Shown here: one piece after another, positions 1-64,000 of the stretch
Layout: every line of letters starts with the position of its first letter
Numbering within the stretch: the stretch's first letter is position 1
NCBI GenBank assembly: GCA_049322655.1
Contig: JBMORP010000006.1
Coordinates: 128,410 to 192,409, forward strand
Length of the DNA: 64,000 nt
DNA from: Patescibacteria group bacterium
GTDB lineage: Bacteria > Patescibacteriota > Microgenomatia > UBA1400 > PJMF01
Reading direction: 5' to 3'
Position numbers and translations under genes: made by a program
Notes under the pieces: model-generated
Databases searched by the model: none
What the model saw: the letters and a program-made list of their open reading frames with translations, nothing else
Told to the model about the DNA's origin: nothing

Positions 1-482
1 TTTTGTTTTTCTTTTTTTAGATTTTTGCTTTTATTAATCATCATTGGTGGATAAAGTAACTTTTCCTCTTTTTTATTGATTAGATATGGAGATTTCCCCG
101 TGATGGCCCACATATCATGAAGTGTCCAGACAAGTTTTTTTTCTTTTGAAATTTTAATAATTGTTTCCAATTTAAAATAATTTCCATGGAGATTTTGCAA
201 ATGAACAATCTCAGTTTGTTTATACCAAGGATGATCTAATATTTCTTTTTCTAAGCCAAAAGAAAGATCGTTAGAAAGTAAAAAATTTCTGAGATGTGAA
301 TAATTTGTGTGCCAATTATTAAAAAATCCTTGAACGTAGTTTTTATTAGATTTTTTAGTTCTAACTAACCATTTCACAACATAACCTCTGTTTATTAGTT
401 CATGACCCAAAGCCCAACTTTGCTGAGCGGCTCCACCTATAGTGTCGGCTGTGCCAATGATTAAGATTGAAGGTTTTTTCAT
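1..482 (-). CDS. Glycosyltransferase family 4 (GT1/GT4 clan), N-terminal part; gene continues beyond the window start
   Basis: Minus-strand reading from ATG at 482 (MKKPSILIIGTADTIGGAAQQSWALGHELINRGYVVKWLV...HDMWAITGKSPY) has no stop down to position 1; N-terminal GT4-type Rossmann domain; ATGA overlap with the upstream gene stop. Confidence 0.55.
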   Translation of the reverse strand, partial: MKKPSILIIGTADTIGGAAQQSWALGHELINRGYVVKWLVRTKKSNKNYVQGFFNNWHTNYSHLRNFLLSNDLSFGLEKEILDHPWYKQTEIVHLQNLHGNYFKLETIIKISKEKKLVWTLHDMWAITGKSPYLINKKEEKLLYPPMMINKSKNLKKEKQ

Positions 483-1222
483 TTCTTTTCAGCCATTATA
501 TAAATAAATGGTGAAGTAAATTTACTATTAAAACCAGCTAGTTTAAAAATTTTACCAATTACATAGATACAATAAACTATTAATTTATGAAAAATAGATT
601 TATTGGACAAATCTTCTAGCCAGATACTGAGTCCACCATAATAATTAACTTCGGACTTTTTTGGTTTTAAAGTTTTTACTATTTTTCTCAGGTTTTGAAT
701 GTCCATACTTTTGAGATTATGGATATTTAAATTATTTGGGTCAAAAAATAATTGAACATGACCATTTAGTCCTAATAAATTGGGTAAAATAATCAACATC
801 ACTCCACCTTTGTTGGTTAACTGCCAATGTTTGTTAATTACCTCATCAAAATTATCGAAATGCTCAATAAATCCAGATGAAAAAACCACATCATATTTTT
901 TATTAGTTTTGAATTTAAAGAAATCCTGTTCATAAACAGTCAAATCATTTTTATTTAAACTATTTTTTTTAAGTAAATTAGTAATAATTTTTTTATCAAT
1001 GACAAAATCTAATAAGTAAGATTTGAAGCCAAGGTATTTATTGTAATAAACAGCAAAATATCCAGGAAAACCGCCAATCTCTAAAAAAGTTTTTAAATTT
1101 TTATTTTTGCTGTATTTATTAAATAGATCAGTGAATGGATAATTTTTTTTGATATTAATCACTAAGTTTTTAGTTTTCCAATATTTTAGCCAGAATGATT
1201 TAGTGGTAAGACTGCGGTTCAT
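479..1222 (-). CDS. Class I SAM-dependent methyltransferase
   Basis: Motif I-like LEIGGFPGYF, post-I acidic residue, 247 aa; sits in a glycan cluster. Confidence 0.55.
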   Translation of the reverse strand: MNRSLTTKSFWLKYWKTKNLVINIKKNYPFTDLFNKYSKNKNLKTFLEIGGFPGYFAVYYNKYLGFKSYLLDFVIDKKIITNLLKKNSLNKNDLTVYEQDFFKFKTNKKYDVVFSSGFIEHFDNFDEVINKHWQLTNKGGVMLIILPNLLGLNGHVQLFFDPNNLNIHNLKSMDIQNLRKIVKTLKPKKSEVNYYGGLSIWLEDLSNKSIFHKLIVYCIYVIGKIFKLAGFNSKFTSPFIYIMAEKK

Positions 1223-2136
1223 TGAATATATCTTACCAGAGCACCCAAAATAGTTCTCAACTTTATATATAAGTGTTTTTCTGTAAGAGCATCAAATTGT
1301 TCATTTTGTTTTATTTTACTTGGATGTTTAAGTGGAAAATTAATTTTGTTAGCTTTCAAGGAATTAACATTACTTTTATATTTAGTGTTAGTTGCTTGTT
1401 CACCAAAACCAATGTTTTTAACTAGGTTTTTAGCTGGAATAATGGTTAGTAGATTATGTTTAAAAGAACTGTAAGTCCAACGATATGCCCAAGAGTCAAT
1501 TTTTAATTTACTTACAGCAGTGAAAATCAAATACCAGTAATACTTAACTAATGGAGATGAATAATGGTGATTTTTCCAGACTTGTTGCCAATCAGTCATT
1601 TCATTATCAAATAACTTCCAAGCTCTTTTCCAAGTAGCCCAGCCCCATGAGTGCGGATATTGAGAAAAGTAGTAACTAGCTTGAGGAGTTTTTTTGTTAA
1701 ATAAAAAGTTATCGCCAGTAATGCTGCCAATGTGTTTATTATTTTTGTATTTAATTAGTAATTGTTCAGTAAATACAAAAAATGATGGATTGCTAACACA
1801 ATCATCTTCAAGAATTATGGCTGTTTCTTCTTTTTCAAAGACTTGGTTAAGACCAGAAACAATTCTGTTCCTAAGCCCCATGTTTCTGGAAGCATAAATT
1901 TTAATAACTTTAGCTGGCCAAGTAATATTTTGTTCAACTAGTTTTCTAGTTTCATCTGTGAGCTTTTTCTCTTGATTGTTTTTGGGTCCATCAGCCACTA
2001 AATATATTTTTTTAGGCTTTATCTCCCTGAGTGAAACAAAAGCTTGATCGACATAATCTGGTCTATTATAAAAAATAAAAACAATTGGTATTGAAAACTT
2101 TTTAGTTAATTTTGGCATAAGTTTTTCCCATGGCAA
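1219..2136 (-). CDS. GT-A fold glycosyltransferase (GT2-like)
   Basis: N-terminal FIFYNRPDY...LVADGP, acidic EDD motif (ILEDDCVSNPSFF), HSWGWATWKRAW segment typical of GT-A enzymes; family assignment uncertain. Confidence 0.45.
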   Translation of the reverse strand: MPWEKLMPKLTKKFSIPIVFIFYNRPDYVDQAFVSLREIKPKKIYLVADGPKNNQEKKLTDETRKLVEQNITWPAKVIKIYASRNMGLRNRIVSGLNQVFEKEETAIILEDDCVSNPSFFVFTEQLLIKYKNNKHIGSITGDNFLFNKKTPQASYYFSQYPHSWGWATWKRAWKLFDNEMTDWQQVWKNHHYSSPLVKYYWYLIFTAVSKLKIDSWAYRWTYSSFKHNLLTIIPAKNLVKNIGFGEQATNTKYKSNVNSLKANKINFPLKHPSKIKQNEQFDALTEKHLYIKLRTILGALVRYIQ

Positions 2137-2944
2137 AACTAACTAATAAAATTAGAGAAATAATTTTTTGAGCAAGATTTTGCTTAGTCGTTGGCTTTTT
2201 GATTGGTGATTTATTCGCAAATAATTTTGGATATTTATTTTGAATAAAAAAAGTTGATTGGCCTCTTCTAAAAGCATCTTGAATCAGCCAAATTAAATTA
2301 ATCTTTTTATCAGCTAAAAAATGACTAACTTTAATTTTTGGATCGTAATAAATGGGAATACCAGCTAAAGATAATCTAATTAGTAAATCTGTTTCTTCAC
2401 CATATGAAACTTTGTTACCGATCATACCCAATTTATTATTAAAACCGTTAATATCTTTTAGTAAAGATTTTTTAAAAATCATACTAGTTCCACTGAGCCA
2501 TTCAGAACCAATAATAAGTTTTTTTACAGTTTTACCATTGTTCATCGTTCCGTAACTCTCTGGGAACCAAAAAGGGATTTTTTTGTTACTATGCCTGGAA
2601 TATGAGCCTCCAAAAGCCTCTATTTTCGGTTCTTTTTTAATAAAATTAAGGATTGATCCAACAAAATTTGAGTCAGCAATTGAGTCATCATCTATATAGG
2701 CAACATATTTACCATTAGCTTTTTTCCAGCCAGTGTTTCTAGCAAATGATAGGCCAGTATTCTTTTCAAACAGATAGATTGTATTTTTAAAGTTACTAAC
2801 TATATTTTTGGCTGTTTTTTGTGGGTAATTATCAACCACGATTAATTCAGTATCTTTGGTTAATTGTTGGTGCAATGAAGCTAAGCACTTTTTTAGCAGT
2901 TGCGGCCGATTGTGAGTAGCGACGATGATTGAAAGGGTGATCAT
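2102..2944 (-). CDS. Glycosyltransferase family 2
   Basis: LSIIVATHNRPQLLKKCLASL...ELIVVDN...YIDDDS (DXD); the start may lie slightly downstream because it overlaps the neighbour by 35 nt. Confidence 0.75.
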   Translation of the reverse strand: MITLSIIVATHNRPQLLKKCLASLHQQLTKDTELIVVDNYPQKTAKNIVSNFKNTIYLFEKNTGLSFARNTGWKKANGKYVAYIDDDSIADSNFVGSILNFIKKEPKIEAFGGSYSRHSNKKIPFWFPESYGTMNNGKTVKKLIIGSEWLSGTSMIFKKSLLKDINGFNNKLGMIGNKVSYGEETDLLIRLSLAGIPIYYDPKIKVSHFLADKKINLIWLIQDAFRRGQSTFFIQNKYPKLFANKSPIKKPTTKQNLAQKIISLILLVSFAMGKTYAKIN

Positions 2945-3936
2945 TTTTTAAAAAATTTAGTTGTTAGTAAAAAGCAGATAGATAATAAAGTGAGGTCAAA
3001 GTGAATTATAGCTAATACTAAAATTAGTGGATTATTTTTATAATTCAAAGCTAACATTCCAGCCCAACGTTCTCCAATAATCTTAGTTAGTGATTTCTGT
3101 TCAAAGTATTTTGTTTTTAAATTCTGGAGCAAAATTAGTCTTAACCAGGTTGCTATCTCAGCAAATTCTTTAAAAGAAACATCTTTAGACCAACTGCTAA
3201 GTTTCTGGTGAATATTTTTGTATTCTTTATTTGGCTTAATACCTAGTTTATGTAGTTGGTATTTTCTAATTTTCCATGAACTTTCTTGTTGCTCATGACC
3301 ACTTTTTATAGGAGTTTGTTCTGAGTGAGTCCGGTAGTGAAGTAATATCTCAGGATAGTTCGTTATTTTTATTTTTTCTGCTGATTTAACCCATAAAGCA
3401 AAGTCTTCTGCATATTTATACTTAGGATCATAAGATAAATTATTAGTTACTAAATCTTTTTTTCTGATTATCACTGATGGGTGAGCTAGACATGATTCAA
3501 ACAGCATTCTGGCTCTAATTAGATTAGGATTAGTAATAGTTTCCCAAACATAGTTTTTATTACCAAAATTTTTAATCCATGAACCTAAGATAGCAATATC
3601 TTTATTTTTTTCTAAAAATTTCACTTGTTTAACAAATCTAGTTTTAACCGAGATATCATCAGCATCCATTCTAGCAATGTATTTACCACTAGCTTCTTTA
3701 AAACCCTCGTTAAGAGAATAGATTAGACCTTTATTGATTTTATGCTTGATGACTTTGATTCTTGAATCTTGATATTGGTTAATAATCTTTAAAGAATTAT
3801 CTGTGGAACCATCATCAACAATAATAAATTCAAAGTTTTCAAAAGTTTGGTCTAAAATGCTTTCAATAGCTTCTGAAAGATATTTTTCAGAGTTATAGAC
3901 AGGCATTACTACGCTAAGTAGTAAGTTTTTTTTCAT
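2941..3936 (-). CDS. Glycosyltransferase family 2
   Basis: LSVVMPVYNSEKYLSEAIESILDQT...FIIVDDGSTDNS...ARMDADD. Confidence 0.8.
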   Translation of the reverse strand: MKKNLLLSVVMPVYNSEKYLSEAIESILDQTFENFEFIIVDDGSTDNSLKIINQYQDSRIKVIKHKINKGLIYSLNEGFKEASGKYIARMDADDISVKTRFVKQVKFLEKNKDIAILGSWIKNFGNKNYVWETITNPNLIRARMLFESCLAHPSVIIRKKDLVTNNLSYDPKYKYAEDFALWVKSAEKIKITNYPEILLHYRTHSEQTPIKSGHEQQESSWKIRKYQLHKLGIKPNKEYKNIHQKLSSWSKDVSFKEFAEIATWLRLILLQNLKTKYFEQKSLTKIIGERWAGMLALNYKNNPLILVLAIIHFDLTLLSICFLLTTKFFKK

Positions 3937-4826
3937 GATCTAATTTTTATCCAATTATTAGGAATTATATCAGTGGTATTTGAGTTTTTATTTTTAAACC
4001 AAGGATCGGGGGCAACAACAATTTTATTTTTGTTTTGGTTCAACCAGGCTCCCCACCAGCTGAAAGAACTATTAGCAATAATATTGTGTTTACATAAACT
4101 CATTAGTCTCATGTCTTCAAAACTTTGTTTACCTTTGTTGTGGTCAACAAAAAGACTATTCTTAGGAACTGGTAGATTATCTTTACACCATTGTGGATCA
4201 TCAGAAAAAACCACAAATAAAGGCTTAGTTATTTTTTTAGCCAATAAATTAATTGCTTGTTTATAGTATGTTAAGGGAACTACCCCATGATAAGCATTCG
4301 TTAGTTTATTTGAGACATAGTCTCCCCGTCTAACGTGTAATGATATCGCTTGGTTTTTAATTATTTCTTTTATTATTTCTCTATTCTTTTTTGAAGTTTT
4401 TTTAGGAAAAGTAAAGTCTTCTAAAATTAGATTTCGATATTTTTTAAAGTACTTTTCTGTTTGCCAGTATCCATCTAATAAGTAATCACCTCTTAATCTG
4501 AGGATATTTGAATAAAAGTTGTGCCCATTCTCTTTGATCCAATTTGGTGGATAAGCATGCAACTTTAATTTTAAGTAATGGTTCAATAAAAGTTTGAGCT
4601 TATTTGGTTTTGTAAACTTTTCTAATAAATGTTTGTTTGCTGGGGTGGCTTTTATATTGTTGAAGGTATGAAGTTCATAGCTTCTAGGTGTATCAACTTC
4701 TTGCTGGTTGTCATACAGAGAGAGATCTAGAAAATAATCTGTTTTATTTAAGTAGCTAACTACTCTACCAACAGCATATTGAAACATTTGGTTACCAAGT
4801 CCTCCATTAAGGCGTGAAATTATCAT
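3933..4826 (-). CDS. Alpha-1,2-fucosyltransferase (GT11, FutC/WbsJ-like)
   Basis: GT11 hallmark motifs GGLGNQMFQYA near the N-terminus and HVRRGDY; 297 aa. Confidence 0.8.
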   Translation of the reverse strand: MIISRLNGGLGNQMFQYAVGRVVSYLNKTDYFLDLSLYDNQQEVDTPRSYELHTFNNIKATPANKHLLEKFTKPNKLKLLLNHYLKLKLHAYPPNWIKENGHNFYSNILRLRGDYLLDGYWQTEKYFKKYRNLILEDFTFPKKTSKKNREIIKEIIKNQAISLHVRRGDYVSNKLTNAYHGVVPLTYYKQAINLLAKKITKPLFVVFSDDPQWCKDNLPVPKNSLFVDHNKGKQSFEDMRLMSLCKHNIIANSSFSWWGAWLNQNKNKIVVAPDPWFKNKNSNTTDIIPNNWIKIRS

Positions 4827-5743
4827 TTTGTTAGTTTTCTGTAATTAATAGCTATTAAGTTATAAATTAGATAAAAAAATAGTAAATAGTATTTAGTGGT
4901 TAATTTTTTAGTTAAGTTAGGACCAAGTTCTTTTTTAACTAGATTCAAGATTTTAAAATTAGGAAATTCAATAATTAGTTGCTGGGCGACAATATTTAAA
5001 TAATATTTTAAAAATGAATTATTATCCAAAAGAGATTGGTACTTTTTTGCTAAACCTGTTATACCAAAAATAATTCTTTTTTTATCAGAGGACATATTGT
5101 TATTGTGTCTTCTAATTAAAACTAATGGCTCTTTTACTAGATCAACTAAGTATTTTTGACTAATTCTAAGCCACATTTCCCAGTCTTCAGCAGCAACAAG
5201 ATTTTCATCAAAGAGTCCAACTTGATCAAAACATTCTCTTCTTATTAAAACCCCACTACCACTAGCAGAAATTTTATTTCCTGAAGCTAATTCGGAATGA
5301 ATACGGCCTTTTAGGGTTTTAATTGTTTTAAAACTAGGATAATTAATTAATTTTTTTCCGTTTTGATCAATGTCTTCATAATCACAATATACTAAACCTA
5401 ATTGTTTGTTATTTTGTTTGTTAAATATGGCAAATTGTTTTTCTAATTTTTTACCCAGCCAAAGATCATCTGAATCTAAAAAAGCAATATATTCTCCTGT
5501 TGCTTTTTTAATACCAGTATTTCTAGAAGCGCTCAACCCTTTATTATTTTGATAAATATATTTAATTATTGGATATTTTTTACTAAATTCAGACACTATT
5601 TTTCGAGTTTGGTCAGTAGAACCATCATCAACAATAATAATTTCTTTTGGTGGCAATGACTGATTGAGAACAGAATCAATGCATTCACCGATGAAATCAG
5701 CATTGTTGAAAGTTGGAATAATAACACTTATTTTATTTTTCAT
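4823..5743 (-). CDS. Glycosyltransferase family 2
   Basis: ISVIIPTFNNADFIGECIDSVLNQ...IIIVDDGSTDQT...FLDSDDLW. Confidence 0.8.
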   Translation of the reverse strand: MKNKISVIIPTFNNADFIGECIDSVLNQSLPPKEIIIVDDGSTDQTRKIVSEFSKKYPIIKYIYQNNKGLSASRNTGIKKATGEYIAFLDSDDLWLGKKLEKQFAIFNKQNNKQLGLVYCDYEDIDQNGKKLINYPSFKTIKTLKGRIHSELASGNKISASGSGVLIRRECFDQVGLFDENLVAAEDWEMWLRISQKYLVDLVKEPLVLIRRHNNNMSSDKKRIIFGITGLAKKYQSLLDNNSFLKYYLNIVAQQLIIEFPNFKILNLVKKELGPNLTKKLTTKYYLLFFYLIYNLIAINYRKLTK

Positions 5744-6914
5744 TAACTAACTTTTTATAAAGAGATTCATATTTTTTACTTATTATTTTCCAATCGTATT
5801 TTGCTTTATTTTTACTAAATTCTTTTATTGAATTTCTTTTATCTGTTGGTAAGTTTTTAATAATTTTGTTAAGTTGAAAGGCAGCTGGTAATACTTTTAG
5901 TTTTGTTAATCCCTTTTTAATTTTTTGGGAAGCTAAAACATGTCCCAAGCCAGATTTTTTAACTAGAATTTTGATATTTCCAACATCTGTAGCAGCGAAT
6001 GGTAGTTTTGCCGCAATTGCCTCATAGATTACCAGTGGAGCACATTCTACATTGGATGGGAAAAAGAACAAATCAGCTTCAGAAAAAAGCGATATTGTTT
6101 CCTCTCTAGTGAGCTCTTTGACAAAAAGTTGTTTATGATCAATTTTTCTTAAAATAGAGTTATTAAATTTTTTCTCTGAATTTATACATTTTTTACTACA
6201 ATTTGAGGATTCGTTTTTAGCTACAATAATTAAAGACACTCTCTTGTGGGGCAATATGTTCAAAGTATTAATAGCTTCTCTATGTCCTTTCGCACCAGAA
6301 TGAGATCCTACTAATAAAAGAGTAAGATTACCTTTTCTGATACCAATTTTTTCTTTTATATTTAAACTTTTATTATTAAACTTAGCAAAATCAGCAGCAT
6401 TATTGATTTCAATTAAATTTTTAAGACCATGATTTTTAGCAAAAACATAATCTTGATAGTTTTTTGCCGGAAAAACTAAGGCATCATAGTTAGCCAACCA
6501 AGTTGGCATTTTAGTAAAGTAATCTTTATACTCCTTAATGTTTAATCCGGAGAAACCACAGGGAACAAAAATCTTTTTAGCTTTAATCTGAGTTAATTTA
6601 TCTATAATTGAATCGGTAGCCCATTGCTGAGCAGCATAGTTCATAACTACATCAAATTTAGAATTAACAACAAAATCAATATATTTTTTAACTTCTCCAT
6701 GTAAACCAAATGCTCTATTTCCAGAAATTTTAAATTCTTTTATTTTTACTCCGTTTAAAATTTTAAACTTTCTATCAGATAACTGTGTAGTAGCAACAGT
6801 AACATCATGTCCAATTTTAACTAAATGTTCACTGATTTGCTTAACAACTTCTTGAGCTCCTCCAACTGATGGGTCATAAAATTCTACTGTATGGAGTATT
6901 TTCATTTTTTTCAT
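5733..6914 (-). CDS. Glycosyltransferase family 4 (GT1 clan)
   Basis: N-terminal MKILHTVEFYDPSVGGAQEV; C-terminal E-X7-E region FFFPSNVECAPLVIYEAIAAKLP. Confidence 0.75.
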   Translation of the reverse strand: MKKMKILHTVEFYDPSVGGAQEVVKQISEHLVKIGHDVTVATTQLSDRKFKILNGVKIKEFKISGNRAFGLHGEVKKYIDFVVNSKFDVVMNYAAQQWATDSIIDKLTQIKAKKIFVPCGFSGLNIKEYKDYFTKMPTWLANYDALVFPAKNYQDYVFAKNHGLKNLIEINNAADFAKFNNKSLNIKEKIGIRKGNLTLLLVGSHSGAKGHREAINTLNILPHKRVSLIIVAKNESSNCSKKCINSEKKFNNSILRKIDHKQLFVKELTREETISLFSEADLFFFPSNVECAPLVIYEAIAAKLPFAATDVGNIKILVKKSGLGHVLASQKIKKGLTKLKVLPAAFQLNKIIKNLPTDKRNSIKEFSKNKAKYDWKIISKKYESLYKKLVNEK

Positions 6915-7672
6915 AATAATTTAAGTCCATTAATTAGAATGATAATTAAATTTTTTAAATATAATTTTTTTAGATTAAATAAAAATATTGAAATAAATAA
7001 ATTTAATTTTACTTTTTGTTGAGATAATGAATTATTTCTAATACTGTTACTAGGATCATCTCGATAAATAATTAGTGGTTGTGGCAGATAAACCATTTTT
7101 AAACCTAATGAAGCGATCTTTAACCATAAATCATAATCTTCGGTGGCTCTTAGATTTTTATTTTCATTAAATCTTAAATTTTTTATAATTTTTGTTTTTA
7201 CTAAAACTGAACTATTTATAACGACATTATTTTTTAAAAGATTATTTAAATTTAATTGATAAGTTTGACTAGTTGGAAAATATGTTTTGTTGGTTTTTAA
7301 AACTTGAGCATTAGTAGAAATAAAGTCGGCATTTTTAGTTTTAAGAGTGGCTAATTGAATTTTTAATTTATTTTTAAGCCATTGATCATCATCATCTAAA
7401 AAACTTACCAATGATCCGGTAGCTAATTTTAGTCCATGATTTCTTGTCACAGCTGGTAAGCCAGTGTGTTTATTTTTTAGATAAATAATTCTTTGATCTT
7501 TTTTTTGCAAACCTTTTACCAGATTCTCAGTTTCAATTTCAGAACCATCATCAGAAACAATTATTTCTAGGTGTTTATAGGTTTGAGTTTGAACACTAGA
7601 AATCGCCTTTTTTAAAAATTGAGGTCGATTATAGGTTGGAATAATGACTGAAATTTTTTCTATTTTGCCCAT
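6911..7672 (-). CDS. Glycosyltransferase family 2
   Basis: ISVIIPTYNRPQFLKKAISSVQTQ...IIVSDDGS...FLDDDDQW. Confidence 0.75.
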   Translation of the reverse strand: MGKIEKISVIIPTYNRPQFLKKAISSVQTQTYKHLEIIVSDDGSEIETENLVKGLQKKDQRIIYLKNKHTGLPAVTRNHGLKLATGSLVSFLDDDDQWLKNKLKIQLATLKTKNADFISTNAQVLKTNKTYFPTSQTYQLNLNNLLKNNVVINSSVLVKTKIIKNLRFNENKNLRATEDYDLWLKIASLGLKMVYLPQPLIIYRDDPSNSIRNNSLSQQKVKLNLFISIFLFNLKKLYLKNLIIILINGLKLL

Positions 7673-8310
7673 GTTTGATTAAGCTGCTTTTTAAAGTCTT
7701 TTAGCCAAGTTTTTAAAAGTCTTACTTCTGTCGGTGAATTATCAACAAGATATGTCTCAAGATATTTAGTAGCTATTTTGATTGCGGTAGTTTTCGTAAT
7801 TTTGTTATTGTTTTTTTGAGCAATTATTTCTACGTTACAAGTATCTTTATATTTAGTTTCATTTATTTTTAAAACGTCAAAACCACAATCATTAAATAGT
7901 TCTTTTAGATTATTTTTTGAGTACCCGTCAAAGTGAATCGCCCAAAATTGCTCTTGTGAGCCAAAAATGTGCCTAAGTGCTACGTTTTTTTGTCTTAATT
8001 TTGAAAATGGGCTTAAAACAACTTTTGCACACCTATTAAAATCAGGAACTTCAACTCTAACTATACCATCTTTAGTTAGCCAGGATCTCCATGATAGAAG
8101 CAAAGCAATAGCTTGTGCTCTGGAGAAATGTTCAAAAACATGATGAAGTCTGACTTCATTAATTGAATCATTTTTAAATTTTAATTTAGTAATATCTGCG
8201 TATTTATCTGCTACAGATTTAGTTTGGACAGTATGATTTTTACTAGGAAAATCAATATTTATATAACCATCGAAGTAAATTTCTCCACAGCCTAAATGTA
8301 ATTTAGTCAT
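7660..8310 (-). CDS. Class I SAM-dependent methyltransferase (small Methyltransf_11/23-like)
   Basis: LHLGCGEIYFDGYINIDF glycine-rich motif I followed by an acidic loop; 216 aa. Confidence 0.5.
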   Translation of the reverse strand: MTKLHLGCGEIYFDGYINIDFPSKNHTVQTKSVADKYADITKLKFKNDSINEVRLHHVFEHFSRAQAIALLLSWRSWLTKDGIVRVEVPDFNRCAKVVLSPFSKLRQKNVALRHIFGSQEQFWAIHFDGYSKNNLKELFNDCGFDVLKINETKYKDTCNVEIIAQKNNNKITKTTAIKIATKYLETYLVDNSPTEVRLLKTWLKDFKKQLNQTWAK

Positions 8311-9698
8311 ATTTTTATTTTTTCTAAAAAACTACTTATAAATTTGGGTTTTTTTGATTTTTCAATTTCATTAAACCATTTGTCAACTTTTTTTATATTT
8401 AAAATATTAGAAATAATTTTTTTATCTAGTTTATCTAAGTGAGGTAAAATAATGGTTATAGCCAGAAGTGACAAGTTGTTTTTTTTAGATTCTCTATTCC
8501 AATATGAGCTAGTTGAAACTCGATGAAAATAAAATGAATCTTTCAAAACATAAATTTTAAAATTTGAAGCTATTTGTCTAAAACCAAATCCCCAAGTATC
8601 TAGTGCTTGCACATCTTCTGGATATCTACCAGCTTTTAACCAACTATTTTTGGTATATAAATAATTTCCACTAGCTGATGGGTGTCTATAAGTAACGAAG
8701 AAATCATTTAAACCATAAGATTCTTTATTAAATTTCCATGAGTGAGTAATGTTATTTTTATTTTTTTGAAAAAATTTTAATTCAGCAAAAGAAATGGCTT
8801 CTCGATAATTATTGATTAATGATTTCTTTAATTTTTCTATGGATTTATTTGTCAAAATATTATCTGAATCTAAACAAAAAATAAGTGGATTTTTGGCATT
8901 TTCTACAGCGGTGTTTCTAGCTGCCCCACCACCCTTATTTATTTTATGTCTAAAAACTTTTAGATCTTTATTTTTCTTCTTTAAATTAGTGGCTAATTCT
9001 AGAGTTTTATCAGTTGACATATCATCAACAATGATGACCTCATCTCCATCTTCAAAGTTAGTAGAGTAAATGGAATTAACTGTTTCAACCAATGTATCTG
9101 CACAGTTAAATGCTGGAATAATAAAGCTAATATTTATTTTTTTCTTTTCTACCCACCAAACTCCACTTGGATAGTAATTTATTTTCCAATTAAACCTATT
9201 AAAAAATTCATCTACAGCTCTTTTTACACCAGTAAAATTAGGGTGATTGTAATCATGACCAGCTATTATGCCACCGACTTTTATTTTGTTAAACCAAAGA
9301 ACAATGTCATTCTTAACTCCATCATACGAATGGTCAGCATCGATATATATAAAATCAAGTTTATCTATTTTATTGACAGCCTTTGCAGAAGTTAATCTTA
9401 ATAATTTACTTCTGTTTTTAAATTTAGCTAATCTTTCTTTAGTAAATTTATAAAGTTGGTCAAATTTCTTTTGCGAAATATTCATCGGATCATCATATGA
9501 TTCAAAATTTTTATATGGATCAATTGAAAATAAAAAAGCTTTAGTTTTTTCTAAAATTTTTTCAGAGTGTCCACCATAGGCAACTCCAACTTCAGCTCCA
9601 ACTTTAAGTTGCTTTTTATTCACTACTTTCCAAAGAACATCATATGATTTGGACCACTCTTTTTCAGCTATTTGGCTTTTTTCTTTAATTGTTTGCAT
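8307..9698 (-). CDS. Bifunctional methyltransferase (TylF/MycF-like, N-terminal) plus GT2 glycosyltransferase (C-terminal)
   Basis: N-terminal half VGVAYGGHSE...YIDADHSYDGVKND...GGIIAGHDY (macrocin-O-MT-like); C-terminal half ISFIIPAFNCADTLVETVNSI...VIIVDDMSTDKT...CLDSDN (GT2). Confidence 0.65.
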   Translation of the reverse strand: MQTIKEKSQIAEKEWSKSYDVLWKVVNKKQLKVGAEVGVAYGGHSEKILEKTKAFLFSIDPYKNFESYDDPMNISQKKFDQLYKFTKERLAKFKNRSKLLRLTSAKAVNKIDKLDFIYIDADHSYDGVKNDIVLWFNKIKVGGIIAGHDYNHPNFTGVKRAVDEFFNRFNWKINYYPSGVWWVEKKKINISFIIPAFNCADTLVETVNSIYSTNFEDGDEVIIVDDMSTDKTLELATNLKKKNKDLKVFRHKINKGGGAARNTAVENAKNPLIFCLDSDNILTNKSIEKLKKSLINNYREAISFAELKFFQKNKNNITHSWKFNKESYGLNDFFVTYRHPSASGNYLYTKNSWLKAGRYPEDVQALDTWGFGFRQIASNFKIYVLKDSFYFHRVSTSSYWNRESKKNNLSLLAITIILPHLDKLDKKIISNILNIKKVDKWFNEIEKSKKPKFISSFLEKIKI

Positions 9699-9705
9699 AA
9701 AATTG

Positions 9706-11340
9706 TCACTTTATTAAATCACAAAAAATATGATCTTCATCTCTAGAATTCTTGGGGTCAGGTCTATATTCTAAAGGTAAATTTTTTGCTAATGATCTAT
9801 CTCTACCTGAAAATCTAACTTGTTTATAACCAACCTTGATTGCAATTTCCTTTAAATATTGAGGGGTTAAAATGTTTTTGTGAACATAATCATCCCAAAT
9901 TCCAGTCCCAATACCATCATAACCGTCTTTAAATTTGGTTTGTCTGTTCTTTAATGAAGGAAAAAGGCTAGGAGTACTAATTCGATGAACTGATCCAGGC
10001 TTAAGAACTCTGTATACCTCAGCTAAAAGTAGGATTTGTTCTTTTTGATTCAAGTGCTCTATAAAATCTTCATGAAATACTACTTCTACAGAGCTACTTG
10101 GTAACGGGATTTTATGTTTGGTTACATCAAAGAGATAAAAATCTTTTCTAGTTCCCCTAATTTGAGCTGGATAAAATTTGTTGGTGTAGTATTTTAAGTA
10201 TTTTTGGTAATGTTCATACCTGATATCAAGATTTATCCAGTTTTTTAAAACTCTTGGACCAGAACCCAAATGTATTTTTTTAACTTTTGTATCTTTGGCT
10301 AATTTTTTTAATCTTTCGTAATCTTTTCTTTTATGATTCTTTTTTGTAAAGCTTAAATCAACAGTTTTTATGTCTTTGATATGTTTTTTTAAGAAATAAT
10401 AAATATCTATTAAGTAAAGTTTGACTAAAAAGTAAGGAACATACTTAAAAGTATCACTGTTTAAATATTTAAATTTGCTAAGTATTTTTTTAATATAAAA
10501 TTTTGTTCCGAGATCATCATTGTATTTTTTATAAATTTTAAAAAGATTTAAATAAAAATAATTGGCTAAGTTGTAGTTTATTTCTTTATTAAATTGACCA
10601 TTAAAATAATTATTTAATGTCTCACAGGTTTGAACTCCACCATCATCAAATATTTTTATTTCATCATTTTTATTATTTGGTTTTGAGATGCCATTATCAT
10701 GTCTCCTATACACTCCCATTACATCTTTAAAATATTTCATCTTCCCATATTTAGTAAAAATTATTTGCAATAACCAATCGGCACCACTAATATTTTGGGA
10801 AATTTTATAAAATTCTCTCAAGATTTGCTTGTTATTTTTAAAAACTAAAGAACACGTAGCCCCAGAGCTACCAAATTTTAAAAGATCATTAATAGTTGAG
10901 ATAGATCTATAATTTTTTCCAAGCCACTCAATGTATTTATTTTCATTTTGATAATAAACAAAGACGTTATGAGAAGTAATTGTAAAATCAGGATTTTTTT
11001 CTAAAAAATCTACCTGTTTTTGTAATTTTAGTGGGTCTGTCCAATAGTCATCACCTTCACAGTAAGCGATGTATTTACCAGTAGCTTTTTGTAAAATTAT
11101 TGGAGTAATTTTTTTGCCAAGTGAATATTGATTCTTTTTTTGAATAATTAATTTTATTATTTTTGGGTATTTTTTTTGAAAATTATTTATAATTCTTTGT
11201 GTTTTATCAGTAGAAGCATCATCATGAATGATTATTTCTATAGGAAAGTTAGTTTTTTGATTTAAAAATCCATTGATAGTCTTTTTTATATATTTTTCTT
11301 GATTGTATGTTATGCAGCAAATAGATAAAAGTGGTTTCAC
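9706..11340 (-). CDS. Bifunctional GT2 glycosyltransferase (N-terminal) plus SAM-dependent methyltransferase (C-terminal)
   Basis: N-terminal LSICCITYNQEKYIKKTINGFLNQ...IIIHDDASTDKT...YCEGDDYW; C-terminal IHLGSGPRVLKNWINLDI, resembling the motif I of the 7660-8310 methyltransferase. Confidence 0.65.
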   Translation of the reverse strand: MKPLLSICCITYNQEKYIKKTINGFLNQKTNFPIEIIIHDDASTDKTQRIINNFQKKYPKIIKLIIQKKNQYSLGKKITPIILQKATGKYIAYCEGDDYWTDPLKLQKQVDFLEKNPDFTITSHNVFVYYQNENKYIEWLGKNYRSISTINDLLKFGSSGATCSLVFKNNKQILREFYKISQNISGADWLLQIIFTKYGKMKYFKDVMGVYRRHDNGISKPNNKNDEIKIFDDGGVQTCETLNNYFNGQFNKEINYNLANYFYLNLFKIYKKYNDDLGTKFYIKKILSKFKYLNSDTFKYVPYFLVKLYLIDIYYFLKKHIKDIKTVDLSFTKKNHKRKDYERLKKLAKDTKVKKIHLGSGPRVLKNWINLDIRYEHYQKYLKYYTNKFYPAQIRGTRKDFYLFDVTKHKIPLPSSSVEVVFHEDFIEHLNQKEQILLLAEVYRVLKPGSVHRISTPSLFPSLKNRQTKFKDGYDGIGTGIWDDYVHKNILTPQYLKEIAIKVGYKQVRFSGRDRSLAKNLPLEYRPDPKNSRDEDHIFCDLIK

Positions 11341-12176
11341 ATCAAACTTTCAGCGAAAATAATTGGGCGTCTAAAAAATTCACTATTATTTTTTATATTT
11401 ATATCCTCTAGAAAATTAGTTAGAAGTTTTTCTGAATTATTATCTAAAAGATCAACTAATATTTTTTTATTAATCTCTTGATAAACAAAATGATCTTTTT
11501 TTCTATGTGGATATATTATTTTTAATATTTTATAACTTTCGTTATTAAATAATTTGATTAAATATTTAATTTTTTCAATATCTTTTTCTAAAGAAATTAT
11601 TGGTTTTTGTTTGTTACCTCCCCAGTTAAAACCCATTTGGAAAATCAAGTATTTAGTTCTCGTTGCCATTTTTTTTAAATACTTACTAATATAAAGATTA
11701 AAATCATCAAGATTACTTATTTTATCTTGAGAAAAATCAACTCCGGCATGATGCAAAACATTAAATAATAAAATTAGATCAGTTTTTTTTAATTTATTAA
11801 TATTATTAAGAACTACTGACTCTTTATTTAAAGATAGATTGCTGATTTTAAAACAGTCTTTTATTAATTCCATAAATTGGCAATGAATTTCATTTTGTTC
11901 TATGGCTGTTATTTTTTTATTTGTAAAATCATGTGCTAATGATAAAGAAAAAAATCCACTATTAGCTCCAATATCTGCAATACTATCAATATGGTATTTA
12001 TTTAATATTTTTTTTAAAAAAGCGTATCTTGATAAATCGTCTCTCCACAAATGATCTAGCACTTCATTATAATCAAGTTCACCTTTTAAAAAGTCAGGAA
12101 TACTCTGATATCTGTAATGTTTTGAATTTTTGTTATAAAGATTCTTTAACTTATTTTTTAACGATTCTTTTTTCAT
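11337..12176 (-). CDS. SAM-dependent methyltransferase (FkbM-like)
   Basis: IADIGANSGFFSLSLA motif I in the FkbM-family style; 279 aa. Confidence 0.45.
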   Translation of the reverse strand: MKKESLKNKLKNLYNKNSKHYRYQSIPDFLKGELDYNEVLDHLWRDDLSRYAFLKKILNKYHIDSIADIGANSGFFSLSLAHDFTNKKITAIEQNEIHCQFMELIKDCFKISNLSLNKESVVLNNINKLKKTDLILLFNVLHHAGVDFSQDKISNLDDFNLYISKYLKKMATRTKYLIFQMGFNWGGNKQKPIISLEKDIEKIKYLIKLFNNESYKILKIIYPHRKKDHFVYQEINKKILVDLLDNNSEKLLTNFLEDINIKNNSEFFRRPIIFAESLM

Positions 12177-13264
12177 ATTCCAAGCTCCTTCATAAAAACT
12201 CTAATTGTATCTAACTTAAAATAGACATCATAAAAGAAGTGTTTGAGTAAAAAAACGATTAAATATCTTGGCTTTTTTATATACCAAGTAATTTCTTTAT
12301 TATTTTTAATATTCTCTATAAAGCCACCCAACCATAAATAAGTTGTTTTTTCTGTTTTGTTGTTTTTAATTTTTATATTTATATTATCCTCAATAAATTT
12401 AGTTAGAATTTCATCCTGTGTCTCTGCAATCAAATTCATTGGGCCCCATAGTCTCGGATTTGCTTCAATAAAGAAGAATTTATTTTTTATTTGCTTTACT
12501 TCAATCATTATCAATCCATGAAATTTTAAATCTTTTAAAATTCTTTCAAATTTGTAACTGATTGTTTTAAAGTGAAGATTAGATTTTTTAGCAAAAATTA
12601 TAGACTTTCCATTATATTGCTGAGCCAAATTTTTTTGTGATGACTTAAAAATTATTCCGTTCTTACTGATATAGTATAGAAGGTAATAACTTTGTCCATT
12701 AATATATTCTTGGTAAAAAAAGTCTCTTTGATCTTCTTTTAACAAAAAATTAGCTTTTTCTTGATTGTTAAATATTAAATATGGATATTTAGTCTCTTTT
12801 TTTATATTTACAATTGGTTTGGCAACAAATGGGTAATCTAGTTTAAATAGTTTTTTAAATTCTTTTGGAATTAAAATATCATTTTTCTTTAAATAATTGG
12901 CAAAAGATTTTTTATTACTTACTTTTAAATATAAACTTTTATTGACTAATGGAACTAAAATCTTATTTTTTAAAAGTATCAAATTGTTTTTCAATAAAAA
13001 TTGATTTAAAAATTCTGAGGTTGGTAATATAACTACATTATCAAAATTTATTTTTTTTCTGATAGTTATTATTTCTTTGGCACTCAGACTATCACTTTTT
13101 CTAGTAAAAATTACATTTTTTTTATATTTAGTTAGAAATACAAGATCAGTTTTACTTTTAGCAATAATAAAAAAATTGACATTATATTTTGAAAAAAGTC
13201 TGCAAATTACAATAATGGCTCTAAAGTTATAGTCAGAAAATATTAAAAAAGAAGTTTTTTTCAT
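12173..13264 (-). CDS. ATP-grasp domain enzyme (carboxylate-amine ligase candidate)
   Basis: C-terminal FFFIEANPRLWGP, the E-x-N-P-R signature of ATP-grasp folds; central YPFVAKP...; 363 aa. Confidence 0.5.
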   Translation of the reverse strand: MKKTSFLIFSDYNFRAIIVICRLFSKYNVNFFIIAKSKTDLVFLTKYKKNVIFTRKSDSLSAKEIITIRKKINFDNVVILPTSEFLNQFLLKNNLILLKNKILVPLVNKSLYLKVSNKKSFANYLKKNDILIPKEFKKLFKLDYPFVAKPIVNIKKETKYPYLIFNNQEKANFLLKEDQRDFFYQEYINGQSYYLLYYISKNGIIFKSSQKNLAQQYNGKSIIFAKKSNLHFKTISYKFERILKDLKFHGLIMIEVKQIKNKFFFIEANPRLWGPMNLIAETQDEILTKFIEDNINIKIKNNKTEKTTYLWLGGFIENIKNNKEITWYIKKPRYLIVFLLKHFFYDVYFKLDTIRVFMKELGI

Positions 13265-13266
13265 TT

Positions 13267-14346
13267 TTAGTAAATTTCATTAACTATACTTTTTATTTCT
13301 TCATTTGAAATATCATGAAAAAGAGGTAGACATACAATTCTACAGGAAATATTCTCTGATATGGGCATTTTTTGATTTTTAATATATGGCAATTCTGAGA
13401 GTGAAGGATAAAAATATCTTCGTGGGTAAATATTTTTTTTATTTAGTCTTTCAATGACTTCCAAAAGTTTTTTTTCAGAATTAAAAATAATTGGATAATA
13501 GGAATAGTTTGTTTTACAATTTTTATCAACTAATATCTTAGAAATAAAGCTTTTATTGGCTAGTAATTTATCATACAGTTTAGAAGCTTTTTTTCTTCGA
13601 GAGATTAATTTTTTAACATATTTTAAATTAATCAAACCCATTGCTGAGTGAAATTCAGAAATTTTACCATTGATACCAACACCCCAATAATCATATTGGC
13701 CATTATGACCAAAGTTTCTCATATATTCTATTTTATGAGCTAACTTCTTATCATTTGTAATGATTACTCCACCCTCTACAGTATGAAAAACTTTAGTAGC
13801 GTGAAAACTAATAATAGAAATATCTCCATAACTGGCTAGGCTTTTTTCGTAATATTTTGACCCAAATGTATGAGCAGCATCATAAATAACTTCAAGATTA
13901 TATTTTTTAGCAATCTTTTTTATGACTTCAACATTGGTGGGATAGCCAAAAATATGAGTAGCTAAAATAGCTCTGGTTTTTTTAGTAATTTTTTGTTCTA
14001 TTTCTTTTGGATCAATCATCAAAGTTTGTGGGTCTATATCTGCAAAAATTGGTTTGTATCCTTCCCAAACAATTGCTGAAGTAGTCGCTACATAAGAAAA
14101 AGGAGTGGTAATTATTTCATCACGTTTATCTTTTTCTAAAGATTTAATAGCTATCTGTAGAGCAGTGGTTCCATTGTTAACTAGGAATAAATACTTTACA
14201 CCTAAAAACTTTTTAAGTTTTTCTTCTAAATTTCTAGTTAATTTACCGTTGTTTGTTAACCAGCCACTAGACCAGATTTTTTCTAAATATTCAAAATATT
14301 CTTTTTTATTTGGTAGAAAACTTTTAGTTACATTAATTATTTTCAT
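13267..14346 (-). CDS. DegT/DnrJ/EryC1/StrS-family PLP-dependent sugar aminotransferase
   Basis: FLVNNGTTALQIAIKSL, ILATHIFGYP, SFHATKVFHTVEGG (PLP Lys region); 359 aa. Confidence 0.85.
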   Translation of the reverse strand: MKIINVTKSFLPNKKEYFEYLEKIWSSGWLTNNGKLTRNLEEKLKKFLGVKYLFLVNNGTTALQIAIKSLEKDKRDEIITTPFSYVATTSAIVWEGYKPIFADIDPQTLMIDPKEIEQKITKKTRAILATHIFGYPTNVEVIKKIAKKYNLEVIYDAAHTFGSKYYEKSLASYGDISIISFHATKVFHTVEGGVIITNDKKLAHKIEYMRNFGHNGQYDYWGVGINGKISEFHSAMGLINLKYVKKLISRRKKASKLYDKLLANKSFISKILVDKNCKTNYSYYPIIFNSEKKLLEVIERLNKKNIYPRRYFYPSLSELPYIKNQKMPISENISCRIVCLPLFHDISNEEIKSIVNEIY

Positions 14347-15539
14347 TGAGTTCTTTTGTTCTCACTAAGTATGTTTATTATTCCAATATTTATTTTTTTA
14401 TTTTTGTTAGACCATTTTGGAATAATCTTAAATTTACTAAGTCTTTCTCCATAGAACCAGTCTTTAGAGTCATCTTGGTAACCTCCAATGTAAATATAGT
14501 AATCATCTGGTCTTAATAAATTTTCTTTTATTATAAATTCAGATACAAACTCTCCTTTTTTAATTGTTTCTGGTTTACTAGTATCTTGAATAGAAAAAAT
14601 TCTACAATCTTGATTGTAAATTGATAGGGTAATTCTAATATTTTCAATTTTTTCTTTAACTTTTCCAAATACTTTGATTTTTAATTCTTCACTTGGATTA
14701 ATAGTTGCACCATTAGTTAATCCATTTATTCTTACTTTATTAATACTTACCTTTTTGGCTAAAGGGCCAAAAAATTCACTTTCGTTAAAAGAAGTATTAT
14801 TTAGATATTTAGCTATTACTGTATTTGTTTTTCCAATTTGTAAAATGTTTCCTTCTTTTAAAAAGATTGTTTTTTCACAAAGAGTGTTAATAGAACCCAT
14901 GTCGTGACTAACAAAAATAACTGTTTTCCCAGATTTAGCTAGATCATTCATTTTACCTAAGCACTTTTTTTGAAACTCAGCATCACCTACAGCTAGTACT
15001 TCATCTACTAGTAAAATATCAGCATCTAAGTGAGCAGCCACAGCAAAAGCTAAGCGAACATACATACCAGAGGAATATCTTTTAACAGGTGTATCTAAAA
15101 ATTTTTCTATTCCAGAAAACTTTACAATTTCATTAAACTTACTTTGAATTTCTTGTTTACCCATGCCCAAAATAGCACCATTAAGATAGATATTTTCTCG
15201 GCCGGTTAATTCTGGGTTAAAACCGGTACCAACCTCTAAAAGTGAAGCAATTTTGCCTTTCATAGTAATTTTGCCTTCAGTTGGTTCAACAATTCTAGAA
15301 AGAATTTTAAGTAATGTAGATTTGCCGGCTCCATTACGGCCAATAATTCCTACTACTTCTCCTTTTTTAATTTCAAAACTAACATTCTTTAATGCCCAGA
15401 ATTCTTCACTATTTTGCTTTTTAAATATTTTTTCTGGTAACTTCATTAGTTGGTCACGAAGTGTCACATAGGTATCTTGCTTACCTATTTTGTATTTTTT
15501 ACTTAAATTCTCAACTTTAATAACAACGTCTTTTTTCAT
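14343..15539 (-). CDS. wzt: ABC transporter ATP-binding protein, Wzt/TagH-like, with a C-terminal extension of about 150 aa (candidate glycan-binding domain)
   Basis: Walker A GIIGRNGAGKSTLLKIL, signature YSSGMYVRLAFAVA, Walker B ILLVDEVLAVGD; extra C-terminal beta-rich domain after about residue 250. Confidence 0.85.
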   Translation of the reverse strand: MKKDVVIKVENLSKKYKIGKQDTYVTLRDQLMKLPEKIFKKQNSEEFWALKNVSFEIKKGEVVGIIGRNGAGKSTLLKILSRIVEPTEGKITMKGKIASLLEVGTGFNPELTGRENIYLNGAILGMGKQEIQSKFNEIVKFSGIEKFLDTPVKRYSSGMYVRLAFAVAAHLDADILLVDEVLAVGDAEFQKKCLGKMNDLAKSGKTVIFVSHDMGSINTLCEKTIFLKEGNILQIGKTNTVIAKYLNNTSFNESEFFGPLAKKVSINKVRINGLTNGATINPSEELKIKVFGKVKEKIENIRITLSIYNQDCRIFSIQDTSKPETIKKGEFVSEFIIKENLLRPDDYYIYIGGYQDDSKDWFYGERLSKFKIIPKWSNKNKKINIGIINILSENKRTQ

Positions 15540-16361
15540 TTAAATAATATCCGTAAAGTATTTTTCCACTGATTTAAAATAAAACGCTCCAGAAACAAAA
15601 ATAAGAGTACTGGTTAGTAAAGCTATGGTTAAAGCAGTCCAGTTGAAGTTATTTAAGCCTAAAATTAGGCTTCTATGAGCTTCAATAAAACCAGTCATTG
15701 GGTTCAAATATAGTAAACTTTTAAACCTAGGCGCAATCGAAACTGGATAAATCACTGGAGTAAAAAACAACATCAGCTGAATAAAAAATGGAACTGCATA
15801 ACGAACATCTCTGTACTTAACATTAATTGCAGATAACCATAGACCTATTCCAGAAGCTAAAAACCAGGTTGTTATTGCTAACAACGGAATAGTGAAAATA
15901 AAAACAGACGGTACTATTTTAAAATAAATCAATAAAACTACTAATAACAAAGCTGAGATTAAATAGTCTACTAATCCGGTCATAGTTGAGGCTAAGGGAA
16001 TAATAATTCTTGGAAAATAAACTTTAGTAATTAAGTTAGTACTACCAATTAAACTGCTACTAGCTGCTGAAATGGCAGATGTAAAATACATCCATAAAAT
16101 TAGGCCTGAGTAAGAAAAGATTGGATATGGAACTCCATCAGAAGCTACATTCATGATGGTGCCAAAGAAAAATGAAAAGACTACCATTGTGGTAAATGGT
16201 TGAAGAATAGCCCACAGACCACCAATTAGGGTTTGTTTATATCTAACCTTGATATCTCTCACCACAAACGTCCAAAATAGCTCTCGATATTCCCAAATCT
16301 CCTGCCAATCAATAAATTGAAATCTGCCCTTTGGCTTGATAATGGTTATTTTTTCACTCAT
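15540..16361 (-). CDS. wzm: ABC-2 type polysaccharide exporter permease (Wzm/TagG-like)
   Basis: 273 aa with six predicted TM helices and the ABC-2 layout; immediately downstream of the Wzt-like ATPase. Confidence 0.8.
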   Translation of the reverse strand: MSEKITIIKPKGRFQFIDWQEIWEYRELFWTFVVRDIKVRYKQTLIGGLWAILQPFTTMVVFSFFFGTIMNVASDGVPYPIFSYSGLILWMYFTSAISAASSSLIGSTNLITKVYFPRIIIPLASTMTGLVDYLISALLLVVLLIYFKIVPSVFIFTIPLLAITTWFLASGIGLWLSAINVKYRDVRYAVPFFIQLMLFFTPVIYPVSIAPRFKSLLYLNPMTGFIEAHRSLILGLNNFNWTALTIALLTSTLIFVSGAFYFKSVEKYFTDII

Positions 16362-16362
16362 T

Positions 16363-17298
16363 TTATTTATTATCTTGATACCATTCCACGGTTTTCTTTA
16401 AGCCTTCCTCAAAAGAAACCTTGGATTCAAAGCCAAATTCTTTTTTTGCTCTGGAAACATCTAGTTTTCTGCGTGGTTGACCATCTGGTTTATCTGCATT
16501 AAACATCACTTTGCCTTTGTAACCCACCACTTTTTTGATAGTTTGAGCTAGCTCTTTGATAGAAATCTCAAAACTAGAACCCAAGTTAACTGGCTCGCTA
16601 CTATTATAACTTTCTGTGGCCAAAACAATGGCTCTGGCAGCGTCTTCAACATATAAGAACTCACGAGTGGGTTTACCAGTTCCCCAGATTTCAACATTTG
16701 GTTTATTTTTTTCTTTAGCATCAACAAATTTTTTAATCAAAGCCGGAATCACGTGAGAGGATTTTGGATCAAAATTATCAGCAGGACCATACAAATTGAC
16801 TGGCAATAAGTAAATAGCATTAAAATTATATTGTTGGCGATATGCTTGAGCTTGAACTAACAACATCTTTTTTGCCAAACCATAGGGAGCATTAGTCTCC
16901 TCTGGATAGCCATTCCATAAATTTTCTTCTTTAAATGGCACTGGAGTAAACTTGGGATAAGCACAAATCGTCCCAATGCCGACAAACTTCTTAACCTTGG
17001 CTTTTCTCGCTTCTTCCATTAGGTGAATACCCATCATTAGATTGTCATAAAACAAAGTCCCAGGAAATTCTTGGTTGTAGCCAATTCCACCAACATTGGC
17101 AGCTAGGTGAATCACGATATCTACATTTTTGACTAATTTGGCGCAATCAGCTTTTTCACGCAAATCATAATCTTTAGACCGAGGAATAATGATTTTTTTG
17201 GGATTTAGAGTTTTAAGTAACTGAACCAAATGAGATCCAAGAAATCCGGCTCCACCTGTCACTAGAATAGTTTTATTTTTCCAAAAAGATTTTTTCAT
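16363..17298 (-). CDS. fcl: GDP-L-fucose synthase (GDP-4-keto-6-deoxy-D-mannose 3,5-epimerase/4-reductase)
   Basis: ILVTGGAGFLGSHL, HLAANVGGI, CAYPKF, NAPYGLAKK (YxxxK), LPVNLYGPADNF, SHVIPAL, as in GMER/WcaG. Confidence 0.85.
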   Translation of the reverse strand: MKKSFWKNKTILVTGGAGFLGSHLVQLLKTLNPKKIIIPRSKDYDLREKADCAKLVKNVDIVIHLAANVGGIGYNQEFPGTLFYDNLMMGIHLMEEARKAKVKKFVGIGTICAYPKFTPVPFKEENLWNGYPEETNAPYGLAKKMLLVQAQAYRQQYNFNAIYLLPVNLYGPADNFDPKSSHVIPALIKKFVDAKEKNKPNVEIWGTGKPTREFLYVEDAARAIVLATESYNSSEPVNLGSSFEISIKELAQTIKKVVGYKGKVMFNADKPDGQPRRKLDVSRAKKEFGFESKVSFEEGLKKTVEWYQDNK

Positions 17299-17323
17299 AC
17301 CTTATGTTTATACCTTATTATAA

Positions 17324-18784
17324 CTAAAAATTCTTGGTCACTTTAGGAGATAAATAACCATTTATTTGATCAAATTCTATAAGAATTTTTTGACCAGCTT
17401 CAGTTTCATAATCTGATCTAATAATATCACTGAAGTTAAATATTTCTCCTTTTCCAACTGAGTTTTTATTCTTACTGAAAATATTTACCTGTCTATCACC
17501 CAACTTAGAGGAAAAATATCCCAGTTCGACTACTTTCTCTTGATCATCATGATCAATAAAAATAGTAGCTCCGGTTGGTAGATCATGATATAAAAAATTA
17601 TTTAGACGACCAATTTCTTGATATGTTTGATAGTGAAATTGTTGATATGAAACACCCCTCTTAATAACTCCAACCCAATTTAACCCTCTTTTTTGGAAAA
17701 ATCCAATAAACAAAAAAAATAACAAAAGTGATGAGAAAAAAACCTGTTTTTTGATTTTTCTAAATAATTCTTTATTCCAAAAGCTAATTTCAATAAAAAT
17801 AAACATGAATCCAAAGAAAAGAGGAAGATAATGATATCTCTCAAGCTGATATTCCCAGCTAAAAACAAATAAAAGTGATTCTATAAATCCAATTAATATA
17901 ACAAATAACCATAAATTCCTAATTAAAAACCTCTTTATATTTTTAAAACTAAACTCTTTTATCAGCCTAATACATGAAATAAAACCTATTCCCAATAAAG
18001 GCAGATAAAACTCCGCAAATTCCAGCCTTGTAACTAGTAAACTATGCCAAATTCGATTAGGCGCAAAACTCATTGAAGAAGAATATCCCTTAAATTTTGG
18101 CATTAATAAGTAAAAAATAAGGCCCTGTAAAAACAAGGTAAAAAATAATAATATCAGTCTTTTTTTGTTTCTAAATTTTTGAAATAAATGGGTAAATATA
18201 AAGAATCCGAGCATTGGAAAAATCAATAAAGTGGTTTCTTTTGTACCTAGAGAAAACATTAAAAGAATATTTCCAATCAAGAAATCTTTGATGTTTAATT
18301 TATCTATCCTTATTTTCCTTAACCACACTAAAAACCAGATTATTCCCAATACCTGCCTTGGTTCTGCTGTTCCCAGTCTGTAAAAATTATCAATAGTTGC
18401 AGGGACAATCAAAAAAACAAGCAACCCAGATTTTAAAAGATTTTTATTAATATTTTCAAAACTAGTTATAAATGTCCAAATACCAATCAGGGTTAGTGAA
18501 AGAACAATTGCTTGACCAAACCAAAAAATAAAAGGGTTAACTCCACCAAGTAAATAAAGAGCCACAAAATACAATTGATAAAAAGGCCTCGTCCTTCCTA
18601 AATGACTTTCAAATAAAATGCTTTGCCAATTCTTTCCCTCTATAAAGTTTTTTGCATTCAGCAAACTTTGGCCATCATCTATATAGGAAAAATTAGGATT
18701 TACTATGTTTGGAGATAAATAAACAAAAGAAATCAATATTAACCAAAAGAAGGGTTTTTTAATAAGTTTTTTGATAAATATCAT
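17324..18784 (-). CDS. Polytopic membrane protein, probable GT-C fold glycosyltransferase
   Basis: More than 10 predicted TM helices; first extracytoplasmic loop SYIDDGQSLLNAKNF...HLGRTRPFY resembles the DD/DE loop of GT-C enzymes. Confidence 0.35.
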   Translation of the reverse strand: MIFIKKLIKKPFFWLILISFVYLSPNIVNPNFSYIDDGQSLLNAKNFIEGKNWQSILFESHLGRTRPFYQLYFVALYLLGGVNPFIFWFGQAIVLSLTLIGIWTFITSFENINKNLLKSGLLVFLIVPATIDNFYRLGTAEPRQVLGIIWFLVWLRKIRIDKLNIKDFLIGNILLMFSLGTKETTLLIFPMLGFFIFTHLFQKFRNKKRLILLFFTLFLQGLIFYLLMPKFKGYSSSMSFAPNRIWHSLLVTRLEFAEFYLPLLGIGFISCIRLIKEFSFKNIKRFLIRNLWLFVILIGFIESLLFVFSWEYQLERYHYLPLFFGFMFIFIEISFWNKELFRKIKKQVFFSSLLLFFLFIGFFQKRGLNWVGVIKRGVSYQQFHYQTYQEIGRLNNFLYHDLPTGATIFIDHDDQEKVVELGYFSSKLGDRQVNIFSKNKNSVGKGEIFNFSDIIRSDYETEAGQKILIEFDQINGYLSPKVTKNF

Positions 18785-19728
18785 CTCTTTTTCTCAACTT
18801 TATCAATGGATTTGATGAAAAAGTCAGGTCTCCTTTTTGTTTCATCATAGATTGCAGCCACATAAACACCCAAAAGTCCCAAAAACAAAGATAAAAAACC
18901 TCCAATAACTAAAACTACAAATAAAACACTAGCCCAACCACTAACAACTCCTGTACCCCAGAATTTCATATAAATAACATAAACAGCGTATATAAATGCG
19001 AAGAAAAATAAGATAAGACTGAAAATACCAGATAAATACAGTGGTTTAGTACTAAATGAGGTTAATCCATGAAGAGCAAGTTGAAACATCTTGAGATAAC
19101 TATATTTACTTTTTCCACGAGCTCTTTTTTCTGCTTTAAAAGGTAAAATAATAGTCTTAAATCCTAACCACTGAATCATTCCTCTCAAAAACTTTCTTTT
19201 TTCAGGCATTAAAAGTAATGCATCAACAACATTTCTACTCATTAGCCTAAAGTCTGCTCCATTTTTAGTTATTTTATTGTCAGTTAATCTATTTAAAACT
19301 TCATAAAAAGTCTTACTTAAAGCTTTTTTTAAAAAAGAGATTTCTTTATGATCTATTCTTTTTGTTAAAACAACCTCATATCCTTTTTTATTTAAATCAA
19401 TCATTTCAAGGACAACTGATAAAGGATGTTGCAGATCTGCATCTAAAGTAACAACTAACTCACCACTACTTTCTTTTAATCCTGCGAGCAATGCTGATTG
19501 GTGACCAAAATTTCTTGTAAAACTAACAATCTTTACCTCAAATCTAGATTTAATTTTTTTTAGTTTTTCCAAACTTTTATCACTGCTTCCATCATTAACA
19601 AAAATAATTTCAGTATTTTTTGGAAATTTATTTTCGAATTTAATTAATTCTTTTGCTAATAATGGAATAACTTCTGCTTCGTTAAAAATTGGAAAAACTA
19701 ATGATAATTGGGTTGATTTGTTTTTCAT
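18781..19728 (-). CDS. GT2 polyprenyl-phosphate sugar transferase (DPM1/ArnC/GtrB-like) with C-terminal TM helices
   Basis: LSLVFPIFNEAEVIPLL...IIFVNDGSSDKS...LDADLQHP, followed by two C-terminal TM helices. Confidence 0.75.
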   Translation of the reverse strand: MKNKSTQLSLVFPIFNEAEVIPLLAKELIKFENKFPKNTEIIFVNDGSSDKSLEKLKKIKSRFEVKIVSFTRNFGHQSALLAGLKESSGELVVTLDADLQHPLSVVLEMIDLNKKGYEVVLTKRIDHKEISFLKKALSKTFYEVLNRLTDNKITKNGADFRLMSRNVVDALLLMPEKRKFLRGMIQWLGFKTIILPFKAEKRARGKSKYSYLKMFQLALHGLTSFSTKPLYLSGIFSLILFFFAFIYAVYVIYMKFWGTGVVSGWASVLFVVLVIGGFLSLFLGLLGVYVAAIYDETKRRPDFFIKSIDKVEKKR

Positions 19729-20517
19729 TTACTTTAACAACCTATACATATGAATAATAATTGCATTATGAAACTTTTGTAAATTTAATAATAATTTATT
19801 TTTGGTAAATTTCTTAACAACAGAATATTGTTCAGCAAATTGATTTTTAAACTGAGAAGCACCTTTTGAGTTTTTATGAATTCTAAAGGCGGCTATTGGT
19901 TCAGTCATGATTTCTGGTTTACCAATTTTATTTAATAATCTCAGCCAATATTCATAGTCCATCACATAGTGAAGACTAGCATTAAATAAGCCTGTTTTAA
20001 TCACCTCAGAAGCTCTGATAAACACACTTGGCTGTGGAATAGGATTGAGAATACTTAAAACAGGTTTTGAGATAAACCAACGCCAAAACTGTTTATAGAG
20101 TCTAATGGGTTGTTGAATTTCATGATTGTTTTCATTAAAAATCACACAATCACCTACCAGCCATTTTACATTCTTATTTTTTTCAAAAACTTGTTGAACT
20201 TTTTTCAGTGCATCAGATAAATAATAGTCATCTGAATTAAGATAGGCAAAAATTATTTGATTAGGATCTTTATGATTCTCTTTTAGCCACGTTTCTAGTT
20301 TTCTAATACCTTTATTGATTGCATCAGCCTGACCTTTGTCTGGTTTTGACTCAAAATAAATATCTTTTTGGTTAGTAAGTAGTTCTTTACTTCCATCATT
20401 AGAACCACCATCAAATACCCAATGATTAACCTTAACTGATTGTTGCTTAACACTTGTTAAAGTTTGTTTGAGAAACTTTTTTTGATTAAAAGATGGAGTA
20501 ATAATTACAAACTCCAT
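19729..20517 (-). CDS. Glycosyltransferase family 2
   Basis: FVIITPSFNQKKFLKQTLTSVKQQ...VFDGGSNDGS...YLNSDDYY. Confidence 0.7.
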   Translation of the reverse strand: MEFVIITPSFNQKKFLKQTLTSVKQQSVKVNHWVFDGGSNDGSKELLTNQKDIYFESKPDKGQADAINKGIRKLETWLKENHKDPNQIIFAYLNSDDYYLSDALKKVQQVFEKNKNVKWLVGDCVIFNENNHEIQQPIRLYKQFWRWFISKPVLSILNPIPQPSVFIRASEVIKTGLFNASLHYVMDYEYWLRLLNKIGKPEIMTEPIAAFRIHKNSKGASQFKNQFAEQYSVVKKFTKNKLLLNLQKFHNAIIIHMYRLLK

Positions 20518-20525
20518 ATAAACTC

Positions 20526-20870
20526 CTATATTTTTTTAGGTTTTTTAAGAACGTTTTTAATAGCGTGGTCACGAACAAATTGCTCAATTTTTTTATTAGC
20601 TACTCGTTGAGTAAAGTTATTCCAAATTACTACTATAGTTAAAAGCATTAATGCTCCAACGGTTAACAAATCAAAAACTCTAGAAAATCTTAAAAACTGA
20701 GTGATTCCCATTAATAACTCTGGAAAGAGAGCAATTACTACAAAGACAATCCACAATGAATACCAAAAGAATTTCTCAGCTATAGAAAATTTAATTTGTT
20801 TATCATGAATTCTTGTCACATAAAGCATGAACAGAGCAAAAAAAGTGGCAATAATTTGAAATATACTCAT
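20526..20870 (-). CDS. Small three-TM membrane protein (DUF2304-like GT2 partner)
   Basis: 114 aa with three hydrophobic helices and a basic C-terminus; 4-nt overlap with the upstream GT2. Confidence 0.35.
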   Translation of the reverse strand: MSIFQIIATFFALFMLYVTRIHDKQIKFSIAEKFFWYSLWIVFVVIALFPELLMGITQFLRFSRVFDLLTVGALMLLTIVVIWNNFTQRVANKKIEQFVRDHAIKNVLKKPKKI

Positions 20871-21550
20871 ATACCCAGTCTCAATAACATTATTTTTCCT
20901 ACTATTTTAATTGCATCCAAGATATTCATGCCTCGATCCATGTCATGATAAATAGTCTCTATCGATACCAGAGAAAAGTCAAGTTTTTTCTTAGTAATAT
21001 TGGCTGCTATTTCCAGTTCCACACTATAATCATTGGCTTCCCACTTAATTTGTTTATAGGTTTTTTTGGTAAAAGCCTTATATCCAGACAAAATATCTGG
21101 AATATAACGGAAAAAAAGCAAGACCATGATAGCTGAAGTAAAAGCATTGCCAACCTTTCTAATTAAAGGCATGGAACCAAATAAAGACCTGGCCCCTAAG
21201 ACCAGCTGTGAACCTTCTTCGAGTCTTTTTCTAAATAGAGGAATTTCTTCTGCATCATGTTGATCATCACCATCCATCATAATAATGGCTTCAGCTCCCA
21301 ACTGGTAGAAAGCATAATCACAACCTGTTTGTAAAGCACCTCCTTTACCCAAATTAATTTCATGTCTTAAAACATGAATGGGAAATTGTTTAGCTATCTC
21401 TGAGCTACTATCATTTGAACCATCATCAACATAGATAACATTGGTTGTTTTTTTAGTAACTTTTTTGAGAACAGAAGCCAGATATTTTTCTTCGTTAAAT
21501 CCCGGAATCACAATCCAAGTTTTGGAAAAAATATTCTGATTTTTAACCAT
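20867..21550 (-). CDS. Glycosyltransferase family 2 (DPM1-like)
   Basis: WIVIPGFNEEKYLASVLKKV...VIYVDDGSNDSS...MMDGDDQHD. Confidence 0.75.
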   Translation of the reverse strand: MVKNQNIFSKTWIVIPGFNEEKYLASVLKKVTKKTTNVIYVDDGSNDSSSEIAKQFPIHVLRHEINLGKGGALQTGCDYAFYQLGAEAIIMMDGDDQHDAEEIPLFRKRLEEGSQLVLGARSLFGSMPLIRKVGNAFTSAIMVLLFFRYIPDILSGYKAFTKKTYKQIKWEANDYSVELEIAANITKKKLDFSLVSIETIYHDMDRGMNILDAIKIVGKIMLLRLGI

Positions 21551-21555
21551 GTTCT

Positions 21556-22473
21556 TTAATTTGCTTTATACCACTCCGCTACTTTTTTCACTCCCTCTGC
21601 AAAACTGACTGTTGGTTCCCAACCTAGCTTTTCTTTGGCTTTTTGGTAACTCAACGAACTTGTCACTTGTTCACCTGGTCTCTCTGGGCCATATTGTTTC
21701 TCCATATCTAGCCCTAGCTCTTTCACCACCGCATCAAACACTTCGTTAGTGCTAATCTCAGTGGTGGTACCGATGTTTAATTCACCCACAAACTCAGTCT
21801 CTAGTGCTAGTAAATTAGCTTTAACCACATCAGCCACATAAACATAATCTCTGGTGTGTGTACCGTCACCATTAATAACTGGAGTTTTGCCAGTCATCAT
21901 CATTTCCGAGAAAATTGCCACGACACCGGACTCACCGTGAGCGTTTTGACGAGGGCCATAGACATTGGAATAGCGCAAAGACACATAAGGAATACCATAA
22001 AGTTCATAGTAGTAGTTCAAATAAAGCTCGCCAGCTCTTTTGGAAATCCCATATGGAGATAAGGGTTGTTCTTTCATGGTTTCAGCAAAAGGCGTTTGTT
22101 TGTTACCATACATCGCCCCACCAGTCGCAGCCATAATCACTTTTTTCACTCCCACATCTTTGGCGGCTTCCATCACATTCAGTAAACCAATCACATTATT
22201 TTCGGCATCAAACTGGGGGTTCTTGACTGAGTAACCCACCTGAATATGAGCCGCATGGTGATTAATTATCTCTGGTTTTTCTGTGCGGATAATTTGTTGA
22301 ATCTTAGCTTGATCAGTGATATCGGCTTTGATGAATTTTGCCTGATCACTGACATAATCAGTTTTACCGGTGGAAAGATTATCCACCACCAGTACTTCAT
22401 GACCAGCTTCCAAATATGCATCAACCACATGAGAACCAATAAAACCGGCTCCACCAGTGACTAAAATTTTCAT
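21556..22473 (-). CDS. galE: NAD-dependent nucleotide-sugar epimerase (UDP-glucose 4-epimerase-like)
   Basis: MKILVTGGAGFIGSHVVDAYLEAGHEVLVVDNLSTGK; SPYGISKRAGE (YxxxK); 305 aa extended SDR. Confidence 0.75.
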   Translation of the reverse strand: MKILVTGGAGFIGSHVVDAYLEAGHEVLVVDNLSTGKTDYVSDQAKFIKADITDQAKIQQIIRTEKPEIINHHAAHIQVGYSVKNPQFDAENNVIGLLNVMEAAKDVGVKKVIMAATGGAMYGNKQTPFAETMKEQPLSPYGISKRAGELYLNYYYELYGIPYVSLRYSNVYGPRQNAHGESGVVAIFSEMMMTGKTPVINGDGTHTRDYVYVADVVKANLLALETEFVGELNIGTTTEISTNEVFDAVVKELGLDMEKQYGPERPGEQVTSSLSYQKAKEKLGWEPTVSFAEGVKKVAEWYKAN

Positions 22474-22498
22474 AAATAACCTTTCGTTTTCTTTTTTC

Positions 22499-23668
22499 TC
22501 AGGCTACCCAATAGCCCTGAATAAACAACAGTGTGTTTATTATAAGCAACAACCCGCTCAAAGCCAGCACCAAGAACCGAGTTGGTTGGTTGTTCAGCCA
22601 ATCAGCCAGTAAATAGTAAAACGGAAAGGCTGCCAAAACATATCTGGGCATACTAGAAAAAGTTCCGGTTAAAGTGGGGACAATTAAGACTAGTAAAGCA
22701 AAGATCAAGTAGGAAGCTTTTACTCGTTTCCAAAACCAAATTAATAAACCAAAAAAACCAATTGAAAAGAAAAATTCTTGGGCATAAGCAAAATATTTCC
22801 AATCTAGTGGGGTAGTAGTCAGAATTTTTAAATAGCGCCAAATGACTTGTGGCAATAAAATTAAGCCTTCTTCTCTACCAGCACCAAACTCACTTTGAAC
22901 ATGAAAGAAATACAGCGGATCAGCAAAGGTGTTATGTAAATAAAGCATGTACCCAGCCAAACCTAATACAGATATTGATAGCTGAACTAATTCTCCCCAA
23001 CCAGCTTTAATTTCTTTGGTGATGTTCTCCATCGTGAGTGGTTTATTTTTACTCAGCCACCACTCCACGATGAGAGCTGGCCAAAGTGCAATGCCAACTA
23101 CCCTAGTGGCTGAGGCCAAAGCACCCATTATCCCAGCCCACCACCATTGTTTATGGTGAGCAAAAATAAAACTGGCTAATACCACAATTAAAAACAAGCT
23201 TTCGTTATATAACGCCCCCAAAAAGAAACTGGTAGGAAAAATTAATAAAATTATGACCGCCCACCAACTAATTGAGCTTGATTTTTGTAAAACTACTTTC
23301 AGTAAATAAAAAAACAACCCACTTAACAACCAAGTCAATAAAAACTGTGATAGCAATGCCATGATGAAAAAATACTGCCCAAAAATAGCTTTTAATAAGC
23401 TCAACATCAAGGGAAAAACCGGAAAAAATGCTTGAATTAGGGCAGTTTCTAGATAGCCCTTACTGGCAATGGTTAAATAATGCACTCCATCAAAGTTGGC
23501 CCACGAATACAACCAGCGCCCTGTCGTCAATTTGGCTAAAATTTCTTTACTGTAAGGAAAACTGGGAGCATAAACTAAAAAATGATCAGCCACTAAAGCT
23601 AGTAGTAATAAAGCTAAACGCCAACTTAACACTAACCAAAATAGTTTTTGCCAAGGGATTTTTTTCAC
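22499..23668 (-). CDS. GT-C membrane mannosyltransferase-like protein (PIG-V / GT76-like)
   Basis: WANFDGVHYLTIASKGYLETALIQAFFPVFPLMLSL resembles the WD..H...IA..GY...AFFP loop of the PIG-V family; more than 8 TM helices. Confidence 0.45.
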   Translation of the reverse strand: MKKIPWQKLFWLVLSWRLALLLLALVADHFLVYAPSFPYSKEILAKLTTGRWLYSWANFDGVHYLTIASKGYLETALIQAFFPVFPLMLSLLKAIFGQYFFIMALLSQFLLTWLLSGLFFYLLKVVLQKSSSISWWAVIILLIFPTSFFLGALYNESLFLIVVLASFIFAHHKQWWWAGIMGALASATRVVGIALWPALIVEWWLSKNKPLTMENITKEIKAGWGELVQLSISVLGLAGYMLYLHNTFADPLYFFHVQSEFGAGREEGLILLPQVIWRYLKILTTTPLDWKYFAYAQEFFFSIGFFGLLIWFWKRVKASYLIFALLVLIVPTLTGTFSSMPRYVLAAFPFYYLLADWLNNQPTRFLVLALSGLLLIINTLLFIQGYWVA

Positions 23669-25308
23669 TATTTTTTCTTCAAGTTAACTACTTCATGCAC
23701 TGCTAACCACAAAAAAATACTACCAGCAATAATACTTACCGCATTACCCAATCTTCTGGGCCAAGTTCTTTGGGTAAACTGACTTTTAACTTGATAGTCA
23801 CCTGGTTCCAACCAATAACCAATTCTACCATCAGTCTCGGTCGGCTCAGCATAATCGATTAGCTGATCATTAAGCTCGGTTTGCCAACCTACAAAATACA
23901 TAGTTGGTTCCACAATCAAGGCTTTGGCTGTAACTGTCAAAGTATATTGTCTGTTAGTTCCTGTCCAATGCTGTACTTGGTAGTCAGCCTGGCCTTGTAG
24001 CACTCTAGGTGCTGCTGACCAATCAGCAATATTTTGATAAGTAAAGGTTTTAGGTAGATTTTCATTGGCAGTGGTCGTGCTTTGAGCAAATAAATCATAA
24101 TCCAAGGTAGTTTTATGCAAGTAGTCAGCTGGTTGAAATCTCATTACCATCAACAACTGACTGCCTAAAATCACGATCAATAAATACTTGAAAATCCTCT
24201 GGTAAGCAACTAATTCTGCCAAAAGTGGCAGCACTAAAACAATTAAAAACAAACTTAACCGCCAAGGAAACTGAATAAATTGGACTAGCGGCAGACTCTT
24301 CCACAAAGCTAGAGAAAACTCTGTTTGTAAAAACACTAATCCCCAACTCAATAACACAGCCAACCATAAATATTTTTTCTTCAAGGTTTTGGCTTTGATT
24401 TTGCTAGCCAAAATCGTTCCCAAAACTAAAGCAACTAAGCCACTCCAACCAATTGCCAAACTCATGGTATCAACTGGACTAATCAGCGAAAAGCCAAATT
24501 GTAGGGGAGAGCTAATTAGTTGTAAAACGCTAGGGAAGTGGTTAACAAATTGATTTGACAAACCAGCCTCATCCAAAATAATTTGGTTTTTCTCTAGTAA
24601 GGCCGGTAACCAAAACCACAAGCTCAGAGCCAAGGCCAAACCTCCTCGCCATAACAGTCTGCTCCAGACTACCCTATTATTTTGCAAAATTACCCAGCTA
24701 TAGATCAACCAGATGATGCCACCAAATAACACCGAGATGTTGTGAGATAACAAGAAAGCGGTCATCAAGCTGGTACTAACCAGATAAGGCAAGTAAGACT
24801 CTTTTTTAATTTGCAGGGTCAACCATAACAACCACGGAAACAAAGCTAAGGCCCAAGCCTCACCAATATTGCCTCGCACATAAATCAGATTGACTGTAAA
24901 AGGAGCCAGTAAAAAACTAGCCACTGCCAAGAACCTACCCTGCTTATTCCCTAGCCGCAGTTCTTTTAACCATGACCAAACTCCCCAACTACCCAATAAT
25001 AAAGCCGTTATCATCAATAATTTAAAAGTTAGTTCATAGGAGATACCTAAAACACTAAACGGCAACGACAAAATATTGGCCAGTGGGTAATTATAGTTAA
25101 AAACAGGATAACCATAGTGATTATTAAGATTCGGCGCAAATCTGGGTGGTAGTTGGCCTTCTTTTAGAGCAATTTTATAATTAGCAAATCTAGCTAAGTG
25201 ATTTTCTCCATCGTGAGTATAAGGCACCCCAACTTGAAAATATGGTTTTATCACTGCCCATAAGGGCAAGCCAACCATGAGTAAGATCGGTAATAATAAT
25301 TTTTTCAT
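23668..25308 (-). CDS. Polytopic membrane protein, YfhO-like / GT-C fold glycosyltransferase candidate
   Basis: THDGENHLARFANYKIALKEGQLPPRFAPNL loop after TM1; about 13 TM helices; C-terminal periplasmic-type domain of about 150 aa. Confidence 0.4.
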   Translation of the reverse strand: MKKLLLPILLMVGLPLWAVIKPYFQVGVPYTHDGENHLARFANYKIALKEGQLPPRFAPNLNNHYGYPVFNYNYPLANILSLPFSVLGISYELTFKLLMITALLLGSWGVWSWLKELRLGNKQGRFLAVASFLLAPFTVNLIYVRGNIGEAWALALFPWLLWLTLQIKKESYLPYLVSTSLMTAFLLSHNISVLFGGIIWLIYSWVILQNNRVVWSRLLWRGGLALALSLWFWLPALLEKNQIILDEAGLSNQFVNHFPSVLQLISSPLQFGFSLISPVDTMSLAIGWSGLVALVLGTILASKIKAKTLKKKYLWLAVLLSWGLVFLQTEFSLALWKSLPLVQFIQFPWRLSLFLIVLVLPLLAELVAYQRIFKYLLIVILGSQLLMVMRFQPADYLHKTTLDYDLFAQSTTTANENLPKTFTYQNIADWSAAPRVLQGQADYQVQHWTGTNRQYTLTVTAKALIVEPTMYFVGWQTELNDQLIDYAEPTETDGRIGYWLEPGDYQVKSQFTQRTWPRRLGNAVSIIAGSIFLWLAVHEVVNLKKK

Positions 25309-25309
25309 T

Positions 25310-26353
25310 TTATTTTGTTAACAGGGACTGGTAAACCTGGAGTGTTTCTTCGGCCGTTTTTTCCCAGGTAAACTGCTGTTCCCAGTGACTTGCTTCTTTA
25401 ATCACTTTGTTTCTTTGTGCTTCAGTCATAGCCAGAACCAGTTCAATTTTTTCAGCAAATGATTCTGCCTCTGGGCTACTATAAATCACTACTTCTCCAC
25501 CCACTTCTTTGAGCGAAGAATTCTTGGCGCTAATTACTGGTGTTTGGCAGCGCATTGCTTCCAGTAGTGGCAAACCAAAGCCTTCATATAATGAGGGTTG
25601 GACATAAACCAAGGCTCCAGAATAAAGCGCCGACAAAGTCGCATAATCATCGGTCAAAATATCTGAGACAAAATGAACTCGGTCAGTCACATCGCTCAAG
25701 GCAATTTGGGTCGTGATTGCTTGCCATTCAGGAATTTCTTGTTCAACAAAATTTTTACCAACACACACTAAATGAACATGTCTAGGTAAATATTTCAGGG
25801 CTTTAATTAGTTGGGGAACATTTTTATTATAATTAATATCACCAACATACAAAACATAAGTCTTGGGCAAATTTAACTGCTTGCGCACCTGATCTGCATA
25901 GCTTTCCGTGGTCGGTTGTAAAAAGGGATTGGCTGCCAAATAAACAACATGAACTTTTTCGGCTGGCACCCCCAAATGAAAAACTAAATCTTTTTTGGAA
26001 GCTTGGGAATCAGTCAAGATAGCCGCTACTTTTCTCAAAGCCAATTTCTGTCTCATAAAATTCAGTGAGCCTCTTTTACCAGGAGGGTACTGTTTGGGAA
26101 ACAACAATGGAATCACATCATGAATCGTTACTACGGTTTTACCTTTATTTAAAAAAGGTAAGGTGGGAAAAAACAGATCAAAAAAAGGATAATGAGTAAT
26201 ATCTGGATTTTTAATTTCATTTAAGCCAGACCGATAAACCTCCAATTGGTTATTTTTTTCTAAAGCTGCGGTAAGAAATCTGGTGTACATCCCTACGCCT
26301 CTGACTGCATGACCAGAAGACAACGGTTGAACATTAATTAAAACTTTCATCAT
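25310..26353 (-). CDS. Glycosyltransferase family 4 (GT1 clan)
   Basis: YVQPSLYEGFGLPLLEAMRCQTPVI (E-X7-E); start taken at MMKVLINV. Confidence 0.8.
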   Translation of the reverse strand: MMKVLINVQPLSSGHAVRGVGMYTRFLTAALEKNNQLEVYRSGLNEIKNPDITHYPFFDLFFPTLPFLNKGKTVVTIHDVIPLLFPKQYPPGKRGSLNFMRQKLALRKVAAILTDSQASKKDLVFHLGVPAEKVHVVYLAANPFLQPTTESYADQVRKQLNLPKTYVLYVGDINYNKNVPQLIKALKYLPRHVHLVCVGKNFVEQEIPEWQAITTQIALSDVTDRVHFVSDILTDDYATLSALYSGALVYVQPSLYEGFGLPLLEAMRCQTPVISAKNSSLKEVGGEVVIYSSPEAESFAEKIELVLAMTEAQRNKVIKEASHWEQQFTWEKTAEETLQVYQSLLTK

Positions 26354-27123
26354 GATTGTTGCTGGAGCTCCCACAGCTTCAGATAGGCAATACTAAAGTG
26401 TAAACCACTCATCAAAGCAAACACCAACCCGGGATAACCATCAACATAGCCACGATGTCGGAAATAAAGTTTGGCAAAAGTCCAAACTGGCAACCAACCC
26501 AGGTAATATAGACTACCCAAAAAATTAACTTTTTTGCCTTGTTCAGCCCATTGTTGAGCTTTAAAAGAAGTATAGGTGTTGAACTTACGCATATAGTCAG
26601 CAAAACTTGGGTTAGAGTAATGAAGTAAATGCCCTTCAGCCCAACCAATTTCACCAGCAACTACCATTTGTTCATGTACATCTTGCTGCGGTAACTTGGC
26701 ATGGCCAGCCAAGTATAACCTGATCACTGCATCAGGATATTGGCCGCCCTTCGTGAGCCACTTACCCAAAAATAAATTTTTACGGGCAAGCCACCAAGCC
26801 GATGCTTTGAGTGTATCTCGTTTAGCAATGTTTAAAATAAATTTTTTTAAAGTTGAATCAACCACTTCATCTGCATCTAACTGTAAAATTAGTTGACCAG
26901 TGGCCGCATCCATCGCCTGCTGTTTATTGATATGGAAATTAGCTTTATTAGTGGTTTTAATGACTTTAGCCTGATACTCATTTTGGGCTATGTCACGAGT
27001 AGCATCACTGGAACTACCATCCACCACCACGATCTCATCCACCCAACCTTGAACAGAATCTAAACATTGCCTGATGTTTTTTTCTTCATTAAATGTAGCC
27101 AAGACAACCGAGATCTTTTTCAT
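26350..27123 (-). CDS. Glycosyltransferase family 2 (WELQQ-tail subfamily, paralog of 38000-38830 and 41508-42426)
   Basis: MKKISVVLATFNEEKNIRQCLDSVQGWVDEIVVVDGSSSDAT...LDADEV; C-terminal YLKLWELQQQS; start at ATG 27123, not the upstream in-frame extension. Confidence 0.75.
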   Translation of the reverse strand: MKKISVVLATFNEEKNIRQCLDSVQGWVDEIVVVDGSSSDATRDIAQNEYQAKVIKTTNKANFHINKQQAMDAATGQLILQLDADEVVDSTLKKFILNIAKRDTLKASAWWLARKNLFLGKWLTKGGQYPDAVIRLYLAGHAKLPQQDVHEQMVVAGEIGWAEGHLLHYSNPSFADYMRKFNTYTSFKAQQWAEQGKKVNFLGSLYYLGWLPVWTFAKLYFRHRGYVDGYPGLVFALMSGLHFSIAYLKLWELQQQS

Positions 27124-27124
27124 A

Positions 27125-28723
27125 TTAATAACCAGTAATCTTCCAGCCCTTTCCATGCCATTCTAACAACACTTTCTCACTAGCAGCCCGATCAGCAGGT
27201 TGAGCAATAAAGTGATAGTGAGTCACTCGTTCACCATAGCGAAAACCAATTTGATTGGGAAGCTGTCTGACATTGGTTGCAAAATATTCTTCAGGAGAAA
27301 TTCGCAAATACCAAGCGGTCAAAATATAAAGATAACCATCTGGATCAACTACCGCAATATTAGCATTGGGAGCTGTTTTTTCGATTAACTGCACCATCCC
27401 AGCATAACCAGGTTGAAAAGTAAGTTGATTCTGTGGATAAACAATAAATAGTTGTTGCAAATGCCATAAAGTTTCTACCCAAATAATCAAACTCAACATT
27501 AACCAGAAAATCGTTTTGCTGGGCCAAAACTTTTGTTCAACCAACCAAGCTAAACCTTTAACGGCCCACAACACCCAGAAAATAAAAAAGAGTAAACTTC
27601 TGGTAGTATGAGGCGCATCTACCGTAATCACTGCCGGAGCCAAAGTCGCTATAAATAAAAATAAATTAGCCAGCTCGGTTCTAGCTGCTGGAGCCAAGTT
27701 TTGCAAAAGCAGGCTTTTTTGCCAACCAGTTTGCCACAGTTTTTTAATAGTCAAAACCAACCCCAGCCAACCCAAACTATAAATTAAAAATGTTAAATGT
27801 CCCCAAGTAGTCAAACTGTGCCAGGGGTGGCTATCGCCGTTGGTCACCAAAAACTGCGGGGTAAATGATTGCCAAAACCTGGTCCAAATTAAACCAAGCC
27901 AATAAACATATTTGCTGCCCAATAACCATAGCCAGCGAGAATCTAGTGCTTCACGATAAGCAATCCAGTCACTCCACACAGTCTCATCAGTAAAAATCGT
28001 AATGCCACTTTTCTGCCCAGTCAAAGGAATAAAAACCTTGGCCCCTAGAATAAAAATGATGCCCATAGCAAGGATTAACCACCAGGTTTGTTTTTGTTGA
28101 GTTGAGTTTTTACGAGGAAATAACAAATAAACATAAATCAGCAAAAACGGTAACAACAACCAAGGGGTATTATAGGTAAAGATCGCCAAAACCAAACAAA
28201 TTAATAACCAAACAAACTTCCTACTAGACCACTTTTGACTTAACAAAGTGATTAACCATAAAGCTGTCACCATCAAACTTAGAGCCAAATTGGCTTCATA
28301 GGCCATTCTAGAGTAAAAAATCGATACAGGTAACAAAGCCACTAACCAAGCTCCCACTAGAGCAAAGGTTTCTTTAATCTTGAGTGACTTAAACCAGCAG
28401 TAGCTCAGCAAAATTAACAATGTCCCCGCAATGACAGAGGGCAAGCGAACAACCCAATCAGCTAAGCCAAAAAGCTTAAATAATGGAATCAATGCCCAGG
28501 CATAACCAGGCAACTTATAGTCACCAAATGACTCCAAAGCCAATGGCCAAACTCTACCCCACTCATCTTGGCCAGTTTCTGCTAATAAATAAGCATTGTA
28601 AGCCAAGCCGGCTTCATCTCGATTCAAAATACTGGGTAACAGCTCAACACGATAGAATCTCAAGGCAAAACCAACCACTAGGGCCAAAATTAAGATCCAA
28701 TGTTGTTTAAGCAGTTTTATCAT
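27125..28723 (-). CDS. ArnT/PMT-like GT-C glycosyltransferase (polyprenyl-phosphate-sugar dependent)
   Basis: RDEAGLAYNAYLLAETGQDEWGRVWPLALESFGDYKLPGYAW first loop, matching the ArnT-family DE...G.W...FGD..K.P..YW pattern; about 12 TM helices; soluble C-terminal domain. Confidence 0.75.
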   Translation of the reverse strand: MIKLLKQHWILILALVVGFALRFYRVELLPSILNRDEAGLAYNAYLLAETGQDEWGRVWPLALESFGDYKLPGYAWALIPLFKLFGLADWVVRLPSVIAGTLLILLSYCWFKSLKIKETFALVGAWLVALLPVSIFYSRMAYEANLALSLMVTALWLITLLSQKWSSRKFVWLLICLVLAIFTYNTPWLLLPFLLIYVYLLFPRKNSTQQKQTWWLILAMGIIFILGAKVFIPLTGQKSGITIFTDETVWSDWIAYREALDSRWLWLLGSKYVYWLGLIWTRFWQSFTPQFLVTNGDSHPWHSLTTWGHLTFLIYSLGWLGLVLTIKKLWQTGWQKSLLLQNLAPAARTELANLFLFIATLAPAVITVDAPHTTRSLLFFIFWVLWAVKGLAWLVEQKFWPSKTIFWLMLSLIIWVETLWHLQQLFIVYPQNQLTFQPGYAGMVQLIEKTAPNANIAVVDPDGYLYILTAWYLRISPEEYFATNVRQLPNQIGFRYGERVTHYHFIAQPADRAASEKVLLEWHGKGWKITGY

Positions 28724-30405
28724 TTTTCAAAATAAATAATCGCAAATGGAGTTTCACCATCAGCTGTTGTTACTGTTTTATACCAGGTTGGCTTAACTGG
28801 AGACAGAGCTAATTTTTGATCAAGTAACTCTTTTCTCCCAGCAACAATGGTTTTTGGTTCCATGGTAGTTACTTTTTGCCAATCAAAAGGTGCAAAAACA
28901 ATTTGCCCAATCCTCTTTGGTACATAATTATTAAACTCTATCTCAGAAAAATCAGCCACTGACGTCTCATAACCCAAGACCCATAAGTGGAAACGACTAT
29001 CAAACGGTTCCACCCAGATTGTGTCTTTACCCTCTTTTTCTGCAGCGATTAACTCTGCTACTTGTTGATAACCAGCTTGCCAACTGCTGGCAGATTCAGC
29101 TGGATAAACTTTAAATAAATAACTAGCAAAGTTCACCACCACCAAACTAGTCATGATAATCAAACCAGTTTTGAACAACCACTTAACTCTAACAATAACC
29201 CTAAGATGATTTAAATCATTAAGCAACTGATAACTTCCCCAAGCTAACACTATGGTTAGCGGAACTAAAGCATTAAGTGATCTCAAAGCGTGAGGGGTTG
29301 ATTCTGGGACTGAAGCAGGTAATAAAGCCAGCAACCACCAGACTAATAACACCACACCTTGTCTCCAGTAATTAGGGAATAATTTATACCAACCATAAAT
29401 GAAACTCGGTAAAAAAATCCATAAGAATAAACCATGCTGGCCAGTCCCATGCCGTAGATTGGGGTCACCAGTCAAAAATAGGAAATCAATTGACATATTA
29501 TCAGCATAGTTTCGAGCCAACTCACGAGCCATTAATAAATAAGGATGGTAAGTCACTTTATCCAATAATTGATTGCCAGCCAAAAGCTTGTATTGATTGC
29601 TTTCGACAGGCCAATCTTTCATGTTCAAGACAGAAGTAGTGCTCAATCTAAACTGGTTGCTCACGGCATAAAGTGGTGAATTATACATTGGCTGTAAACT
29701 GATGAAGTAAATCAGCAAAGGTAGACCAATAAAACCAAAGATCATCTTAAGATTAGCTAAAAGTGATCTTCTTTTGCCAAAATCTAACACAAACAATAAA
29801 CTTAAGCTAATAAAGAGCACCGGCCAAATAAACCTAACTGAAAAATAAGTATAAGTCGCTACTGCTCCCAGGATTGAAGCCAGCACTCTCCACTCTCCCC
29901 AACGTTGTTTTTTAAGCACCAGCCAAACACTCACCGTAAGTAAAAATTGAGCCACATGCCCCTCAAAAGCTGTCCTAGAAAACAGAATCGACCAGGGAGC
30001 CACGGCAATCATCAACATCGCCAAAACACCCAACCAATTCTTAACTCTTTGACTTTGTTTAGCAAACAAATTACCAATAATTAGGCCAGCAAAAATCATT
30101 GTGCCCAAACCAGCCAAAGCACTCGGCAATCTCAAGGCCCATTCACTAGCCCCAAATAACTTCACACTCAAACTAGCCAACCAAATATAGACTGGTAGTT
30201 TATAGTCTCCATAAGACGGAAAAATCGCTTGCCACATTGAGTTGCCATGCATATCATGTCCAGTCTCAGCCACTGCTCTGGCATCCACTAACATCGCTAT
30301 TTCATCCCAATATAAAGCTACTGGCACGGCACCTAGTTGATAAAATCTGAAAAAAACAGCCACCAGGAAAACAAGCAAACTTAGTAACATCGGCCATTTT
30401 TTCAT
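28720..30405 (-). CDS. ArnT/PMT-like GT-C glycosyltransferase (tandem paralog)
   Basis: WDEIAMLVDARAVAETGHDMHGNSMWQAIFPSYGDYKLPVYIW; multi-TM; C-terminal soluble domain. Confidence 0.75.
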   Translation of the reverse strand: MKKWPMLLSLLVFLVAVFFRFYQLGAVPVALYWDEIAMLVDARAVAETGHDMHGNSMWQAIFPSYGDYKLPVYIWLASLSVKLFGASEWALRLPSALAGLGTMIFAGLIIGNLFAKQSQRVKNWLGVLAMLMIAVAPWSILFSRTAFEGHVAQFLLTVSVWLVLKKQRWGEWRVLASILGAVATYTYFSVRFIWPVLFISLSLLFVLDFGKRRSLLANLKMIFGFIGLPLLIYFISLQPMYNSPLYAVSNQFRLSTTSVLNMKDWPVESNQYKLLAGNQLLDKVTYHPYLLMARELARNYADNMSIDFLFLTGDPNLRHGTGQHGLFLWIFLPSFIYGWYKLFPNYWRQGVVLLVWWLLALLPASVPESTPHALRSLNALVPLTIVLAWGSYQLLNDLNHLRVIVRVKWLFKTGLIIMTSLVVVNFASYLFKVYPAESASSWQAGYQQVAELIAAEKEGKDTIWVEPFDSRFHLWVLGYETSVADFSEIEFNNYVPKRIGQIVFAPFDWQKVTTMEPKTIVAGRKELLDQKLALSPVKPTWYKTVTTADGETPFAIIYFEK

Positions 30406-30429
30406 AACTATATGGTAACAAAATCTAGC

Positions 30430-32196
30430 CTACATTTCCTCTGGGGTTTGAATTCCCAACAAGGATAAGCCATACTCCAAAGTATTAGCTGTTGCTTGAG
30501 TTAAGACACAACGTCTTTCTCTGGCATCTGAGTTTTCAGCATTAATAATTTGATGAGTATTGTAAAAACCATTAAATCTTTGAGCCAATTCAAACAAAAA
30601 ACTCGCTAATTGATGAGGAGCAAACTCTGTCAATGCTTTTTCCACCGCTTCTTCAAATCTATCCAAATGTCTGGCCAAACCAAGCTCAACGTCATCCATT
30701 TTCCAAGAATCATCTCCAAACCCTGGAGAAAACTCTTCCAGAGCGGCTTTTTTCAAAACACTTTTGGCCCGCACTGCGGCATACTGAACATAAGGACCGG
30801 CATTACCTTTCATACTCAAAATCTCATCCCAGTCAAAAACAATATCGCGGTTACTTTCACTTTTTAGATCATTCCATTTCAAAGCGCCAATTGCTACTAC
30901 ATGAGCAATACTTTGATTATTATCAGCCAAACCTTCGGCTCTTTTTTTGGCCTCAGCAATTACATCTTCCAACCAAATAACATTGCCTTTTCTTGTTGAC
31001 ATTTTCTTGTCTTTAAAACGATATAAACCATGTTTAACATGAACTCTTTGCCCCTCATGGAACCAACCCATGATTTTTTCAACTTCATAGAGCTGCTGAA
31101 AATAAAGGCTTTGTTCTGCTCCAACTTCATTCACGATTAAATTTGGTTGGTCATAATGATGAAGTCTGAAATAATCAGTGGCAAAATCACGAGTCGAATA
31201 AAGTGTCGCTCCATCTTTTTTCAACACCATCAAGGGTGGCAACTTATCATTTTCAAAAAAGATTAACTTGGCACCATCATTCCCTTCGCCATAGTGAGCG
31301 CCGTGTTCTTGAGCCTTTTCTGGAGTCAACTTTTCAGCCAGTAGCTTTACTACTGCCTCCATTTTATCTTCAAAAAATGACTCACCATAACCTCGACCAT
31401 TATTTTCTGAAAAAGAAATGCCCAACTCACCATAAATACCCTGAAACTCCTTCCAAGATAACTCAACGCACCATTGCCACAGTTTTCTAGCCTCTGGCTC
31501 ATCTTCTTCAAGTTTTTTAAACCAAGCCCTACCAGCATTTTCTATTTCTGGCTCTAACTCCGCTTGTTGATGAAACTTAACGTAAAGCTCCACCAATTCT
31601 TTAATCGGTCGAGCCGCTTGAGCGATTTTTTCTTGGTCTCCCCAGGTTTTAATTGCATAAATTAACTTACCAAACTGAGTTCCCCAATCGCCCAAATGAT
31701 TATCACGAAAAACCTGCCAGCCACTGGCTTCATAGATATTAGCAATCGCATCACCTATAATCGTTGATCTGAGATGACCAATCGTAAATGGTTTAGCAAT
31801 ATTGGGTGATGAATATTCAATGATGGCTTTTTTATTTTTATTTTTTGCTTTGAGATTAGTTAATAAATCTATTTGCTTTTCTTCAGCCATTCTAATGATT
31901 TTTGTTCGGAAATATTCTCTAGCCAGTTTAAAGTTAATAAAACCAGGACCAGCAATTTCCACTGCCCAGATCTCTGGTTTGTTGGCAGTAAAATCTTGCA
32001 GCTCTTCAACAATTTTTTCGGCTAAAGCACGAGGATTTTTAAAAGTTGGTAAGTGCTTGATGTACTGTAAAGCTACATTGGTGCTCCAATCACCTCTCGT
32101 TTCATCGGCTGGATGTTCCAAAGTTACTTGTGGATCAGCTACCCCCAAAGTTTGCAGAACTTGAAGCAATTGTTGTTTGAGTGAATCAATAAGCAT
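30430..32196 (-). CDS. argS: Arginine--tRNA ligase
   Basis: Class I HIGH region PFTIGHLRSTIIGDAIANI; anticodon-binding C-terminus; 588 aa. Confidence 0.9.
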   Translation of the reverse strand: MLIDSLKQQLLQVLQTLGVADPQVTLEHPADETRGDWSTNVALQYIKHLPTFKNPRALAEKIVEELQDFTANKPEIWAVEIAGPGFINFKLAREYFRTKIIRMAEEKQIDLLTNLKAKNKNKKAIIEYSSPNIAKPFTIGHLRSTIIGDAIANIYEASGWQVFRDNHLGDWGTQFGKLIYAIKTWGDQEKIAQAARPIKELVELYVKFHQQAELEPEIENAGRAWFKKLEEDEPEARKLWQWCVELSWKEFQGIYGELGISFSENNGRGYGESFFEDKMEAVVKLLAEKLTPEKAQEHGAHYGEGNDGAKLIFFENDKLPPLMVLKKDGATLYSTRDFATDYFRLHHYDQPNLIVNEVGAEQSLYFQQLYEVEKIMGWFHEGQRVHVKHGLYRFKDKKMSTRKGNVIWLEDVIAEAKKRAEGLADNNQSIAHVVAIGALKWNDLKSESNRDIVFDWDEILSMKGNAGPYVQYAAVRAKSVLKKAALEEFSPGFGDDSWKMDDVELGLARHLDRFEEAVEKALTEFAPHQLASFLFELAQRFNGFYNTHQIINAENSDARERRCVLTQATANTLEYGLSLLGIQTPEEM

Positions 32197-32263
32197 ACCT
32201 ACTCAGATTATATCGTTTAAGAGGTCTACAAGAAAGGGTAAAGATAAAATAACAAACCAATGT

Positions 32264-32554
32264 TTAATCAGCTAACAATCGTTCATCTTTATGCTCAACA
32301 AAGTCAGCCATCATCGCCGCCACAATACTTAGTAAAGCATTAATATCTTCTTTAAGGTCTTCGTCCTCTTTAAGGGGGGCCATATCTGGTCTCAAGAAAA
32401 AATTACTTAAACAAACCACCATCCCAGCATCTAACTCTTCTGCTCGATCAATCAATATCATCAAAGACTCATATTGTTTGGCAAAGCCCTTGGCCTTCAT
32501 TGGTTCAGCTAACTTTTCAGCAGCTGATCTTAACCCTTGTTCACTAGTAGGCAT
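32264..32554 (-). CDS. Hypothetical small acidic protein
   Basis: 96-aa ORF upstream of argS on the same strand, with coding-like composition; no recognisable motif. Confidence 0.3.
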   Translation of the reverse strand: MPTSEQGLRSAAEKLAEPMKAKGFAKQYESLMILIDRAEELDAGMVVCLSNFFLRPDMAPLKEDEDLKEDINALLSIVAAMMADFVEHKDERLLAD

Positions 32555-32588
32555 AACGCCCTTTCTTGGCAGGTTAATAATAAACTTA

Positions 32589-34262
32589 TTATAACCCCAA
32601 AACCTTCACTTGCCATTGATCTGCTATAAAATCGGCAGTAATCGCTGGGGTTTCAACCACTTCATTTAAACTATTTACAAACTTAATCTTGGCAAACTCC
32701 AAATATTCACCCTGATCTTTTTTGGCAGTGAGGTTGGCTGCTTGAACTAGCTTGGGATCAGTTTGGGTGTAAAACCAATAGTACATCGCTGGTCTACCTT
32801 GTTCTCTAGTAATATAAACTGGTAAATCTGGATATTCTGATCTTATTTTTTCTAAATCTACTAACATTTGTTGATAACCAACTTGCCACTCGTGACCATA
32901 CTTTTGCGGGTAAACAATCAATAAGTGACGATAAAAACTAATAAAAGCTAATAAATACATACTAATAAAAGCCGTCCCTAAAAAATATCCTCTAAATTTT
33001 TTTATCTTTTTAAACACCACCAGCAAATCCTGGCTTAAAAATTGGTAAGTCTGTGCCAATCCCAAAGTAAGTAATATCATCAGCGCTGGAACAATCGGTA
33101 AAATCCTCAAAGCGTGAGGAACTGGTCTAGAAATAGCGGCTGGTAAAACTCCAACTACTAGCCAAAAAATAAGAAATAATTTTTTCTCGAGACTAAACTT
33201 TTGTAATAATAAAAAACTGCCTACTAATAAAAATAAGATTTCAAACGGATAAAATAACCCAAAATATTGACTAGAATGTCTGGCAATCTCATCCCCAGTA
33301 ATAAATAAAAATGATAAAGAAAAATGACTTAAAAATTGGCTAATAATCACAGCCAAATAAAACCACCAGCGGTGAAAAACAAACTTAGTCCACCAACTCT
33401 GGTGATATAAATCTTTAAATTGATTACTTTGTTCGATGATCACAACATCAGTAAAAATCGTTGTTTCTGCTACTCGTTGAGCCAAGATAGGTGAACCCCA
33501 AGCTTGAATAAAAGGCCATAATAAAATTAATAACAAACCAGCCAAACCAAATAACTGCACTACTAAGGCTGGTAATTGTTTTTTGTAATGCTTTAAATAA
33601 AAAATGATATATCTAAAACCAAAAAACAAGCCTAATAGCGGAGCAATCACTCTAGCACTGTGATAAACATACATTGCAGCAACAAAAAATACACTGGCTC
33701 CAACCAAAGCCCAAGGCTTAACTTGGTTGTTTTTTTTTTCAAGACTTTGCCAACCACAAACTATTCCCAATAAAAGCAATAAAGTGGCCAAATTAACTTC
33801 CCAACCAGCTCTAGAAAACTGAATTAACCAAGGAGAAATACTCGCCAAAATCATTGAGATTAAAGATAACCACTGTCTTTTTTTCTTGGTCAAGTGATCG
33901 GTGAATAAATAAACTAACCAACCAATTACTAACACCAGCAGCGTTCCGGCCAAGACTGAAGGCAACCTAACTGCCAAGACATTGAGCCCCAACAGTTTAA
34001 TAAACGGCACAATGGCATAAAAATAACCAGCTGGTTTCCAATCACCAAATGACTCAAAAGCAACCAGTGGATAAGAATTACCATGATGGTCTTTGCCTGT
34101 CTGTAAAATCGAATAGGCATCATAACCAAGTGCTACTTCTTCCCAATATGGCGCTGGCGGTGAGCTAGTAACTTGATAGACACGAATTAGCAAAGCCAAG
34201 AGGGTGATTAAAATAAGACTAATAACGAATTTAAGTTTAGACATTTTTAACTTGGTTAACAA
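32589..34262 (-). CDS. ArnT/PMT-like GT-C glycosyltransferase
   Basis: YWEEVALGYDAYSILQTGKDHHGNSYPLVAFESFGDWKPAGYFY; multi-TM; contains a 10-nt homopolymer at 33730-33739. Confidence 0.75.
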   Translation of the reverse strand: MLTKLKMSKLKFVISLILITLLALLIRVYQVTSSPPAPYWEEVALGYDAYSILQTGKDHHGNSYPLVAFESFGDWKPAGYFYAIVPFIKLLGLNVLAVRLPSVLAGTLLVLVIGWLVYLFTDHLTKKKRQWLSLISMILASISPWLIQFSRAGWEVNLATLLLLLGIVCGWQSLEKKNNQVKPWALVGASVFFVAAMYVYHSARVIAPLLGLFFGFRYIIFYLKHYKKQLPALVVQLFGLAGLLLILLWPFIQAWGSPILAQRVAETTIFTDVVIIEQSNQFKDLYHQSWWTKFVFHRWWFYLAVIISQFLSHFSLSFLFITGDEIARHSSQYFGLFYPFEILFLLVGSFLLLQKFSLEKKLFLIFWLVVGVLPAAISRPVPHALRILPIVPALMILLTLGLAQTYQFLSQDLLVVFKKIKKFRGYFLGTAFISMYLLAFISFYRHLLIVYPQKYGHEWQVGYQQMLVDLEKIRSEYPDLPVYITREQGRPAMYYWFYTQTDPKLVQAANLTAKKDQGEYLEFAKIKFVNSLNEVVETPAITADFIADQWQVKVLGL

Positions 34263-34433
34263 AAACTTATTTTTTGACGACTGCCTTAAACCTTCGGTTT
34301 TGAGCAGGAGACAAAAACTAATAAATTATTTATATTTATTTATCTTTCTATATTAGGAAAGTTTATTTTTTTAGTGAACGACTTAAGCCTTTGGCTTACG
34401 GACTGAACTAAAAATAATAAACTTTCTGGTTAT

Positions 34434-36026
34434 TCATTTAAGGTTTAAATAAATTCTAAACCTTGCCCTCCCATCACTACCATAAATAATTTTGTCAGCT
34501 TGATCATTTTTACTTAACAAATCATCAGTCTCACTAGCTACCACAATCGTATTGGCTCGCTCCAAATCACCAATCGTAACCTCATCTTTAAACTCATATT
34601 TAATCAATGAACCACCCTGATACCAAATGGGATTAGTTTTTCTAGCAAATAAAGCATAAATATATGGTTGACCATAATCACTAGAAAAAATAATTTTATC
34701 AATAGGTGGCTGACTATCCCAGCCTTTCTCATAAGGAATCACATAATTAAAGGCTTCCAAATAACCATCTTGAAAAGCACTAGCACTGTCTTTGGCAAAA
34801 TTTTGATAGTAGTTGGTCAAATAACCACCCACCAAAATTAAATGAGCCACTGTAAATAAAACTAAAGTCCTAACTTTGGCGGTTGAGCTTAACTCAATCA
34901 ACTGTTGTAAGCCCACTATAGCCAATAATAAAAATCCAGGCAAAGCTAACAACGCCCTATTACTATGAGGAACCTCTGTAGCCAAAACCGCTGGTAATAA
35001 ACCAGCCATAATTAGACTTAAAGCTAAACCAGTAAGTTTATTTCTCGTTTTTAACCAATCATAAAGAGCCAATAGTCCCACCAGACCTGTAGTCAACAAC
35101 AATACTCCCCACATCCCATCACCATGCCTCAAAGTGGTGGTTTGACCAAAAAACAAAAATTGCGGATTTAGGTGAGCGATTAATTGATAAAAAATAGTTT
35201 TAACAAGCTGAACCAAACCCAAGCCTTGAGAAAAAATCAATGTTCCAGCCCGTTCTAAACCTTTACCAAAAAAAGCATCATAGGTAAAAGGCAATAAGCC
35301 TACGCCTCCCAGCAAGCCAGCTGGCAAAAATTTAAACCAATGTTGTTTAAAATCAGCTCGTTTTTGCCAAACTAATAATAACCCGACCACTGGAATCACT
35401 ATTTTCGAACTATGATAAGTATAAATAGCTGCCACCCAACTAAGAACAAATAAAATTAGCCAATAATTTTTCTTAGTAGTGGTTTTTTGCCAAAACTTTT
35501 GCCAAAAAAATAATCCCCAAATAAAAAACCCTAACGCCATGCCAGACTCAAAACCAGCTCGAGAATAATGTAAATGCCACGGCGATAAAGTCATTAATAA
35601 ACCAGCTATCAATGACCAAAAATTGGCTTGTTTAACTGAATAATTAAACTCACTGAACAACAATCTCAACCACAAACTAAAGCCAATCACCGTCATCACC
35701 CCAGCCAAAGCAAAAGGAACTCTAACGCCGAATAAAGTCAATCCAAATAAAAAGGTGAACAAACCATTTAAGTAAATAGCCAGAGGTGCTTTGTAGTCAC
35801 CAAAAGACCAAAAAGAAATCGGTAATCTTTTTAGCCATTCGTCTCTTCTGGTGGTAAAAATAGCGTAACCGTTATAACCAATTGCGGCTTCATCCCAAGT
35901 CATCCCATGAGGGACTTGACCAAGTTGGTAAAAACGCAAAAAGCCAGCCAAAAGAATCACTACCAAACCAAACCATAAAAGTTGTTTATTAGTCAGTGAA
36001 AAATCAAATTTAGCAAGCTTTTTCAT
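34434..36026 (-). CDS. ArnT/PMT-like GT-C glycosyltransferase (tandem paralog)
   Basis: TWDEAAIGYNGYAIFTTRRDEWLKRLPISFWSFGDYKAPLAIY; start taken at ATG 36026 (MKKLAKF) in an ATGA overlap with the upstream GT2. Confidence 0.75.
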   Translation of the reverse strand: MKKLAKFDFSLTNKQLLWFGLVVILLAGFLRFYQLGQVPHGMTWDEAAIGYNGYAIFTTRRDEWLKRLPISFWSFGDYKAPLAIYLNGLFTFLFGLTLFGVRVPFALAGVMTVIGFSLWLRLLFSEFNYSVKQANFWSLIAGLLMTLSPWHLHYSRAGFESGMALGFFIWGLFFWQKFWQKTTTKKNYWLILFVLSWVAAIYTYHSSKIVIPVVGLLLVWQKRADFKQHWFKFLPAGLLGGVGLLPFTYDAFFGKGLERAGTLIFSQGLGLVQLVKTIFYQLIAHLNPQFLFFGQTTTLRHGDGMWGVLLLTTGLVGLLALYDWLKTRNKLTGLALSLIMAGLLPAVLATEVPHSNRALLALPGFLLLAIVGLQQLIELSSTAKVRTLVLFTVAHLILVGGYLTNYYQNFAKDSASAFQDGYLEAFNYVIPYEKGWDSQPPIDKIIFSSDYGQPYIYALFARKTNPIWYQGGSLIKYEFKDEVTIGDLERANTIVVASETDDLLSKNDQADKIIYGSDGRARFRIYLNLK

Positions 36027-36874
36027 GAGTTCATTACCAATAACCAATAAGGCTTCCATAAAATATGAGCCAATTTTTGCCAAAAAGTTCCGTTTTTCCA
36101 CACGAATTTATTAGCATTTTGCCAGCTCATTTTCTCCATTTTTCTTTGACCAAAGACCGAAGCATTCGTGGTCTCATGATTGTGGTCTACCACTGCTTTT
36201 TCCTCAAATAATACCTGCCAACCTCTTTTTCTAGCTTGAAAAGATAAATCTATATCTTCCCAATAAGCTGGGTAATAAAGTCGGTCAAAACCACCAATTT
36301 CCAGCCACTTTTTCTTATCAAACAAACCACTGCCACCACTTACCCAAGCCGTTGGTCCTGTTTTCAAATCATCACCAGCAGAGTGGATAAACATGCCTCG
36401 TTCAAACCAAAGCTTATTTTTACCTTTTTTCTCACCATGCTCGATTTCCAGTGGCCCCACTGCAAAAACTTGGTCGTTAACAAAATGAGGCAAAAGATTA
36501 TTTAAACAATCTTTATGCGGAGCGACATCATTATTAAGCAAAAAAATTAAATCGTGCTTGGCTACTCTAACCCCACGATTAGAGTTCTCACCAAAACGTT
36601 GATTTTCATGGTTGTACAATAAAACTACCTCAATTTTTTTATTACCTTTGGTAAATTTGCCCTGGTAAGCATCTACTCCCTGCATAGGAGCTGCAGTTTT
36701 TTTCATGGCAAACTCTTTTTTCATCCATTGAACAGTGTCATCTGGGCCAGTATCTTCAACCACCACCAATTCATCACCATCAGCTAAATTATCAAACAAA
36801 GCTGGTAAATACATTTCCATTAAGTGACGACCTTTGTAGGTTGGAATAACAGCTGAAACACCCGGTCTTTTCAT
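36023..36874 (-). CDS. Glycosyltransferase family 2
   Basis: VSAVIPTYKGRHLMEMYLPALFDN...ELVVVEDTGPDDT...LLNNDV. Confidence 0.75.
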   Translation of the reverse strand: MKRPGVSAVIPTYKGRHLMEMYLPALFDNLADGDELVVVEDTGPDDTVQWMKKEFAMKKTAAPMQGVDAYQGKFTKGNKKIEVVLLYNHENQRFGENSNRGVRVAKHDLIFLLNNDVAPHKDCLNNLLPHFVNDQVFAVGPLEIEHGEKKGKNKLWFERGMFIHSAGDDLKTGPTAWVSGGSGLFDKKKWLEIGGFDRLYYPAYWEDIDLSFQARKRGWQVLFEEKAVVDHNHETTNASVFGQRKMEKMSWQNANKFVWKNGTFWQKLAHILWKPYWLLVMNS

Positions 36875-36886
36875 ATCTATCCCTTC

Positions 36887-37996
36887 TTAAAATTTAATCT
36901 CTGTTAACATTTTTTGCAAATTCATTGAGAAATGACTTTGATCAAAATCATGTGCTTTTTGGCTAGCTTTCTGACCAAAAACTGTTCTCAATGCTTCATT
37001 CTTGATCAATCTTAAGGTCTTTTCAAGACACTCTGCTTGATTTGACCATAACCATTCTGCTAATTCCTTGCCTAATACTTCTGGTTGACCACCCGCTTTA
37101 ATCACTACTGGCACCACCCCACCAGCCATTGCTTCACCAGTGGAAATACCAAAATGCTCCATCTTTTCTGGCTGTTCAAATTGATCTAAACCAAAACCGG
37201 TTGCATGCCAATAAATGGAAGCTCTGGCGTACCACTTGTTCAAGTCTGCACGACTAATTTTGTTAATTACCTCTATTGGTAAGCCCTTAGCTGCAGCTTT
37301 AACTTCTTGAGCGTAGTCTTCATCTTCAACTGAACCAATTAAAACCAACTTCCAACCCTTAGTTTCCTGAGGATGTTGTTTAATCAATTCTTTAAAAAAA
37401 TCAACTAAAACATCTTGTCTTTTGCTATGAAGCTGACGGAAAAATCGGCCAACATGCAGAATTACCTGCTCTTTTTTTGTCACTAGTTGTAAGGCTGCTA
37501 TCTCTTCGACATCAACCAATGGTTGATGAACTGCGTCAACTTTAACCTGCCAAAAGTTTTCGACAATTTTTTTGGTAAAAGCAGAATTAGTATTAATAAA
37601 ATCCCAATTAAATAATTTAAAACGATCAAACATCGAGATTGGTAGCCTCTTTAATGGTGTTTGAATGTGTAAAACATTTTTTTTGGCTAAACTAGGAAAA
37701 AAACTGCCATCAGTAAAGGCATAAAGCAAATCAAACTGCTTAGTCCAAGCTAATTTATCCCAAAAACCAACCTCAGTTCCCAATGGTGATCTGACTAGTT
37801 TTAAGTGGGTAATATCTCTCCCTAAGAATTTTTGATACCGTTGATAAATAGCTTCATCAGTGTCTTTTTCAGTCGTCTGCACGGCCAAGAAAACCTCACC
37901 ATAATTGGCTAGTTCACTCGCTACATCCAAAAAATATTTTTCACCGCCACCAATATGCTTGGGAAAATATGGAGAATAAAGGCAGATTCTTTTCAT
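36887..37996 (-). CDS. Glycosyltransferase family 4 (GT1 clan)
   Basis: ICLYSPYFPKHIGGGEKYFLDVASEL; C-terminal EHFGISTGEAMAGGVVPVV. Confidence 0.75.
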   Translation of the reverse strand: MKRICLYSPYFPKHIGGGEKYFLDVASELANYGEVFLAVQTTEKDTDEAIYQRYQKFLGRDITHLKLVRSPLGTEVGFWDKLAWTKQFDLLYAFTDGSFFPSLAKKNVLHIQTPLKRLPISMFDRFKLFNWDFINTNSAFTKKIVENFWQVKVDAVHQPLVDVEEIAALQLVTKKEQVILHVGRFFRQLHSKRQDVLVDFFKELIKQHPQETKGWKLVLIGSVEDEDYAQEVKAAAKGLPIEVINKISRADLNKWYARASIYWHATGFGLDQFEQPEKMEHFGISTGEAMAGGVVPVVIKAGGQPEVLGKELAEWLWSNQAECLEKTLRLIKNEALRTVFGQKASQKAHDFDQSHFSMNLQKMLTEIKF

Positions 37997-37999
37997 GTT

Positions 38000-38830
38000 T
38001 TAGATTTTTGTTTCCTGAGACCACAGTTTTTTCAACTCATCTTCTTTTTTAGCATATCGATCAGCTAAAGAAGGTTTTTGCTGTAACTCCCAAACTTGGA
38101 TATAAACAATCATACGATTAATTCCTTGAACTACCGCCTCAATTAGACCAGCCATACCATCTTGATAACCTCTTTTGAAAATAGCTCGACGAACAAACTC
38201 CATCGTTCCTTTTCTCACCAAGGTAAACAAAGTAACTGGTTTTTCACCAGCTTTATAAAGTAATTCTGCCTCTAGCTTAGTCCAATCAGCCGATTTTCTA
38301 AGATTATCTTCAGTGTTGCGATGAGTAAAATGAATAATAGGAGAATGAAGCTTAGTGACCTGACCTTCAAAGTTGGGACTTTCATGGATCTGACCAGTCC
38401 ATTCTTTCAATGCTGACTTGTGAAAAATTCTGGTAACCAAATCATCTTGCCAACCACCATGCTTAAATTCATGGCCATAGCAGAAATTTTGTCGACTCAT
38501 CTCTAGAACTTGAGCCGTAGCTGTTTCCATGTGCACCATGATCTCTTTGGCTAAAGTAGGCGTCACTCGTTCATCAGCATCCAAATAAAAAACCCAATCA
38601 TTTTTGGCATGTTTCAAAGCTTCATTTCTTTTTCTAGCAAAAGATGGATGAGAAAAAGTAATTACCCTTGCTCCAAGACTTTCTGCCAATTCAACGGTGT
38701 TATCTGTCGAGCCATTATCCAAAACCAAAACTTCATCACACCAAACCAAAGTATTCAAACAACCATCAATCATACTGGCTTCGTTTTTAGCCAAAACAAT
38801 CGCCGAGATTTTTGCTTTAACTTTGTTCAT
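38000..38830 (-). CDS. Glycosyltransferase family 2 (WELQQ-tail subfamily)
   Basis: ISAIVLAKNEASMIDGCLNTLVWCDEVLVLDNGSTDNT...LDADER; C-terminal IQVWELQQKP, paralogous to 26350-27123. Confidence 0.75.
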   Translation of the reverse strand: MNKVKAKISAIVLAKNEASMIDGCLNTLVWCDEVLVLDNGSTDNTVELAESLGARVITFSHPSFARKRNEALKHAKNDWVFYLDADERVTPTLAKEIMVHMETATAQVLEMSRQNFCYGHEFKHGGWQDDLVTRIFHKSALKEWTGQIHESPNFEGQVTKLHSPIIHFTHRNTEDNLRKSADWTKLEAELLYKAGEKPVTLFTLVRKGTMEFVRRAIFKRGYQDGMAGLIEAVVQGINRMIVYIQVWELQQKPSLADRYAKKEDELKKLWSQETKI

Positions 38831-38845
38831 AATTTTATCTAGTTA

Positions 38846-39775
38846 TTAAACAATTGCCTGCTTACCAAATCTCATTAAAAAGAAATCCAAAACCCCTTTT
38901 CTTTCAGCATCACTCCCATGAAAAAAAGTGTTCACTGCAAATCTAAGCGCTGTTAGTTTATTTCTCCAACTACCATAGCGCATTGAAATTAAGATTCGAT
39001 TTCTGGTTTGGTAATATTGTTGTAATTTGGAACCAGCTCCACCAGCTACCGAGCCACCATTCATGTGCCAAACAATTGATTCCGGCACAAAAATAATTTT
39101 ATAACCAGCTTTAATTGCCTTCAGACTAAAATCAACATCTTCTGAATAAAGAAAAAACTTTTTATCCAAAATTCCGATATGTTCAGTGACCACTCTCTTA
39201 ACAAAGAGCGCACAACCAGTAGCAAAATCACATGTCGTTTGATGATCGAATTGACCACGATCAATTTCATCAACTCCCCGATGATAAGCAACTAAATTGT
39301 CCCAATCAATACTCCCACCAGCATACCAAAGCACTTTACCTTTTTCTGATCTAGCATAACTTTTACGGTGGAATTCTAAACCAGGAGTAAAGTAAATTTT
39401 TGAAACAGTAATTCCTGCTTTAGGATCATCTTTAACAGCATCATATAAAGCTTGAATACCATTTTTTTCTACTTCAGCATCTGAATTCAACAAAAAGAAA
39501 TAGTCAGTCTGGTATTTTTTGACTGCATGGCTCATCCCCAAATTATTACCACCAGTAAAACCCAAGTTTGACTCGCTTCTAATTAATTCCACCCCGATTT
39601 TTTTAAGATCAGCCGCTAACTTAAATAGTTCTTTTGAACCATTATCCACCACGATCACTTGGTGTTTAAAACCATCAGCTTTAGCTTCAACAGCTGATCT
39701 AATGGCCAATTCTGTTTCTTTGGGTGTATTGTAATTAACAATAATCGTTGTAACGTGTTCCATAGTGTTTCCCAT
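38846..39775 (-). CDS. Glycosyltransferase family 2
   Basis: VTTIIVNYNTPKETELAIRSAV...VIVVDNGSKE...LLNSDA. Confidence 0.75.
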   Translation of the reverse strand: MGNTMEHVTTIIVNYNTPKETELAIRSAVEAKADGFKHQVIVVDNGSKELFKLAADLKKIGVELIRSESNLGFTGGNNLGMSHAVKKYQTDYFFLLNSDAEVEKNGIQALYDAVKDDPKAGITVSKIYFTPGLEFHRKSYARSEKGKVLWYAGGSIDWDNLVAYHRGVDEIDRGQFDHQTTCDFATGCALFVKRVVTEHIGILDKKFFLYSEDVDFSLKAIKAGYKIIFVPESIVWHMNGGSVAGGAGSKLQQYYQTRNRILISMRYGSWRNKLTALRFAVNTFFHGSDAERKGVLDFFLMRFGKQAIV

Positions 39776-39795
39776 TATACCCTTAGATTAATGAT

Positions 39796-41499
39796 TTATC
39801 TAAAACGTTCATATTGCCAAAACTCGATCTGTTTATCCAATTGATCTTGTTTCAACTGATTAAGCAAAGTAAACCGTTCATGAGTCTTGTTATAATCAGG
39901 TATCTCTTCGCTACCAATCACAAATAACCGATCCTCATATAAAAAGTGTGCTACTTCCCAATCTATTTTTTCAAAATAAATATTATCTAGCCTTTTAACA
40001 TGTCTAAAGCCTTCACTGTCAGGTGGATAGTATTCTATTCTCGTTACTAACGAGTTGGGATCTATTTTGAGGTGAAATAAAAAGTAAATATATGGTGATG
40101 ATTGCTCATCTTGAATGATAATTTTGTCATAATTATTTTTTAAGGCATCAACCTGAAATACTAAGGGTTTCATTTGCCAAGACCAACGGCCAGCATCTTG
40201 TTTGGGAAAAATAAAATAATAAGAAATTAAAAATTTATAAATAAAATAAAATAGTCCTATAGTTAGAGCCCATAAAACAATTAGGAAAAGTTTTCTAGAT
40301 AATTTTTCTTTTAAAAAACTAATTATTACTGACCAACCATAGACCGATAAAATTTCAATCGCTATAAAAGCCGGTGAAAATCTCACTGTATGATTGGCTG
40401 TGAAAGTAATCATTGGTGCGACCGCCGCAGTTAACAACCACATTCCTAATAAATTCAGCCCAAACATAGAACCTATAAATATCTGGGTTATTCCTACTAC
40501 CAGACCTAAAAACATTAGAGGATAAAAATTACCAAAGCCTGTAATATTGTGGGCCCCATTGTCTCCACCTTTAACAAACAAAAATTCTGGAGAAACTAAA
40601 GCAAAAAAGTTTTTCACAATTTGGTCAAAAATTGCTACAAATTTATTCAAAACCACCACTAAAAAAGGATGGTTTGGTTGTTCTAACATTAATCTCAGAG
40701 TTGAGACATGAGTTGAATAAGCATTTGGACTGAAAATAGATAAACCACTAAATTTAGTCTTGTTGGCTCCAGTTACTCCACTCAAAACTAAAGTAGTCAA
40801 GACTAATAACAAAGGAAAACAAACTAAGAATATTTTTTTCCTATTAATTCCTTTGAAAAACTTTTTAACAAATTTATGTTCAAAATAAATAAATCCTAGC
40901 AAAAATAGTGGGGTAAAAACTTGATAAGCATGATAACCCAACAGGGTGATTGCCAAACTGAACACAGCTACAACTAACAAACCAATTTTTATTTGTTTAT
41001 TGGTTTCAAAAATATTTTTAACTTTTAATAAACCAAGTAAACCCAAGATAAAAAACAATAATGATAAATGAGCTTCATAAGCTACGTGAGAAAAATGGAT
41101 CTGCCAAGGAGACACTGCTAATAAAAAAGCCGTTCCCAAAGCTAAGTTTTCTCGATTTTTACTTTTACTAAACAAACGCTGAACTAAATAATAACTAGTT
41201 ATCACTAAGCCTATGCCAGCCAACATCGAAGGCAGCCGGACTACCCAAGTTTCCAAACCAAAAACAGCAATAAAAGGCATTAAACTATAAACATAAAGCG
41301 GTAACTTCCAATCACCAAATGACTCAATTTGAATTGGCCAAGCCTGACCATGTTCTTCTCGACCAGTTAATAAAATTGAATAAGCAGTATAACCCAGTGA
41401 AGCTTCATCACGATTTAGTTCAATTGGTACTACCCCCAATTTAAAAACTCGTAAAAAAACCGCTAACAAAATAACTAGATAAAAAAGTTTTTTCTTCAT
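39796..41499 (-). CDS. ArnT/PMT-like GT-C glycosyltransferase
   Basis: NRDEASLGYTAYSILLTGREEHGQAWPIQIESFGDWKLPLYVY; start taken at ATG 41499 (MKKKLF). Confidence 0.7.
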   Translation of the reverse strand: MKKKLFYLVILLAVFLRVFKLGVVPIELNRDEASLGYTAYSILLTGREEHGQAWPIQIESFGDWKLPLYVYSLMPFIAVFGLETWVVRLPSMLAGIGLVITSYYLVQRLFSKSKNRENLALGTAFLLAVSPWQIHFSHVAYEAHLSLLFFILGLLGLLKVKNIFETNKQIKIGLLVVAVFSLAITLLGYHAYQVFTPLFLLGFIYFEHKFVKKFFKGINRKKIFLVCFPLLLVLTTLVLSGVTGANKTKFSGLSIFSPNAYSTHVSTLRLMLEQPNHPFLVVVLNKFVAIFDQIVKNFFALVSPEFLFVKGGDNGAHNITGFGNFYPLMFLGLVVGITQIFIGSMFGLNLLGMWLLTAAVAPMITFTANHTVRFSPAFIAIEILSVYGWSVIISFLKEKLSRKLFLIVLWALTIGLFYFIYKFLISYYFIFPKQDAGRWSWQMKPLVFQVDALKNNYDKIIIQDEQSSPYIYFLFHLKIDPNSLVTRIEYYPPDSEGFRHVKRLDNIYFEKIDWEVAHFLYEDRLFVIGSEEIPDYNKTHERFTLLNQLKQDQLDKQIEFWQYERFR

Positions 41500-41507
41500 T
41501 AAAAATC

Positions 41508-42426
41508 TTAAATTTTTAATTTTCTTCTGAACTGCCAATAAATCCTCACTAAACCTGTTGTGTGTCTCATTTGATAGTCAGCCCACCAATACCGCCAAAT
41601 CCGTTGTACTTTAGCCAAAGTCTGAGCTAATTCTTCTGGGTTTGTTGGTTTGAAACCAGTTTCTCCCCATTGTTTCAAATAAATGATTGCCTCATACATA
41701 GCTTGTAAAAATGATAATGAGCTACCATGAAGTCCCTCCTCAAAACCATTCATCATCAGTGATCTTTTGGCAAATTCATTAGCAAAAATCTCAAACATTT
41801 CATCAGTTGAAAAATTATTTTTGGAGGTAACTGCCAAACGTTCTTTGGCTTGAATAGAGGTATAGTGATTTAACTTAGTTAAAAAATGAGCAATATCTGT
41901 GTAGTTAGCATGCTCAATGGCATATTTTTCTTCTGCAGGAAATTTTTCTTGGATACCAGTCATATCTGGCAAACGATGAACACCCACCTGCCAAGAAACA
42001 GTACCTTTTCTAAATAACCTGGGCTGGTAATCTGGCCACCAACCAGTTTTCATAATCCATTTACCAAAAACAAAGTTTTTCCTTGGCAAATGATAGATAT
42101 CAGCACTAGCTGAATCATGAATGGTTTGTAAAATTATTTCTTTTAATTCTGTTGAAATAACTTCGTCTGCATCCACAACCAGAATCCAAGGATGACTGGC
42201 TTTAGCAATCGCGAAGTTTCTAGCAGGATCAGCGTAACCCATATCTTCATGGTGATAAATCTCGGCTTGGTATTTTTTGGCAATTGCTAAAGTCTCATCA
42301 GAGCTTTCCATATCAACAACCACAATTTCATCGGCGAACTGCACCGATTTTAGAGTTTTTTCCAACGTGTCAGCCACATTTTTGGTATGAATCAGCACAG
42401 ATAGTTTCGACATGATTGTCTGCATT
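41508..42426 (-). CDS. Glycosyltransferase family 2 (related to the WELQQ-tail subfamily)
   Basis: LSVLIHTKNVADTLEKTLKSVQFADEIVVVDMESSDET...VVDADEV; start taken at ATG 42426 (MQTIM); the in-frame TTG at 42440 is less likely. Confidence 0.7.
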
Positions 42427-42434
42427 GTACCTGC

Positions 42435-42447
42435 TGGCAAAGCCAGT
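42435..42447. promoter_or_regulatory. Perfect inverted repeat CTGGC-AAA-GCCAG in the roughly 30-bp divergent junction between the minus-strand array and the plus-strand gene
   Basis: Read directly; lies 9 nt upstream of the ATG at 42426 (minus) and 13 nt upstream of the TTG at 42460 (plus). Confidence 0.25.
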
Positions 42448-42459
42448 TACAATTACTTT

Positions 42460-44513
42460 TGGTGAACAATTTTTATAGTTTTCTCGACTGGCAATTTTGG
42501 TTATATGGGTGGTGGTTTTTGCTTGCCTTTACTATTTCAGTCATTCCTGCTGGGTGGTTATTAGTGAAACAAACTCAATTAAAGAATATTTATAAAATAT
42601 TGCTCACCCCTGTCTTTGGCATGGTCGCTTGGACCCTCCAAGGCTATATTTTTGGGTTTTTTAATTTAAGATTTTTAAGTTTTTTTTATTTGGGCTTTTC
42701 TCTTTATTATTTTTTTAAATTATTTTTTTCTGCAAACAAAAACTTTTTTAATTTTGGTGAAAAATTAATCACAACCATTAAAGAAACTTTTAGTTTTTTC
42801 CCCAAAAAAGCTCTTTGGCTGATTGGTCTTGGTTCAATCTTACAACTACTAGCTGTTTTCCCTTCAGGAATAAGATATCCAGCTGGCATCACTTTTTATT
42901 GGCTCAATGCCTATGATGGCATCCTCCATCTAACTTTTATTAAAGAACTGGTTAGACATTTTCCCCCGTATCAACCAGGAGCCTACAATTTATTTGTTAC
43001 CAATTACCATTATTTATCAGATTTATTATTAGCTGAGTTAGTTAGGGTCTGGCATTTGCCGATTAGCCACCTTTTTTTTCATTACTTTCCCCTTTTATTT
43101 ACACCTTTATTGGGAGTGATTACTTATTTACTGGTATTCAAATGGACAAAATCAAAAACCGCCGCTTTCTGGTCCACTTTTTTTCATTATTTTGCCGGAG
43201 ATATGTTCTATGTTTTCTCTTTACTTTTTCATAGCAATCTTGGTAGCCACACCGATACTTTGGATAATGGCATTATTCAGTTGCTCAATATGCCTCAAGC
43301 TTTTGCCAAATTAATTTTTTTGGGTGGGTTAATTTTTTTTGATCAGTGGGTAAAGAAAAAAGATAAAACAAGTGGGGTACTTGCCATTGTTTCTTTAGCC
43401 AGTGTCGTTGGCTTTAAAGTTTATTTTGGGCTAGCTGCAGCTTTGGGCTTGACTCTTTATGTGGGTCTAGAACTCATTAAGGAAATTCCTCAACTAAGCA
43501 AAAACAACTTCTCAACTTGGAAAAAAACTTGGCTGAAACATCAGGAAAAAATTTTCTTCATGTTTTTATTTGCTTTGATCAGTGCAGTAATTTTTTTCCC
43601 AGTTAATAGTCACTCTGGTGGGTTGTTTTGGGCACCACTCGAATGGCCTAAGTTACTCTTAAGTTTTGATAAATTAAACTGGAATGAATGGTGGTTAAGG
43701 TTACAAGTTTATCAAGCTACACAAAACCTTAGAGCTTTGCTAGTGTGGTATAGCTTAGCTGTAGTTATTTTCATTGTGGCCACTTTTGGCACTAGATTGA
43801 TTGGCTTACTATTTCCTAGACATCTATTCGCAAAAATCCAAAGTCATAATTTTATTTTTCTTTATCCCACTATTTTTATCTTTAGTTTTATCGGAATGAA
43901 TTTTTTGCAAAGTTCTGGTCTGCATAACGTTTTTAACTTTTTTGTCGTTGCTTTAAGTTTTTTAACTCTTTTTTCAGGAGTTATCTTGGATCATCCGCTT
44001 CTAAAAAATAATTTTAGGAAAAGCTTGATTTTATTGGTAGTTATTTTCACTCTACCGAGAGTCTTACTTACCAGTTATTTTTATCTGTTTTCAATCTATC
44101 AAGGTTTTGAAAGAAAAATCATTTCTCCAGCTCAAGAAATAGCCCTTAATTATCTAGATAATGCAGAAAAAGTCAGATTAATTCAAACTCACCCCAATAA
44201 CCATTTGGATAATTTTGCGCCTTACACCTACTTATTCACTAAACATTACTCCTACTTTGGTGGCCGAGGCATTTTAGCTAGTCACAATCAACCAATCCAA
44301 AAAAGGCAAGAAGTTGTTAAAAAAATGTTTTCAACAAAAGATTTAAGAACCTTTGAGACTTTAGCTAGAGAAAATGCCATCTCTCATGTTATTTTTGAAA
44401 AGAAAGAAAACGTCCAAACCCCTTTCATCCCACTCAAAAATGCCTGTTTGGAGAATATAGCGATTGTCTTTGAAAACGAAGAAATTTTAATTATTAAAAT
44501 CTTGACTAATTAG
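42460..44513 (+). CDS. Polytopic membrane protein with a C-terminal soluble domain, YfhO-like / GT-C candidate
   Basis: About 14 TM helices; loop WLNAYDGILHLTFIKELVRHFPPYQPG resembles the D-x-H...R loop of 23668-25308 and 49610-51397; the upstream-most codon is TTG, so the true start is uncertain. Confidence 0.35.
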
Positions 44514-44816
44514 TCTTCGTTTTTATGAAACTTTTTTCTCTTTTCAGCCCTCATCGATCTATCTCTTCTTCTTAAATGCCGATCACTATCATGACGTAGT
44601 AAAGATTTAAATAAAATCGTAAGTAAACCTTCCTTACCATATTCACCAATTAACTGTTCATCAGTCTTTTTCTCAAGTAAAGTTCGACTAAGTGATCTTT
44701 TCTCTTTCATAAAAAAACAGATTATAACAAAATTACTCAAAAAACTGAAAAAATATAAAAATACCTGTTTACAAAACTTGAAACTTTGGCTTATTCTAGA
44801 AGAAGGAAGTTTCCTT

Positions 44817-45674
44817 ATGATCAATATTTCTAGTTCTAATCCTCAACCTGCAGTTGCCCCTCCACCTCAAGCTACCTCTCAGCCAAGCCCTGATTTAGCT
44901 ACTCAAACTCCCCAGCAACCAGCCCCTCAAGAAAATAAAAATACTCGCTACTTTATTATTGGTGGCGTTATCTTGGCTATTTTGGCCATCGGTGGTTTGG
45001 CTAGTTTATTTTTAGTTCAAGAACCACAAGAAATTAGACAACAAGCCGCTCAATGTGTCGAACAATGTCCTGGTAATGATGGAGTTCTAAGAAACTGTAC
45101 CCCACCAGAAGATGATGGATCAGCTGCCGAAAGCATCTGTAATGTCAAAGGTAGAGTTGAAGCCTGTGGTGGTAAAAACTACTGTTGTCCTGCTCCTGGT
45201 GGAACTTGGACAACTAACATGACTGCTTGTGCTACTCCTACTCCAGAACCAAGTCCAACTGAAGAGCCTGGTTTATGTTCCTCTGATTCTGTCGCTGATT
45301 GTCGAACTGCTGATCCAGGAGATTATTGTAATAATGGCGCTGGTGAATGTACTGTTAGTGGTTCAAAGGGAGCTGATGGTAAAGATGTCTGTACTTGTGC
45401 CGATGATCCAGAGCCAACTGCAACTCCAACTACTACACCCACAAGCGCACCAACCACTGCTCCAACTACTACGGCGCCTACAAACGCACCAACCACTGCT
45501 CCAACTAATGCACCAACTACTGCTCCAACTACTACTGCTCAAGCTACCACAGTGCCAACTCAACCACCCCTTCCTTCTGAGTTACCAGAAACAGGACCTG
45601 AAGATTGGTTGAAAAATCTCTCTATAGGACTAGGAGCACTCGGTGTTGGTGCCTTACTTTTCCTCTTCTTATAA
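44817..45674 (+). CDS. Secreted or anchored Cys-rich surface protein with a Thr/Pro/Ala-rich linker and a C-terminal LPETG plus hydrophobic segment (sortase-signal-like)
   Basis: ATG at 44817 preceded by GAAGGAAG; N-terminal Pro/Gln-rich region then a 23-aa hydrophobic helix; a 16-Cys domain; PTTAPTTTAPTNAPTTAPTNAPTTAPTTT repeats; ends LPETGPEDWLKNLSIGLGALGVGALLFLFL-stop. Confidence 0.55.
   Translation: MINISSSNPQPAVAPPPQATSQPSPDLATQTPQQPAPQENKNTRYFIIGGVILAILAIGGLASLFLVQEPQEIRQQAAQCVEQCPGNDGVLRNCTPPEDDGSAAESICNVKGRVEACGGKNYCCPAPGGTWTTNMTACATPTPEPSPTEEPGLCSSDSVADCRTADPGDYCNNGAGECTVSGSKGADGKDVCTCADDPEPTATPTTTPTSAPTTAPTTTAPTNAPTTAPTNAPTTAPTTTAQATTVPTQPPLPSELPETGPEDWLKNLSIGLGALGVGALLFLFL
45421..45545 (+). 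repeat. Imperfect tandem repeat of about 27-30 nt (acaa[g/a]cgcaccaaccactgctccaacta...) encoding the (A/N)PTTAPTT linker
   Basis: Direct reading shows three to four near-identical units in head-to-tail order inside the CDS at 44817-45674. Confidence 0.6.
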
Positions 45675-45698
45675 AAACTACTTAAGAAAAGGAAAGCT

Positions 45699-46826
45699 GT
45701 GATTGAAATTTTTAAGGCAAAAAGGATCCAAACCATAATTACCTGGGTAGTTGCTTCGTTAATCACTCTATTGGTTTTCTTCCGCTATCAGACTCAATTT
45801 ACTGAACTAACTGATATGGATATTTATGCAGAAAAATATGCTCATTCGCAATATGTTTTGGGAGAAGGCTCACCACAAAAAATAGATGATGCTTCACTCT
45901 ATATTTATGCTGGGTTTGCCTATGCTAGAGGTGAAGATCCTACTACCATCAATTTTGAGCATCCTCCTTTGACTAAGTATTTACTTGGTTTATCTTACCG
46001 GCTGTTTCATAACTCAGTTGTCTTAAATTTGCCTTTATTCTTCATCTCTTTATTATGTGTTTTCTACTTAACCAAGACTATTACGCAAAACTATTGGTTG
46101 GGTTTGACCGGGATGGTAATTGTTGGTAATTTGCAGATTTTACAAGAGCATGTGTCTCAAGCATTGATGGATTTTCCTCAACTCACTTTAACACTGTTAT
46201 TTTTTTCTGTTTTATTTTCCAAGTTAAAATACAAATACTTACTAACGGGACTCGTCTTAGGTGGATTACTTGCCATCAAATACCAAATTCCAATGATTTT
46301 CTTATACCTTTTTATACTGCTCATCTGGGCTGTTACAGAAAAAAAACTAAAAGATTGGCTGTTAGCTTTACCCATTATGTTGGGGGTATATTTAATCAAC
46401 TACCTTGTTTACTTTATGAATGGTCACGATTTAATTGACTTTATTAAGTTTGAGTGGTTCCGTTTTCGTTGGTTTACTGGAGACAGAACTATGCCCAAGT
46501 TTTTGATTTGGCAAACCTTATTCACCGGATCTTTTAAAGCTTGGTGGGCTGCTGAGACATACCTAAAAGAACCTAGCTGGAGCATTTTTTGGCCAGTGAG
46601 CTTTGTCACTCATCTTTTTTCATTAGCTTTTTGGCAAAAATTCGATAAAAAAATCTTAACTTTAGTTTTTTATGCTACCGCAACACTCATCGTCTTCTCG
46701 GTTGGTTCAGCTGCTTATGCCAGGTATCTGCTCCAGTTATTACCTTTTTGGATCATCATTAGTATCTGGTTTATTCAAAGAAGCTACCTAACTTTGGGCA
46801 TGTTTTCTGCAAAAAATTCTGCCTGA
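45699..46826 (+). CDS. PMT_2-like (GT39-like) membrane glycosyltransferase, short form
   Basis: GTG start after AAGGAAAG; loop IDDASLYIYAGFAYARGEDPTTINFEHPPLTKYLLGLS carries the HPPL-K signature of the protein-mannosyltransferase family; about 9 TM helices. Confidence 0.5.
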   Translation: MIEIFKAKRIQTIITWVVASLITLLVFFRYQTQFTELTDMDIYAEKYAHSQYVLGEGSPQKIDDASLYIYAGFAYARGEDPTTINFEHPPLTKYLLGLSYRLFHNSVVLNLPLFFISLLCVFYLTKTITQNYWLGLTGMVIVGNLQILQEHVSQALMDFPQLTLTLLFFSVLFSKLKYKYLLTGLVLGGLLAIKYQIPMIFLYLFILLIWAVTEKKLKDWLLALPIMLGVYLINYLVYFMNGHDLIDFIKFEWFRFRWFTGDRTMPKFLIWQTLFTGSFKAWWAAETYLKEPSWSIFWPVSFVTHLFSLAFWQKFDKKILTLVFYATATLIVFSVGSAAYARYLLQLLPFWIIISIWFIQRSYLTLGMFSAKNSA

Positions 46827-48118
46827 TCCCAATAGCTTTGCTGATCAAAAGTTAAGGTTACTATCACATTAGTAATGATCAATAAACCCAAAATCAAAAT
46901 GTAAGTGAGTTTGGCTAGTTTTTTAAAATTCAAGCTTTGAAATAACACAGGCACAAAACCCAACGAAATAACCCCTCTCAATTGCCATAAAGATAATTCT
47001 AAACCACTCACTAAGTTGAAAAGTGGCAACAGTAGTAACCACTGCAAACCAGCTAGCAAAAACAAATTTTTTTCCAAAATAAGCTTAATTAATTCAACAA
47101 GACTAATAATTAAAAGTGGCCAAAGTAAATAATCATACCAACCATGAAAAGTCGTTGCTCCAACTGTAAACAAAATAAAAACTAGGTTTAATAATACGGC
47201 TATTTTTAAAAATAAATATTTTTTATCCTCACGCCCAAACAATAAAATTGCTGCAAATAAACCCAAAATTTTCCAGCCATCAAAAAGCAGGTGTCTAATA
47301 ACAGTCGGATGTAAAAACAACCGATTTTGCAGGGTTACCAGGCCCAGATCTCGATTTGATTGAGCAGAAAGTAGTTGTAAAAACAAAGGAAAATCATAAA
47401 TAGCTCCATAAACCACAAACAAGCCGGTTCCTAATAATAAACTACCTAAACTAACTCTAAATAATCGCCAATTTCTTTCCATAAAAGCTACCGCTAACAC
47501 TGAAAGTGGTATTACCAAGCCAGCGGCTTTGGTTAAAATCGAGGCTGCACCCACCCAAAAAATTACTTGCCAACTCCATTTTTTATCTAAATTTAATAAA
47601 GCCCAAAAACTCAAAATTAACCACGTTACTAATAAGTTTTCAGCTACCACCAACCGACTGCCAAAAATTAGAGTTGGAATAGTCATAAACAACAGCGTCG
47701 CTAAAACAACCCAAGTCTTTTTTTTGAAAAATTTAGTAGCCAATAACCAAAATAAGCCAACATTAATCGCGCCCAAAAACACCATTGGCAATCTAATTAA
47801 CTTAGCTGAAGGTAAATCTAACCAATGATTTTTGAGTGAGTGAGCCAAGCCTGGCAATAAAGAAAAAAGCGGTGGATGATCAAAGACCGGTCTAACAATC
47901 GGCGCATCATAAACTCCAGTTCGGTAAACATAACCATTCTGATAGGCTGGGAAGTAGGACCAAGAAGCTGGCCATCTTTCTTGAATTAAACTAGCTCCTA
48001 AGTGTGTCCAGGCCCCTTCATCAGCTGTTTCACCAAAAACTGGGAACAAATAATAATCATTAAACCTTAATAAAAAACCACCAATTATCACAAGTAAACC
48101 AATTAAAAGTTTTTTCAT
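46784..48118 (-). CDS. PMT_2-like (GT39-like) membrane glycosyltransferase
   Basis: ETADEGAWTHLGASL (DE motif) ...YDAPIVRPVFDHPPLFSLLPG (HPPL); start at ATG 48118 (MKKLLIG); multi-TM. Confidence 0.5.
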   Translation of the reverse strand: MKKLLIGLLVIIGGFLLRFNDYYLFPVFGETADEGAWTHLGASLIQERWPASWSYFPAYQNGYVYRTGVYDAPIVRPVFDHPPLFSLLPGLAHSLKNHWLDLPSAKLIRLPMVFLGAINVGLFWLLATKFFKKKTWVVLATLLFMTIPTLIFGSRLVVAENLLVTWLILSFWALLNLDKKWSWQVIFWVGAASILTKAAGLVIPLSVLAVAFMERNWRLFRVSLGSLLLGTGLFVVYGAIYDFPLFLQLLSAQSNRDLGLVTLQNRLFLHPTVIRHLLFDGWKILGLFAAILLFGREDKKYLFLKIAVLLNLVFILFTVGATTFHGWYDYLLWPLLIISLVELIKLILEKNLFLLAGLQWLLLLPLFNLVSGLELSLWQLRGVISLGFVPVLFQSLNFKKLAKLTYILILGLLIITNVIVTLTFDQQSYWDQAEFFAENMPKVR

Positions 48119-48119
48119 T

Positions 48120-49613
48120 TTATTTTTTAAGTAAGTTTTTAAATTCAAGTACAATCTTTTTTCTACCGACCACAAAAATACCAATTAGATAAGCCAAAGA
48201 ACTAATCAACATCCCCAGAAGCAAATGTTTCAAACTTACAGACCAATAATTAAGTCCTAACAACCCAATAGTTACCATTAAGCCAGCCCCAAAGCCAGCT
48301 TCCTTGATTTGAGGCAGCACTTCAACTGGCAGATATTTTTTGACCATTTTGATAGAAAACAGTGAAGTAAAAGAAATTATAAAAGCAGCTAAGGCCACCC
48401 CATTAAACCCAAACAACCAAATAAAAATTGGTGTTAAAATCCAAGTTAAAGTAGTCCACATAATCATTAGTTTCAAAGTCTGATTAATATGACCAATCGC
48501 ATTGAGAGTATTTACCAATGGAGTAGTCAAAGCAGCCCAACCAATACTCAAAGCAAACATAATAAAACTAAAAATGGCTGGTTCCCATTTGGCATATTCT
48601 TCAATTACTTGAGTTAATGGCCAAATGAAAACACTCATCCCAATTAAAATCGGAAAAATTGCTAAAGAAATAAAGAAAATTGATTTTTCAATCGCCTTTT
48701 TGAGCAAATCTTGGCGGTGTTGTAACCGAGAATAAGTGGGGAAGGTAATTGCCATTACATTCTGTACTGTTAAATTATATGGATACATAGACCAATTTTT
48801 TGACCACTGAATATAACCAAATTGATCTAATGGCAGAAAAACACCCAAACCAAGATAAAACAGTTGATCTTTAATCCTGGCCAAAAAATCATTGAGCTGA
48901 AATTTTAAGCCAAAGTTCAACATTGATTTGAGAATTTTGTTATTCCACATAAAACCAATTCCTTGCCATGGCTCAATCAACCACATGGCTATTACTCCCA
49001 CCACAGATCTGGCAATAATCGCATAAGCATAAGCCATCACCCCCATACCCCGCCAAGCCAAAACAATTAGTAAACTATAGAAAACTGACTGTTCAAAAAT
49101 TTGTGGTAAAACTAGTTTCTGAAAAAGTAATTTTCTTTCTAAACGAATAGATGAAACTGTTTTTAAAGTGGCTAAAGGAAAAGAAATTGCCAAACTCAAC
49201 AATACCCATACCCCAGCATCACCAACTTTTTGTTGTATAAAACCAAAACTTAGTAGCAGTAAAATCACCCCTACAATCAACCAAGATAGAAGCCATTGCA
49301 AAGTAAAAGCCACTTGGTACGCATGGTTGTCTGGATCTTGTTTTTGCTGAACCAAGGCAGCCGCCAAACCAATATCAGAAAAGAAAATTAACAGACCAAT
49401 AATTTGAGTGACAAAACCATAAACTCCGAAATCACTAGGAGAGAAAAAAGCACTGAGAATAAAAGCAGCCACTAAACCAATCGTTTGTAAGAAAGCTGTG
49501 CGAAAAAAATAAGAAATCACCCCAGAAACAGATTTTTTCTTGATCTCAACAACCTCATCATCCATTAGCTCTTCAATTTCGTCTGTAGTATCAACAACTG
49601 TTTGATTAATCAT
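48120..49613 (-). CDS. wzx: Wzx-like oligosaccharide flippase (MOP superfamily, polysaccharide biosynthesis protein)
   Basis: SGVISYFFRTAFLQTIGLVAAFILSAFFSPSDFGVYGFVTQIIGLLIFFSDIGLAAALVQ N-terminal region typical of Wzx/RfbX; about 12-14 TM helices; 497 aa. Confidence 0.6.
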   Translation of the reverse strand: MINQTVVDTTDEIEELMDDEVVEIKKKSVSGVISYFFRTAFLQTIGLVAAFILSAFFSPSDFGVYGFVTQIIGLLIFFSDIGLAAALVQQKQDPDNHAYQVAFTLQWLLSWLIVGVILLLLSFGFIQQKVGDAGVWVLLSLAISFPLATLKTVSSIRLERKLLFQKLVLPQIFEQSVFYSLLIVLAWRGMGVMAYAYAIIARSVVGVIAMWLIEPWQGIGFMWNNKILKSMLNFGLKFQLNDFLARIKDQLFYLGLGVFLPLDQFGYIQWSKNWSMYPYNLTVQNVMAITFPTYSRLQHRQDLLKKAIEKSIFFISLAIFPILIGMSVFIWPLTQVIEEYAKWEPAIFSFIMFALSIGWAALTTPLVNTLNAIGHINQTLKLMIMWTTLTWILTPIFIWLFGFNGVALAAFIISFTSLFSIKMVKKYLPVEVLPQIKEAGFGAGLMVTIGLLGLNYWSVSLKHLLLGMLISSLAYLIGIFVVGRKKIVLEFKNLLKK

Positions 49614-51397
49614 GATTCAATTTTTAATTGTTTACTAAGAGTTTTTTTGGGCCAAACCAAGTAAATGAAGCTCAACCAAGCCAATAAACTCACGATGTCT
49701 GCCCAATTTCTTAAGCTAGTTCCTATAAATTTCAGGCTAACCAAGTGATTACCAGCAGGTATATTTAATAAAATATTACCATTTTCTGCTCGATCTTTAC
49801 TCCACCACTGACCGTCTATTTCTGCTGTCCAGCCAGGATAATTAGCAACCGCCAACTCCACAGCTTGAGCTTGACTAAAATTGGTTTTAATCAGTTTTTC
49901 ATGAGTTCTATCGGCTAAAATCTCTACTTCATCAGCTTGATATTGGCTCATCACCAAACTGGTGGGAATGATAGTTGGTTTTTCAACCATATCCGCAGAA
50001 ATATAATCAGGCAAAATACTACTTAATTCACGTCTAATTCTAGTCTGATCAGTATAGTAATAATCATTAGCATTAGTTAAATACTCTTCTGGCCTAAAAT
50101 AAATTGCACCACTAAAGACCGTTATCACTACCAATATACCCACCAACCAACCTCTAATAATCTTGTTACTAATTAACCAAACTAAACTAGCTAATAATAA
50201 AGCAAAGAAAACAATCGCTACTCCCAGCCATCTCCAAGGAAACTGAATAAATTTGAATAAACTAATTTGTTCCCAAATAAATTGAGTTTTAAGTAAACTC
50301 ATTAACGTAGTTAAAACAAATAAACCTGCTAATAAACTACTAAAAAACAAAATTCTTGGCGTAATAATTTTTTCTTTTTTAAAGCATTGTTTAAATAAAC
50401 TCACTAACCAAAAAACTACTAATAAACCTAGTGAAATGAGTTGTCCCCAACCCAAAAAGAAAGAAATACCATCATTAGCACCCCATTCACTACCACCATA
50501 ACCCCAATTGGGTTTAAAAAATTGGCGAATGTACAAAAAATGCAAATGGTAATCAAAATATGGTGTCAAAATAATTTTTTCTACTTGAGTGAAGTTTTTT
50601 TCAACAAAAGCTGGAATTAAATAAAAGCTAGCAGCCATAACAGCCAAGAAACCACTGCCAATTAATTGACTCCAGATTCGTAAAAAATTCTTAGCCCTAA
50701 ATCGATTTTTTCTAAAAATTTCTGGAGCCTGCTGCCAAACCATCCAAGCAAAATAACCTCCAGCAAAAACTCCTAAAATAGGCAAAAAAATCATCGTGGT
50801 AATGTTGTGTGACAGAAATAAACCAACTAAAGCTAAGAAAAAGATTTTCCAACCCTGTTTTTCTTGATGAAAAATCTTAATTAAACCTAATAAAATCCAT
50901 GGCAAAAACATCATCCCCCAAGCTTCATTCAAAGCCCCTCTGGCAAATAAATTCATTGCCCGATATGGAGCCAAAGTCAAAAAAACCGTAGTTAATAGGC
51001 CCCCTAATTGGCCAAACAACCGTTTCCCCAAAAAGTAACTACCCAAAAGAGTTCCTAGGTTGGATAACAAATATAAAAACTTAATACTACTGATAATATT
51101 GCCAAAAACTAAATAAAAACTTGCCCCAAAGTAAAAGGGCAACGGACCATAAAACTCAAATAAAGGCATTCCGTAACCATATCCAAAGTTGCTCGTCCAC
51201 CTCACTGGAAAATGGCCATCTTGTAAAGCCCTAGCCATTTCAACAATCCTTCCAGCATGAGTAAAATCATGAACTCGAAAAAACTGATCAGTCACTAACA
51301 AAGACCAAGAAGAGGCCAAAAAAATTAGTAACAAAAAAGACAAAACAAACCACTGTTTGAGTTTCTGCACAGCACTATTGTAGCCTAAGATTGACAA
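49610..51397 (-). CDS. Polytopic membrane protein, YfhO-like / GT-C candidate
   Basis: Loop VHDFTHAGRIVEMARALQDGHFPVRWTSNFGYGYGMP parallels the THDGENHLARF...PPRF loop of 23668-25308; the start codon may be TTG or GTG. Confidence 0.4.
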   Translation of the reverse strand: MSILGYNSAVQKLKQWFVLSFLLLIFLASSWSLLVTDQFFRVHDFTHAGRIVEMARALQDGHFPVRWTSNFGYGYGMPLFEFYGPLPFYFGASFYLVFGNIISSIKFLYLLSNLGTLLGSYFLGKRLFGQLGGLLTTVFLTLAPYRAMNLFARGALNEAWGMMFLPWILLGLIKIFHQEKQGWKIFFLALVGLFLSHNITTMIFLPILGVFAGGYFAWMVWQQAPEIFRKNRFRAKNFLRIWSQLIGSGFLAVMAASFYLIPAFVEKNFTQVEKIILTPYFDYHLHFLYIRQFFKPNWGYGGSEWGANDGISFFLGWGQLISLGLLVVFWLVSLFKQCFKKEKIITPRILFFSSLLAGLFVLTTLMSLLKTQFIWEQISLFKFIQFPWRWLGVAIVFFALLLASLVWLISNKIIRGWLVGILVVITVFSGAIYFRPEEYLTNANDYYYTDQTRIRRELSSILPDYISADMVEKPTIIPTSLVMSQYQADEVEILADRTHEKLIKTNFSQAQAVELAVANYPGWTAEIDGQWWSKDRAENGNILLNIPAGNHLVSLKFIGTSLRNWADIVSLLAWLSFIYLVWPKKTLSKQLKIES

Positions 51398-51438
51398 AAT
51401 TCGTATACAATAGACCTGTAGTGAAATAAAATTAAATT

Positions 51439-52575
51439 ATGAAAAAAGAGTTACCAATTACCGAACCACCTTCCCAACAACCAAAAACTCAACAAGATTC
51501 TCAATATTCAAACAACTTATTTAAACTATTTATTAAGGTAAATTTATTATCTTTGTTCTTTGCAAGTTTAATGTTACTAATTACTGCCCTGGGAGTTGGA
51601 GTTTGGGGTTACACAAAATTTCAAAAATTTTCTCAAACTGCTGGGGTAAGTTTCTCTGAGTTAAAAACTTCTTTTACAAGCGGTTGGCAACAGGAACCTC
51701 TGGCAACTAATGGCTACAAAAATTTTCTGTTACTAGGCGTCGATTCCCTATCAGGCAGAGGAGATGTCCCTCCATTAACTGACACAATGATGCTGGTTTC
51801 ACTAAATCTAGATACTGGCAAAATCATCACCCTACCCTTTCCCAGAGATTTATGGTCAGAAAAATATAAAACTAAAATTAACGCTCTTTATTATTATGGC
51901 TTTGATCGTTATCCAGTTAATCCAGCTAGATTTGTTGAAGAAACTTTGGAAGAACTAACTGCAGTCACTATTCATCACACTATAGTGTTATCTTTGGACC
52001 AACTAGAAGAATTAATCGATTTAGTTGGTGGAGTTAATCTTGATATTCCACTTGGTTTTGTAGATGAAAAATTCCCCAGACCTGGAGTTGATGTCACTAT
52101 AGAACGAGATCCCAAAATCCTTTACCAAACCATCTCTTTTGAGCCAGGCCAACAAACCTTAACTGGTGAAAAAGCTCTTCAATATATTCGAAGCAGACAC
52201 AGTGAAGGAGATGCAGGTACAGATCTAGCCAGGGGTGAAAGACAACAACTAGTAATCAAAGCTCTTTTTTCTCAGCTAATGGAACCCAAACAATATCTAG
52301 AAAATCCAGCTTTGGCTGGTCAACTTTATAAATTTTACGAACAAAATTTCGCCGAAGTACTCCCTTTAACAGAACTAATTGCCACAGGCAAGAAACTGGC
52401 ACCAATCAGAGCTGAGATAACAATTGCTGGCCACCAACTTTCAACCACCAAAGACGACCCTAAGACAGGAGTTTTGGCCAACCCTAAGCCTTCTTATCTT
52501 TACCAAAATCAGTGGGTCTATGTAATCACTGACGAAGAATTATTTAAACAGGAAATTAGTAATCTTTTTCAATAA
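51439..52575 (+). CDS. LytR-CpsA-Psr (LCP) family phosphotransferase
   Basis: N-terminal TM anchor; NFLLLGVDSLSGRGDVPPLTDTMMLVSLNLDTGKIITLPFPRD and YIRSRHSEGDAGTDLARGERQQ are core LCP motifs. Confidence 0.8.
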   Translation: MKKELPITEPPSQQPKTQQDSQYSNNLFKLFIKVNLLSLFFASLMLLITALGVGVWGYTKFQKFSQTAGVSFSELKTSFTSGWQQEPLATNGYKNFLLLGVDSLSGRGDVPPLTDTMMLVSLNLDTGKIITLPFPRDLWSEKYKTKINALYYYGFDRYPVNPARFVEETLEELTAVTIHHTIVLSLDQLEELIDLVGGVNLDIPLGFVDEKFPRPGVDVTIERDPKILYQTISFEPGQQTLTGEKALQYIRSRHSEGDAGTDLARGERQQLVIKALFSQLMEPKQYLENPALAGQLYKFYEQNFAEVLPLTELIATGKKLAPIRAEITIAGHQLSTTKDDPKTGVLANPKPSYLYQNQWVYVITDEELFKQEISNLFQ

Positions 52576-52616
52576 ACAACACTTTAAGTTATACTTAACT
52601 AGACTTTATTTAACTT

Positions 52617-52814
52617 ATGAAAAAATTACTTGAACAAACTCTGCCCCAACCTTTTCCACCTACAATAGTGATTAGGTTTTTATTGGGAATAATTGTTGTT
52701 TTAACCTTTATAGCCGGCTATTATCATTCAATGTTGGAAATAGAAAAAAAGAAATTAGACAATTTACAAATGAATCAATACAATGCTGAAGGACTAAATT
52801 TTAAGGAATACTAA
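52617..52814 (+). CDS. Hypothetical small single-TM protein
   Basis: 65-aa ORF with one hydrophobic helix, between the LCP gene and rfbB. Confidence 0.25.
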   Translation: MKKLLEQTLPQPFPPTIVIRFLLGIIVVLTFIAGYYHSMLEIEKKKLDNLQMNQYNAEGLNFKEY

Positions 52815-52818
52815 ATAT

Positions 52819-53832
52819 ATGGCAAAAACACTTCTAGTTACTGGCGGAGCTGGTTTCATTGGCTCTAATTTTGTACTTTATTGGTTAAAAAATCACCCTA
52901 CAGACAAAGTTATTAATCTAGATAAACTCACTTATGCTGGTAATTTAGACAACCTAAAAACAGTCGAAACTAATCCCAATTACACCTTTATTCATGGTGA
53001 TATTGGCAATAAAAAACTAGTTGATAAAATCATGGCCGATGTTGATACAGTGGTTCACTTCGCTGCCGAATCTCATGTTGATCGCTCAATCAAAAATCCA
53101 GAGGTTTTTTTGGAAACAAACATCATTGGCACACAAATTCTACTAGAATCAGCTTTAAAAAATAAAATTAAACGTTTTCATCATATTTCTACCGATGAGG
53201 TGTTTGGAGCTTTGGAATTAAATACTAGCGAAAAATTCTCTCACGATACTGCCTATAACCCTCACAGCCCTTACTCAGCTAGTAAGGCTGCATCTGATCA
53301 TTTGGTCAGAGCCTATGGCACCACTTACGGTCTGCCATACACTATTACCAACTGCTCAAATAACTATGGTGAATATCAATTTCCAGAAAAATTTATTTCT
53401 TTGACTATTACCAATTTGTTAGAAGGAAAAACTATTCCGGTTTATGGTGATGGTCTTTACGTTCGTGACTGGCTTTACGTCCAAGACCACTGTACTGCAA
53501 TTGATAAGGTTTTAACTGAAGGCAAGGAACATGAGACTTATCTAGTTGGAGGTTTAACCAAAGATGTTTCTAATTTGGAAATCTCAAAAATGATTTTAGA
53601 AAAAATGGGAGCAAGTGAAGATAAAATTGAGTATGTCAAAGATAGACCTGGTCACGATCGCCGCTACGCCGTTGATTGGAGCAAGATTCAACAAGAGTTG
53701 GGTTGGGAGCCAAGTGTTTCTCTAGAGGAGGGTTTAGAAAAAACCATTGCTTGGTACCAAGAAAATCAAGCCTGGTGGCAAAAACTTAAGGCTAGTCAAC
53801 AAGCCTACTTCTCAGAACAATATAAAAAATAA
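52819..53832 (+). CDS. rfbB: dTDP-glucose 4,6-dehydratase
   Basis: LLVTGGAGFIGSNFV, HFAAESHVDRS, YSASKAASDHLVRAY (YxxxK), TNCSNNYGEYQFPEK; 337 aa. Confidence 0.9.
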   Translation: MAKTLLVTGGAGFIGSNFVLYWLKNHPTDKVINLDKLTYAGNLDNLKTVETNPNYTFIHGDIGNKKLVDKIMADVDTVVHFAAESHVDRSIKNPEVFLETNIIGTQILLESALKNKIKRFHHISTDEVFGALELNTSEKFSHDTAYNPHSPYSASKAASDHLVRAYGTTYGLPYTITNCSNNYGEYQFPEKFISLTITNLLEGKTIPVYGDGLYVRDWLYVQDHCTAIDKVLTEGKEHETYLVGGLTKDVSNLEISKMILEKMGASEDKIEYVKDRPGHDRRYAVDWSKIQQELGWEPSVSLEEGLEKTIAWYQENQAWWQKLKASQQAYFSEQYKK

Positions 53833-53848
53833 AGAAAGATTATTACCT

Positions 53849-54721
53849 ATGAAAACAATTCTCACGACTGGCTTAAATGGTTTGGTTGGCTCTAGATTTG
53901 CGCTAGATTTCAAAAATGAATATTCATTTGATAATCTGGATTTGAGAGATGAAAAGCAGCCAACTGATATTACTAACTATGACCAAGTTTTGAACAGATT
54001 TCAGAATTCAATAGCTACTCATGTTATTCACTTAGCAGCCTATACCGATGTCACCGGTGCTTGGCAACAAACTGGAGACAAAAATGGTATTGCTTATCAA
54101 GTTAATGTGGTTGGTACTGAGAATGTGGTCAAAGCAGCAGAAACTACGAATAAACATGTTATTTATGTTTCTACCGCCTATGTTTTCGATGGTGAAAAAA
54201 AAGAACTTTATACTGAAGAAGATACGCCAAAACCAATTGAATGGTATGGAGAAACTAAGTATTTAGCCGAAGAAATAGTTAAACAAGCCCAATGCCCTTG
54301 GACTATCTTGAGAATTGATCAACCTTTTAGAGCTGATTCATTCGAAAAAGTAGACACTGCCCATCGAGTAATGAAAGGCATCAAAGAAGGCTCTCTCTAC
54401 CCACAATTTACTAATCACTATTTTGGTCCAACTTATGTCAATGATTTTGCCAAAATTATGGATTTCATCATTAGAACTAGTCCAACCGGACTTTTTCATG
54501 CTTCTAGCGGAGAAAGTTGGACAGACTATGATTTTGCGGTAGCAATTAATGATATTCATCAACTTGGTGGAAAAATTGGTCAAGGTGACTTAGAAGTTTA
54601 CTTAGCTAGTTCAGAACGACCTTATCAACGCAATACTGCCATGAGCAACAAAAAATTATTAGAGATTTTAGATTTTGAGCTTAAGACAATTAGACAAGCT
54701 CTAGCAGAAATTAAAGATTAG
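53849..54721 (+). CDS. rfbD: dTDP-4-dehydrorhamnose reductase (RmlD-like)
   Basis: ATG at 53849 (MKTILTTGLNGLVGSRF); RmlD substrate-binding-domain style SDR, about 290 aa; position right after rfbB. Confidence 0.65.
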   Translation: MKTILTTGLNGLVGSRFALDFKNEYSFDNLDLRDEKQPTDITNYDQVLNRFQNSIATHVIHLAAYTDVTGAWQQTGDKNGIAYQVNVVGTENVVKAAETTNKHVIYVSTAYVFDGEKKELYTEEDTPKPIEWYGETKYLAEEIVKQAQCPWTILRIDQPFRADSFEKVDTAHRVMKGIKEGSLYPQFTNHYFGPTYVNDFAKIMDFIIRTSPTGLFHASSGESWTDYDFAVAINDIHQLGGKIGQGDLEVYLASSERPYQRNTAMSNKKLLEILDFELKTIRQALAEIKD

Positions 54722-55371
54722 CTAGCTTTTTTTCGTTGAGCAGTTCGCCAGTTAGTGATTTTTTTGTGATCACCGGTCAAAAGTACTGTCGGTACTGACC
54801 AATTTTTATAAATTTCTGGTCGAGTGTATTGGGGAAAACCCAACTGACCAGGTTGATCATGAGATTCGCCCTGATTGCTCTCTTCATTGCCTAAAACACC
54901 AGGCAACAATCTCGCTACACTATCAACAATCACTACAGCGGCTGGCTCTCCCCCTGTCAAAACATAATCACCAATCCTAATCTCCTCATCAATTAAATGT
55001 TCAACTATCCGCTCATCTACCCCTTCATAGTGACCACAAATAATAGCTATTCTTTTGAGCTCAGCTAAAATCTTGGCTTGTTGCTGGTTATAAAGCTTTC
55101 CCTGAGCCGAAGTTAAAATGATTTTCTCTCCTGCTGTACCTTTTTTAAAACCATGAGTTTGTAACGCTAGATCAATCGGCTCAACTTTCATTACCATTCC
55201 TGGACCACCTCCATAAGGTCGATCATCAGTGACCTGATGTTTGTCCAGAGCAAAATCTCTAATATTTACTAATTTGATCAATCGCTGATCAAGATTAGCT
55301 CGACCTAAAATCGAGGTCGTAAAAGGACCTTGGAAAAAATCCGGAAATAAAGTAAAAATAACAATCTCCAT
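54718..55371 (-). CDS. trmD: tRNA (guanine37-N1)-methyltransferase
   Basis: MEIVIFTLFPDFFQG, PYGGGPGMVMKVEPI, IICGHYEGVDERI, GDYVLTGGEPAAVVIVDSV; start at ATG 55371. Confidence 0.85.
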   Translation of the reverse strand: MEIVIFTLFPDFFQGPFTTSILGRANLDQRLIKLVNIRDFALDKHQVTDDRPYGGGPGMVMKVEPIDLALQTHGFKKGTAGEKIILTSAQGKLYNQQQAKILAELKRIAIICGHYEGVDERIVEHLIDEEIRIGDYVLTGGEPAAVVIVDSVARLLPGVLGNEESNQGESHDQPGQLGFPQYTRPEIYKNWSVPTVLLTGDHKKITNWRTAQRKKAS

Positions 55372-55431
55372 AATGCAATTATATAATGATATACTTGGCA
55401 AGTAAGATATAAATTTTTGAAAGAATTTATC

Positions 55432-56733
55432 ATGAATGTAACTTTTATTGGCACCGGTTTTGTAGGCGTGGTAAGTGCTGCTGTTTATGCTTCTTTCGGC
55501 AACCAAGTCATTGGCTTGGATGTTGATGAAAATAAGATTTCATCACTTAAAAATAGTAAGGTGCCATTTTTTGAGCCAGGATTGGAAGAGCTCCTCACTC
55601 AACAACAACAAACTGGTAATCTCACCTTCACCACTGACTATAAAACTGCCATTAGAAACGCTGATGTCATCATGATTGCTGTCGGTACTCCCTCAGCACC
55701 AGATGGCCAAGCAGATCTCAAATACGTTTTTGCCAGCGCTGAATCTTTGGCACCACATCTAAAAACAGGCGCCATTGTTGCCATCAAATCAACTGTTCCA
55801 CCTGGAACCTTAAACAAAGTTGAAGAAATCATCAAAAATAAAACTCGAACAAAGTTTTTTACTGCTTCAGTGCCAGAATTTTTAAAAGAAGGCAGCGCTG
55901 TTCAAGATACTCTCCGACCAGATCGGGTGGTGATTGGAGCAGTTGATCAAGAAGTCTTCGAAAAACTAGAAAAACTTCACCAACCACTCAATGCCCCTAT
56001 TGTTAAAGTCAAACCAGAATCAGCTCAGATGGCCAAATATTCAGCTAATGCCTACTTGGCTACTAGAATCACCTTTATCAATCAAATTGCTGATTTATGT
56101 GAAAAAAACGGCGCTGATGTTAATGACATTGTTAAAGCAATTGGTTTTGATAAAAGAATTGGTCAACATTACTGGTATCCTGGCTTGGGTTATGGTGGTT
56201 CTTGCTTCCCCAAAGACGTTAAAGAGCTAGCTGCTTATTCTAGAGCCGTCAATGAAAGTGATAATCTATTTAACAAAATCAGCGAACTAAATGAAAATAG
56301 AATTCCCAAACTACTAAGAAAGTTTGAAGAAGAAGTTAGCGGTTGGGAAAACAAACAAATCGCTATTTTGGGCTTATCTTTCAAACCAAACACTGATGAT
56401 ATGAGAGAAGCCCCCTCAACCAAAATTATTCCGATTTTGTTAAGTAAAGGAGCCAGAGTTACTAGCTATGACCCAATGGCTTCATGGAAAAATTTCTTTA
56501 GATTGGACAATCTAGAAAAAAATCATCAACAAGTAAAAACTATCCAAGAAGCGGTTGAACATGCTGATGTCATTATGAGTTTAATCGAATGGCCAGAAAT
56601 TACTCAATTTGATTTTTCAAAGACCAAACACCCTGATAGAATGCAATGGTTTATTGATGCCAGAAATCAATTTCATCCTCAAACTTTGCAACAACAAAAA
56701 TATCAATATCTTGGTATAGGAAAAACCAATTAA
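55432..56733 (+). CDS. ugd: UDP-glucose 6-dehydrogenase
   Basis: MNVTFIGTGFVGVVSAA, GLGYGGSCFPKDVKEL (catalytic Cys); 434 aa. Confidence 0.85.
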   Translation: MNVTFIGTGFVGVVSAAVYASFGNQVIGLDVDENKISSLKNSKVPFFEPGLEELLTQQQQTGNLTFTTDYKTAIRNADVIMIAVGTPSAPDGQADLKYVFASAESLAPHLKTGAIVAIKSTVPPGTLNKVEEIIKNKTRTKFFTASVPEFLKEGSAVQDTLRPDRVVIGAVDQEVFEKLEKLHQPLNAPIVKVKPESAQMAKYSANAYLATRITFINQIADLCEKNGADVNDIVKAIGFDKRIGQHYWYPGLGYGGSCFPKDVKELAAYSRAVNESDNLFNKISELNENRIPKLLRKFEEEVSGWENKQIAILGLSFKPNTDDMREAPSTKIIPILLSKGARVTSYDPMASWKNFFRLDNLEKNHQQVKTIQEAVEHADVIMSLIEWPEITQFDFSKTKHPDRMQWFIDARNQFHPQTLQQQKYQYLGIGKTN

Positions 56734-56746
56734 AAAGGATTAATTA

Positions 56747-57697
56747 GTGCAAAAAAACATTCTAATTACTGGTGGAACTGGTTTTGTTGGAACTCATTTA
56801 GTCAAAGAGTTAATCAAACAAGGTACTACCGCTGAAAATATTCATGTTACTACATTAAAAAAAGAACCTCATCTTTATGAAAACGGGTCTTTGCCAGAAC
56901 AAAATTATCACGCTGCTGACTTAACTAAATCAACAGTTGTTCTGGAACTATTCGAAAAACTGCGCCCACAATTAATTTATAACTTAGCTAGTTTTTCAGC
57001 TCCTGGTTTAAGTTTGGAAAAAAAGAGTTTGACTCTATCAATTAATACCAACATTCAGCTTAATGTACTTGAGGCCATGAGACTTCACACTCCACAAGCA
57101 AGATTGCTGTCAATTGGCAGCGGCACTGAATATGCCCCTTCTACCAAACCTTTAAACGAAACTGATCCACTTGGTCCCAGGAACCCGTATGCCGTTTCCA
57201 AAGTTACTCAAGACATGTTAGCTAGTAGCTACTTTGCTAGTCATAATCTAGACATTATCAGAGTAAGACCATTCAATCATATCGGTGAATATCAAGCTCG
57301 TGGTTTTGTGGTAACTGATTTTGTTTATCAAATCACCCAAGAAATAGAAAAAGGTCTCAAAAACGAGATCCAGGTGGGAAATCTAGAAGTTAAAAGAGAT
57401 TTTACTGACGTCAAAGATGTAGTAAAGGCTTATATCCTACTGATGAAAACTGCTCCAGCCGGGGAAATATACAATATTGGTAGTGGTCAAGCTATTTCGA
57501 TCAAAGAATTATTAGAAAAACTCAAAGCCATGTCAACAGTAGACTTTAACATCGTGATTGATGAAACCAAGCAAAGAACTGGGGATGTCGATATTAGTGT
57601 CGCTGATATTAGTAAGATCAAGAACTTGGGTTGGGAACCAACAATTCCCCTCGACACAACCCTCCAAAGAATAGTACAGTGGTGGAGAGAAAAATAG
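56747..57697 (+). CDS. NAD(P)-dependent nucleotide-sugar epimerase/reductase (Rmd-like GDP-4-keto-6-deoxy-D-mannose reductase candidate)
   Basis: GTG start; [30 protein letters not shown] (YxxxK); immediately upstream of gmd. Confidence 0.65.
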
Positions 57698-57707
57698 AGA
57701 GGTATTT

Positions 57708-58685
57708 ATGAAAAAAGCATTTATTACCGGTATTACCGGTCAAGATGGCTCTTATTTAGCCGAACTTTTATTAGCAAAAGGTTACCAAGTTTTTGGGCTA
57801 ACCAGAAGAACCAGTACTCAAAACTTTGCCAGAATTAAAGGCATTGTCCATGACCCAAATTTAAAACTAATTTCTGGTGACTTAGTTGATCAACACTCTC
57901 TGACTTTTGCGCTCAAAGAGATTCAACCAGATGAAATCTACAATTTAGCAGCTCAATCTTTTGTACAAGCTTCCTGGGAACAACCAGTTTTAACTGGGGA
58001 GTTCACTGGTTTAGGAGTAACAAGAATGTTGGAAGCGATGAGATTAGCCGCACCTAATGCCAAATTTTATCAAGCCAGTTCTAGTGAGATGTTTGGTAAG
58101 GTCCGCGAAACTCCACAAACAGAAGAAACTCCATTTTACCCAAGATCACCTTATGGTGTCGCCAAAGTTTATGGTCACTGGATTACAGTTAACTACCGAG
58201 AATCTTATGATTTATTTGCTGTCTCTGGAATTTTGTTCAATCATGAATCTCCTAGAAGAGGCCTAGAGTTTGTAACCAGAAAAATTGCTAATGGGGTAGC
58301 CAGAGTTAAACTTGGTAAACAAGCCCATGTTGAACTAGGCAACTTAGAAGCAAAGAGAGATTGGGGCTATGCTAAAGACTATGTCGAGGCAATGTGGTTA
58401 ATGTTGCAACAAGATGAACCAGATGACTATGTGGTTGCTACAGGAGAAACTCACTCCGTTAAAGAGTTTTTACAGTTAGCTTGTAAAGCTGCTGGTTTAC
58501 CAAATTGGGAAAAAGTCTATAAACACAACCCTATTTATGATCGACCAGCTGAAGTTGATTTGCTAATTGGTGACCCTAATAAAGCAAAAACTAAATTGGG
58601 TTGGCAACCATCAATTGATTTCGAGCAATTAGTTAAGATTATGGTTGAATCAGAAATTACTGAAGAAAGCAGAATTAGAGATTAA
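57708..58685 (+). CDS. gmd: GDP-mannose 4,6-dehydratase
   Basis: [56 protein letters not shown]; 325 aa. Confidence 0.9.
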
Positions 58686-58688
58686 GCA

Positions 58689-59873
58689 ATGTCCCTCAAA
58701 AAAGCTTTTGTTATTATTCCCACTTATAATGAAAAAGATAATATTGAGAAAACCTTATCTTTAGTCTTCGATTCACTAAAAAAAGTAACTAATTGGCAAA
58801 CTGGAGTATTAGTAGTTGATGATACTTCTCCAGACAAAACCTATGAATTAGTGAAAAAACTTCAAAAAAAATTTGTCGGCTTAGAGTTACTAATTAATGA
58901 AAAAAAAGCCGGTCTAGGTGGTGCCTATTTAAAAGGCATGGACTATGCTTTTAATCAACTCAAAGCCGATCTGGTTTTTGAGTTTGATGCTGACTTATCT
59001 CACGATCCAGAAAAATTACCCCTCTTTTTTGAGAAAATTGACCAAGGTTATGACATGGTCCTTGGCTCCAGGTATATTCCTGGTGGTAGTATCCCCACTG
59101 ATTGGGGCTTTCATCGTAAATTTTTAAGTATCGTGGGTAATATCGTTATTATGACTATTCTCACTAATTTTTCTATCAGAGATTGGACCACTGGTTATCG
59201 AGCAATTACTAAGAAAGTTTGGCAGGCTGTTCATCAAGAACTAACTGGAGAAAGATTTTCTGGGTACACTTTTCAGATTGGCTTTCTTCATAAAACAATT
59301 AAAAAAGGTTTTTCTATTGCTGAAGTACCATTTCACTTCAAAGATAGAACTTTTGGTAAAAGTAAAATAGGACCTGAGTATATTAAAAATACTCTGGAAT
59401 ACATTATGAAAGTGAGAATTAAAGATCTCTTAAAAAATAGAATTTTCAGGTTTGTGATTGTTGGTGGAATCGGGGCTTCAACTCAATTAGTTCTAGCCAA
59501 TATTTTACCTAGCTTAATATCTTTTCGTAGCTTTCCTTGGAATATTATTCCTGACTTTTTGGCCATCGAGGCAGCGGTGTTAACTAACTTTATTCTTAGT
59601 AACCTCTGGACTTTTTCCGATAGAAAATTAAATCCCAAACAATATCTACCTAAATTCTTGGCATTCAATCTTGCTTCTGGTGGCTCGATTTTAATTCAAA
59701 CTATCATTATTGGTTCAGGCATAGCGATTTTTGGCTTAAAAGACATTTTATTACTCCCAATAGTAAACATCATGTTAAATTCAAGAACTATTTTCCATAT
59801 GACCGGTATTTTAATCGGCATGTTTTGGAACTTTTTTGCCTACAACACTTTTATTTGGAAAAAGAAAAAGTAA
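58689..59873 (+). CDS. GT2 polyprenyl-phosphate sugar synthase (DPM1/GtrB-like) fused to a C-terminal GtrA-like four-TM domain
   Basis: FVIIPTYNEKDNIEKTL...VLVVDDTSPDKT...FDADLSHDP, then RFVIVGGIGASTQLVLANIL and further helices as in the GtrA family. Confidence 0.7.
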   Translation: MSLKKAFVIIPTYNEKDNIEKTLSLVFDSLKKVTNWQTGVLVVDDTSPDKTYELVKKLQKKFVGLELLINEKKAGLGGAYLKGMDYAFNQLKADLVFEFDADLSHDPEKLPLFFEKIDQGYDMVLGSRYIPGGSIPTDWGFHRKFLSIVGNIVIMTILTNFSIRDWTTGYRAITKKVWQAVHQELTGERFSGYTFQIGFLHKTIKKGFSIAEVPFHFKDRTFGKSKIGPEYIKNTLEYIMKVRIKDLLKNRIFRFVIVGGIGASTQLVLANILPSLISFRSFPWNIIPDFLAIEAAVLTNFILSNLWTFSDRKLNPKQYLPKFLAFNLASGGSILIQTIIIGSGIAIFGLKDILLLPIVNIMLNSRTIFHMTGILIGMFWNFFAYNTFIWKKKK

Positions 59874-59884
59874 TTTAGTTAACT

Positions 59885-61459
59885 ATGAAGAAACTCTTCC
59901 CTGCCAATCCTCTCAAAAGAGTTGCCCTAATTTTGCTTATTTTAGTAGCAGTTTTGCTGAGATTTTATAATCTAGAGAGGTCACTACAATTTCAAGGAGA
60001 TCAGGGTAGAGATGCCATCATCGTTGCCGATATTTTTAGACTCAAAGATCCAGTTTTTATTGGTCCAGTAACCAGTGTTGGCAATATGTATTTGGGGCCA
60101 CTTTACTACTACTTCATGTTACCGTTTTTATGGCTAAGCTATCCTAGCCCAATGGGACCAGTTTATGCTGTTGCAGCTCTTGGTTCAATTACTGTTTTCC
60201 TAGTTTATTATTTGGGCAAAAAGCTGATTGGTGAAAATGGAGCTTTGATTGCTAGTTTTTTCTATACCTTTTCCAGTACTGTTATTCAACATACCAGATT
60301 TAGTTGGAACCCTAATCCAGCTCCACTAGTCTCGATTTTAATGATTTACTTCAGCTACTTGGCTTGGAAAAAAGATTATAAATACTGGATCTGGGTCAGT
60401 ATTTGTTTCAGTATTTTAATTCAACTTCATTATTTAACTTTATTAACACTCCCAGCAGCAGGCTTGATTTGGCTTTTATCTCTGAAAGATTCCTGGAAAA
60501 AAACCACTCAAGAAAAAACTAAAAATTTTTGGCAAAAACTATCACCTTTAATGGTCCCTAGTTTTTTGGCTTTGGGAGTTTTTTTGATCTCGCTTACTCC
60601 TTTGGTTTTATTTGACCTGAAACACGAAGCCAATAACTTCAAGGCATTTCAAAGTTTAATTAAGAGTGAAGAAAACTTTAAATACACCCCCCAAGTGTCT
60701 TTTCTCACCAAATTAACCGAAACTTTCAAAGAAAATGAAGGCAGAGGAATGCATATTCTTTTTGAAACCATGATTGGTAAAAATAGACCACTTAATAAAA
60801 CCCTTCTCTATTTTGTTACTATTTTTATTACTGGCCTAATCTTAATTAAAAGTAAACAACAAAAAGATTCGGCAGCATTAACAGTCGTACTCATCTATTT
60901 ACTGGTAGGAATCGTGGGCACTTCACTTTATGAACATACTATTTTTGATCATTACATCGCTTATTTATTTCCTGTAACAGCTTTAATCTATGGCCTAGTT
61001 ATTAGCCAACTCAAACCTAGGTTGTTAGGTTTTCTTGGTTTTATTGTTTTTGCTGCTTACTTTTTAACCTACAATTGGAAGAATCTGCCACTTAAATCCA
61101 TGGGCTGGACAGTCACAGATATCCAAAAAACTAGTGAGGAAATTCTTAAACATGTTAGTCCAGGAGAAAAATATAATCTTGTTTTACTATCAGAAAGCAA
61201 AGATATTGATGGCCAAAATTATCGTTACTTTTTGACAACTGGTCATACCAGGCCAGTTAGTGCAGAAAATCGAGGAGAAGTCGAGACTCTCTTTATTATT
61301 AATGAAGAAAAAAAACTAACTAAGGTAACCGACTCACCAATCTATGAAATAGTAGTTTTTCCCAACAAAGAACCTGCTGATTTTTTCACTGTTAACAATG
61401 GCCCAGAGATTACTGTCTTAAGGAGAACTACACAACCAAAACCAGAAGGTTTAGAATAG
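59885..61459 (+). CDS. ArnT-like GT-C glycosyltransferase
   Basis: RFYNLERSLQFQGDQGRDAIIVADIF first loop; more than 10 TM helices; C-terminal soluble domain of about 120 aa; directly downstream of the Pol-P-sugar synthase. Confidence 0.6.
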   Translation: MKKLFPANPLKRVALILLILVAVLLRFYNLERSLQFQGDQGRDAIIVADIFRLKDPVFIGPVTSVGNMYLGPLYYYFMLPFLWLSYPSPMGPVYAVAALGSITVFLVYYLGKKLIGENGALIASFFYTFSSTVIQHTRFSWNPNPAPLVSILMIYFSYLAWKKDYKYWIWVSICFSILIQLHYLTLLTLPAAGLIWLLSLKDSWKKTTQEKTKNFWQKLSPLMVPSFLALGVFLISLTPLVLFDLKHEANNFKAFQSLIKSEENFKYTPQVSFLTKLTETFKENEGRGMHILFETMIGKNRPLNKTLLYFVTIFITGLILIKSKQQKDSAALTVVLIYLLVGIVGTSLYEHTIFDHYIAYLFPVTALIYGLVISQLKPRLLGFLGFIVFAAYFLTYNWKNLPLKSMGWTVTDIQKTSEEILKHVSPGEKYNLVLLSESKDIDGQNYRYFLTTGHTRPVSAENRGEVETLFIINEEKKLTKVTDSPIYEIVVFPNKEPADFFTVNNGPEITVLRRTTQPKPEGLE

Positions 61460-61468
61460 AAAAAGTTT

Positions 61469-62224
61469 ATGTCTGAAAAACCATATTTATCAGTAGTCAT
61501 TCCTTCATACAATGAGGCTAAAAATCTCGAACGAGGAACTCTAGAAGAAGTACTTTCTTTTTTAAAACAACAAACTTTTACTTGGGAAATTATTTTAACC
61601 GACGATGGTAGTAACGATGGAAGTATAACTCAATTAAATGATTTCGCCCAAAAAGATCAAAGAATCAGGCTTTTAGCTAATAAACATGCGGGCAAAGGAC
61701 CAACTGTTAAGGCTGGAATGCTAGCAGCTAACGGCCAGTGGAAATTATTCACTGACTTTGACCAATCAACACCTATTTCAGAAGTAACTAAATTACTTAA
61801 GTACACTGATAACTACCAAGTTATTTTTGGCTCAAGAGAAATAACTGGAGCTAGAAGAGATAAAGAGCCACTTTATCGACATTTAATGGGCCGAGGCTTT
61901 AATTTATTGGTCCAAATCCTAGCTGTTAGAGGAGTAAAAGATACTCAATGTGGTTTTAAAATGTTTTCTAGTGAAGCTACTGAGAAACTTTTCAAGGCTC
62001 TTTATGTTTATGGAGGCCAAGAGGTTAGAAAAGATGCTTTTACTGGAGCTTTTGATGTTGAATTACTATTTTTGGCCAGAAAAATGAAGATTGATTATAA
62101 AGAAGTTCCGATCTTATGGAAACACCATGCCACCGATCGAGTTAGCCCAATTAAAGATTCTTTAAGAATGCTCAGAGATATTCTTAAAATTAGATTTGCT
62201 TACTTAACAGGTAAATACCATTAG
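61469..62224 (+). CDS. GT2 polyprenyl-phosphate sugar synthase-like (DPM1-like catalytic domain, no TM)
   Basis: LSVVIPSYNEAKNLERGTL...EIILTDDGSNDGS...TDFDQSTPI...QCGFKMF; 251 aa. Confidence 0.65.
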   Translation: MSEKPYLSVVIPSYNEAKNLERGTLEEVLSFLKQQTFTWEIILTDDGSNDGSITQLNDFAQKDQRIRLLANKHAGKGPTVKAGMLAANGQWKLFTDFDQSTPISEVTKLLKYTDNYQVIFGSREITGARRDKEPLYRHLMGRGFNLLVQILAVRGVKDTQCGFKMFSSEATEKLFKALYVYGGQEVRKDAFTGAFDVELLFLARKMKIDYKEVPILWKHHATDRVSPIKDSLRMLRDILKIRFAYLTGKYH

Positions 62225-62228
62225 TTGG

Positions 62229-63461
62229 ATGAAAAATAAAAGATCTGTTAATTTATTGTTTTTTTGTTTATTTATAGTGAGTTTCTTCTATAGTGTTTTT
62301 TCCTATTCACTAACAGATCCAAACTTAATTATTAGCTCTTGGCAACCCTACTGGCATTTCCAACTTTGGATGTGGCAAACCTTCTTTAAAAATACTCAGC
62401 TACTAACCATTTCTTATTTGGGTTTAGTTTTAAGTTTTTTTATAATTTATTTAGTTGGTTTAAAATTTTTTGGTCACCAGAAACAACCAATAACCAAAAA
62501 AATAATTATTAAGTTTTTGATAGCTTTTTCACCCTTACTATTTAGTTATAACGCTCTATCACATGATGTTTTTAACTATATTTTCAATGCCAAGATGGTC
62601 ACTCTATTTAAAGCCAATCCTCATATCAAAACAGCTTTAGATTTTTACTATGATGACTGGACTAGATTCATGCATAACACTCACACTCCGGCACCATATG
62701 GTTACGGCTGGACTATTTTTTCAGTTATTCCTTATCTAGCCGGTTTTCATAAATTTTTATCAAGCTGGTTCATTTTTAAATTATTAGCTTGGGTCAGTTA
62801 CTACTTGCTCTTTTTGACTTTAACAAAATTTTCAGAAAAACTAACCAACAAAAAACTAACTTTACAACAAACTTGGTTAATTTTTGCCAACCCGTTATTA
62901 GTTATAGAAATTCTTTCTAATCTCCATAATGATTTGTGGATGTTAGTGCCAGCTATCGCGGCTTTAAATATGGTGATTGATAAACCCAAAAAATATTTAG
63001 TGCCCAAAGCGATAATCTCTCTCTTGTTATTAGCTTTTTCTATTAGCACCAAACTAGCAACTATTACCCTAATTCCATTTTGGTTTTATTGGTTCGGTAA
63101 ATGGTTTATTCATAATCATAAAATCTTCACCTCAATTTTAAGCTATGAAACCTTGTTTCCAAGCTTAATCTCAATAACTTTGTTCCTGCCACTTCTTACA
63201 GAAAGATCAAAAATGTTTTTACCTTGGTACTTAATTTGGTCTTTAATTTGGCTAGGCCAAAATAAGTTAAAATTTTGGCAAAACTGGTTGTTAGCCCTAA
63301 GTTTAACAGCACTGCTTCGCTACCTACCCTGGTTATTAGCTGGCGGTTTTACTGAATTAGTCGAAAATCAACAAAAAATCCTAGTCTGGGGTGGTGGTTT
63401 AACTTTATTTATCGTTTTTCAACTAGTGAACTGGTTAAAAAAGCCAACTAGCAGAAACTAA
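62229..63461 (+). CDS. Polytopic membrane protein, possible GT-C (GT87/DUF2029-like) glycosyltransferase
   Basis: About 11 TM helices; loop FSYNALSHDVFNYIFNAKMV...NPH with a conserved Asp; no closer assignment possible. Confidence 0.3.
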   Translation: MKNKRSVNLLFFCLFIVSFFYSVFSYSLTDPNLIISSWQPYWHFQLWMWQTFFKNTQLLTISYLGLVLSFFIIYLVGLKFFGHQKQPITKKIIIKFLIAFSPLLFSYNALSHDVFNYIFNAKMVTLFKANPHIKTALDFYYDDWTRFMHNTHTPAPYGYGWTIFSVIPYLAGFHKFLSSWFIFKLLAWVSYYLLFLTLTKFSEKLTNKKLTLQQTWLIFANPLLVIEILSNLHNDLWMLVPAIAALNMVIDKPKKYLVPKAIISLLLLAFSISTKLATITLIPFWFYWFGKWFIHNHKIFTSILSYETLFPSLISITLFLPLLTERSKMFLPWYLIWSLIWLGQNKLKFWQNWLLALSLTALLRYLPWLLAGGFTELVENQQKILVWGGGLTLFIVFQLVNWLKKPTSRN

Positions 63462-63485
63462 ACTGACTAGTTACAATAAAATTCA

Positions 63486-64000
63486 ATGAATAAAACAAAA
63501 AAGCAGTTGTTTTGGAAACTAGGCTTAGGTTTGGTGGTGCTTGGCTATCTTTTAACCCATCTAATTGGCTTAACTTTATTGCCTGTCTTTGCTGATGAAG
63601 CGATTTATCTTCGCTGGGCTCAACTCATTCTTGATGATGGACAAAGATATTTGTTTTTCCCCATGAATGATGGCAAAACACCACTTTTTATTTGGTTGCT
63701 AGCTACAGCTTTAAAAACCCACCTCGATCCTTTATTGGCTGGAAGACTGGTCGCTGTTATTACTGGTTTATTTCAAGTTTTGGTAACAGCTAAACTAAGC
63801 CAAAAACTAGGCGGCGGTTGGCTAGCCAAAGTTATAGCTATCTTTTTGGTAATGTTTTTACCATACTGGTATTTTCATCACCGCATGGCCTTAATGGACG
63901 GTTTACTCACCTTGTTTCTCTCAGCTGCACTATTATTTTTAATTAACAGTTTTTCTCAAAACAAACCAAAAAATGTTATTTTAGCTGGTTTATTTCTAGG
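63486..64000 (+). CDS. ArnT/PMT-like GT-C glycosyltransferase, N-terminal part; the gene runs off the window end
   Basis: ATG at 63486; VFADEAIYLRWAQLILDDGQRYLFFPMNDGKTPLFIWLLA first loop matches the ArnT signature (DE.RYA...G.W..P...DKPPL.YW-like); open to position 64000. Confidence 0.6.
   Translation, partial: MNKTKKQLFWKLGLGLVVLGYLLTHLIGLTLLPVFADEAIYLRWAQLILDDGQRYLFFPMNDGKTPLFIWLLATALKTHLDPLLAGRLVAVITGLFQVLVTAKLSQKLGGGWLAKVIAIFLVMFLPYWYFHHRMALMDGLLTLFLSAALLFLINSFSQNKPKNVILAGLFL

Follow-up and report, generated by a model that had tools for sequence, protein, structure and literature searches.

The gene at the centre of this study is genuine and conserved in Candidatus Pacebacteria (CPR, Microgenomates type), and it encodes a small, fast-evolving protein of the cell surface of these ultra-small bacteria. 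With moderate confidence, we favour the reading that the product is a lineage-specific Pacebacteria surface protein that is exported through Sec, disulfide-bonded and anchored by a sortase through an LPXTG-type C-terminus. The evidence consists of the anatomy of the protein, the conservation of both its termini, the spacing of the C-terminal motif, the mobility of the passengers, the synteny of the locus and the GT-C fold of a neighbour; from these we infer Sec export, disulfide formation, sortase cleavage and attachment to the wall. An earlier note on the same DNA had proposed a surface glycoprotein with a sortase-type C-terminus that is O-glycosylated by neighbouring enzymes. What that note observed in the protein is confirmed apart from a cysteine count, and its interpretation is partly supported. 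Below, "the window" is the whole stretch of DNA analysed (64,000 nucleotides), whose relevant features are collected in Table 1.

Table 1. Features of the focal gene and of its surroundings in the window (residue numbers refer to the focal protein)
Feature	Positions	Strand	Details
684-aa polytopic membrane protein	42459-44513	+	Occupies the variable position 5′ of the focal gene
66-aa basic ORF	44510-44710	-	Conserved; divergent from the focal gene and travels with it
Focal gene	44817-45674	+	Modular surface protein, 285 aa; full-length orthologues found only in Pacebacteria-type MAGs
Pro/Gln-rich N-terminal segment, residues 1-43	44817-44945	+	Conserved MIN(V/I) start (alignment); disordered (AF2)
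N-terminal hydrophobic helix, residues 45-67	44949-45017	+	Hydropathy >2; helix 43-78 in AF2 model
Juxtamembrane motif QEIRQQA, residues 71-77	45027-45047	+	Conserved Q[D/E]xR[Q/K]xA
Module A, 8-Cys domain, residues 80-138	45054-45230	+	pLDDT 82-96
Module B, 6-Cys domain, residues 154-194	45276-45398	+	Alignment; pLDDT 53-76
Thr/Pro/Ala repeat linker, residues 198-248	45408-45560	+	Tandem repeats; disordered in AF2 model
C-terminal sorting-type domain, residues 249-285	45561-45671	+	QPPLPSELPETG, PEDWLKNLSIGLGALGVGALLFLFL
375-aa polytopic protein	45699-46826	+	DD...FEHPPLTKYLLG loop; starts 24 nt past the focal stop
444-aa minimal GT-C glycosyltransferase	46784-48118	-	ADE...FDHPPLF; convergent with the focal gene; conserved neighbour
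Wzx-type polysaccharide flippase	48120-49613	-	PF13440, E 4e-43; syntenic
595-aa GT-C-like protein	49610-51397	-	Sub-threshold PMT_2, YfhO; orthologue with PF13231; syntenic
LytR-CpsA-Psr (LCP) glycopolymer phosphotransferase	51439-52575	+	PF03816, E 1.7e-28; syntenic
GT2 + GtrA-type protein	58689-59873	+	PF00535 + PF04138

The gene starts with the ATG at 44817, 5′ of which lies GAAGGAAG; the TTG at 44778 given in the ORF list is rejected because every orthologue starts MIN(V/I). The 285-aa translation is rich in Pro (39), Thr (39) and Ala (33), and nothing in Pfam or NCBIfam matches it over threshold. Matches to GltJ, HemX and FliL were rejected as products of low complexity or transmembrane composition. 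The architecture, for which the AF2 model has two membrane helices, folds module A confidently and leaves the linker disordered, is found again in orthologues at 48-94% identity. It is not a chance arrangement, because the orthologues repeat the layout and the spacing of the C-terminal motif is fixed in 105 of 173 relatives. A scan for promoters and terminators gave counts equal to or under shuffle expectation.

At the N-terminus, the Pro/Gln-rich segment and 23-residue hydrophobic helix of the earlier note are both present. The segment is presumed to be cytoplasmic. The hydrophobic stretch, preceded by a leader of 44 residues, could act as a signal anchor or form the h-region of a signal peptide; the conserved motif that follows it does not match the -3/-1 rule of signal peptidase, and because the stretch is also long, the N-terminus may stay anchored. 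Within the motif, Q71, R74, Q75, Q76 and A77 are invariant (alignment A3). The form Q[D/E]xR[Q/K]xA occurs in most relatives of the focal protein, and within the window only the focal protein has it right after a membrane helix.

The helix and motif are followed by a cysteine-rich region, which had been described as one module of 16 cysteines. The richness in Cys holds and the count does not: there are 14, in two modules of 8 and 6 that are conserved separately. Module A has the pattern C.EQCPG.DGVLRNC.PPE.DG....S.CN..GR.E.CGG..YCCP..GG.WTT.MT.C. and occurs in one or two copies in many other architectures; a word-indexed profile search for it, in which 59 candidates were scored and one matched, was replaced by an exhaustive HMM search. 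Module B stands alone in paralogues such as P0018. Neither module has a match in Pfam or the PDB, module A has none in NCBIfam either, and the AF2 model consists of small Cys modules rather than Ig folds. Some module-A relatives end in dockerin-like repeats. Readings of the focal protein as a pilin, a dockerin/cellulosome component or an S-layer protein were rejected for want of supporting domains; for the first of these, there is no YPKN-like motif and no pilin or Cna match in Pfam or NCBIfam.

Between the modules and the C-terminus lies the Thr/Pro/Ala repeat that had been noticed before, present as PTATPTTTPTSAPTTAPTTTAPTNAPTTAPTNAPTTAPTTT. Its DNA (45424-45547) is a tandem repeat of 12 nt and 24/39 nt, and both its sequence and its length differ among orthologues. 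We regard it as a stalk, or a segment that spans the wall, and as a candidate region for O-glycosylation. In Gram-positive surface proteins, a Pro/Thr-rich stretch upstream of LPXTG is the ordinary wall-spanning region.

At the C-terminus, the reported succession of LPETG, hydrophobic tail and stop is as follows: LPETG occupies residues 256-260 (nt 45582-45596), 25 residues before the C-terminus, then come PEDWLKN and a run of 18 hydrophobic residues, and the stop codon closes the frame. Hydropathy is 1.6-2.0 over residues 265-285, where the AF2 model has a helix (262-284). The end reads LLFLFL and contains no K or R, which bears out the remark that the usual basic tail is missing. The consensus QPxLPxxLPx[T/S]GPxDW-(Gly-rich helix)-LLLFL is found in 46 (205-1099 aa) of the 173 relatives examined, and the passengers of these 46 carriers are many and unrelated. 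Complete MAGs with this domain include GCA_001873435.1 (MNZB01), LCLP01, CAYPPX01 and JABHWM01. In the alignment, L252, P253, L256, P257, G260, P261, W264, L268, G271, L272, G276, G278, L283 and L285 are invariant; across 17 family members the invariant pattern is LP..LP..GP..W...L..GL..LG.G....L.L, and the column profile of the 46 relatives has G-14, L-13, G-9 and G-7 invariant or nearly so.

More broadly, 105 of the 173 relatives have [L/I/V]Px[T/S/A]G at a distance of exactly 24-26 residues from the C-terminus, with a hydrophobic tail behind it, and 100 of these 105 lack a basic tail. The C-termini of the relatives fall into four sequence classes, with a basic tail (KYKN) in one class only, and the LPx[T/S/A]G pentapeptide is invariant across the family with T, S or A at position 4. 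Given the fixed spacing in 105 of 173 relatives and the absence of the tail in 100 of 105, the motif is a lineage-typical LPXTG variant rather than a coincidence; and because taillessness is the rule in this lineage, it is no argument against sorting. Several paralogues per genome carry the same C-terminal signal, the pattern expected of the substrates of one sorting enzyme. Family-wide conservation, fixed spacing and unrelated passengers thus uphold the earlier view of the C-terminal layout, and the sequences support the conclusion that the focal C-terminus behaves as a sortase-type (LPXTG) sorting signal.

TIGR01167 (LPXTG_anchor) is the sole NCBIfam sorting-domain model that resembles the focal C-terminus, and it scores 13.5 bits, below its cutoff of 15.9; among the relatives, 9 of 34 match it at E<=1, with a best value of 0.0086. 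Pfam Gram_pos_anchor (PF00746) does not match the focal protein at E<=0.01. The CTERM models of NCBIfam (PEP-CTERM, PGF-CTERM, GlyGly-CTERM and similar, including those of the exosortase, archaeosortase and rhombosortase types) do not match it at E<=1, and none of them belongs to the 25 families that most of the 34 relatives match. We attribute the failure of TIGR01167 and Pfam to register the signal to the absence of the basic tail.

The window contains no sortase gene, as had been stated before: no TLxTC occurs in any real ORF, and there is no match to Sortase in Pfam. Nor was one seen in the 10 kb on either side of about 35 related loci; across all ORFs of the window and of 41 loci, TLxTC-type motifs turned up only within Cys-rich surface proteins or spurious ORFs. 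The literature describes sortase as near-ubiquitous in Microgenomates, and one is encoded in a complete Microgenomates genome (PMC7143001). Among the papers listed for this analysis, none combines LPXTG with the name of a CPR group.

The envelope of Pacebacteria (CPR, Microgenomates-type) is Gram-positive-like, and genes for MdbA-like and VKOR oxidoreductases are common in CPR bacteria. In such a setting, we suggest that the N-terminal helix and the Q[D/E]xRxxA motif would direct the protein through Sec, the Pro/Gln-rich N-terminus being left in the cytoplasm at least initially, and that the two Cys-rich modules would fold outside the cell with disulfide bonds. The Thr/Pro/Ala repeat would serve as the extended stalk or wall-spanning segment. 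QPxLPxxLPETG-PEDW-(Gly-rich helix) would then be the LPXTG-type cell-wall sorting signal, its helix retaining the precursor in the membrane until a sortase encoded elsewhere in the genome cuts behind Thr and joins the protein to peptidoglycan precursors. The candidate sortase substrate peptide is QPPLPSELPETGPEDW.

The focal gene sits in a variable spot of a conserved wall-glycopolymer cluster of Wzx, LCP, GT2, GT4 and GT-C genes. The order [GT2][GT-C][GT2][variable][focal][444-aa GT-C][Wzx][GT-C][LCP] is common to seven distinct lineages, and about a dozen GT-C-like genes lie in the 64-kb window. The 684-aa gene upstream, whose product has no Pfam or NCBIfam match and no hhalign relation to the 444-aa family, is replaced by other GT-C genes in L002, L015, L025 and L028. 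The 66-aa ORF is called in L001, L003 and L012 and conserved by tblastn in L002, L012, L014 and L015; it is absent from L026 by the same search. In L026, from a related clade, the same GT-C pair (448 and 375 aa) and the same cluster are kept without the focal gene, which is also missing from the P0063 and P0113 contexts. The LCP gene, which had been placed about 5 kb away, lies 5.8 kb downstream of the focal gene and is syntenic with it in all lineages checked. The GT2 + GtrA protein could be a polyprenyl-phosphate-sugar synthase providing a lipid-linked donor for the GT-C enzymes, a role we assign tentatively. An implication of the position of the focal gene in this cluster is that its product is probably made together with, and embedded in, the polymer layer.

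The two genes that flank the focal gene downstream had been described as carrying the HPPL signature of protein O-mannosyltransferases, and this is the case: the motif reads FEHPPL in the 375-aa protein and FDHPPL in the 444-aa protein, and it occurs in none of the other GT-C-like window proteins tested. Their assignment to the PMT type holds in part. The 444-aa protein is a GT-C of the PMT/ArnT type according to its AF2 model (pLDDT 93.8, pTM 0.93), for which Foldseek gives probability 1.00 to ArnT 5f15, Pmt4 9i5k, STT3, PglB, ALG9 and EmbC, the scores being alike for GT-Cs that act on lipids, on polysaccharides and on proteins. The model thus predicts, with confidence, a GT-C fold with acidic residue(s) in the first extracytoplasmic loop. 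The protein has 90 homologues, many of which match PF13231/PF02366 and bear the name GT39; 42 homologues share D33, E34, H81, P82 and P83 without exception, and at least 90% of them have D80. The 375-aa protein is distantly related to this family (hhalign probability 77.5%, E 1.9e-5), with orthologues in L014 and L026 only. Neither flanking protein of the window itself matches PMT (PF02366) or PMT_2 (PF13231) even at E<=10, the 375-aa protein has no Pfam match, and PDB sequence searches with the profiles of the two families gave no match. The focal and 444-aa genes are adjacent in all seven lineages that have a focal orthologue, in each case within a block that is syntenic as a whole, and their identities across lineages run in parallel (focal/444-aa: 66/63, 68/67, 63/62, 52/57 and 48/53%).

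Under the favoured reading, the focal stalk may or may not be glycosylated; modification by a GT-C or through LCP is plausible. It is possible, albeit doubtful, that one or both of the neighbouring PMT-like GT-Cs (444 aa and 375 aa) O-glycosylate the stalk on the outside of the membrane from a polyprenyl-phosphate sugar donor, the gene and its neighbours forming a substrate-enzyme module. Thr/Pro/Ala repeats, as in the focal linker, are typical of actinobacterial O-mannosylation sites. Of the window's GT-C-like genes that were tested, only the flanking two have the acidic pair plus HPPL loop, which resembles loop 1 of PMTs. The fold matches of the 444-aa protein include the protein-modifying Pmt4, STT3 and PglB besides ArnT, its relatives have GT39 names and PF02366/PF13231 matches, and a candidate donor synthase is at hand in the window. 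The conserved adjacency and parallel divergence of the two genes point the same way; however, adjacency is partly expected because GT-C-like genes are so numerous here, and since the whole block is syntenic in the clade it may be merely inherited. Against such a module, the flanking proteins lack Pfam PMT/PMT_2 and PDB sequence matches, the lipid- or polysaccharide-acting ArnT, Emb and ALG9 fit the fold equally well, and the GT-C pair and cluster persist in L026 without the focal gene, which the P0063 and P0113 contexts lack too. In addition, paralogues with the same linker and signal adjoin MacB-type ABC genes, far from GT-C genes. N-glycosylation by an STT3/PglB-type enzyme was rejected, the WWD[Y/W/F]G motif being absent from the window. 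Another route, which we think very unlikely, is that the lipid-linked glycopolymer of the cluster is moved onto the protein by LCP, with anchoring by a housekeeping sortase to follow. The syntenic LCP gene would fit this, and the Wzx flippase and many GT2/GT4 genes could build such a polymer; there is also a precedent in GspA, a sortase-anchored protein glycosylated by LcpA, with lcpA and gspA adjacent (PMC6381275). By default, however, LCP enzymes couple polymer to peptidoglycan, their gene and the cluster likewise persist in L026 without the focal gene, and the sequence does not separate an LCP route from no glycosylation at all.

A different kind of challenge concerns the anchor itself. The missing basic tail, the sub-cutoff TIGR01167 score and the lack of a nearby sortase at any locus examined all count against the favoured reading, as does the missing match to Gram_pos_anchor, and the first three favour the rival view that the protein is not a sortase substrate. 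It would then be permanently double-anchored, with both termini cytoplasmic and the ectodomain outside, or be processed by an unknown enzyme other than a sortase; the C-terminal helix, a GxGxxGxG glycine zipper, would be a functional module for interaction within the membrane. The helices of classical sortase signals are variable, and the strong conservation of this one in 46 relatives (G at -14, -9 and -7) is unlike them, so that it could be a permanent, interacting membrane anchor. The N-terminal helix is also long enough for a stable anchor. We nevertheless judge this unlikely: a plain anchor hardly explains LPx[T/S/A]G at a fixed distance in four otherwise different C-terminal classes, one of which has kept the KYKN tail, and the literature has sortases nearly everywhere in the group. 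The CTERM models of the exosortase, archaeosortase and rhombosortase types are unmatched, and the focal helix, uncharged and at the very C-terminus, would be a weak stop-transfer anchor, as such helices are in general.

CPR/Patescibacteria are thought to live on host cells, and their surface proteins are almost uncharacterised. If the focal protein is an ordinary sortase substrate and nothing else, it is one more hypothetical surface protein. The locus defines a testable family, with a tailless LPXTG-type signal, a mobile 8-Cys domain that is modelled with confidence and has no known relative, and a conserved position in a wall-glycopolymer cluster, and a dedicated HMM of the C-terminal domain would yield a list of likely wall-anchored Microgenomates proteins. 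If the stalk is glycosylated, a minimal GT-C or an LCP enzyme would be linked to protein glycosylation in CPR. A more ambitious scheme, to which we give little credence, is that the two termini constitute a Microgenomates-specific two-ended sorting system coupled to the wall-glycopolymer cluster, in which a dedicated sortase or other enzyme would read the conserved helix in the membrane and either LCP or a minimal PMT-like GT-C would glycosylate the stalk. If true, it would mark the first pathway for a sortase-anchored glycoprotein in CPR bacteria and would offer a handle on how episymbionts build their contact surface.

Several known systems are partly comparable. In staphylococcal and streptococcal surface proteins, a YSIRK/GS signal peptide is paired with LPXTG; here too an N-terminal export motif co-occurs with a C-terminal signal around unrelated passengers, but Q[D/E]xR[Q/K]xA lies after the hydrophobic core and not before it, and does not match a signal-peptidase site. 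The PMT/GT39 enzymes of Actinobacteria O-mannosylate Thr/Pro-rich secreted proteins. The locus shares with them the Thr/Pro/Ala stretch, the acidic pair and HPPL of the neighbours and a candidate donor synthase in the region, whereas these neighbours, of 375 and 444 aa, are minimal, fall below the Pfam PMT/PMT_2 thresholds and match not only Pmt4 but equally ArnT, STT3, ALG9 and Emb. Among PGF-CTERM/archaeosortase A substrates, the haloarchaeal S-layer glycoprotein has an O-glycosylated Thr-rich linker and a C-terminal helix that is removed. The focal protein likewise has a Thr-rich linker directly before a C-terminal motif and helix, but the motif is LPxTG rather than PGF, there is no basic cluster, and the CTERM models do not match.

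In the GspA-LcpA-SrtA system of Actinomyces oris, secretion and glycosylation precede anchoring by sortase (PMC6381275). The present locus similarly places a protein with a sortase signal near an LCP gene and within or near glycan-synthesis genes. Here, however, two GT-C genes and a flippase gene stand between LCP and the focal gene, the cluster exists also without the protein, and the protein is not known to resemble GspA in sequence. Finally, compared with the LPXTG signals described by TIGR01167 and Gram_pos_anchor, the focal protein differs in its ...LLFLFL end without a positive tail, the invariant GP(E/A)(D/N)W extension, a second LP four residues upstream, the strongly conserved helix, T/S/A at position 4, the sub-cutoff score and the lack of an adjacent sortase. 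It resembles them in that LPETG lies some 25 residues before the C-terminus, between a Pro/Thr-rich wall-spanning segment and a hydrophobic segment rich in Gly, Ala and Leu. Further points in common are the hydrophobic export signal at the N-terminus, the presence of several substrates in one genome and a host group that encodes sortases.

The gene at 44817-45674 on the forward strand is a clean open reading frame and real. Its ATG is preceded by GAAGGAAG, and because MIN(V/I) starts every orthologue, the TTG at 44778 in a mechanical ORF list is not the start. The 285-residue product has the parts that the earlier note described, namely a Pro/Gln-rich N-terminus, a 23-residue helix, a Thr/Pro/Ala linker and LPETG with a hydrophobic tail. 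The exception is the claimed 16-Cys module, which is actually 14 Cys split 8 + 6 over two independently conserved modules, A and B.

Features of the focal protein, its neighbourhood and related loci (window positions unless a related locus, L, is named)
Feature	Position	Strand	Residues	Remark
Pro/Gln-rich segment			1-43	285-aa focal product
Hydrophobic helix			45-67	23 residues
Juxtamembrane motif Q[D/E]xR[Q/K]xA	45027-45047		71-77	Directly after N-terminal helix; relatives P0001-P0265
Cys residues			80-194	14, all within this segment
Module A	45054-45230	+	80-138	8 Cys
Module B			154-194	6 Cys
Thr/Pro/Ala repeat	45424-45547			12-nt and 24/39-nt tandem repeat in DNA
LPETG			256-260	Then PEDWLKN and 18 hydrophobic residues to stop; basic tail absent
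375-aa gene	45699-46826	+
444-aa gene	46784-48118	-
Low-GC island	1-20500			24-29% GC vs 35-39% elsewhere; about ten GT2, GT11, GT4, methyltransferases, DegT aminotransferase, ATP-grasp protein, Wzm/Wzt ABC exporter
684-aa polytopic protein	42459-44513	+		Variable slot; ordinary GT-C genes there in other lineages
66-aa strongly basic ORF	44510-44710	-		MKEKRSLSRTLLEKKTDEQLIGEYG...RHDSDRHLRRR; conserved, divergent from focal gene
Wzx flippase	48120-49613
LCP phosphotransferase	51439-52575
GT2+GtrA	58689-59873			Candidate polyprenyl-phosphate-sugar synthase
Paralogue arrays	L005 6796-13769; L006 10001-16047; L010 10001-16105			MFP, ABC and MacB/FtsX genes after
Further paralogue arrays	L017-L019, L022, L023, L033, L036

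A word-indexed search returned 34 relatives. When 1.84 billion representatives were searched exhaustively by HMM, 757 reached E≤1e-3 and 233 reached E≤1e-10; every relative belongs to a MAG of Candidatus Pacebacteria or of other Patescibacteria. Across the 173 relatives from family searches that were read in detail, three conserved elements are separable: the N-terminus, module A and the C-terminus. Most share the N-terminal helix and the juxtamembrane motif irrespective of passenger domain. The motif conflicts with the -3/-1 signal-peptidase rule, and by analogy it may serve export or sorting as an element particular to the lineage, with a logic like that of YSIRK. Module A is a mobile unit of about 60 residues (C.EQCPG.DGVLRNC.PPE.DG....S.CN..GR.E.CGG..YCCP..GG.WTT.MT.C), with a semi-conserved (N/D)-M-(T/S) immediately ahead of its last Cys. 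Proteins that carry it, in one or two copies, extend from 75-aa fragments to >800 aa, and some have dockerin-like repeats instead of a membrane helix at the end. Its AlphaFold model is confident (pLDDT 82-96), and no relative was found in Pfam or the PDB. The mobility, fast divergence and occasional dockerin-like partners of the Cys modules suggest an adhesive or glycan-binding role.

The C-terminus of the family has, as judged from sequence, the hallmarks of a sorting signal, because its distance from the end is fixed, a common pentapeptide sits on differing tails and many passenger domains precede it. [L/I/V]Px[T/S/A]G lies exactly 24, 25 or 26 residues from the C-terminus, with a hydrophobic tail after it, in 105 of the 173 relatives. 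These fall into four classes: LPxTGPEDW...LLLFL (class 1), [V/I]P[V/E]TGxSWPT...LAL (class 2), LPETGI(L/F)D(F/L)PG...LLAL (class 3) and LPxSGS(V/I)ETT...KYKN (class 4), with a basic tail only in the five KYKN-ending proteins. The C-terminal consensus is QPxLPxxLPx[T/S/A]GP[E/A][D/N]Wxx[Y/W]LxxGLxxLGxGAxLLL[F/L]L, of which LP, GP, W and three Gly positions are invariant (46 relatives, 205-1099 aa). Given such hallmarks across the family, the missing basic tail is a habit of the lineage and not a defect of a single protein. TIGR01167 (LPXTG_anchor) is the sole curated sorting-domain model with any similarity to the family: with a cutoff of 15.9 bits, it gives the focal protein 13.5, and at E≤1 it matches 9 of 34 relatives. 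Exosortase-, archaeosortase- and rhombosortase-type models were absent from the matches of the focal protein at E≤1 and from the 25 families that most of the 34 relatives hit.

No sortase-like ORF (TLxTC) was found in the window, as the earlier note had said, or in the 10 kb on either side of about 35 family-bearing loci. Because a sortase family is found almost throughout Microgenomates (Méheust et al., PMC6744442) and a sortase is encoded in a closed Microgenomates genome (PMC7143001), the most economical inference is that a housekeeping sortase encoded elsewhere acts on the focal protein. The protein would be Sec-exported through its N-terminal helix, and its two Cys modules would fold oxidatively outside the cell; an MdbA-like thiol-disulfide oxidoreductase with VKOR is CPR-enriched (Méheust et al., PMC6744442). 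The Thr/Pro/Ala stretch would form an extended stalk or wall-spanning region, and the C-terminal helix would keep the precursor in the membrane, where sortase would cut LPETG between Thr and Gly and join the protein to peptidoglycan. A live alternative to sortase anchoring is that the C-terminal helix is a permanent second membrane anchor, or a signal read by a different enzyme; both the unusual conservation of this Gly-zipper helix and the missing basic tail leave room for it.

Both flanking genes carry HPPL, and no other GT-C-like gene of the window that was tested has the motif. The PMT signature attributed to them was correct as a motif, but membership of the family can be shown only in part, neither protein having reached a Pfam model even at E≤10. 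Of the 90 homologues of the 444-aa protein, many have precomputed PF13231 or PF02366 hits and are named 'glycosyltransferase family 39 protein' by NCBI; in the alignment D33-E34 and H81-P82-P83 are invariant, and D80 and L84 occur in ≥90% of sequences. Because its very confident AlphaFold model (pLDDT 93.8, pTM 0.93) is matched by Foldseek to ArnT, Pmt4, STT3, PglB, AglB, ALG9 and EmbC (all probability 1.00, TM about 0.5-0.6), it is a minimal GT-C without a large outer domain, whose acceptor may be a lipid, a polysaccharide or a protein. The 375-aa protein is distantly related to it (hhalign probability 77.5%) and carries DD...NFEHPPLTKYLLG, which resembles loop 1 of PMTs. Its gene, seen only in the window and at related loci L014 and L026, starts 24 nt past the focal stop, is probably co-transcribed with the focal gene, and overlaps the convergent 444-aa gene by 43 nt at the 3′ ends.

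Across its whole 64 kb the low-GC window (24-39%) serves the synthesis of envelope glycans. About a dozen polytopic GT-C-like genes have PMT_2, AftD-like, MptA_B or PIG-V-like matches, or hhalign support only, and the LCP gene that had been claimed nearby lies about 5.8 kb downstream of the focal gene. The low-GC island, which may be variable or acquired, holds another glycan pathway, which depends on ABC export and stands next to the Wzx/LCP one; beyond it are epimerases and further GT2/GT4 genes. An arginyl-tRNA synthetase gene (30433-32196, reverse strand) is embedded amid the glycosyltransferase cluster. The only non-enzyme genes in the envelope-glycan stretch are the focal gene and the 66-aa basic ORF, for which no family match was found; the 684-aa protein has no Pfam or NCBIfam match, and hhalign did not relate it to the GT-C profile. 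The exact focal protein is also present on a Logan assembly contig. That assembly (SRR32167788) splits the window at about 52800 over two contigs, _27246 (L001), ending near the LCP region, and _77671 (L013), starting near the epimerases; the window therefore comes from a less fragmented assembly, whose population is the same or nearly so.

Seven distinct lineages (window, L002, L012/L025/L029, L014, L015/L030, L028/L031) have full-length orthologues with modules A and B (48-68% identity), each time within one and the same block, which runs GT2, GT-C, GT2, one or two variable polytopic genes, the focal gene, sometimes the 375-aa gene, the convergent 444-aa GT-C, Wzx, GT-C, LCP and epimerase. 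The focal protein, the 444-aa GT-C (53-67%) and LCP (61-68%) are the least conserved, while GT2, Wzx and epimerase show 76-90% identity. In L002/L003, L012, L014 and L015 the 66-aa ORF lies upstream of the orthologue. In L026 the block is intact, with a 448-aa enzyme (50% identical to the 444-aa GT-C) directly beside a homologue of the 375-aa gene, and both the focal gene and the 66-aa ORF are missing; a focal-type neighbor is likewise missing beside two 444-aa family members that are more distant. The same genomes (MNZB01, CAYPPX01, JABHWM01) also have 2-4 paralogues, in tandem arrays that adjoin MFP-ABC-MacB/FtsX genes, not GT-C genes. These share the N-terminal helix, Cys modules and Thr/Pro/Ser linkers, mostly also Q[D/E]xRxxA and the LPxxGPEDW domain; one member per array ends in a conserved Cys-containing domain in place of the C-terminal signal. 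A 191-aa protein adjoining one array (L010 9372-9947, reverse strand) has by eye the look of a SipW/Sec11-type signal peptidase (SESMKP...GDLVF...KGDANSDKD). Because L026 and the distant contexts are without the focal gene and the paralogues lie away from GT-C genes, the focal gene and 66-aa ORF look like a clade-specific insertion into a wall-glycopolymer cluster that is conserved but variable at this spot.

These comparisons limit the proposal of the earlier note that the focal protein is a glycoprotein substrate whose stalk is glycosylated by the flanking PMT-like GT-C enzymes, which we consider rather unlikely. It is also possible, by analogy with GspA of Actinomyces oris, that the cluster's polymer is transferred to the stalk by LCP; in that organism LCP-mediated polymer transfer has been shown, gspA adjoins lcpA, and SrtA then anchors GspA (PMC6381275). 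The genomic context is suggestive for either route, but common ancestry confounds it, as does the high number of GT-C genes packed into the region.

The focal arrangement is real and beyond chance, and the protein is best seen as a modular surface protein, specific to Pacebacteria, with a variant LPXTG-type signal and an undescribed 8-Cys domain. None of the papers listed in our literature search joined LPXTG to a CPR group name. The finding, unsurprising in itself to a specialist, can help in the annotation of CPR surfaces and lends itself to direct testing. Compared with the LPXTG-type sorting signal, the variant lacks the basic tail and has a conserved GPxDW extension and helix.
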